A stretch of 45,919 nt of DNA from Octopus bimaculoides. Lineage: Eukaryota. The notes beneath the pieces were generated by a model. The model was not told the DNA's origin. It worked only from the letters and a program-made list of their open reading frames with translations, and did not search any database. A program made the position numbers and the translations under genes. The stretch spans positions 8,950,233-8,996,151 of the forward strand of contig NC_068986.1 of assembly GCF_001194135.2 (NCBI RefSeq), written 5' to 3'. The stretch's first letter is position 1. Each line of letters opens with the position of its first letter. Shown piece by piece: positions 1 to 45,919 of this stretch.

Positions 1-2229
1 ATATATATATATATATATATACATATATGTATGTATATGTATATATAAAGAAATCTATTGAAATGACACAAAGGGCAATTTGAGAGAGCGCAGCTTTGGT
101 GCTGGTCTTCTTAAAAATTCTACTCATTAGTCCATATTATCGAGTCTTATATTTAACATATCAATGGAGGAAATGTTGCTAAGATGCCGATGTATATATT
201 TGTTGAAAAGAATCAGAGAAATAAGAGCTAATAGAACATTAGCAAAACCATAGCGCACCGAAAATATGAGATTGTCTTTTGAACTTACTGACATGAGGCA
301 ACAAACCTTATTATCTTTTCAGCCATTGGGTGCGTCACGGAAGAAGACTGAGGGTTGATGATTCTGAAACAAGTTCGCCAAATATAGGCCATTTTGTTTC
401 AAGTTGTATCTAGGGAACGATCTGTTGTCTAACAAAATACAATTTTTGCACTGCTTTTGCTATTTACATCCATAAATAATGGTACCAATGAAAGGCTGAG
501 GACACGGGTTCATTGCAACATTCATGGCTGTTGTTAAGATCCTAAACGCCAACCCAGTCTCTCTCAGATTCTGTGATATGCCGAATCACCCAATATTAGT
601 ACCGGTTTGATTTCGCTCAGAAACTTTAAACTTTGTCATGTTATTCTAGAATAATGTCGATTTCTCTTACTCCAAACATCCACACATGTGTGTATGTATG
701 TATGTATGTATGTACATACGTACGTACGTATCTATCTATCTATCTATCTATCNNNNNNNNNNTATATATATATATATACACATGCACACCAAAATGATAT
801 CCGACATATGATAGACAACACTCTTGTTATGACATAATACTTGTGAGAAATTGTCTCGAGTTTTGTTGCCTGAAAGATTTCGTAACGTTTTACAGTTAAT
901 AATAGAAAAGAGGCAAGCATTGTGTGTTGAGTGAGTTAGTATGAACGAAAGAGATCAATTACAGGGTTTAGATTACTTACAGATATATATCTGTAAGTGT
1001 CACTACTTGAAGCCCTCCCTCGGTGGCGCAGAGGGTATCAAAGTAAAAAAACGAAAAACGAAGCAAACAAAAAACCCAGTTCTTCTTGAAGAAAGTATAA
1101 TTATGTTGAAACAGTAGTCAGTAATAGGTATTTCAAATAGAATCTTCTCGCAGCAGCTGCCGCCACGGCCGTTTCCTAAATGGAATTGTCTTCATGCGAA
1201 ATTTATTTACGTCTGAAAATTATCAAGTACAAAAGTAAATTAAAAACAAAATAATCAACAATCATATATATATGTATATATATANNNNNNNNNNNNNNNN
1301 NNNNNNNNNNNNNNNNNNNNNNNNNNNNNNNNNNNNNNNNNNNNNNNNNNNNNNNNNNNNNNNNNNNNNNNNNNNNNNNNNNNNNNNNNNNNNNNNNNNN
1401 NNNNNNNNNNNNNNNNNNNNNNNNNNNNNNNNNNNNNNNNNNNNNNNNNNNNNNNNNNNNNNNNNNNNNNNNNNNNNNNNNNNNNNNNNNNNNNNNNNNN
1501 NNNNNNNNNNNNNNNNNNNNNNNNNNNNNNNNNNNNNNNNNNNNNNNNNNNNNNNNNNNNNNNNNNNNNNNNNNNNNNNNNNNNNNNNNNNNNNNNNNNN
1601 NNNNNNNNNNNNNNNNNNNNNNNNNNNNNNNNNNNNNNNNNNNNNNNNNNNNNNNNNNNNNNNNNNNNNNNNNNNNNNNNNNNNNNNNNNNNNNNNNNNN
1701 NNNNNNNNNNNNNNNNNNNNNNNNNNNNNNNNNNNNNNNNNNNNNNNNNNNNNNNNNNNNNNNNNNNNNNNNNNNNNNNNNNNNNNNNNNNNNNNNNNNN
1801 NNNNNNNNNNNNNNNNNNNNNNNNNNNNNNNNNNNNNNNNNNNNNNNNNNNNNNNNNNNNNNNNNNNNNNNNNNNNNNNNNNNNNNNNNNNNNNNNNNNN
1901 NNNNNNNNNNNNNNNNNNNNNNNNNNNNNNNNNNNNNNNNNNNNNNNNNNNNNNNNNNNNNNNNNNNNNNNNNNNNNNNNNNNNNNNNNNNNNNNNNNNN
2001 NNNNNNNNNNNNNNNNNNNNNNNNNNNNNNNNNNNNNNNNNNNNNNNNNNNNNNNNNNNNNNNNNNNNNNNNNNNNNNNNNNNNNNNNNNNNNNNNNNNN
2101 NNNNNNNNNNNNNNNNNNNNNNNNNNNNNNNNNNNNNNNNNNNNNNNNNNNNNNNNNNNNNNNNNNNNNNNNNNNNNNNNNNNNNNNNNNNNNNNNNNNN
2201 NNNNNNNNNNNNNNNNNNNNNNNNNNNNN

Positions 2230-2266
<37 letters not shown>

Positions 2267-2536
2267 GTGTGTGCGTGTATAAGTGTGTATGTGTATCTCT
2301 GTGTGCGTATGTCTCCTTTCTTGAGCAGAATTGTTACAGCAAATAATTACTCGATATATTTCCGCTCTAATTATAATTAATTGCACATTAATTATATTAG
2401 CCCTCACTTAACTAAATATCTTATCCTAATATTTTCTTTTGAGTTCTTGTCCTCGTGTTTGTAAATCACGTAAAGATTTGCCTGAAATGCGAGTCTAGCT
2501 ATGCGTAACAACACTTCATGATATATAAGCTTAATA

Positions 2537-2713
2537 AAGGCGATGCGCTGGCAGAATGCTTAGCGGCATTTTGTCTGTCCTTATGTTCTGAGTTCAAATT
2601 CCACCGAGGTCGACTTTGTCTTTCATCTTTTCAGAGTCGATGAAATAAATACCAGTTGAACGTTGGGGTCGATGTAATCGACTTGCCCCTCCCCCCAAAT
2701 TACTGGACTTGTC
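2537..2713 (+). mobile_element. Family A tRNA-head SINE, internally deleted copy
   Basis: Head AAGGCGATGCGCTGGCAGAA, B-box-like GAGTTCAAATTCC, body GAGGTCGACTTTG and GTCGATGTAATCGAC hairpin; aligns by eye with more than 10 other copies in the window. Confidence 0.85.
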
Positions 2714-2734
2714 ACGCACGCGCACCTTTGTTTT

Positions 2735-2995
2735 AGGATCACCACTACTTTATTATGTCCCCTTCTTCCTAGCTCTTCTGTCTGACCACCCCTCTCCGGC
2801 CATCGCTATGATTGACCACTAACTACTAAAGGTTTCTTTTTTTTTATTCTCTCTCTGTTTATTTTATCATGTTCCTTTCTGCTGAAGAGCGTAGGCTCGA
2901 AACGTAAAAGACTTTCTCACCTTCCCGAGCGTCAAACTAATACACCTGCTTGTTGTTTACACACCTGTCGTCTTTTGTTTTTTATAAATTTCAAC
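2735..2995 (+). mobile_element. Probable Penelope-like element terminal fragment
   Basis: Contains CTGCTGAAGAGCGTAGGCTCGAAACGT, a hammerhead-like CTGANGA...GAAAC motif typical of PLE termini; pyrimidine-rich flanks; ends directly in (TA)n. No RT or GIY-YIG peptide seen. Confidence 0.5.
2875..2910 (+). ncRNA. Candidate minimal type I hammerhead ribozyme (variant core)
   Basis: Stem I CTTT(2875-78)/AAAG(2907-10); core CTGCTGA plus an extra A; stem II GAGC-GTAG-GCTC; GAAA; palindromic ACGT stem III; putative cleavage triplet GTA ending at 2906. Confidence 0.5.
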
Positions 2996-3336
2996 TATAT
3001 ATATATATATATATATACACATATNNNNNNNNNNNNNNNNNNNNNNNNNNNNNNNNNNNNNNNNNNNNNNNNNNNNNNNNNNNNNNNNNNNNNNNNNNNN
3101 NNNNNNNNNNNNNNNNNNNNNNNNNNNNNNNNNNNNNNNNNNNNNNNNNNNNNNNNNNNNNNNNNNNNNNNNNNNNNNNNNNNNNNNNNNNNNNNNNNNN
3201 NNNNNNNNNNNNNNNNNNNNNNNNNNNNNNNNNNNNNNNNNNNNNNNNNNNNNNNNNNNNNNNNNNNNNNNNNNNNNNNNNNNNNNNNNNNNNNNNNNNN
3301 NNNNNNNNNNNNNNNNNNNNNNNNNNNNNNATATAT

Positions 3337-4017
3337 GTCAGGTCACTTGTGAGGTCACCTATGTGTGCTACTGGTAACATGTAATCCAGTACAATTCGCA
3401 GCCCGCCAAGGCTTACCTGCTGATGACCGTTAGTAGAAACCCAGCAGGATTAAAACCAAGACCTGCGATAAGATCGGATGAATCTTGTGTAGGTTCAACG
3501 ACAGTCTAGTAATAGCAAGGGTCCTCAGAAATTCTGGGTTGCTGGAAGGTCACTGAGTGTGAGGAAACCCTTATCTTTTGTTAAAGCAGATCTCTGGGGA
3601 AGGACACTCTGAAATAAAACCAGACATGCAGGGAATGGCATTGAACATTTTGGTGATCTTTTGCTTGCGCTTGATATCATGGTGCTCCCACATTCCTGAG
3701 CCTGCAATGGATATTGGCACTGGATATCTTACCCTGGGTTGTCTCTGGATCATATCAGTGGGGTAGAAAGGGTCTGTGATATATTGTAAAAGCCTTATTG
3801 GACTTAAAATTTTAGGTTGTGCAATTACTGGCGAGGAAACTATGTGATGCCCGGTCGGGATGGAAGGTGCCAAGGCGAGCATGGAAGCTGCGGACGCAAA
3901 CCCAGGTGAAGCGGGCTGGTGGTGCAATGACCTCATGCATGGGCATTGCTGGCATTTTACATGGGCAATGGTCAACAATGGTCTTCTTCGATCATGAGTA
4001 GGCAGCCATCATCATCA
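3337..4017 (+). mobile_element. Unclassified non-coding retroelement-like sequence with RTE-like 3' end
   Basis: Higher GC than flanks; ends ...TCGATCATGAGTAGGCAGCC(ATC)n, resembling RTE-clade short-repeat tails; no recognisable RT peptide in any frame. Confidence 0.4.
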
Positions 4018-4088
<71 letters not shown>

Positions 4089-4540
4089 CTTGACTTTAAA
4101 CTGAATCCAATAGATGGGCCCTGTTATGGGAGTTCCAAGGTTTTGAGTAGAGTGTAACCACCTCTGAGTCTCTGTTGTTTCTCGGTCTACTCTAATTCGG
4201 AGTACTGGCACCTGTTAAAGCCCCAGCTATAGGTTCACTAGTATGCGAACCAATGAGAATAAAGGACCCCTAGTTCTTGCTAGAACTTCTTTCTAGAAGT
4301 TAAACTCGTATAAAGCACAACTAAAGTACAGTCGGTTTCTGGCTGCCTCTGCTTNNNNNNNNNNNNNNNNNNNNNNNNNNNNNNNNNNNNNNNNNNNNNN
4401 NNNNNNNNNNNNNNNNNNNNNNNNNNNNNNNNNNNNNNNNNNNNNNNNNNNNNNNNNNNNNNNNNNNNNNNNNNGAAGTCACGAAGTTGACTTTTACCAT
4501 GTGTGTGTATGTATGTATGTATGTATGTATGTTTAAACAC

Positions 4541-4586
<46 letters not shown>

Positions 4587-5409
4587 CTTCCAGTGGAATA
4601 TGGAAGAAGTTGCATGGAATTCCTAAACAAGCCGCAACCGAACCAATTTAATTAATTCTGTGAAGCAGTAGAATATCACTTCCAATGTATTCAATAAATC
4701 TTTGTATCTAAAAACATCGACAGGACCCAACTGTACTTGATGTACACCAAAATATTTGGGAAATAATTATGATTATTAAATATAATTAAGTAGATTTACT
4801 CAGTTTATTTATATAAGCGACTTTTCTGTTAAATACCTTCGCTAATTACTTAATTACAACGAACCTATCAAACTAGACAAGGATTAAGACAAAATGAAAA
4901 AAAGAAAGAGACGAGGAAGTGGAAGATGTGAAGCGTAAAATTACATTTTGTTTTTCTTTTTTCTGAAATGTGTTGTATTTTCACCAGAAAATCATAAGTT
5001 CAGTTTTTACATTAGCTTTTCTTTTTGCTTTGTGAATGAAAAATCACATTTCGGTAAATTGTTATTGCATAACAATCTAAGAATGGAATGTATTCACTGG
5101 CTGAATGGGTCAGTGCCGGACGCAATATTGCGCTCTTGCCAGTGAACCGAATCTTATGATCAGTTTGCATTCCGGTTCCGGTTTTAACTTTATCAGAGAG
5201 TGAAAGGTTAGCACTGATAATCTTCTTAGTAGAAGATTTGAGACTGGTGCAGAAGAGAGAGAGGAAGGAACCATTCTTCATGGATTACTGCAGTTGGAAT
5301 CAGTGCATATAAAGTTGTTGTGAATATTCGGTGCTGTTAAACTGGGTGAAAAATGAAGTTTACCATTGAAAAGTCCCGGTTCGCACGAGGTTATTGTTGA
5401 AGACAATTA

Positions 5410-5490
5410 CTTATCGTACTGAGCGGTGGAACCGAACCTAGAACTACGTGATTGTGACGCGAACTTCTCAATCACACAGCCATACTTGCC
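5410..5490 (-). mobile_element. Family B SINE head fragment
   Basis: Reverse strand reads GGCAAGTATGGCTGTGTGATTGAGAAG...GGTTCGGTTCCAC, matching the family B head. Confidence 0.65.
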
Positions 5491-5523
5491 AGGTTGAACC
5501 ATTTCACTTTAATTACATAATGG

Positions 5524-5726
5524 TTTCAAATTTTGACACAAAGCCAGAGGTTTCGGGGGAGGGGGCTGAGTCGATTACAACGACCCCAGTACTCGACTGA
5601 GTCTTATTTTATCGATCCCGAAAGCAAAGTCGGCCTCAGCGAAATTTGAACCCAGAACATAAAGACAGGCCAAATGCTGCCAAGCATTTTGCCCGAAGCG
5701 CTAATGATTCTGCCAGCTCACCGCTT
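5524..5726 (-). mobile_element. Family A SINE
   Basis: Near full-length diverged copy, head to tail. Confidence 0.85.
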
Positions 5727-6361
5727 TCTCTCCAAAATTATATTTTGTAAATACCACTGCAAAACATACCAATATCAACAGTTCTTTTCGTTACAAAAAG
5801 TAAAAAAAAAAAATCCAATACAAACGGTTGCTTTTTTAAAATTTAAATCAAATAAAATGTTTCACATTTTTGTGAGTAACGTAGAGGAATATGAAGATTC
5901 CACTCCATTTATTCCAATTTCCAATGTCAGACACCCCTGTTGTTACTTTCTCGGATTTTGATGTAATTCTCCAAAAGAAGCGACATCCTTCATAAAACGG
6001 TGTCACTTTGCTCAAATACTTCATTTAACAAACTCTCTATCAATATAATCATATTTTCTTGATTTTCTTTCTTTCTTTCTAACACTCTCTGTTATACCTT
6101 TGTTATTAAGCACCTCTCTGTCACAGTTAAACTTTTTTCAGAGATTCCCGTTCATATTCTCAGAGGAATACAAGTAGAGACAAACGTATCACCAAAGCAA
6201 ACACAGTCTTTTCAGTTTTCATGTCTTTGGAGTCTCAAACCTCTACGAGTGTGTAACCGACTCAACCAGGATTCTTCCGCTTTTCAAAAAATGTATCTGT
6301 TTTATAAAGTTTTAAAGAACTAAGTGAAAGATAGTCTTTAAAATACATTTAAAAAAAAATG

Positions 6362-6693
6362 AAGTTTTGTCCCAAACCAGGGACTGAGACGTAAGGGATT
6401 ACAAAGATGGAAAAGAAGGACCCTACAAATTCAAAAGGTGTCAATTCAAACGACTGAATATCCTAGACGATGATAAGGAGTTCGAAGGAGAAGCAATTCG
6501 TAGAAAGAAGCGATTGGAATGGCTCAACAGAGAAATGATGTGCCTGGGAGGAGAAGCGGGTGACATGTTTGAAGGTGTTGACGGAGGGTAATAGATCAGA
6601 AAGCTCACCAGAGCAATGACGATGGAAATACTTGTAGAAAAAAAAATGCAGGAGTCAAAGACTGTAACATAGCGGAAAGAAGAGGACCCGCCA
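6362..6693 (-). mobile_element. CR1/L2-group LINE ORF2 C-terminal remnant
   Basis: Minus-strand translation FYKYFHRHCSGELSDLLPSVNTFKHVTRFSSQAHHFSVE and, after a frameshift, HSNRFFLRIASPSNSLSSS; matches the recalled CR1-type C-terminal pattern FYRYxHGxCSxELxxLxP...TRxSxxAH...NSFFPRTxxLWNSLP. Confidence 0.7.
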
Positions 6694-7951
6694 TGTTGTA
6701 TAAAGTTTTACAGAACTAAATGAAGGTCAATCTTTAAAATAAATGTTATATAAAGTTTTATAAAATTAAGTGAAGAAACTTTTTGTCATATTTGTGTCTC
6801 ACCTATAATTGGGTTATTACTGGTACTAGTTCTATCGAAGAAGACTAAAAAGGTCATCTGATAAGTTGCCAGGTAAGTGTGGCACTAAACCTGCCAATAT
6901 AAATAAGTTGCTATGATTTTATTGTCTATAATTAGTCGATCATGTACCTCTTGATATATTTGCACCATTTTGGTCAGAATTGATTGAAAGTAGATCACAG
7001 AATAAAACAGAGTGTGCCAATTGCTTAAGGCATATTGAGTAGCAGCACAACTAATAAAATGGCTATATTATTGCAAGTCCGTTTTGACAATCTTTGTACA
7101 ACTCTTATTAGTTCCATCGAGTTTCCCTGTTTTATTATTTTCTTTCAACAAGCATTAACATTTATGCATAGAGAAAAGATTCTATACATTTCTTTCATAT
7201 TCTGTCCTACTATTGATCTACGAAAACAGAAAGATATGCAAAAGATAAAAAAAAATTAATTAGAATAGGAAATCTTTCATCTCATCCATCAAAGTTTCAA
7301 ACGATGAAGCTATAGAAAAATAAGATTCCTCTTTGAATTGTCGATAGTTACTGAAATATGCCAATTGAATGTAATTGTGTGTTTAAAATGACTGAAGCTG
7401 TAGAGACGAAGAAGATAAAAAAAATATTGATTTGGAGACAGCGTGTTGTTTACAAATAGAATACTTCTAGCGCTATTTTCTAATTGGAGCAGCCAAAAGG
7501 ATAAGACAATGGTTTTTGGTCTTATTAGTTGTGATTTCATATTCTGGTGCTGATGCGATTTTAACTGTTTAGTTTCCAGGGAAGTACGAGAAGATGATAA
7601 GAGAAGCTGCGAACCATTTGATGAAGTGTACATTTTATTCAGTAAATAACTCCCTGGCGGAAGTTGTGTTCACCACAAGAAGCATTGTTTCTAATTAGAT
7701 TTTCGTTTTGCTTACTTGTTTTTTTTTTTTGCTTTATACGATCTGATAACATTTTCTGACAAAAGACAGATAAAGACGATATTATTACAAAACAGTGAGT
7801 GGCGTTGTTAGATCGAATGTCTGACGAGAGTAACCAACTTTTTGGCTGCTCATTATATTTAAAACCACAGCCATAAAATTATCAGGAGTCGTTTTCACAA
7901 TCTTTCTACTACTCCATCCATTTTTCCTGTTTTATATACTTGTTAAGTAAC

Positions 7952-8240
7952 TGGCATTCGTTGCTTACAGCGGAACAGCCTGCTTATGAAATTAAGTGGC
8001 CGAATACTCCTTAGACACGTGTACCATTAACGTAATTCTCAGTGAGATTCAGCTTGACGTTGCATGTAACAAAACTAGCCCTTCGAAATACAGGGGCTAC
8101 TCATTTTGGCCAGCTTAGTGGAATGGAGCAACGTGATAGAAAGTGCCTTGCTCCAAAAGACACAACGTCCCGCTGAGTATCGAACTCACGGTCTTACGAT
8201 TGTGAGCCGGCTACACCTAACCACTTACTCACACGCCTTC
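7952..8240 (-). mobile_element. Family C tRNA-head SINE, diverged
   Basis: Head GAAGGCGTGTG...GAGTTCGATAC, core TTGGAGCAAGGCAC; 3' part (GCAGGCTGTTCCG, GGTACACGTG) shared with 30646-30978. Confidence 0.75.
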
Positions 8241-9739
8241 ATATGTTAAGCACATAGTTAAAGTATGTACTAATCAAGTGCTGGAGTCGGTTTAATCGAT
8301 TACAACCTTCCATAAAATGTGTGGCCTTGTATCTATATTTAAATCGTTATTCATGTTTACATATAAATAAGCAAATTAAATGGTGTTTAATAAGATAAAT
8401 ATTTTATAATCATACTTAATAATTACATTATCTCAAGTTAGTCATACACATAATCTAAGAGCGTTAGTTTTCGTAATAAACAATTTGTTTTCGCGATTTA
8501 TTGGAAAATATCATTATGATTTAATCGTAAAAATATTTTTCTTAATGCGATTTAAAGTAGGACTTAATCCTTCCAAAACAACAACGAAAACTAATTCTAA
8601 ACAATCTTCTTTAAATGCTTGCATTCATTCAGGTGAATCGCATTTAGACGATAATATTATTATTAATTCTCTTTTTAATCTCTACTTAATCCTTATTTTT
8701 CATTTTTAATTATAATTTTCTCATATTGAAATGAAATCACAAATATTCTTTTGATTTTGTTTCAAGTGTCGAATCTCAAACTAAAAAAAAAAAAATCATG
8801 ATTTAAACTGATGTACTTAACCATTTTTATGGTGCTATTGAACACTTTTACACGGTGCTGTTATACAAAATTATAATTGAGGGTGTCTTGTAGGAACTAT
8901 CATCTAAAAATTTTAATGAATTGTTTTCGAGGAAAATTAAATTAAATGCAGTAATTTATAACAGGCAGATACAAGAGAAAACAAAGCAGTGTGCACCATT
9001 TAGGTAAACCGATCATCAAAAATTTTTGAAGTTAGTAGTAAACGTTAGTGTTGTTCAGACATTGTTTTAGTATTCATGCCTCTCCAAAAAGAATTAGATT
9101 AACTCAGTGAGATCAATCAAAATGAAGAAACAAAATTGAATTAAAGGTAGGAATCGATATAATATGGAAGCAAGATAAATATGTATAACGAATTGGCAGG
9201 AACTTGTGAAGCAGCGTGTTAAATCTCTAACAGAATTTGACTGCTCTTCTTTCTCCTTTAGCGTTAAGAAGGGAAGTTTAATGGTTTAAATCTCTATGCC
9301 TTAATACCAAGTGGTGATGTACCTTAACAAAAACACAAATCAATATATTCGTTTTAAAATTAAGATAAAAGTAATTTAAAAACGCAGAAAATGAAAGAAA
9401 ATAAATTTTTATGGAAAAAAATATAATATTGAATCAATAATCTCTAATTGAGTATTTTGAAGAGAAATCATATCTTGTTCATTTATTTCATCATTAAAAA
9501 AGTATTTCAACAAGAAGAACATGAATAAAAACAAAATGTGTCATGTTTCGGGTTTCCAGAATTATGAAGTAGATACTATGTGAAAATACTAAGCAGAGAT
9601 GGTAGTGATCCGATTTGAACTCTCATAATTTTGGTTCAAACCTTTTGTGTTTTACCGCACTCGTAGCATTTGTGAACGACGGAAACCTGCATTCTCACAC
9701 CTACGACTGCTATCTTTTGCTTTGCCTCTAAATCCCTAC

Positions 9740-9890
9740 ACATTCCCATCTGTATATTGATGGCGTTCTCCTTCTATCTACATAAGTTTCTACACCGATG
9801 CCACCAGTCTTCATTCAGCCATCCCTGTACAGACATCAATCACATCAGATACGTTCAAAACATTTTCCTCAGACTTCTTAAACTGTCACA
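9740..9890 (+). mobile_element. Possible highly decayed CR1-type RT fragment
   Basis: LYIDGVLLLST and FYTDATSLHSAI resemble LFINDLL...YADDSTLHSS; short and frameshifted. Confidence 0.3.
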
Positions 9891-9963
9891 CGGCAAGAAA
9901 CTATTCTACTGCACGCAATGATAAGATGTTGATGATAATAGTACTACTACTACTACTACTACT

Positions 9964-10140
9964 ATAGGCACAAGACCAGCAATTTTGGAGAAGGGATTAA
10001 GTCAATTACATCGACACCAGTACTCAACCAGTACTTATTTTATCGACACTAAAAACATGAAAGGCAAAGTCGGCGGAATTTGAACTCAGAACGTAAAGAC
10101 AGACGAAATACCTCTAAGCATTTTGTCTGACGCACTAACG
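9964..10140 (-). mobile_element. Family A SINE, head-truncated
   Basis: Clear body and tail match; tail side abuts (TAC)n, head side abuts (AAT)n. Confidence 0.85.
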
Positions 10141-10148
10141 TCTTAGAA

Positions 10149-10208
<60 letters not shown>
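10149..10208. repeat. (AAT)n microsatellite
   Basis: About 20 pure units. Confidence 0.95.
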
Positions 10209-10680
10209 TGGTGTAAAAGATGCGCTACAGCAAACATTCTACTCAATATTATAGACTTGCTTGTCAGTTGTTTGACTTTAACCAGTTGAGCATGTCCCTT
10301 AGTGGCTGATGATATGTACATCTCTGATCATGAGCAGAAGTAGTTGGGGAGCATCATAGCCATGTGTTGAGAGGAATTCTTTGGGGTTTGAATAATTCAC
10401 CTCTGGAAACATGGGTATTTCGTTCAACATCCTTAAACAACCCTTATTCAAGAACCGTTTGAGCGGGATGGGCTACTCGAACTGAGTAAAATTCTAACTG
10501 GGCCCCACCTACAATGTCATGCGCTGTTTATCTTGATATGAGATCACTATGTCGCGCACATATAGTTGTGATGCATGTGCCTGATGTACCCTTATCGGAT
10601 GGACTGTCATGATGGGTATATTGGGCTTCGTATATTTTACCCCAGTGTCACTTTGATGGCATGCGCTGCTCATTCAGTAA
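10209..10680. mobile_element. Unclassified dispersed repeat (family D)
   Basis: First ~125 bp recur, diverged, at 19179-19306; ends in an AAT-like remnant; no recognisable ORF. Confidence 0.6.
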
Positions 10681-10687
10681 TAATTAT

Positions 10688-11405
10688 AAAGCGTTAAGGA
10701 CTAACTACGTGAAGAACAAAATCGACAACATTACCGACAGCGACAAATACAGAATGTGTGGTGAGCAGGGTGAAAGGGTATGGCACATCGTTAGCAAATG
10801 CCCGAAATTGGCACAGCGCGAATACAAAACACGACATGACAATGTGGCAAGAATGATCCATTGGGAACGGCCTACAAAGAGCAAAGATGTAGTATGAGAA
10901 AACCCCAGAAGGAGTCACTGAGAATGAAGATTGCAAAATCCTGTGGGATGCAATGATCCAGTACGGTCACCTGACCAAACATCGGAAACCGGACATTGCT
11001 GTGGTGAATGAAAAAGAAAAAAACATGTATGATAATCAACATAGCAATGCCCCGGTTACAACAGGATCAATGTGAAAGACGAAGAAAAAATAAACAACTA
11101 CGACGATTTAAAATGGGAAATACGAAGGTTGTGGTCAACGAAGAGAGTCGATGTGATACCAATAGTAATTGGTGCACTTGGAAGTATCAGCACTCAACTA
11201 CCAACATAGCTGAAAAAGATCGGTGCAAGTGTGACGGTAGAACACCTACAAAAATCAGCATTGCTTGGAACTGCAAGAATTCTTCGCAGGGTTCTTGGAG
11301 CATGACCAGTAAAACAAGTGTCACCTTAACCTACCGGCTGTGGACAGCTGACACTTTTCATCACACTCAACAAAATAAGCTGCGACTTTTCATCAAATAA
11401 CAATA
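10688..11405 (+). mobile_element. R4/Dong-like RLE non-LTR retrotransposon, 5'-truncated and frameshifted
   Basis: ALRTNYVK...KYRMCGEQGERVWHIVSKCPKLAQREYKTRHDNVARMIHW (CCHC knuckle region), KILWD...RKPDIAVV (PD-(D/E)xK RLE), IPIVIGALG...LQKSALLGTARILRRVL then TGA at 11303; 3' UTR; AAT/AAC tail. Confidence 0.92.
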
Positions 11406-11433
11406 ATCGCGACAACAGCAACAACAACAATCA

Positions 11434-11645
11434 TTTCTGCCTTAGGCACAAGGCCTGAAATTTGATGGGAGAAGGATAGTCGATTATATCGACCCCAGTG
11501 TTTCACTGGTATTTAATTTATCGACCCCGAAAGGGTAAAAAGTAAAGTCGACTTCGGCGGAATTTGAACTCAGAACGTAGCAGTAGACGAAATACCGCTA
11601 AGCATTTCGCCCGGCGTCCTAATGATTCTGTCAGTTCGCCGTCTT
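11434..11645 (-). mobile_element. Family A SINE, full length
   Basis: Head through tail present; shares an (AAC/AAT) tract with the preceding LINE tail. Confidence 0.9.
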
Positions 11646-12772
11646 AACATCATCATCAACAACAACAACAACAACAATAATAATAATGATATATAATACC
11701 CAACCTGTACTTGAGAGGATATCTATAACATTGTTTTTAAAGAAGCAAAATCTGCTTAGTTAGTCTGAATGTGAGCTCAGGTAGAGTGAAATTCTAAGCA
11801 TTCAGTTATAGACTGCATGTTTGTTAGTTGTGAAGTTTGAATTGAAACTTCGATACAGCAAGACTAAATACATTTTTCTATTTTAAATTTATTCTCCATT
11901 GCTGCAGGGTATTACTCACGTGACATGTTAGTTATTTGGAGCGAGCCATGCTTTACCGTTTCTAAGCAATCGAACCGACTGAATTTCCTTCTTTTCATGT
12001 TTCTTTGCCAACAAAAATATGTACAATATTTAAAATCACCTTAGAGCTATATTAATTCAGATATTTCTTTAAGCAACATTGCATAATAACGAAGAAGCAT
12101 ATAAAGTCGGCATCTTTCAACGAATATTTCGTCATTCTTCTTTCCTAACAAAAGACCCGCAATCTTTTCAGTATCGCCCGGGGGGGGTTTCTAATTTCCG
12201 GTTCCTGTAAATGTATTTCAATAAAGTTTACTTACTGAGATATCAGCTTTGTGTGAATAATAAAAAAAGACACCAACCAAAAACAAAAAAAACAAAATAA
12301 AGCAAAAAACAACAACGACATCACAGGAAGACGAATGCCTCAGGGTAGATACACGACTATCATACAAAGAGGCGTGGAAGTGTGAGAAAGAGAAGCGTGT
12401 AAAGTACAACCAAAGTGTTTTTCTTGGAGAGAAACGATGAAGAAAATCCATGACGAAGCGATACCATAGAATACCATTCCTCTCCGAGAACTGCACTGTT
12501 TATGCCACATAGAGTGCCTGAAGAGGAACTACGGTAGCCAACAATTGACTAAATTGGGGACATCATACGTAATATGTAATGTGCAAATATGTAAACTATG
12601 GTGGACCGATACAATCCGAACTCGTAATTGATGAAGTGGTCAGATATGCCATGTTTTTTATAGATAATGTATGGTCGGTTGTCAGTGATAGAATATATAA
12701 GGGTTTTGCGTTGTTTACATTTGTCATCAGGTCCATCAACTTCAGCTAAATGATTATCTGTCAACTACAGTT

Positions 12773-12816
<44 letters not shown>

Positions 12817-13339
12817 NNNNNNNNNNNNNNNNNNNNNNNNNNNNNNNNNNNNNNNNNNNNNNNNNNNNNNNNNNNNNNNNNNNNNNNNNNNNNNNNNNNN
12901 NNNNNNNNNNNNNNNNNNNNNNNNNNNNNNNNNNNNNNNNNNNNNNNNNNNNNNNNNNNNNNNNNNNNNNNNNNNNNNNNNNNNNNNNNNNNNNNNNNNN
13001 NNNNNNNNNNNNNNNNNNNNNNNNNNNNNNNNNNNNNNNNNNNNNNNNNNNNNNNNNNNNNNNNNNNNNNNNNNNNNNNNNNNNNNNNNNNNNNNNNNNN
13101 NNNNNNNNNNNNNNNNNNNNNNNNNNNNNNNNNNNNNNNNNNNNNNNNNNNNNNNNNNNNNNNNNNNNNNNNNNNNNNNNNNNNNNNNNNNNNNNNNNNN
13201 NNNNNNNNNNNNNNNNNNNNNNNNNNNNNNNNNNNNNNNNNNNNNNNNNNNNNNNNNNNNNNNNNNNNNNNNNNNNNNNNNNNNNGTTTCAAGTGTATCA
13301 AGGAGAAAAATATTCTCAACGTTAAGAAACTATAACCAA

Positions 13340-13560
13340 CAGGTTGAAAACAGTATTGATGATAATCCCAGAAAATCAATGAGATCCATTGCTAAAGAAC
13401 TTCAGCTGTCAGAGTGGACTATCAGAACTATGGTACAAGGATACTCGATACAAGTGGTATGTATTGATGAAAGGCCATTTCATGTCTGCAGAGACACAGG
13501 AAAAAGTCTTAGATCCATATCAAGCGGTTACTTAACAAGGTTAAAGACGCTTACGAACAT
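13340..13560 (+). mobile_element. Tc1/mariner-superfamily transposase remnant (HTH region, possibly DD37D/maT-like)
   Basis: IDDNPRKSMRSIAKELQLSEWTIRTMV, then frameshifted MKGHFMSAETQEK and IKRLLNKVK; second HTH and linker pattern; no TIRs or DDD domain visible, left side is a gap. Confidence 0.75.
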
Positions 13561-13956
13561 CGCATACTTTGGATCTTGTCTAATATACGTATAATATTAG
13601 AGGAAAAACCAAGGCAGAGCGAGTATCTCAAGTCATTTAGAATAATTTAATTAGGGTAAGGTGAATTTGAAGTCTTACATCTGCTTCTAGGATAACCCAA
13701 GTGGTAGGTTAGCATGTCCACGCACTGGGTATTCCGTCATCAGAGGCAAGGCATGAGTATTTTAGACGGGGAAAAGTTTACAGTTTATAGATTCACAGTT
13801 TATAAGGAATAAAATAGAAGAATAAAGAGTAAAAGTAGTTAGAAGAATAGAACAATGTTCACAACTCATCTCATTCCAGAGGATATGGATGTTGGTCGGT
13901 ACTTCTATGAGGGTACAGGTTCTTAGTTAAAATCCTAGGTAAATCCAGGCGGTATT

Positions 13957-14179
13957 TTAATCCCAGTTGTTATATGTAGGAGCCCTGGGTACCGTCAACA
14001 ACAGACTTAACATTTCCATTATTGAGATTGGTGTAATTACAGGAGTTGAATCGATTCAGAAATCCGCTCTATTGGGAACAGCAAGGATTGTAAGAAAGTT
14101 CCTTGATAGCAAAGGAAACTGGTTGTGACCCGGTATCTCGAACACTGATTTCGAATATAAAACATTTGTGCACGCCATG
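13957..14179 (+). mobile_element. R4/Dong-like LINE 3' end (second family)
   Basis: IPVV..VGALGTVNNRLNISIIEIGVITGVESIQKSALLGTARIVRKFL; short 3' UTR; followed by (AAT)n. Confidence 0.8.
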
Positions 14180-14216
14180 AATAATAACAACAACAATACT
14201 AATAATAATAGTAGTA

Positions 14217-14289
<73 letters not shown>

Positions 14290-14323
14290 TAATAATAATA
14301 ATGATAATACCAACAGTTTGTTG

Positions 14324-14371
<48 letters not shown>

Positions 14372-14390
14372 GAAGAAGAAGAAGAAGAAA
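14180..14390. repeat. (AAT)n / inverted (ATT)n / (GAA)n compound array with central fold-back
   Basis: Array polarity reverses around ATAATACCAACA-GTT-TGTTGGTATTAT. Confidence 0.95.
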
Positions 14391-14707
14391 GGCGAAAAGA
14401 TAGATAAATACAACCGTCTTAAGTACGAAATAACTCGACGATAGAAAGTGAAGGTGAAGACAGTGCCAATTATTGTTGGGTCCTTGGGAACAATATCAGA
14501 AGGCATCAAGAGGAATATAAAGGAAATTGGAACAGAGTGCCCAGTAGAACTGTTACAAAAGGTTTGCCTCCTTGCCATGGCCAGAATAATCAGGAAAGTA
14601 TTAGATTGCTGAAAAGAATGGATAGCATGGTACTTTAGGATGCAGGTAGTAAGTCCGCTACGTATGTAAGACTCCAGGAGCGCCAACAAAACCTGTGATG
14701 AAGAGAA
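14385..14707 (+). mobile_element. R4/Dong-like LINE 3' end (third family)
   Basis: EKIDKYNRLKYEITRR*KVKVKTVPIIVGSLGTISEGIKRNIKEIGTECPVELLQKVCLLAMARIIRKVLDC*; distinct 3' UTR; (AAT)n tail 14708-14790. Confidence 0.88.
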
Positions 14708-14715
14708 ATAATAAC

Positions 14716-14771
<56 letters not shown>

Positions 14772-15049
14772 TAATAGTAGTAGTAGTAGTTGAGACAAGC
14801 GTAGATACATAGGATAGTAATCACCATGAAAGCGATCAAACGAGTAGCGCTTATGAGCAATCACTGGAGGCTGTACAATCGCAAGAAGTAATCTAGATAT
14901 TACAAAAGAAACAATTAGAGGACTCTGCACCTTGAAAAGATCTCAAAATTCTGTTTAAAATATTTAAGGAGGATACATGAGGTGTTAGAAGTTTTATATG
15001 AAAACGATGGATTTGGAGAAAAGACCTGAATGGTTTAGTGAGGATAAAT

Positions 15050-16970
15050 CCATCTTCATATCCACAACTTATGGATCGAGAAATCCTAAATACTTTAGGC
15101 TATAACATACGTGGCATACCTTACAAGGCCTTAAATGCAAAAAATATCGCAGCAGAGAAATAAAGACCCAGAAAAAATATCCAGTTTGTCTCCAAAAGCT
15201 TATGTGAGAACAATTGTTGATTATTAAAGACATAACCGAAGATAGTAGAAGAAGACTAGTTTGGGTATGGTGTGCATTGGCCACGAGAGGTCTTTTGATA
15301 GTCTTCTTCACATAGTAATATTGGGTATATGAGTAATAAATGAAGTGGTGACAATAATAAGGTGATATATTTAACACGTCATGAGAAAATGGTAAACAAT
15401 TTTGCAGATGCAGTCAAGAAAGAAGAATATTCCAAGACAGTTCTCCCACTTTACCTCGTTTAATGTGAGTGAAGGCGAATATAAAACTGTAGAAGGACCA
15501 CCCATCATCTGTTGTATATGGACAACATAAAGTTGTATGCTGCAGTTGATAAATAACTAAAAACACCGCTACAGACAGTGCACAGATTACACAGATTACA
15601 ATTGATATTAAATTCAGATTAGGAAATTGTACCAAAGTAACCACGAAGAGAGGAAAATTCATTAAAATCACTGTCTTGTTAAATAAAGAAACTGAAATTA
15701 GAGAAATAGACCAACCACATATTTACAAACACTTAAGGAGTAAAAAGGATATAAAAAACAACCTGACTGAATATAACATACAAAAATGAAGAAAGAAGAT
15801 TTCAGATGTATTAGATTATTTCTTAAACCAGAGGTAGATGAAAAGAAAAAAAAAGAAAAGATAATATGTATCAATAATTTAGCTGTAATAATATTCTAAA
15901 CTAGGTACTAAATGAATTAGAAAAAATAGAAAGAAAAAATGACTGTATTAAAAATAAACAATATAAATGGCAGGAAGATAATATTTATGGTGAATACCAA
16001 GAAGTTTTATGCAATGAGAAAACTATTATAACGCATCCGCTGTAGAACGAGATAAATTACTAGTTAAGCATAAAAGAAAAACTAATGGGAATAACTACAA
16101 AGCACGCACCAAACATTAAAAAAAAAAAGCAAACTGTTTTCTGTCTTTTTTTGAAAACCAACAGATACAGAGAATTATGGGTGATGGAGAAAAATTGACA
16201 AAATAACGAAATTGTGATAAAGCAGCTGAAAACTAAACTAAAAAAAGTGAATGAAGAATGTGAAGCAAAAAGTATGAAAAAAAAAACTCTCTGTGGAAAA
16301 TAGTGAAAATGAACGAGGTAGAAATAGAGAAAAGTGGCAGCACAGGGGTGGGGGGGGGGAATGCAGGAATTAAAACTGAGATTGAAAGATTCTTGATTAC
16401 AGAATGAAAACTTTCACTCCAGAAATTACCAAAAAGCTTTGAATTAAGGCGAATAAATAATTGCAAGTTATGTAGAAATGAGGAAGAACTAATAAGCTAG
16501 ATTAACTGTGACTGCCTAGTCTTAGGTGAGAAAGAGAGAGAGAGAGAGAGAGATGGAGAGGCATTGGAACTTATGTCATTATTAAGAGATATGAAACACA
16601 GGAAAGGCTTAGGCATCAGGGCAATCACAAATCTGTAATTTTATACAATAAAGAAGCCTTAAGGTAAATCCCAACGGATTTATTTGTTAAACAGCACCAA
16701 AAATTAAAATGCTTTCTATTGGAAATGCTTTCTATTGTGGCATCTCTTAGAAAAAAATAGAGACATTATCCAAATAAAGAGATCTAGAAGTCGAGATAAC
16801 CAGAATGTGGGTATAAGAATTGGAAAGGATACTAATAACAAGTAGCAAGGCAATGATTAAAATCAAAGAAAATTATGCAAAGCTTCAGGACCTACAGATG
16901 GGCCCAGCACACAGATAATAGCAGCACCGGGCACGGCGAACACATACAGGGGCTGAAAAAGTAGGTGTAC
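15050..16970 (+). mobile_element. Old, heavily decayed R4/Dong-like LINE spanning RT to RLE
   Basis: Colinear motifs: EQLLIIKD-like (~15205), MVCIGHERSFDSLLH (cf. MAWIDYxKAFDSVPH), HHLLYMDNIKLYA (YMDD, ~15505), RLGNCTKVTTKRGK, IYKHL (YKYLG), KWQEDNIYGEY (W..K.LHG.Y), LSK*RDLEVEITRMW (~16770); many stops and frameshifts. Confidence 0.8.
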
Positions 16971-17174
16971 AATTATGGAAAAAAGAAAACAGGTACAATA
17001 CTCATTTATTTTTATCAAAAAAATTAAACGTTACTATAATCAAAAGTTACTATATCTATGATGTTATTTATTATATCATAGTTATAAAAGGTGGCGAGCT
17101 GGCAGAAACGTTAGTTGTGTCCGACGCACCTGCGATTCTGCCAGCGCTCCCCCTTTATCAACAACAACTATATT

Positions 17175-17393
17175 CCTTTCTACTCTAGGCAGAAGGCCTG
17201 AAATCTTGGGGAAGGAGTTAAGTCGGTTACATCGACCCCAGTACTCAACTGGTACTTATTTCATCGACCCCGAAAGGATGAAAGGCAAAGTCGATCTCAG
17301 CAGCATTTGAACACAGAACGTAATGAATGGCGGACGAAAGGTAGCTAAAGTAATTTGCCAGACGCCATAACGATTTTGCCAGTTCGGCGCCTT
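17175..17393 (-). mobile_element. Family A SINE, full length
   Basis: Head-to-tail match. Confidence 0.9.
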
Positions 17394-17399
17394 AACGGC

Positions 17400-17475
17400 G
17401 ACGACGACGACAGCAACAACAGTAGTAGTAGTTGTTGCAGTAGCAGCAACAACAGCAGCAGCTGAGAAACAGCAT

Positions 17476-17506
<31 letters not shown>

Positions 17507-17606
17507 AGCAGTAATAGTAGTTGTTGTTGTAGCAGCAGGAGCAACAGCAAAGAAACAGCAGCAGCAGCAGCAGCAGTATTAGTAGTAATAATAATAATAA
17601 TAATAA

Positions 17607-17646
<40 letters not shown>

Positions 17647-17665
17647 TGTAGCAGCAGTAGCAAGA
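17400..17665. repeat. Compound trinucleotide microsatellite (CAG/CAA/TAG/TTG/CAT/AAT)
   Basis: Directly visible. Confidence 0.95.
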
Positions 17666-18381
17666 ACAACACTAGTAGATTACAAACTCATCGACAACTA
17701 TTTATCATTTATTGATTTGCTTCAATTGGTTCGATATCAATAGATGAGTCGAACACATTTTATTGAATCGAAAGGAACGGTAACGAAGTTTAGTCCTCAG
17801 AAGGAGTTGAAGTAGAAATATGTAAAGCTAAGAGTCTTCAATTCTCTACAGTCTGCTCCAATGAATCCCTTCCATCCTACATCTGCTGCTCTACCCAAAC
17901 TCCCAACCGCTGTCTCCTTCAATTTGTTAACACATATTCACCATCGCCTTTATCTGCTTCATACCGTGCATTTCTCATAATATCCCTTATTTTATATGTA
18001 TCTAAGCCAAAGTCACACGGCCAACAACTGTTCAGCTACGTTGTAGCTGCTTCGATGCATTTCTAGCTGTCAACACCTTTCATGATATAACTTCACTATT
18101 TTAACAGCTACTTAGGCTTCACCTGTTTCTGAAATGTCTACAACAGAGATGCTAGCACTTAACACAGAATGAATATGTCACGATTTCGTTTAAAATCTCA
18201 CCTGAGACTGCAGCTTTGCTCTCTAGCAGGTCTGCTGTTTATAAGACAGTTGATAGTAGTTAAAGAAGATCAATGAGTTCTGACGTTTCATGTTTGGAAC
18301 CTCAAGGTTATGGATTCACAATTACAATGGTAGGATATCATGGAAACTTATTTAAACTTCAAACTCACGCACACGCACGCA

Positions 18382-18513
<132 letters not shown>

Positions 18514-19065
18514 CAATTCAATATGAATGAACATACGCTAAAAAATAGATAAAAGAGAAACCAATTTCTGAATGTGTAGAATTGAATAAAAATAATTTTA
18601 TGGAGCTGCACGTACGCGCACATACGCACACATACGCACACATACGCATACATACATACGTACAGACACATACGAATGCATACACTCACGTACACATGTA
18701 CATAGAGACATCCATAGACATAAAGACACTCCTACGCATGCTTGTAATTTGTAATGGAGATGAGCAAAAGTACTCGATACGTAATGTAGAGTATAGTTAT
18801 ATTTACTTGGCTGAAGCCGAACGCCCTTCTTAAACGTCTCATTTATACACCCATTTAAAGGGCAGTACAGAAGACTGTAAAAATTGTCCCTTTGTCCAAA
18901 GAATTTTCAAGGATTCACTTTTTCATTGGCTAAGACACGTGAATCGCTTATAAGGGGCAGCAGCTTTCTCCAGAAACGAAGCAATATTCATTCAAGGAGA
19001 CAGTTTTCAGAATTAGAAAATCACAAAAACTATAATTACTAACAAACATAAGCAAAATTGATAAT

Positions 19066-19102
<37 letters not shown>

Positions 19103-19178
19103 ATAATTATGCAGTACCAGGTAGTGGTTCTTATAGCTTCTGCTCTTAACTGATTGAAAATGCTATCATGTTTTGTTT

Positions 19179-19306
19179 TGGTGTAAAAGATGGGTGACGG
19201 CAAATATTCTGCACAATACCACAGATTTGCTTGCCAATTGCTTGATCTTAACAAGATGAATATGCCCCTTGGTGGCTGACGATATATGCGCCTCTGATTA
19301 CGAGCA
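19179..19306. mobile_element. Family D repeat, partial diverged copy
   Basis: TGGTGTAAAAGATG...GTGGCTGACGATATATGCGCCTCTGATTACGAGCA aligns with 10209-10335. Confidence 0.65.
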
Positions 19307-19439
19307 CTACGGCTTGTAGTAGACGCGACTTTCCTAACTTACAGGCGATGCTAGAACTTTTTCCGCCTTCATCTCATACATACATACATACATACATACA
19401 TACATAGCAGGCAGATAGTATGTGAATCAACGGCTTGTT

Positions 19440-20605
19440 TATCCCTCCTATCTCTGATGAGAGCTACAAGTATCTAGGAATCGATGGGAAGGTTGCATAG
19501 GTCGGTGTTGTGATTAAAACCAGAATAACAAAATGGTACTTCTGTAGATTCAGAAAAATATAGACCTCAGTGCTGTCTGCATTTCACAAGACCATATCTC
19601 ATAGTGCTTTTGCAGCACCAGTGCTATTACCAACATTTAGGATATTGGACTGGACACTCGATGAGATTCTCAGCCTGAACATCAAGACCAGAAAGGTACT
19701 GACCACCACTGGTAACTTCCACATTAACAGTGACACCGACAGGATTTATGTGAGATGAAGTGATGGCGGCAGAAACATAAGGTCAGTCCAAACAGCCTTT
19801 GAAAGTCGCATTGTATCACTCAGACAACACCTGCTAAACAGTTAAGAAAGAAATGAGTACATTCCATGCATGCTCAAAAGTGAGAACAATAACATCTTCA
19901 GAGTTGGAGTTGGAAGTACTCTGAGAATACAACTGTCTCATGTGACCCAAAGGAGGCTGGGCTGGCTTACCTAAACAGAAGCTTGGAAGAGAAGCAGGAA
20001 TCATACCAGAAAAAAGCAATGGGTACATATTCCGTAAGCTAGAGGCAACAACAACATTAGCAGGAAGAGTAGCTTCTCCTGGACCTGCGATAGATACATT
20101 ACATCCCACTTAGAAGGATATGCCTTCGCTGTCCAGGATCGGGAGATAGTTACTAAATACCCGATAAACAAGAGGGATAAAGATACCACCAATCCTTCAC
20201 GTTGTGATTAAAAAAGTCGACTCTACTAGACCAGTATGGAAGATATCACCCACATCATCAGTAGCTGCGGTGAAATGTCTACAAGATACTACCTACCCCT
20301 GAAGCGTGATATGGTTGCAAGGACCATTTATAATGCTATCCACAGGAAGGACAGCTCTGACATATACATCAAAGGCATGTCAGAACCAGCTGGTATTCAC
20401 ACCTTTCAAAAACTAGGAATACTCCAATAAAAACATCAATTCGGTGCAAATATAACAGACATGATATTGTTCCATGGGACAAGGAACAAAAGTCATGCAC
20501 TGTTGTAGTGGTCAGCTGCCCAGCGGATGTGAATGTACAATAAAACGTACAGGAAAAAGAGAACATTTATGGCGAATTAATATGGAACTTACAGCTCTTG
20601 TTTTG
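19440..20605 (+). mobile_element. R4/Dong-like LINE, decayed RT-thumb to RLE segment (another family)
   Basis: ESYKYLGI, AFAAPVLLPTF, IKTRKVLTTTGNFHINSDTDRIYVR*SDGGR, EGYAFAVQDREIVTKY, EDITHIISSCGEMSTRYY (CCHC), YNRHDIVPWDKEQKSCTVVVVSCP (RLE). Confidence 0.88.
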
Positions 20606-21559
20606 TTATATACCAACAAATTTGCACAAAAACTAGAAATACTCAGTTTTATTGAAAAAAAAAGCAAAAGAAACTGACCAATCTATTGATGATTTATAAG
20701 ACATTTAGCTTTTTTTTTCATTAGATTCTGAGTTCTTACCACAACAAGTTTACTTTTGTTTTCATTCCCTTGTGGGTCTTAAAGTTTGTTCCTGCAAGGC
20801 ACCGAATCAATTCATTCTGTGATACTTCTTTTCTAGAAACTTATATTTAGAAAACCTCTTTGAGAAGTTGGCTAGAATTTCATAATTAGAAACCCCACCC
20901 AAACAAGAAACAATCTGTTTCAGTAAAGCAACACAAACACAACTGGAACTGTGAGATCCTTTCATTAAAATTCTTTACACGAAGCTTGTAAACCATGAAA
21001 TGTTCTGAAAATTGATCTTGTTATTTTTTTACGTTAGACCAAGAAATTGTGCGAGAAATAATTCTTATAAAAGGACTCAATCCTTGCTCTGTAGAATATG
21101 CCAAGATATAAATCTTAGTTTTATTTATTCTGTATTTATTTCACACTACTTTAACACTAATATTTATTAACAACGTAATGCTATAACTTATATACAAATA
21201 ACGTTTGATAGTAATACATAATCCGTACAGTTTGATCTCCATCTACGTAGCATCGCTATATTCAATTAATTCTCATATTGCGGCAGTAATATTTCGACAT
21301 TTTATATTGCTAATATTTCCATACTTTCCCACAACACTTAACAATAATTCTAAGAATAATAAATTCCAGTTCTTTGCACTTGTTCCATTTTAGAACCTAA
21401 TTGTTTTTACTTCTCAAACTGTGCCAAATAAAGAAATTTAGCATGAATTCTTTGCAAATATCATTAATATTTCTGTGAAATGCTTAGCATATTTTCATAG
21501 ATATCACTATATTTCCCTGGAGAGTGTATCGATATCAATGCAAATTTGCAGGAAATAAT

Positions 21560-22480
21560 TACATTTAGATTATTCTTTTCCAGCGTTGTCTTCACTTTTT
21601 AAATATGTTATGTCATTCGCTAGAATCATTTGAATAAAAAGTACTTATTTCACGGAGAAATATTCAACGGCACCGTATTAGTGGTTCTTTGCGATGCATA
21701 ATTTATAATGCTGTTATTTACTTGGCTCAATATTTCCAGCGAAATATTGAAATTTTCTTCCCCAAGTCATTCCTAATTTCAGATGACAAAAATGATTCTA
21801 GTTTTTGAAATGCATTAAGAATAATTTCCTTTTTCAGATCAGGAATATGTTTCTTTTTTCTGAATGCTTCTTAAACATTATTATGTTTCACTTTCTGAAT
21901 CTCATATCGGGAATTGAAAAATATCGGCAGAGAGTAATAATCATTAAATGAGAACTAGTTTAAGCACTCAAATATTTTGTGCTGAGGTTATTTCTATTAA
22001 AGACAACTTCCGCAAGAAGCTCTGTCTTCTCATTTATGTTGTTAAACCCTTCTAATGACTTTTTAACGTTCTTAAATTTTGATTATTCTTAACACAACCA
22101 CTTTGTCATTTACTTGCTTTTTTAATCAAAAGGAACTCTTTGAAGTTGATTTCATTCAAATCATTTCATATTAAAATTGCCATTCACATCGTCAACATTA
22201 AAATGTGGTGACGACTACAATTTCAAAATCCCAATGCCACTTGCATTAAAATCTTTTCGAATTCTTGTATGGAAGGTCAACGTATCAAAGATTTCAGGTT
22301 ATTAAAATCATAAAATTCCCTTTGTTTCACAATTCCAATGAAGAACACAGAAAAATCAAATAAGAATTTCATTTCTTTCCGAACGGAAATTCAGTTTAGA
22401 GCCTTGGTGATGGAACATTAAATACATAAAATAATGTTTCAACCTCTGTCCTTCGAGCAAAGATACTTCAAAATGTGTAA
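21560..22480 (-). mobile_element. Possible ancient hAT-type transposase remnant
   Basis: Short minus-strand peptides HFEVSLLEGQRLKHYF, ERNEILI, LEILSQVNNS, QMILANDITYL loosely resemble HTEVRWLSRGxVLxRFF / LRNEIxxF / DIFxxLNxLN; weak and frameshifted. Confidence 0.3.
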
Positions 22481-22859
22481 TTGTTCTCTCAAGAAACCAG
22501 AAATCCATTTCTTTTTAATACTGCTATAGCAATCAGTTAATAAAAATTACGATATTGTTGAAATAGTTATGTTGCACAGTATGTTGTAATGTCCTTGACA
22601 ATTATAAGTTCAAATCTCACAGAGATTGATGTTTCCTTTCATCCAGGAGTTTGATTCAAACGTTATAACCCTCAGTTACATTTGTTAGTCTTTAAAAAAA
22701 AGATAGAATCAATATTAACACAACGCCATGCTTCCTATTTTCTTTTCTTCCATCAATTCCTGATTAGCGGGAAAATTATAAACTCTGTTATTCATCACAG
22801 TTGAAGAAATAATAAAATTCAATTATAAACATCGTTTGTCTTTTGTTTGCTTCAATCAT

Positions 22860-23206
22860 TAGAGTGCTGCCATGCTGAGGCAACGCATTGGAGAAATTTT
22901 AGTCGAACGAATTTACTTTTTAAGTATTTAATCTTTAAGCCTAGTACTTATTCTATCGGTCACTTTTGCTGAACCGCTAGATAACGATATGTAAAATACC
23001 AACATCGGTTGTCAAGCAGCGATGGAGGAAAAAACACATGCACACACACGTATATACACATACACACAACAGGCTTCTTTCAGTTTCCGTTGACCGTATC
23101 CACTCACAAGAGACTATCGCGGAAAACCAAGGAGCCAAGCAGTGGGACAGAACCTGGAACCATGTGGTTGGGTAGCAAACTTCTTACAACGTATCCACGC
23201 CTGCGC
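22860..23206 (-). mobile_element. Family B composite SINE, diverged
   Basis: tRNA-like head, core, internal (TG)n and 3' module all present. Confidence 0.85.
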
Positions 23207-23594
23207 TCATTCATATTAATTTATATACATCTATATATTCATAATAATGATTATATATATGTATCTACATGTATCTACACACGCATACACGGTTTTCATG
23301 TTCTTATATCTTACTTCATTTACATTTTATATCTTATCATTTCTATTATATCTTTTTACTGTTTCTTATTTTTTATTATTTGTATTTTTGATATAAACAT
23401 GTACCCCATCCAAGTCTTATAAATCACTGTAAGCACGATTTCGTCTCTCGGACGTAAAGTACTGACAACTGAAAATTTTTATCTTCTACAAATAATTTTT
23501 ATTACTCCTTAGCTCATAAACGAGCACATAAAAAAAACCAGTTGTACTATACACGGAGTACTGTCTCCCTTAAAAATTCTTTTATATGTATATT

Positions 23595-23810
23595 TGTGTG
23601 TCTGTGTTTGTCCCCCACCCTGCCCAACATCGTTTGACAACCGATGTTGGTGTGTTTATGTCCCCGTAACTTAGCGGTTCGGCAAAAGAAACCGATAGAA
23701 TAAGTACTAAGCTTACAAAGAATAAGTCCTGGGGTCAATTTGTTCGACTAAAACCCCTTAAGGTGGTGCTCCAGCATGACCGCAGTCAAATGACTGGAAT
23801 AAAAGAATAA
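23595..23810 (+). mobile_element. Family B SINE 3' half
   Basis: Post-microsatellite module ending GCAGTCAAATGACTGGAATAAAAGAATAA. Confidence 0.88.
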
Positions 23811-23874
23811 TCTATATTGAGTGGTTTTTCTCGTCTTTATAAACCACAAACAAACACACACACACACACACAGG

Positions 23875-23907
<33 letters not shown>

Positions 23908-24269
23908 AAAGCTTAAGTAATTGAGTAAGAGTCAAGTGGAACGTTGAAAGCAAACAAAAACAACAAATGGGAAAAGGAGAAAAGAAAGGAAGGAGGAGAA
24001 AGTAGGGACATGGGCGAGAGAGAGAGAAAGAAACACTAAATAGAGAAGAGAGCGAGAGAGAGAGGGCGGAGGTTTGAGCGAAGAAGAAAGAAAAGAAAAA
24101 AGGGTGGAAGGGGAGAATGAAGACGAAAAGGAGTCGGAGAAACCGATTAAGATGAAAAAGTTGATAACGATCCAAAAGAAGAGGTTAATGAAAATGGCGG
24201 TGATGGCGGATATTGAAAAGACGAAAAAGACAACTGTATAGAGTTGATTAAAAACCTACAGCAGATTTA

Positions 24270-24563
24270 TGTAAGTTTGCTTCCCAACCACATGATCCTG
24301 AGTTCAGTTCCACTGCGTGGTACCTTGAGCAAGCGTCTTCCTCGGGCCAACCAAAGCCTTGTGAGTGGATTTGGAAGACAGAAACTGAAAAAAGCCCGTC
24401 GTATATGTGTGTGTCCCACCGTTTGACAACTGATGTTGCTGTGTTTACATCCCCTTAATCTAGTGGTTCGGCAAAAAGGGCCGATAGAATAAGCACTAGG
24501 CTTTAAAAGAAAAAAAATGTACTCGAGTCGATTCGTTCTACAAGGTGGTGTTCCAACATGGCC
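24270..24563 (+). mobile_element. Family B SINE
   Basis: B-box GAGTTCAGTTCC, core ACCTTGAGCAAG, 3' module. Confidence 0.85.
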
Positions 24564-24837
24564 TTTATCCATGAGCACTTAATAAGGGTTCATAGTTGTT
24601 GAAGATATCCCGATTGCACCCAGCTTATCCTTCTTCTATCATGGTTCTCTCTACGAAAATGCGTGTGTACACTATACATACATCCATACACACATCCATA
24701 AACAAATCTATGCACACACATACACGTGTTATTTGTATCTGCCTATACATATAATGTTGGGTGAGATAAATGTTTGCGAGAACATTTAAGAGACAAAATA
24801 TGCTGCATTTATCATTTGAAGGAAACACGAGGTTATT

Positions 24838-24976
24838 GAAAAAAAGACGACTACAAATGGTGAAAAAAGACGACTACAAATGGTGGCCAACGACAAATGG
24901 TGAAAAAAGACGACGACAAATGGTGAAAAAAGACAACGACAAATGGCGGCCGACGACAAATGGTGGCCGACAAATT
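24838..24976. repeat. Two-unit minisatellite (23 bp and 17 bp) in A-A-B-A-A-B-B' order
   Basis: A=GAAAAAAGACGACTACAAATGGT, B=GGCCAACGACAAATGGT, shared core ACAAATGG. Confidence 0.9.
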
Positions 24977-25173
24977 ACTATGAAGAAAACTCATAGCAAT
25001 ATTTAATGCAAGTTTTGTACGTCCATTCTTTGTGATAAAAAATAAATGTCACAAGTTCTCTCCCGATTTGTCCATCAGTTGACAGAAAAGAATAATTATA
25101 ATTAATGATTAATTATATTAAACACAAATACTAACATCTGTTGCTAGGCTATTAATATTAATATTTCGCCTCA

Positions 25174-25363
25174 GACGACGAGCTTGCAAAACCGTTAGCA
25201 TACCGGACAAAATATTTAGCGACATTTCGTCTGACGTTACTTTCTGAGTCGACTTTGCTTGATATTCTTTCGAGGCCGATAAATTAAGTACCATTTAAAC
25301 ACTGGGGTCGATCTAATCGACTCCACTGCCTCCCCGGAACTTGCGGTGCCAAAAATTGAAATC
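25174..25363 (+). mobile_element. Family A SINE, diverged
   Basis: Head, GTCGACTTTG, and GGGGTCGATCTAATCGAC hairpin. Confidence 0.8.
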
Positions 25364-25629
25364 ATTAATATTTTTCCTGTGGCCGAAACAGATAATCTAG
25401 ATTTGGGATTAAAGGACAAAAACTCGCGTTAATTGCAGGAGAGGATGTCGCCCACTGAATCAACATTATATTATGTTACTGGTATTTATTTGTAGAGAAG
25501 GATGGCATGAATTAAATCCGTATTAAACTACTGGCATTTTAGTGATCTCGTGGAAAGATAAACACTGAACTTTGGTCGAACGCAAAATTACCAAGAGTCG
25601 TGTGTGTGTGAGGGAGAGAGATATGATGA

Positions 25630-25925
25630 AGGGTGGCGCGTGTCCTAGTTGTTATAGCGCTGAGCTCACTCACGGTGATAACGTCATGGGTTCGATTCCT
25701 GGGCGGCCATGTAAAGAAATTGTATTCTTGAGCAAGGTATCGCATTTCACATTGCTCCTGTCAGCTCAACTGAAAGAACAGAAAATCCTGCTGGTGCAGC
25801 TCTCTTCTCTACCCACCCACTCGCCCCAGCCGTCTACATCTATTCACGACTCCACAGGCACTCACAAAAATTTACGAAAGTATGGTACGTGTCACCAGGT
25901 CATACTCGCTTGCAAGTGACGACCA
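25630..25925 (+). mobile_element. Family C-like SINE, diverged
   Basis: GGCGCGTGTCCTAGTTGTT head, GGGTTCGATTCC B-box, CTTGAGCAAGG core, TTTCACATTGCTCC. Confidence 0.65.
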
Positions 25926-26094
25926 CGTTTTTCTTTTTCCTCAATGCATATTACCGGAAACGTTAAGAAATCTGGTGCTTCAAAGAAAACAACTGCCGGC
26001 TGCAGCTTATTTTCAGGTAAATTAAATTAACATTTTATATATATTTATTCTTATTCAAATAGTTTGTCCTTTAATCATTTTTTTTATCTTCTTC

Positions 26095-26428
26095 TCGCTT
26101 CAGTCATTAGACTACGGCCATGCTGGGACACCGCACTGAAGAATTTTTTAATCGAATGAGTCGATCTCAGCACGTTTTTTTTAAGCTTAGCACTTATTCT
26201 ACCGGTTCTTTTGCCGAACCGTTAAATTATGGCTGTCAAACGGTGGTGGGGACAAGCGCGCGCGCACACATACACATGACGGGCTTCCTTCAGTTTCCGT
26301 CAACCAAATCCACTCACAAGGCTTTGATCAGCCTGAGGCTATAGTAGAAGACACTGGACCAAGGTGCAATGGTACTGAATCCGGAACCACGAGGTTGGGA
26401 AGCAAGCTTCTTGCTACACATCCATGCC
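26095..26428 (-). mobile_element. Family B SINE
   Basis: Full modular layout on the minus strand. Confidence 0.85.
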
Positions 26429-27134
26429 ATATATAAGTGCCAACGGACAAAACTCTCAGCCCTTAAGTCACTCTCTTGCTTCGGCAAACTATTCATAAAA
26501 AGATATACTTGNNNNNNNNNNATACTTGTATTCACGTATTGAGTTCTATTTTTTTCCCCTCTTTACATCACCATACCTCTCTCTCTCTCTCCCCCTCTCT
26601 CTCTCTCTCCCCCTCTCTCTCTCTCTCTCTCTCTCTAACAGAACGAAAAATAAACAAACAAAAAACGGCAGCAAATAAAATATCAGTAGAAATTATAGTA
26701 TTTTGTTTTGAAAGTTGGAAATTATAATAATTTATGAACCAAGCAGTCCGGTTGGCCGGCCGGCCGGCCAGCCAGCAAAGGAAACAACCAGGGGAGGAGA
26801 GAGAACCGAGGAAGTGGGGGAGGGAAGGCAATAGATGGAGGAGGAGGAGGAGTGATGTGGTAGCAGATGTAGAGCTAACAACGGAGACGATAAGAAGCTC
26901 AACGTGTCGACACACTTGAAGTAACGTGCCACACATGACTACACCTACTTGGGGCCTTTTAAGAGTTGTTATTAAAACGGAATTCCATTATCATCATCAT
27001 CCTCATCATCATCATCGTCGTTTTTGTTTAAGCGTATTTGAAAGAGAGGTGGGAGTGGGGAGTTGGGCGAGTAACGACTTATTTGCTCGTGATGTTAATA
27101 CAACGAAAATTAATAATTATAACAATAATAATCG

Positions 27135-27347
27135 TTTCTACTATAGGCACAAGGCCTGAAATTTTGAGGGAAGGGAACTAGTCGATTACATCGACCCCAG
27201 TGCGTCGCTGGTACTTAATTTATCGACCCCGAAAGGATGAAGGGCAAAGTCATCTTCGGCGGAATTTGAACTCGGAACGTAACGACAGACAAAATACCGC
27301 CAAGTATTTCGACCGGCGTGCTGACGATTCTGCCAATTCGCCGCCTT
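27135..27347 (-). mobile_element. Family A SINE, full length
   Basis: Head AAGGCGGCGAATTGGCAGAATCG through tail into (ATT)n. Confidence 0.92.
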
Positions 27348-27451
27348 AGGGTTCTTGAAGCATGACCAGTGAACGAGTGTCACCTTAGTCTGCCGGTTGT
27401 GGACAGCTGACACGTTCCATTATACCCAGCAAAATAAGCTGCAATGTTTTC

Positions 27452-27486
<35 letters not shown>
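27348..27486 (+). mobile_element. Extremely 5'-truncated R4/Dong-like copy (3' UTR plus (AAT)n tail)
   Basis: AGGGTTCTTGAAGCATGACCAGT...GTGGACAGCTGACAC...AAAATAAGCTGC matches 11288-11390. Confidence 0.9.
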
Positions 27487-27487
<1 letters not shown>

Positions 27488-27493
27488 TTTTGT

Positions 27494-27665
27494 AGGCGTA
27501 GGAGTGGCTGTGTGGTAAGTAGCTTGCTTACCAACCACATGGTCCCGGGTTCAGTCCCACTACGTGGCATCTTGGGCAAGTATCTTCTACTATAGCCTCG
27601 GGCCGACCAAAGCCTTGTGAGTGGATTTGGTAGACGGAAACTGAAAGAAGCCCGTCGTATATATG

Positions 27666-27714
<49 letters not shown>

Positions 27715-27923
27715 ATGTGTTTGTGTGTCTGTGTTTGTCCCTCCAACATCGCTTGACAATCGATGCTGGTGTGTTTATGTCCCCGTAACTTAGCGGTTCA
27801 ACAAAGAGACTGATAGAATAAGTACTAGGCTTCTAAAGAATAAGTCCTGGGGTAGATTTGCCCGACTAAAGGCGGTACTCCAGCATGGCCGCAGTCAAAA
27901 GACTGAAACAAGTAAAAGAGTAA
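27494..27923 (+). mobile_element. Family B composite SINE, full length, little diverged
   Basis: A-box-like TGGCTGTGTGG, B-box-like GGTTCAGTCCC, core CTTGGGCAAGT, internal (TA)/(TG) tract, tail GACTGAAACAAGTAAAAGA. Confidence 0.95.
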
Positions 27924-28189
27924 GCCTATCAAAGAAATGACTAATTTCTTCGAACGACTGTTTTCATAACAATGTCGCTTATGTAGAGAATGGTGTATTT
28001 AGCAAGAGACGCAGGGAAGCAGACATACGGTGGTGGCTGAGGGTATATATCCCAGCATCCCTGCATATATATGCGCGTGCGCAGTTTACGTATTCGCTTT
28101 GCAAGATTCGTGGTGTGAAATCTTAAGTTGAAACAGACATCGTTACTCTTGGGGATGGTCATCTTTTGCCAATTATACACACGCACGCA

Positions 28190-28280
28190 GGACGAAATGC
28201 TTAACGGTATTTCGCCCGTTGCTACGTCTGAGATCAAATTCCGCCGAGGTCGACTTTGCCTTTCATCCTTTCGGGGGTCA
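28190..28280 (+). mobile_element. Family A SINE fragment
   Basis: GAAATGCTTAACGGTATTTCG...GAGGTCGACTTTGCCTTTCATCCTTTCGGGG. Confidence 0.85.
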
Positions 28281-28810
28281 AAGTTCTTTCGTCGCACATA
28301 CTGTGACCTCTTCTTGCGATTTTCTGTCCTATGTGTCTCCTCTTCTCCTGCTTATTCCTTTATGTATAATATTTTTATTTTCTTTTTAAGGTGGTCGTTT
28401 GAAACCTCTGTATGCGAATTATTATGAGGAGTAATTTTAAAATATAGTTTTGCCACCTTGGGGTAATATCAAGAAACATGACATACATACAACAAATATA
28501 ATTTCATTTTTACCAAATTTCTTGGTGCTGGTACAAAGTGATGAAATGAAAACTAATTTTCAAAAGAATTATATTTATTACCTTTAAATAAAATTCAAGA
28601 AAATAAATGTCTGCTCCGTCGTTTATTTCCTCTCTTCTTTCTGTATCTGTATGGTTCTTTCTATCCCACTGTGTAAGTAGTTTTTCTTTACTCATTGCTC
28701 ACCATCAAGCCTAGTATGTGCACTCATTCTGAACCTCTTTTACACTACCTCCTCCTCTTCCTCTCTATGGGATGTAAAGCGCGACTTGACAAACCAACCA
28801 ACCAGCATTT

Positions 28811-28981
28811 ATACTGGCTGTATGGTAAGAAGTTTGCTAGCCAACTACACGGTCCCGGGTTCAGTCCCATTGCGTGACACCTTAGGTAACTGTCTTCTAC
28901 TATAACCCCGGGTCGACCAAAGCCTTGTGAGTGGATTTGGTAGACGGAAACTGAAAGAAGCCCGCCGTATATCTATATACA

Positions 28982-29013
<32 letters not shown>

Positions 29014-29212
29014 TGTGCACCACCGCTTGGCAACCGGTGTTGGTATGTTTACATCCCTTGATTAGCAGTTCAGCAAAAGACCGATAGAATAAGTACCAGG
29101 TTTTTAAAATGTGAAGGGGATTAATCCATTCGTTCGACAAAACAAAGAAAACATTCTTCTAGGTGGTGCCCCAGCATGGTCGCAATCTAATGACCGAAAC
29201 AAGTGAAAGAAA
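28811..29212 (+). mobile_element. Family B SINE, full length
   Basis: All modules present. Confidence 0.9.
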
Positions 29213-29299
29213 AAAAAAAGAATACACACACACACACACTAATTATTTGCGTGTTAACAGTGGTTTGTTTTCGATTGCTGCAGAACACGTCCGTAGATT

Positions 29300-29877
29300 T
29301 CTTTTGGCCAATTCCATGCAACGAACACGGCTAAAGCCTCGCGTCTCCGTGTTAAATTATGAAAGGCTTTAACTTCCCTGGAAAATAACTAATGTTAATT
29401 TGGGAGAAACTAAATGACCCAATCAACAAATGCCTTTATATCAATGGCCTATCCGCCCCCTCTCCGCACATACACACACATACGCGCGCGCGGATACATT
29501 TCAGCTTTTGTTGGTGTTTTGTAGCCGTAATTATTGTTATTGTTTTCCAGCCGACAGTGAGAGAGAGATGAGACTTCAAACTGTAGCTACGTTAAATACG
29601 TCTGTATATAGCATTGTGTGAAAGTAGTCGTAAGCAAGATGGGAGAGTTGTTGTCTTGGCGGCCATCTCCTGTATTAGAGGCCATTGAACGTCATTACTT
29701 GTTGAAGAGAGAGGGAGAGAGAGAGAGAGAGGGGCGGAGGGAGAACAGTAGATAGGGTTTATAGCGGTGGGGGTGCAGGAAGAGGAGGAATGAAAGAGTG
29801 CGAGAGGGAAGTACCGAGAGGGAGGGAGAGATGAAGCGACAGAAAACTGAACGCTTAAGTGCGCGCGCGCGCGTATC

Positions 29878-29880
<3 letters not shown>
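29300..29880. promoter_or_regulatory. Promoter-like CpG/GA-rich island (unverified)
   Basis: CCAAT at 29308 and 29419, GC boxes at 29453 and 29732 in opposite orientation, YY1-like GGCGGCCATCT at 29658, (GC)n runs at 29483 and 29861, GA repeats; no downstream exon identified. Confidence 0.25.
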
Positions 29881-29916
<36 letters not shown>

Positions 29917-30128
29917 TATCTAAGCTGTGAGTTCGTTCGTTCTATTTTAGATAATAATGATTAATTCAAAGAAGGCAACCTTCGTCACGCTGGTTTGCTA
30001 AGAAAGAGTGAAATTTCTATAAAACATTCTCCGTTTTCTTCTATTCATTCAATATATCATTATTTCTACTACTTGACTTTCCGACCATACTTCAATGAAA
30101 ACAAAATAATAATAATAATAATAATAAT

Positions 30129-30307
30129 CCTTTCTATTATAGGCACCAGGCCAGAAAGTTCGGAGGAGGGGAACGGTCGATTACATCGACTCCAGTACTC
30201 GACTGGTATTTATTTCATCGACCGTGAAAGGGTGAAAGGCAAAGTCGACCTCGGCGGAATTTGAACTCGGAACGTAAAGACAAATGAAATGCCGCTGAGC
30301 ATTTTGG
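30129..30307 (-). mobile_element. Family A SINE, head-truncated
   Basis: Body and tail match; tail abuts (AAT)n. Confidence 0.88.
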
Positions 30308-30645
30308 TTTAAATAACAACAACAAAGTCAAGATGACGGTACAAACCACTTCCCTGGTTGTTCTAATACCTTGATGTAATGTAACAAACGCCATTGTTGA
30401 CACCAATGATGTCGATTTTTGCTTTATGAAGTCCCCTTGGTGAAATCTGTTGATCCCCGTGACAAAAACAAAAGTCTGTACCGCGGTATCAAACGTAGTT
30501 GCTTAGTAAGAGCATGGGTGGCCGAGTTGATAGCGTATAGAACTATAAACTAAAAGATATGTGGTTCGTACCTCATCGCAAGCGCTACTGCCGTCTTCCA
30601 ATACAACGTTTAACTTTCTAGTACCCCAGTCCAACTAGCTGTAAA

Positions 30646-30978
30646 TGTTGTTGTTGTTGTTGGCACTCCGTAGCTTACGACGTCGAGGGTTCCAGTTGAT
30701 CCGATCAACGGAACAGCCTGCTCGTGAAATTAACGTGCAAGTGGCTGAGCACTCCACAGCCACGTGTACCCTTAACGTAGTTCTCGGGGAGATTCAGCGT
30801 GACACAGTGTGACAAGGCTGACCCTTTGAATTACAGGTACAACAGGAACAGGAAGTAAGAGTGAGAGAAAGTTGTGGTGAAAGAGTTCAGCAGGGTTCGC
30901 CACCATCCCCTGCCGGAGCCTCGTGGAGCTTTAGGTGTTTTCGCTCAATAAACACTCACAACGCCCGGTCTGAGAATC
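30646..30978 (-). mobile_element. Family C SINE with RTE-like (CAA)n tail, 5' end lost in gap
   Basis: Sense strand ends ...CGTAAGCTACGGAGTGCC(AAC)n; shares 3' region with 7952-8240. Confidence 0.8.
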
Positions 30979-31941
30979 NNNNNNNNNNNNNNNNNNNNNN
31001 NNNNNNNNNNNNNNNNNNNNNNNNNNNNNNNNNNNNNNNNNNNNNNNNNNNNNNNNNNNNNNNNNNNNNNNNNNNNNNNNNNNNNNNNNNNNNNNNNNNN
31101 NNNNNNNNNNNNNNNNNNNNNNNNNNNNNNNNNNNNNNNNNNNNNNNNNNNNNNNNNNNNNNNNNNNNNNNNNNNNNNNNNNNNNNNNNNNNNNNNNNNN
31201 NNNNNNNNNNNNNNNNNNNNNNNNNNNNNNNNNNNNNNNNNNNNNNNNNNNNNNNNNNNNNNNNNNNNNNNNNNNNNNNNNNNNNNNNNNNNNNNNNNNN
31301 NNNNNNNNNNNNNNNNNNNNNNNNNNNNNNNNNNNNNNNNNNNNNNNNNNNNNNNNNNNNNNNNNNNNNNNNNNNNNNNNNNNNNNNNNNNNNNNNNNNN
31401 NNNNNNNNNNNNNNNNNNNNNNNNNNNNNNNNNNNNNNNNNNNNNNNNNNNNNNNNNNNNNNNNNNNNNNNNNNNNNNNNNNNNNNNNNNNNNNNNNNNN
31501 NNNNNNNNNNNNNNNNNNNNNNNNNNNNNNNNNNNNNNNNNNNNNNNNNNNNNNNNNNNNNNNNNNNNNNNNNNNNNNNNNNNNNNNNNNNNNNNNNNNN
31601 NNNNNNNNNNNNNNNNNNNNNNNNNNNNNNNNNNNNNNNNNNNNNNNNNNNNNNNNNNNNNNNNNNNNNNNNNNNNNNNNNNNNNNNNNNNNNNNNNNNN
31701 NNNNNNNNNNNNNNNNNNNNNNNNNNNNNNNNNNNNNNNNNNNNNNNNNNNNNNNNNNNNNNNNNNNNNNNNNNNNNNNNNNNNNNNNNNNNNNNNNNNN
31801 NNNNNNNNNNNNNNNNNNNNNNNNNNNNNNNNNNNNNNNNNNNNNNNNNNNNNNNNNNNNNNNNNNNNNNNNNNNNNNNNNNNNNNNNNNNNNNNNNNNN
31901 NNNNNNNNNNNNNNNNNNNNNNNNNNNNNNNAGAGAAAGAG

Positions 31942-31990
<49 letters not shown>

Positions 31991-33107
31991 GAGAAAGAGA
32001 GAGAGCACACAAACACACACGCATACACCTGTTACATCGCCATAAACTGATGTGGGACACAACACAGCAGAGCGGTAAAGATTCAACGAAGCACAAACGT
32101 ATTTATCTGATGATTGCTTTCCATTTCAAAGAACGACTTTAAATATTCCTTATCAAATTTATAACCTCATTGTTTGCATCAAAATAAAAAATCTTTTTTA
32201 ATGGGAATTGCACACTGAAAATGTATGTAGGCCTTCAACTATAAAAAAGCTTTCTTACAAATTATACATACAACACATTTATGCATACAAATAAACTTTG
32301 TGAAAAGATGGCAGCGAACTAACTGATCTAGGTCAACCTGTCTGTGGGTAAACAGACGACAACTTACACAGGAAATTCTCTCATACTGAGGGACAAAATA
32401 TTTGCAGAGTTTGTAGGGATGTGTCCCCAAATGTCTTAGTGTCAGGATTTGTTTTCATTGAGAGGTGACGCCTGAGAAAGTGATTTCAAATCTGTAGCAC
32501 TCGTTTCGCATTATCTCTGAGCGAGACGTTGTACTTTGCTTGTTTTCTTTGGCGTTGTTATAATTAAATAGGTAGCAGAACATGTAGAGAAAGTAACCGA
32601 GAGGAGTAGATACTGTCCAGTAAAGAGATGAGATTTTTTTTAAGCACCTGACCCTTCAGAGATCAGATTTAGGAGCTAAAGTAGGTGCAAGAATGAAAAA
32701 TTTCGACTTTACATAGTAAATCTAGGAAAACTTAGCCCGCTTCTATTTGAACATTCATCAATTACACTATGGTTCCACCGTATGATTACACCGATCACAT
32801 GTAAACTGTCCATAGGATCAGATCGATGGTGATTGAATGTCTTTCGCCTCGGTTGCTGACTTTCAGCAGATGTGTAAATAACAATAAATATCGTGTCTCT
32901 ATTGAGTGGGGCTTTTGGCGGTAGTGAGACCGTATTCGATAAATTTACTAAACTCGTCAGAAGATAAAAACACAAACGTATTTTGTCCGTTACTGTTTCT
33001 GCATTCTAATACCTTATATCATTGGGTCTGTTTCGTAGCACGGCGCCTCTTTTCGCGTCTACAATTCTACAAGCGATTCCCACCGTTTTTGTTTTTTTTA
33101 AATTTAC

Positions 33108-33430
33108 CTTTCACTGTGGCCATGCTGGGGCACCATCTTGAAGAATTTTTAGTTGGATGAATCATCTTCAGCATTGATTTTTAAAAAAAAACCTAATACT
33201 TATTCTATCGGACTTCATTTGCCGAGCCGCTAAGTTACGGGCACGTAAACACACCAGTTGGCAAGTGGTGGTGGACACACACACACATACACACACGTAT
33301 GTATATGACAGGCTTCTCGTAGTTTCCGTCTATCAAATCCACTCACAAGGCTTTGCTCGGCCCGAGTTTATAGTAGAAGACACTTGCCAAAGGTGACACA
33401 CAGTAGGACTGAACCTGGAACCATGTGGTT
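33108..33430 (-). mobile_element. Family B SINE
   Basis: Core, internal (TG)n and 3' module. Confidence 0.85.
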
Positions 33431-34160
33431 ATTCATTTCCAAGGATCAAAAGCGATAACGTGGGGGCGGGGAGCTTCAAAATGAACGATCATGTATTTAA
33501 CTACAGAACATCAAATAATTAATTAATAATAGCTTCTGATTTAGGTATGAGTCCAGTTATTTTGTGGGGTGAGGTCGATATCATCAACCCCAGTACTTGA
33601 CGTACATTTTTTTAATAATAATAATAATAATAACCGATTCTATAAATGTTGGTTGTTTTTTTTTTTAGTGCTCCAGTCACGTTTTATATTGTATAGAGAG
33701 AGGGAGAGAGAGGGGGAGTAAAAGAGATACAGAATGAGTGTACATACTAGGCTTGGTGGCAGGCAATGCGTAAAGAAACATTATCACCAGTGAAGGCGAA
33801 GGAATGATAACGACAGAAGAGGAGGGGGAGGAGAGTAGCTAAGGGAAAAGTTACACAGATGAGAAAATTGTTTCATTTGTATTTCATTTGAAGGAAATAA
33901 ATATTTTCCTATTAAAAGTATCCATTTTAATCATTTTGTATAAAGCACCAAAACATTTGATAAAAAGTTAAATTACTGTACGTATGCCGTATTTCCTGAT
34001 ATTACGCATGGTGACAAAAAGTGTTCTTCTAAAGTTACCCGCCATGCAGAGGGTATAACGTATAAGAAGAGTATTTATAAAAAAAAACTTGAGGATAAAT
34101 AATGTAACAATATAACAAATACCTTTTATTTTTTACTTTAATTTTAATAAATGAAATTTA

Positions 34161-34324
34161 GGAGTGGCTGTGGGGTAAGAAGCTTGCATTCCAGCCATAT
34201 GGTTCCGGGTTCAGTCCCACTGCGTGGCACTTTGGGCAAGTGTTTTCTACTATAGCCTCGGGCCGACCAAAGCCTTGTGAGCGGATTCGGTAGACGGAAA
34301 CTGAAAGAAGCTCATCGTATATAT

Positions 34325-34385
<61 letters not shown>
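34161..34385 (+). mobile_element. Family B SINE 5' half running into (CA)n and a gap
   Basis: Close match to 27494-27660. Confidence 0.9.
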
Positions 34386-34876
34386 NNNNNNNNNNNNNNN
34401 NNNNNNNNNNNNNNNNNNNNNNNNNNNNNNNNNNNNNNNNNNNNNNNNNNNNNNNNNNNNNNNNNNNNNNNNNNNNNNNNNNNNNNNNNNNNNNNNNNNN
34501 NNNNNNNNNNNNNNNNNNNNNNNNNNNNNNNNNNNNNNNNNNNNNNNNNNNNNNNNNNNNNNNNNNNNNNNNNNNNNNNNNNNNNNNNNNNNNNNNNNNN
34601 NNNNNNNNNNNNNNNNNNNNNNNNNNNNNNNNNNNNNNNNNNNNNNNNNNNNNNNNNNNNNNNNNNNNNNNNNNNNNNNNNNNNNNNNNNNNNNNNNNNN
34701 NNNNNNNNNNNNNNNNNNNNNNNNNNNNNNNNNNNNNNNNNNNNNNNNNNNNNNNNNNNNNNNNNNNNNNNNNNNNNNNNNNNNNNNNNNNNNNNNNNNN
34801 NNNNNNNNNNNNNNNNNNNNNNNNNNNNNNNNNNNNNNNNNNNNNNNNNNNNNNNNNNNNNNNNNNNNNNNNNNNN

Positions 34877-35174
34877 AGGATGAAAGGCAAAGTCGACCTC
34901 GGCGGAATTTGAACTCAGAACGTAAAGACAGACGAAATACCTATTTCTTTATTGCCCACAAGGGGCTAAACATAGAGGGGACAAACAAGGACAGACAAAG
35001 GGATTAAGTCGATTACATCAACCCCAGTGCGTAACTGGTACTTAATTTATCGACCCCGAAAGGATGAAAGGCAAAGTCGACCTCGGCGGAATTTGAACTC
35101 AGAACGTAAAGACAGACGAAATACCGCTAAGCATTTCGCCCGGCGTGCCTAACGTTTCTGTCAGCTCGCCGCTT
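34877..35174 (-). mobile_element. Family A SINE variant with alternative tail plus partial tandem copy
   Basis: 34877-34941 is identical to 35061-35125; unique tail at 34942-35000. Confidence 0.88.
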
Positions 35175-35319
35175 TTGTTTAAGATATTATTAATGCTAGA
35201 ATTTGATTTCCAAGAAAAATCACGATTCTGTGAAACACTCAGCGCCCTCATAGCGTCGCTTGACATTTCTCGCCTGCATCTCTCAGCGCCCCCAATGGAA
35301 AGCGATGCTCAAATTAGAA

Positions 35320-35537
35320 CCCTTTTTGATACCAACCCGCCTAAAACTGCATCTGGCTCCATGATGCAAATTTTCTGTTTTAAAGTGGTCTAAATTTAAA
35401 ACCTTCCATCAGAATTTGATGCTGATTTATGCTCCAAACATCGATTTAGTAATCACAAAGTCATTTAAATTCTTTATTATTTTCAAAATTGACACAAAGG
35501 ACAATGACCTTCAACAGAAATTTGGTGACAAAAGGAG
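35320..35537. mobile_element. piggyBac-like MITE, decayed
   Basis: Termini CCCTTTTTGATACC and GGTGACAAAAGGAG form an imperfect TIR starting CCC; the expected TTAA target sites are degenerate (AGAA / TTAC). Confidence 0.5.
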
Positions 35538-35580
35538 TTACATAAACTGTTTAATAATGATTTCTATGTAGAAGGCCACG

Positions 35581-35583
35581 ATC

Positions 35584-35632
<49 letters not shown>

Positions 35633-36134
35633 TCTGTGTGTGTGAGTGAGAGAGAGAGAGATCTGTGTGTGTGTGTGTGTGTGAGTGAGAGAGAGAGAGN
35701 NNNNNNNNNNNNNNNNNNNNNNNNNNNNNNNNNNNNNNNNNNNNNNNNNNNNNNNNNNNNNNNNNNNNNNNNNNNNNNNNNNNNNNNNNNNNNNNNNNNN
35801 NNNNNNNNNNNNNNNNNNNNNNNNNNNNNNNNNNNNNNNNNNNNNNNNNNNNNNNNNNNNNNNNNNNNNNNNNNNNNNNNNNNNNNNNNNNNNNNNNNNN
35901 NNNNNNNNNNNNNNNNNNNNNNNNNNNNNNNNNNNNNNNNNNNNNNNNNNNNNNNNNNNNNNNNNNNNNNNNNNNNNNNNNNNNNNNNNNNNNNNNNNNN
36001 NNNNNNNNNNNNNNNNNNNNNNNNNNNNNNNNNNNNNNNNNNNNNNNNNNNNNNNNNNCTGTGTGTGTGAGAGAGAGAGAGATCTGTGTGTGTGAGAGAG
36101 AGAGAGATCTGTGTGTGTGAGAGAGAGAGAGAGA

Positions 36135-36175
<41 letters not shown>

Positions 36176-36295
36176 TGTGAGAGAGAGAGAGAGATGTGTG
36201 AGAGAGAGAGAGAGATCTGTGAGAGAGAGCTCTGTGAGAGAGAGAGAGAGAGAGAGAGATCTGTGAGACAGACAGACAGACAGACAGACAGAGAG
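35581..36295. repeat. Composite (GA)n-TC-(TG)n satellite with internal gap
   Basis: Recurring GAGAGATCTGTGTG junctions. Confidence 0.9.
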
Positions 36296-36397
36296 GCAGG
36301 CAGGCAAACGGAGGGAGAGAGTGTGTTTAGTGAAACCAATCAATCCCAGTGCTAATTACTTTAAAGCTAATTACTCTAAAGCTAATTACTTTAAAGC

Positions 36398-36590
36398 GTG
36401 GTACTTATTTTATTGGATTTCTTTTACCAAACCACTAAGTTACAGTGACGTAAACATACCAACACCGACTATCAAACGGCGGCGGTGGTGGTGGTGGTGG
36501 TGGTGGGGCAAACACAGACACACACATAGACACAAACACACACACACACATGCTACGCAGTGGGACTGAATCCGGAACTAAACGGTTAGG
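36398..36590 (-). mobile_element. Family B SINE remnant, internally deleted
   Basis: GCAGTGGGACTGAATCCGGAAC (B-box) and CCACTAAGTTAC...GTAAACATACC (3' module). Confidence 0.7.
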
Positions 36591-37265
36591 AGGCACGAGA
36601 TTAGAGAGTTTTAGAGGCAGAGCATTATGTCCAGTCGAGCGAATGAACAGCGTTTTACTACAAAGTTTCATTTTCTTGTATCCGATAAAACAAGTCGATC
36701 TCCAGCGAGATTTAAGCTCAAAATTCAAAACAACAATATAAATAAGGTGAGAAGGGCGCACAATGACGCAAAGCTACAATTTGTAGGAGCGGACTGTGGA
36801 ACCGACAGACGCATATTACTGGTACTAACTGTTGCCTGACGACAGTAGACTTTATCAATACACACAGACAAGTCAACAAACTTACGCGAGCCATCACTTG
36901 GAGAGAGGGGGAGAAAGAGAGAGAGAGAGAGAGGGAGTCCATTATAAAACTGTGACAACAGCTGAGAGAGAAATTCACCAAATAACCAACGAACTTTAAA
37001 ATAGATATTGTTGTTGGCTTTTGTTAAGAAAGACTGTTTGTTCCCATGTGAAGAGAAGGCGAAATGATTAGAGGGAAAGAGACAGACGAAGGTGTTGTAT
37101 CATAACAAGAAGCTGAACATTCAACCGTTGAGTCATTGCTCTGATATTTCTCTTGTGAATTAGTGTTTGTGTGTGTGTGTTATATTGAAAACACGACTGT
37201 TTCATATTTTTAACTTCCATTCAAGGTTTTTTTTTATTTCATATTTTCGTATGAATTTCTTGCAG

Positions 37266-37357
37266 TTTCTTTGGAAAGATAAATTCTCAAATCCACCATT
37301 AACGTCTCTAGACCCTTCAGACCTTCACAGTCTCATCTTCGAGACGAAGGGATGTTG
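37266..37357 (+). other. Candidate isolated 92-nt exon
   Basis: Acceptor TTTCTTGCAG| after a T-rich tract, donor TTG|GTGAGT; frame 1 open (FLWKDKFSNPPLTSLDPSDLHSLIFETKGC); alternatively ends in ATG TTG; no homolog recognised. Confidence 0.25.
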
Positions 37358-37676
37358 GTGAGTGTTAATGCTTTTTTTATAGTAGACAGGGCGACCAGTG
37401 AGTTTGGTGTCGATATTAGCGTCGGAATTCACGTGCCGTTGTCAGCCACGTGTTCGTTTTTGTTCTCAATCTCTAAACTATCCGTGTCCTTAGCTCAGAA
37501 CTGTGTTGTAGAGGAACAATTATTTCCATCGTCATCCGTCTGTTTTTATAGAGTATAGTGTACACATACTGTTTGCTAATATTTTCCTACTTAGAATTTC
37601 AATTGTGTGATGTAATGCACACCAACCGCTCTTTGTAAAAGGGAGAGGGAGAGGAGGAGGAGAGAAAGAAGAGGAA

Positions 37677-37839
37677 AGAGAGAGGGAGGTTGAGAGAGAG
37701 GGAGGTTGAGAGAGAGAGAGGGAGGTTGAGAGAGAGGGAGGTTGAGAGAGAGGGAGGTTGAGAGAGAGGGAGGTTGAGAGAGAGGGAGGTTGAGAGAGAG
37801 GGAGGTTGAGAGAGAGGGAGGTTGAGAGAGAGGGAGGGG
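37677..37839. repeat. 16-bp purine-rich minisatellite (GAGAGAGAGGGAGGTT)n
   Basis: Nine complete units plus a partial; one unit is 20 bp. Confidence 0.95.
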
Positions 37840-39173
37840 AAATCTCTCCGAATGTCTCACCATGGTGTCCCTAACATCAAAAGTCATGTTTAACAACCAC
37901 AGATATACAATAAGAAATACAATTAAGGACAATATTCTTTTCCTTTTTTATTTTTATTTTTTGTCCTTGTCTGTTTGTCTTTGTTTTGCATGTCTTAATT
38001 ATTTTTACTTCGCACACAGACTCAGCTTCGTCCAAATAAAAGCATAAACATATACATTCATACAAACACATATAGATGCATGCATACACATACATTCAAA
38101 CGCACACACGTTCATGAATACATTTACCTATTATTGGAGCAACGTGATACATACCAACCCGTCTGGAGGAATATTTGGCTGAACTTGGGTTCTTGGGGAG
38201 AGAACGCAAATCCTTAATTCATACACTATAAATGATCACGATATCTGGAACTATAAAAATCTGCAAGACCTTTCTATGATTTAAAGAATGATGAACAAAC
38301 ACGAGGCTTTCCTTCACAACCTTGATATCAAGCAGGTGGCCTGTCAAAATTGATTCGAAGTTAAAAAGAGAAAGAGAACGAACGTACGTACGTACAAACG
38401 TACAGCGGGGACTAATTCTACACCATGCATTCATGCTTGTATCGAAGTTTTGGTTTTCTACATAGCGATTTTCAGCAGACGCTGTCATAGACTCTGTCTT
38501 TCCATTCAACAGCCACGACAGATGAAGTCCGCCATGTCCGGATTCCTAGCTACTAGTGTGAAAACAGGATGAAGAAATAGCTAATGTGTGTGTGTATGTG
38601 TTAAATAAATGACAAGACAGCTAGAAATTATGTAATGACTTTCATTAGCTTACCACTGTTTCTGCTATTAGATACATTGCACTCGTAGTTGAGTGCTTGG
38701 GTAGCATCTTATAGTTTTGTCGGAGTTTCAAAAAGTAAAATATTATATGGGAAAACATTTATATATATATATGGAAAATATCACCATCGAAAAAAACATA
38801 AAATTATGTAGGAAATGGAGAATGGGGTTTGAAGGATAAAACTCCCTCCTAGAAATATGTTGATAATATTTTGATAATTTTGTGTATATATGTGTATACA
38901 GATAGGTGTATGATGAACCCCCAAGTTGAACCTCACTAATCAGCAAGCCTAGGACGAGACAAGACGGAGTAACGGATTTTTGAGGTCAGAGAGGCCGAGA
39001 TCCCAGTGTATTACTGTTATCTCTGTAACTTCCAGTTACCAAAACCTAACTCAATGTTAACTTGGTTTCTTTATTACAAACTGCTAGTTGTGTGAAAGCA
39101 GTTTTACTGCATCACAAAATGAATAAATTAGATGAAAACGACGAAGAAAAACACACCTGATGATACATTTTAC

Positions 39174-39724
39174 GGATCTTTTTTAAAACGGGGGCCACAT
39201 TTTTCATTAATGTTTTACGTAGTGTTTTTGGTACCGAAAGACTTTCAAACTTCGTATACTTATCTATTTTGTGTTATAGAACAGAAAAATATTTTTGTAT
39301 TCGAATTTATTTCATGTAAAAAATTGTCTTATTTCGATAATTTCAACCAATCACTGACAAGTATTCAGTTGTTTACATTTACTCCTTGGCTGATTAAGCG
39401 ATGTAAAGTGTATTTAATCTCCATACCTTCGTTTTATTTGCTTTTTTCATTTTAAATTTGCTTTAACCCTAACCCTAAAGTTAGGGTTAGGGTTAGAGTT
39501 AATTGTTTCAGAATCGTTTGTTTATGTAGTCGGCACTTAATGTATATCGGCTGAATGGACGTCAGTCATTGGTTGAAATTACAGAAATACGACAACTTTA
39601 ACATGGAATAATTTATGGATTTCTTCTTTTTTTTTAAGAAGACTAAGAGAAAAAGATGTTTTATATGACACATTCTACCAGTGTTCCAAGTTTCAAAGTG
39701 TTTCGTTAATGAAAAATGTGGCCC
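39174..39724 (+). mobile_element. Non-autonomous DNA transposon (MITE) with TIRs and telomeric-repeat core, superfamily unassigned
   Basis: Left TIR GGATCTTTTTTAAAACGGGGGCCACATTTTTCATTAA (39174-39210); 19-bp inverse at 39706-39724; inner IR 39339-58/39561-80; TAACCCTAACCCTAA-AG-TTAGGGTTAGGGTTA at 39464-95. Confidence 0.85.
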
Positions 39725-40042
39725 ATCCCATTTTACTGGTAAATTATCACATAAACGTTACAAAGAAATAACAATCATTTAATTTACCGTTTAACATTTA
39801 CTGGAAAACCACTTCCAAACCTAGAGCTATGCTTCCAAATGCGATCTAAATGGAAATTAAGTCCTACTCAGGAAAGCAACATCCAGAAAGAGATGTCGCT
39901 CTCGCGTTATCTTGTAGAGCATCTCAGTGACTAGTCGTGAGGTTCGGAGCAGAAAGGATGTTTCTCGAGAGTTAGTGGCCATTCTTGTTAGTAATCCTCT
40001 AATTAATATATGGAGTTTTAGTTGTTACACAAACGCTCATAG

Positions 40043-40155
40043 TGAAGGCGCGTGGTCCAGGGAGTTGCTCTCACGATCATCAGATCGTAGGTTCGATCCC
40101 CAGACCGGACAGTGTATTATGTTCTCGAGCAAAACACTTCATTTCACATTGCTCA
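40043..40155 (+). mobile_element. Family C SINE head and core fragment
   Basis: GAAGGCGCGTGGTCC, GGTTCGATCCCC, CTCGAGCAAAACAC, TTTCACATTGCTC. Confidence 0.75.
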
Positions 40156-40326
40156 AATGCTGTGTGAGGACCGGCGTGTCAAAGAATGGACCCAACGTTT
40201 GCTTTATGTATCGTAAAAGGCGACTGAAAGAGGTTGAGGTAGGATTTGCACTTCCCAACCTCGGAAAACCCTCACCAGTAATGACAACCCAAAATCAGAC
40301 CCATGGTTGGTGGGTCATCGCCTGAG

Positions 40327-40667
40327 GGATCTTTTTTAAAACGGGGGCCACATTTTTCATTAACGAAACACTTTGAAACTTGGAACACTGGTAGAATGTC
40401 ATATAAAACATCTTTTTCTCTTAGTCTTCTTAAAAAAAAAAGAAATCCATAAATTATTCCATGTTAAAGTTGTCGTATTTCTGTAATTTCAACCAATCAC
40501 TGACGTCCATTCAGCCGATATACATTAAGTGCCGACTACATAAACAAACGATTCTGAAACAATTAACCCTAACCCTACGGTTAGGGTTAGGGTTAAAGCA
40601 AATTTAAAATGAAAAAAGCAAATAAAACGAAGGTATGGAGATTAAATACGCTTTACACCGCTTAATC
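40327..40667 (-). mobile_element. Second copy of the same MITE, inverted, truncated by a gap
   Basis: Reverse complement of 39392-39724 with only a handful of differences; carries the full 37-bp TIR at 40327-40363. Confidence 0.9.
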
Positions 40668-41159
40668 NNNNNNNNNNNNNNNNNNNNNNNNNNNNNNNNN
40701 NNNNNNNNNNNNNNNNNNNNNNNNNNNNNNNNNNNNNNNNNNNNNNNNNNNNNNNNNNNNNNNNNNNNNNNNNNNNNNNNNNNNNNNNNNNNNNNNNNNN
40801 NNNNNNNNNNNNNNNNNNNNNNNNNNNNNNNNNNNNNNNNNNNNNNNNNNNNNNNNNNNNNNNNNNNNNNNNNNNNNNNNNNNNNNNNNNNNNNNNNNNN
40901 NNNNNNNNNNNNNNNNNNNNNNNNNNNNNNNNNNNNNNNNNNNNNNNNNNNNNNNNNNNNNNNNNNNNNNNNNNNNNNNNNNNNNNNNNNNNNNNNNNNN
41001 NNNNNNNNNNNNNNNNNNNNNNNNNNNNCCCCCCCCCCCGTACTAATACTACTGCTTTTTTATTAACTGAGTCTATCCCTCTCCAACTCTGACTTTAGAC
41101 GATTTCTTTCAGAAGACAGAAAAAGTACAGACAGCAAGGAATCGGATCCAGGGCAAAAC

Positions 41160-41228
41160 CGGTACTTTACTTATCGACCACCGAAAGGATGAAAGACAAA
41201 GTGGACCTCAGCGTGACTTGAATTCAGT
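41160..41228 (-). mobile_element. Family A SINE remnant
   Basis: GGTACTTTACTTATCGACC...GAAAGGATGAAAGACAAAGTGGACCTC. Confidence 0.65.
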
Positions 41229-41420
41229 GGGTAGACAACCGGAACAACCACCGTTCCGTCCTACGATCTAACGACTGCCATACAGAGCTTATACAGAGAG
41301 AGAGGGGGAGAGGGGGAGAGAGAGAAAGAGAGAGAGAGACAGAGAGAGAAACAGAGAGAGAGAAACACAGAGAGAGAAACACAGAGAGAAACACAGAGAC
41401 AGAGAGAGAGAGAGCGAGAG

Positions 41421-41597
41421 TCCACCATTTGACAACCGGTGTAGCTGTGTTTACGTTCCCGAAACTTAGCGGTTCGGCAAAATATACCGATAGAATAAGT
41501 ACCAGGCTTACAAAAAATAAGTACGAGTACATTCGACAAAAAATTCTTCAATGCGGTGCTCCAGTATGGCCACAGTCTAATGACTGGAACAAGAGAA
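41421..41597 (+). mobile_element. Family B SINE 3' half
   Basis: CCACCATTTGACAACCGGTG...CTTAGCGGTTCGGC...ACAGTCTAATGACTGGAACAAG. Confidence 0.85.
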
Positions 41598-43589
41598 GGA
41601 CAGAAGCTCTGTTTACTCAGGCCATTCTATTATATGTATGCTACCTCTTTACACGTTTGGTCTTGCTGCCTTTTCTTTTCTTCTTTTTTTTCTTTTAAAT
41701 AATTCCTGAATATACATATGAAAATGCCGAAACCTAGAGATGCAGCCACATAAGTGATTTATAGATACAGGCAGGGTCACAAACCCACTTCATAAAGAAA
41801 TACGAACGTAGCCATGTAGCCATGTATGATAAATCTCTGCCTGGGTGTATAACGCGTAGAAATGAGAGGAATAAGAGAGAGGAGATTAAATGGAGAGGAA
41901 TAGGAAGAGGATAAAGAAAATAATTTTTAAAAAAAAGGACAAGAGGAAAAAATAAAGTTAAATGGTGGCGGATGGAGGTGTTTTAACACACTGTGTTTGT
42001 ATACACAGACACACACATATATATAAATATACATACACATACAAATGTGCATGCACATATATATATACACACACAATTCATGCCCCCCCCCCACACACAC
42101 ACACAAGCATACATACACACACAAATAAACATACATATATATATATATATATATATACATACATATATATAAATATGCATACACATATATACACAAATAC
42201 ATTCATGCCCACACACACACACACACAAATATACATACACACACACACACACAAATATACATACACACACACACANNNNNNNNNNNNNNNNNNNNNNNNN
42301 NNNNNNNNNNNNNNNNNNNNNNNNNNNNNNNNNNNNNNNNNNNNNNNNNNNNNNNNNNNNNNNNNNNNNNNNNNNNNNNNNNNNNNNNNNNNNNNNNNNN
42401 NNNNNNNNNNNNNNNNNNNNNNNNNNNNNNNNNNNNNNNNNNNNNNNNNNNNNNNNNNNNNNNNNNNNNNNNNNNNNNNNNNNNNNNNNNNNNNNNNNNN
42501 NNNNNNNNNNNNNNNNNNNNNNNNNNNNNNNNNNNNNNNNNNNNNNNNNNNNNNNNNNNNNNNNNNNNNNNNNNNNNNNNNNNNNNNNNNNNNNNNNNNN
42601 NNNNNNNNNNNNNNNNNNNNNNNNNNNNNNNNCTCAATAAGTTAGAACCATTTCAGACAAGAAGAGTAAAAATAAAAAAAAATGTACAGAGAAGAAAACT
42701 AATAAATTTTGTCAATAAAGTCTTTTATATAAATAAACATAAATAAATAAATAAGCGTAAAAAAACCCCACCCAGCTCTTTATTGTTGGGTGTTGGTAAG
42801 CAATGGGTCAGTGTTGATTTGCCCCTCACCGTTTCATGATTGTTGTCTGGTCATAAAAGCTTGTCTTACAGCACAGGCGAAATGGTTGCAACGACTGCAG
42901 CAGGCAGCCTTTCCACCTACCATCATCATCATCATCATTATTATTATTATTATTATTACACAAACGCGTTCTTAGAATAAATATCACACACTCAACGATG
43001 TATGAGTATGCAGTTGTGTGTGTGTGTGTATGTGTGAGGAAGAGAAGGGTTGGTGTTCTGAGTGTGTGTGTGTAGGTATATTTTCGTTCCTTTCATTCTC
43101 AACCTCAATGGTTGGTTATCTCTATTTCCATCACAGACGACAGCCACGACATTATTAAACCCCGATTCCAACGTCAAACTAAATTTCTCTCAAATGAGAA
43201 AAGTTAAGGTTAAGGTAACCTCGTTCACGTTTCAGTTTCGCCATTTTTTTCTTTACCAGCACCATCACCATCATCGTCAACTTCTTAGCAAGTCTGACAA
43301 TAGTAGAGTAAATTAACTTGCTCAAGGACACACATCTGATCGATGTTACTGATAACGTTCAGGTGTACCTAAAATGTGCGTGTGTATGTGGCGGGGGGGA
43401 GGGGGTCTTGCGTGTTTTGTGTGTGTGTAAATGTTTATATAAATATTTGTGTATATGCACACGTGAATCTATGTGCAAATATATACGTGTGTATACAAAT
43501 GTATGTATGTGCATGCATATGTACGTAATAACACACACACACACACACACATACATACATACATAAACCCACTGACACACACATACACA

Positions 43590-43652
<63 letters not shown>

Positions 43653-43995
43653 AAATTCTCATATTAGTATGTAGACCGAAACTGTTACAGTTTGGAAAAG
43701 AGAAACTTACGTTCATGCTCTCCGCAAGCGATTTGACATTAAATCAATTAATGAGAAATCCTTCCCCACCCCTACTCCACAATAACATTTTAGGATAAAC
43801 AATATATGTTCACAAATTCAGAATAATAATAAAATAGGGTTGATAACATAAAGTACCAGTTATACACTAGGGTCAATATAAATCAATAAAGCCACCATCA
43901 CATTGCCAGTGGAGGAAAACATCCCAATGCACTCTTTTGCCTCTACAGTCATACTTGCGCTTATACTCCGTTTGTTCTAGTGTACTGCACTCACT

Positions 43996-44187
43996 AAGGC
44001 GGCGAACTGGCAGAAACGTTAGCATGCCGGGCGAAATGCTTAGCGGTAATTCGTCTGTCTTTACGTTCTGAGTTCAAATTCCGCTGAGGTCGACTTTGCC
44101 TTACATCCTTTCGAGGTCGATAAATTAAGTACCAGTTGTGTACTGGGTCAAATTTCGGGCATTGTGCCTAGAGTAGAAAAGTATTCC
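43996..44187 (+). mobile_element. Family A SINE with 9-bp target-site duplication
   Basis: GCACTCACT at 43987-43995 and 44188-44196 flanks the copy; internal deletion of the hairpin module. Confidence 0.92.
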
Positions 44188-44603
44188 GCACTCACTCAAA
44201 TGGTGATTAATACTTTCGCATCTTTTCCTGCAGATTCTGTTGCTGTCTGACTGAGTTTTGTTGATCTTTTCCTTTTACAAATTTGTTCTAACGACTTGTT
44301 CCTGGGCGGCTATAATTAGCGTTTCGGTCTCTCGTTTCATCAGCCAGAGTCAGCGTTTTTTTTTNNNNNNNNNNNNNNNNNNNNNNNNNNNNNNNNNNNN
44401 NNNNNNNNNNNNNNNNNNNNNNNNNNNNNNNNNNNNNNNNNNNNNNNNNNNNNNNNNNNNNNNNNNNNNNNNNNNNNNNNNNNNNNNNNNNNNNNNNNNN
44501 NNNNNNNNNNNNNNNNNNNNNNNNNNNNNNNNNNNNNNNNNNNNNNNNNNNNNNNNNNNNNNNNNNNNNNNNNNNNNNNNNNNNNNNNNNNNNNNNNNNN
44601 NNN

Positions 44604-44727
44604 TCTAACAAAGGCACAACCTTTCAAATTTTGTGATCCCGTCAATTCTATCAAATTCGATGTATTATTTCATTGACCCCAGAAAGACAAAAATATAAAA
44701 TCACCGCGGTAGGATTTGAACTCAGAA
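44604..44727 (-). mobile_element. Family A SINE remnant
   Basis: AAAGGCACAA...ATTTCATTGACCCC...GGATTTGAACTCAGAA. Confidence 0.55.
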
Positions 44728-44746
44728 GAGAAAAAAGATTGGAATT

Positions 44747-44784
<38 letters not shown>

Positions 44785-44872
44785 GCATGTGTATATGTAT
44801 ATACATATGTGCATACATAAGCATATATGTGAGTGCATATTCAGTATATTCATGTATACACACATTTTATAC

Positions 44873-45175
44873 AGGAGTGGCTGTGTGGTAAGCAGTTTGC
44901 TCCCCAACCACGTGCTTCCGGGTTCAGTCCCACTGCGTGGCACCTTGAGCAAGTGTCTTCTAGGGCCGACCATAGCCGTGTGAGTGGGCTTGGTAGACGG
45001 AAACTGATACTGGTGTTTTTACGTCCCTGTGAGTTAGCAGTTCGGCAAAAAAGACCGACAGAAAAAGTACCAGGCTTAAAAAAATAAGAACCGGGGTCGA
45101 TTTATTCGACTAAAAAAATTCCAGGCGGTGCCCCAGCATGGCCGCAGTCTAATTACTAAAACAAAAGTTAAAAGA
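44873..45175 (+). mobile_element. Family B SINE lacking the internal microsatellite
   Basis: Head and core joined directly to the 3' module (ACGGAAACTGA-TACTGGTGT). Confidence 0.9.
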
Positions 45176-45919
45176 AATACAAAAATAAACGTATGTATGT
45201 ATGTATGTATGTCCATGTTTCCGTATATGCACGCCAGAAGTGTGCAATATACTGATTGAAAGACACAGCAAATCACAGTTAGAATACCTGCAGACATGCA
45301 ATTTAATCTGCATAACCGTTACTGCTGTAGCAAATATATTGCCAGACAGACACAGGAAAAATAACAACAATACACACACACACACACATATATATATACA
45401 AAAAGAACTGTGTATATGTATAAACGAAGAGCAACATAAAACCATGGAAAACAATGATAAAAAGCCAAGTGGGCAAAGCTAAGATCGTAAAACTAGAAGC
45501 AAGTGCAACATTGTTGCAGTTGCTAGGTATTACTTTACTGTGAAACAAGCGAGAGGCAGACGACAAGCTTGTTTGGCTCTCCCACCTTTTATCAAAAAAA
45601 TCTAGTGAATATTAAATGCAACAGTAACCTTTTTCACATGAACCTACAATACAGAAATTAAAACTATGTAAATGTGTGGGACAATATGCATGCGCGCGCG
45701 CGTGCTTGTGTGTGTGTGTGTGTGTGTGTGTGTATGAAAAGAGCACATTTACACTATTTGTGTGTCATATATATATAGATATTTGATGGCTATTTTTTCT
45801 TTGAAGGGCGGGAAAAAAAACTCTGAAAAAAAACTCTGAAATCTTATGACGATAACATTAGCAATAAAAACTATAACCATCACAATAAACAATATCATCA
45901 ATATATATATATATATATA

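What the first reader, a model, noticed from the sequence alone, without database searches (positions are those of the whole stretch)
39174..40667. Two near-identical MITE copies form a long inverted repeat around a 600-bp spacer
Seen: 40327-40667 is the reverse complement of about 39392-39724 with only a handful of substitutions and small indels. The arms are at least 330 bp and the spacer (39725-40326) contains a SINE C head and unique DNA. Copy 2 has an intact outer TIR where copy 1 is degenerate, so they are not simple duplicates. Established: DNA transposons hop locally; coleoids have extensive ADAR editing of dsRNA. Inference: a local hop created (a) a perfect-duplex editing or small-RNA substrate if transcribed and (b) a potential composite transposon able to move the spacer using the outer ends.
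Basis: partly seen in the sequence, partly recalled or inferred. Interest (0 to 1): 0.7.

Follow-up and report, generated by a model that had tools for sequence, protein, structure and literature searches.

The report
Two inverted MITE copies, ordinary repeat
Two copies of one small non-coding DNA transposon lie head to head about 600 bases apart in repeat-rich, apparently non-coding DNA, forming a long inverted repeat that is real in the assembly but ordinary, with no evidence here for RNA editing, small RNAs or movement as a unit.

Summary
39392-39724 is the reverse complement of 40345-40667: 317 of 333 columns identical, 6 substitutions, 3 small indels, E about 4e-151.

Copy 1 is a complete 555-bp element (39174-39728). 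It has a 37-nt terminal inverted repeat starting GGATC and an exact 8-bp target-site duplication, CATTTTAC. Its right end carries a clean 14-nt internal deletion. Copy 2 starts at 40327 with the intact 37-nt end and runs into an assembly gap at 40668, so its outer end is unknown.

The element is itself a foldback (z = -12.9), AT-rich and non-coding. Its centre is a palindrome of telomere-like hexamers. The 8-bp duplication, GG terminus and 37-nt repeat fit the published Merlin definition better than hAT, but no transposase partner could be sought.

The composite-transposon idea is weakened. Copy 1 has its own duplication, so the pair arose in place; one inner end is damaged and the second outer end is unseen.

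No other copy was found in the window, metagenome contigs, prokaryotic genomes or the protein collection. Verdict: an ordinary inverted transposon pair, low interest.

The parts
39166..39173 (.). Left copy of the 8-bp target-site duplication, CATTTTAC
   Evidence: Identical 8-mer at 39729-39736. Empirical chance of such an 8-mer recurring in a 40-nt zone is 0.0045; with the adjoining 4-nt inverted terminus it is 3.8e-5.
39174..39728 (+). MITE copy 1, complete, 555 bp, 30.8% G+C, non-coding, itself a foldback
   Evidence: Bounded by TIRs and TSD. As a single strand it folds to -176.1 kcal/mol against -105.0 +/- 5.5 for shuffles, z = -12.9. G+C. No Pfam hit or protein homologue.
39174..39210 (+). 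Left 37-nt terminal inverted repeat of copy 1, GGATCTTTTTTAAAACGGGGGCCACATTTTTCATTAA
   Evidence: 100% identical (37/37) to 40327-40363. Its inner 19 nt are the exact reverse complement of 39706-39724.
39304..39358 (.). Subterminal box of the left half; inverted partner at 39561-39614, and 40451-40504 in copy 2
   Evidence: About 55 nt at 84-85% identity between the halves, core AATTTCAACCAATCACTGAC.
39463..39495 (.). Central palindrome of telomere-like hexamers, (CCCTAA)2-AG-(TTAGGG)2
   Evidence: Inverted repeat I7. TTAGGGTTAGGG occurs only inside the two copies: 5 matches against 0.04 expected.
39706..39728 (-). Right TIR of copy 1, with a 14-nt internal deletion; reads GGAT|GGGCCACATTTTTCATTAA on the minus strand
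   Evidence: Alignment to copy 2's intact end and direct reading.
39729..39736 (.). Right copy of the 8-bp target-site duplication, CATTTTAC
39392..39728 (+). Left arm of the long inverted repeat (right part of copy 1)
39729..40326 (.). Spacer, 598 bp, 42.8% G+C, unique within the window
   Evidence: Only a self-hit in the window. No protein-level match. G+C.
40070..40154 (+). Diverged SINE-like head inside the spacer, with B-box-like GGTTCGATCCC at 40090-40100
   Evidence: Local alignment scores of 36-43 to 25669-25757(+) and 8126-8206(-), against shuffles of 18.4 +/- 2.5 with a maximum of 30. Not called as a tRNA.
40327..40363 (+). Intact 37-nt TIR of copy 2; the end that corresponds to copy 1's damaged right end, facing the spacer
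   Evidence: 37/37 identical to 39174-39210.
40327..40667 (-). MITE copy 2, inverted relative to copy 1; 341 bp are seen and the rest is lost in the gap. This is the right arm of the inverted repeat.
40668..41028 (.). Assembly gap of 361 N that hides the remainder of copy 2 (about 214 bp expected) and its outer end and TSD
   Evidence: No TIR remnant or TSD directly right of the gap.

Best explanation
Two separate insertions of one family of non-autonomous cut-and-paste DNA transposon (a foldback-type MITE) lie in opposite orientation 598 bp apart in repeat-rich DNA with no detectable coding sequence. The element is about 555 bp long, with 37-nt GG-terminal inverted repeats and an 8-bp target-site duplication. 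The pair therefore forms a passive long inverted repeat of at least 333 bp.

Shown: the element's anatomy, the boundaries, the TSD of copy 1 and the distinctness of the copies.

Inferred: a transposase supplied in trans made both insertions, and the structural features fit a Merlin-type enzyme best. The 14-nt deletion in copy 1's right end arose after insertion. The locus has no dedicated function. If it lies inside a transcribed intron, its RNA would fold arm to arm and would be an ordinary repeat-derived ADAR or Dicer substrate, like many other nearby inverted repeat pairs.
For: - Inverted match of 333 columns at 95.2% identity, E = 3.8e-151.
- Similarity ends exactly at the same terminal GGATC at two independent junctions.
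- Exact 8-bp TSD around copy 1, plus a retained GGAT terminus; empirical p = 3.8e-5.
- Foldback structure of the single element, z = -12.9.
- No coding capacity or protein relatives.
- The TIR length, GG terminus and 8-bp TSD match the published definition of Merlin elements: TIRs of 24-462 bp, a conserved terminal 5'-GG and 8-9-bp TSDs (PMC8101967).
- DNA transposons are very abundant in cephalopod genomes; the giant squid has 1.6 million copies (PMC6962438).
- Across metazoans, including an octopus, young repeats with a nearby inverted copy are the usual source of edited dsRNA (PMC9989829). The arrangement therefore needs no special explanation.
Against: - Only two copies were seen, so the multi-copy nature of the family, the consensus TIR and the generality of the 8-bp TSD rest on a single complete copy.
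- Copy 2 lies at a contig edge next to a gap in a short-read-style assembly with 12 gaps in 46 kb. Its interior could be a graph path mixed from other family members.
- The superfamily is assigned from structure alone, with no transposase partner.
- No read data could be consulted.
Confidence: 0.75

Rival explanations
1. Assembly artefact. Copy 2, or its orientation or interior sequence, is not real. The contig end at 40667 is a de Bruijn-graph walk from the spacer into k-mers shared with the reverse complement of copy 1 or with other family members, or it is a haplotype chimera.
For: Copy 2 ends exactly at an N gap. The window has 12 gaps and 4620 N. The arms share perfect runs of up to 69 bp, longer than many assembly k-mers. 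A C homopolymer sits at the other gap edge.
Against: Both copies and the unique spacer lie in one uninterrupted 4609-bp contig. Copy 2 differs from copy 1 by 6 substitutions and 3 indels, and it carries the intact 37-nt end that copy 1's corresponding end lacks, so it is not a retrace of copy 1. The spacer|TIR junction at 40326|40327 lies in unique sequence.
Confidence: 0.12
2. Functional hairpin-RNA locus. The pair is co-transcribed, forms a duplex of about 330 bp and is hyper-edited by ADAR and/or diced into small RNAs, with a regulatory or transposon-silencing role.
For: The predicted MFE fold of 39174-40667 pairs the arms almost end to end, at -711.6 kcal/mol. Young repeats with nearby inverted copies are the main A-to-I targets across metazoans, including an octopus (PMC9989829). 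Long inverted repeats can give hpRNAs and siRNAs (PMC8728187).
Against: There is no evidence of transcription and no gene or exon signal nearby. Such a fold is a property of any inverted repeat pair. LIRBase lists millions of long inverted repeats and notes that an inverted repeat is not necessarily transcribed.
Confidence: 0.08
3. Composite (macro)transposon. The outer ends of the two copies are used together to move the spacer.
For: Nearby elements of one family can act as one macrotransposon or undergo alternative transposition in maize Ac/Ds (PMC9910405; PMC4270019). The left outer end (39174-39210) is intact. Copy 1's own right end is damaged, which would favour pairing with a more distant end.
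Against: Copy 1 is flanked by its own 8-bp TSD, so the arrangement was assembled in place and did not arrive as a unit. The second outer end is in the gap and unseen. No second copy of the spacer was found in the window or the protein collection. No active transposase is known here.
Confidence: 0.03
4. Inverted segmental duplication (for example replication template switching) rather than transposition.
For: High identity, close spacing and inverted orientation.
Against: Homology stops precisely at the element's terminal base on the only visible side (40327). The duplicated end is more complete than its supposed template. Copy 1 has a TSD.
Confidence: 0.02

Closest known systems
Merlin-superfamily MITEs (non-autonomous relatives of IS1016/IS1595-like DDE transposons)
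   Same: 8-bp TSD, a TIR that starts with 5'-GG, and a 37-nt TIR that falls within the published 24-462 bp range (PMC8101967); small and non-coding.
   Different: No transposase partner sharing these TIRs was found or could be searched for. The assignment rests on one TSD and one family-defining dinucleotide.
hAT-superfamily MITEs
   Same: 8-bp TSD and a size of a few hundred bp (for example hAT1_NA and hAT2_NA, PMC3845634).
   Different: The hAT MITE termini listed there begin CAGTG or CGGTG and are about 14 nt long. Here the terminus is GGATC and the TIR is 37 nt.
Inverted Alu pairs and other nearby inverted repeat pairs that form ADAR-edited dsRNA
   Same: Two young copies of one repeat family in opposite orientation within about 1 kb, predicted to form a long intramolecular duplex (PMC9989829).
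   Different: Transcription and editing are not shown here. The element is a DNA transposon, not a SINE.
Ac/Ds macrotransposons and alternative transposition in maize
   Same: Two nearby elements of one family whose termini could in principle be used together (PMC9910405; PMC4270019).
   Different: There is no evidence of mobilisation, the second outer terminus is unseen, and copy 1 has its own TSD.
Foldback elements and palindromic MITEs
   Same: The single element folds into one long imperfect hairpin (z = -12.9), with matching TIR, subterminal box and central palindrome in both halves.
   Different: The arms are much diverged between these blocks. The centre is a telomere-hexamer palindrome, for which I found no described parallel.

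Membership tests
MITE (non-autonomous TIR DNA transposon) | Terminal inverted repeats | tested here: met
   The 37-nt end at 39174-39210 recurs inverted at 39706-39728 (19 nt exact, plus the terminal GGAT after a 14-nt deletion). It is complete at the corresponding end of copy 2, 40327-40363.
MITE (non-autonomous TIR DNA transposon) | Target-site duplication directly flanking the element | tested here: met
   CATTTTAC at 39166-39173 and 39729-39736; empirical p = 0.0045 alone and 3.8e-5 with the terminus. Copy 2 cannot be tested because of the gap.
MITE (non-autonomous TIR DNA transposon) | Small size, A+T-rich, no coding capacity | tested here: met
   555 bp, 30.8% G+C against 37.6% for the window. 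The longest ORF that overlaps the element is 107 aa and starts outside it. A concatenate of the element's longest stop-free translations found no protein relative.
MITE (non-autonomous TIR DNA transposon) | Many homogeneous copies in the genome | tested here: inconclusive
   Only two copies in 46 kb. The host genome is not searchable with these tools. Metagenome, prokaryote-genome and protein searches gave nothing beyond chance 19-25-mers.
Merlin superfamily | 8- or 9-bp TSD | tested here: met
   8 bp; definition from PMC8101967.
Merlin superfamily | TIRs of 24-462 bp with a conserved terminal 5'-GG | tested here: met
   37-nt TIR beginning GGATC; definition.
Merlin superfamily | Autonomous partner encoding a DDE_Tnp_IS1595 transposase with the same termini | not testable with these tools
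   No transposase in the window, and the host genome is not available.
hAT superfamily | 8-bp TSD | tested here: met
hAT superfamily | Short TIRs with a CAG/TAG-type terminus (YARNG from my own knowledge; CAGTG/CGGTG in PMC3845634) | tested here: not met
   The terminus is GGATC and the TIR is 37 nt; comparison.
Hairpin-RNA / ADAR substrate locus | Inverted arms able to form a long intramolecular duplex | tested here: met
   The MFE structure pairs 39392-39728 with 40327-40667, at -711.6 kcal/mol.
Hairpin-RNA / ADAR substrate locus | Both arms on one transcript; clustered A-to-G mismatches or 21-23-nt small RNAs | not testable with these tools
Composite / macrotransposon | Two intact outward-facing termini | tested here: inconclusive
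   The left outer end is intact (39174-39210). The right outer end lies in the gap at 40668-41028.
Composite / macrotransposon | TSD around the whole unit, or further copies of the spacer flanked by the same ends | tested here: inconclusive
   The TSD brackets copy 1 alone. The spacer is unique in the window and absent from the protein collection. The host genome was not searchable.

The most novel reading that the evidence does not exclude
The pair is a transcribed long-hairpin locus whose duplex of about 330 bp is hyper-edited or diced into small RNAs that act in trans on other copies of this MITE family. In addition, the family's central head-to-head telomere-hexamer palindrome would mark an unusual origin or an unusual interaction with telomere-binding factors.
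Probability: 0.07. Interest if true: 0.45.

Novelty: new member of a known kind. Interest (0 to 1): 0.15.

Why it matters
It matters little as it stands. Nearby inverted copies of young repeats are the standard source of edited dsRNA in animals, and long inverted repeats are counted in the millions across eukaryote genomes. One more such pair, in DNA with no detectable gene, changes nothing. It offers three modest uses:
- a cleanly delimited, possibly Merlin-type foldback MITE for repeat annotation of this genome;
- a convenient test locus, with a near-perfect 330-bp duplex and a unique loop, if someone wants to measure repeat-derived editing or endo-siRNA production in this animal;
- a warning that the contig edge at 40667 sits inside a repeat.

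Tried and rejected
- Other copies of the element in public DNA: a metagenome scan with the 19-nt TIR core gave six loci that match only the 19-25-mer, which is chance. A scan of prokaryotic genome contigs with the 20-nt subterminal box gave none.
- Reaching other copies, or other assemblies of this locus, through spurious ORFs: exact look-ups of the 132-aa spacer ORF and the 107-aa ORF failed. Protein searches failed with concatenated MITE translations and with spacer plus junction-spanning ORFs. The third protein search was not spent.
- Coding context: Pfam on ten of the longest N-free ORFs gave nothing meaningful.
- tRNA or SINE identity of the spacer head: ARAGORN and Rfam gave nothing; only weak local similarity to two other places was found.
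- Literature on telomere-repeat palindromes inside MITEs: nothing relevant was found.
- Rejected: segmental inverted duplication, because the boundaries coincide with the TIR terminus.
- Rejected: a hAT assignment from the TSD alone, because the terminus does not fit.
- Rejected: the mir-297 hit at 38053-38123, which scores 37 bits against a gathering score of 90 in low-complexity sequence.

Full report

Yes. Reading 38900-41300 and running the repeat finder shows inverted matches that tile 39392-39724 against 40345-40667. They are split only by small indels. BLASTN joins them into one alignment of 333 columns: 95.2% identity, 6 mismatches, 3 gap openings, E = 3.8e-151 (alignment).

A global alignment places the six substitutions at 39401, 39409, 39479-39481 and 39567. 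The indels are 6, 2 and 2 nt. The perfect runs are 69, 69, 57, 55 and 41 bp. At substitution level the arms are 98.1% alike.

In a self-comparison of the whole window, every other repeat pair is 65-92% identical. This is therefore the youngest, or most homogenised, repeat pair in the 46 kb. No third copy exists in the window.

**2. Anatomy**

*Left boundary.* It is fixed by two independent junctions. The same 37 nt, GGATCTTTTTTAAAACGGGGGCCACATTTTTCATTAA, start at 39174 and at 40327 (37/37 identical, family D4). They are preceded by unrelated sequence in each case.

*Copy 1's right end.* The inner 19 nt of this repeat recur inverted at 39706-39724, followed by ATCC (39725-39728), the complement of the terminal GGAT. 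Against copy 2, this end lacks exactly 14 nt of the repeat. It is the same end with one internal deletion, not a diffusely degenerate one.

*Target-site duplication.* The 8 nt immediately outside both ends are CATTTTAC (39166-39173 and 39729-39736). I took 319,000 random positions in this microsatellite-rich window as a null. An 8-mer recurs in a 40-nt zone at the right distance with p = 0.0045. It recurs together with the 4-nt inverted terminus with p = 3.8e-5.

*Copy 1* is therefore a complete 555-bp element (39174-39728) with a target-site duplication. It is 30.8% G+C, against 37.6% for the window. The longest ORF overlapping it is 107 aa and starts outside it. A protein search with a concatenate of its longest stop-free translations found nothing.

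*Foldback structure.* The element is itself a foldback. The TIRs, a subterminal box of about 55 nt (39304-39358 against 39561-39614, 84%) and a central palindrome all pair. The single strand folds to -176.1 kcal/mol, against -105.0 +/- 5.5 for shuffles, z = -12.9.

*Centre.* The centre is (CCCTAA)2-AG-(TTAGGG)2, a head-to-head palindrome of the metazoan telomere hexamer. TTAGGGTTAGGG occurs five times in the window, all inside the two copies, against 0.04 expected.

*Copy 2* (40327-40667) is inverted relative to copy 1. Its visible 341 nt correspond to copy 1's right 337 nt. It then runs into the 361-N gap at 40668-41028. About 214 nt of a full-length copy, its outer TIR and its TSD are therefore unseen. 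Nothing right of the gap resembles them.

*Spacer.* It is 598 bp (39729-40326), 42.8% G+C, and unique in the window. Its stretch 40070-40154 includes GGTTCGATCCC and is about 70% similar to 25669-25757(+) and 8126-8206(-). The scores are 36-43, against 18.4 +/- 2.5 for shuffles. That gives weak support for a diverged SINE-like head. ARAGORN and Rfam do not call a tRNA there.

**3. What it is**

The features define a MITE: TIRs, a TSD, small size, A+T richness, no coding capacity and a hairpin-prone structure.

*Superfamily.* An 8-bp TSD is shared by several superfamilies.
- The hAT MITEs tabulated in PMC3845634 have termini of about 14 nt that begin CAGTG or CGGTG. This element does not fit that.
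- Merlin elements are defined by TIRs of 24-462 bp with a conserved terminal 5'-GG and by 8-9-bp TSDs (PMC8101967). All three features are met.
- I therefore call the element Merlin-like on structure. This is a lead, not a membership: it rests on one TSD, and no transposase partner could be sought.

*Origin of the pair.*
- Homology stops exactly at the element terminus at 40327.
- Copy 2's end is more complete than copy 1's corresponding end.
- Copy 1 has its own TSD.

These three points argue for two transposition events and against an inverted segmental duplication. They also show that the pair was assembled in place and did not arrive as one composite unit.

*Local hop or independent insertions?* This cannot be decided without the family's copy number and consensus. 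DNA transposons are extremely numerous in cephalopod genomes; PMC6962438 reports 1.6 million in the giant squid. For a family with thousands of copies, chance neighbours are expected.

**4. How it most likely works**

Most likely it does nothing in particular. It is a passive long inverted repeat. If a transcript spans 39174-40667, the predicted minimum-energy fold pairs the arms almost end to end, at -711.6 kcal/mol, out-competing each element's own foldback. Such RNA would be a generic ADAR or Dicer substrate.

This is exactly the class reported as the main target of A-to-I editing across metazoans, an octopus included: evolutionarily young repeats with a nearby inverted copy (PMC9989829). 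Long inverted repeats number in the millions in eukaryote genomes and are not necessarily transcribed (PMC8728187).

I found no sign of a gene nearby. The window's ORFs are low-complexity or repeat-derived, and ten of the longest have no Pfam match of note.

**5. The composite-transposon idea**

Use of termini from two nearby elements is well documented for maize Ac/Ds (PMC9910405; PMC4270019), so the idea is mechanistically legitimate. Here the left outer end is intact. Copy 1's own right end is damaged, which would if anything favour a distant partner.

Against it:
- The needed second outer end is in the gap.
- The TSD brackets copy 1 alone.
- The spacer was found nowhere else.
- No transposase source is known.

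I give it about 3%.

**6. Artefact risk**

The window has 12 gaps and 4620 N, typical of a short-read scaffold, and copy 2 sits at a contig edge. Perfect shared runs of up to 69 bp mean that a de Bruijn walk through copy 2 could borrow k-mers from other family members.

On the other side, both copies and the unique spacer lie in one gap-free 4609-bp contig. Copy 2 also differs from copy 1 in ways a retrace would not produce, notably the intact TIR and the indels.

I consider the presence of an inverted MITE end at 40327 robust. The interior of copy 2 is less certain. I put about 12% on a material artefact.

**7. Searches that led nowhere**

- The metagenome scan with the TIR core returned only chance 19-25-mers.
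- The prokaryotic genome scan returned nothing.
- Two exact ORF look-ups and two protein searches with element, spacer and junction translations returned nothing.
- The literature searches found no description of a telomere-hexamer palindrome at the centre of a MITE.

**8. Verdict**

The functional parts are untested, and the composite reading is weakened. This is a new instance of a well-known kind of feature. Interest is low (0.15).

Noticed in passing
39463-39495 and 40563-40595: The centre of each MITE copy is a head-to-head palindrome of the telomere hexamer, (CCCTAA)2-loop-(TTAGGG)2. All five TTAGGGTTAGGG-like matches in the window lie inside the two copies, against 0.04 expected. I found no explanation and no literature parallel.
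   Followed up: partly
38053-38123 (-): Rfam mir-297 match at 37 bits, far below the gathering score of 90, in low-complexity sequence. Almost certainly not a microRNA.
   Followed up: no
whole window; gaps at 753, 1285, 3025, 4355, 12817, 26512, 30979, 34386, 35700, 40668, 42276, 44365: There are twelve N gaps totalling 4620 bases in 45.9 kb. Many are bordered by microsatellites, and a run of 11 C sits at 41029-41039 directly after the gap beside copy 2. This is a fragmented short-read-style assembly, so repeat structure at contig edges should be treated with caution.
   Followed up: partly
e.g. 2552-2712, 9959-10140, 11420-11646, 17163-17394, 27107-27349, 30117-30306, 34998-35178, 43994-44147; and 22835-23206, 23593-23810, 24273-24563, 26077-26428, 27499-27923, 28815-29219, 33109-33430, 41422-41600, 44873-45184: At least two abundant interspersed repeat families (SINE-like) fill the window with copies 65-92% identical, in both orientations. 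Several lie within a few hundred bases of an inverted partner, so diverged inverted repeat pairs are common here.
   Followed up: no
10661-11400 (+): Two ORFs in different frames (78 and 130 aa) look, from my own knowledge of such tails, like a frameshifted C-terminal remnant of a LINE-type retrotransposon. Pfam gave no match.
   Followed up: partly
39174-39210 and 40327-40363: The two intact 37-nt ends are in direct orientation 1153 bp apart and 100% identical. Copy 1's own right end has lost 14 nt. The only inverted partner still available for the intact left end would be the unseen end in the gap.
   Followed up: no
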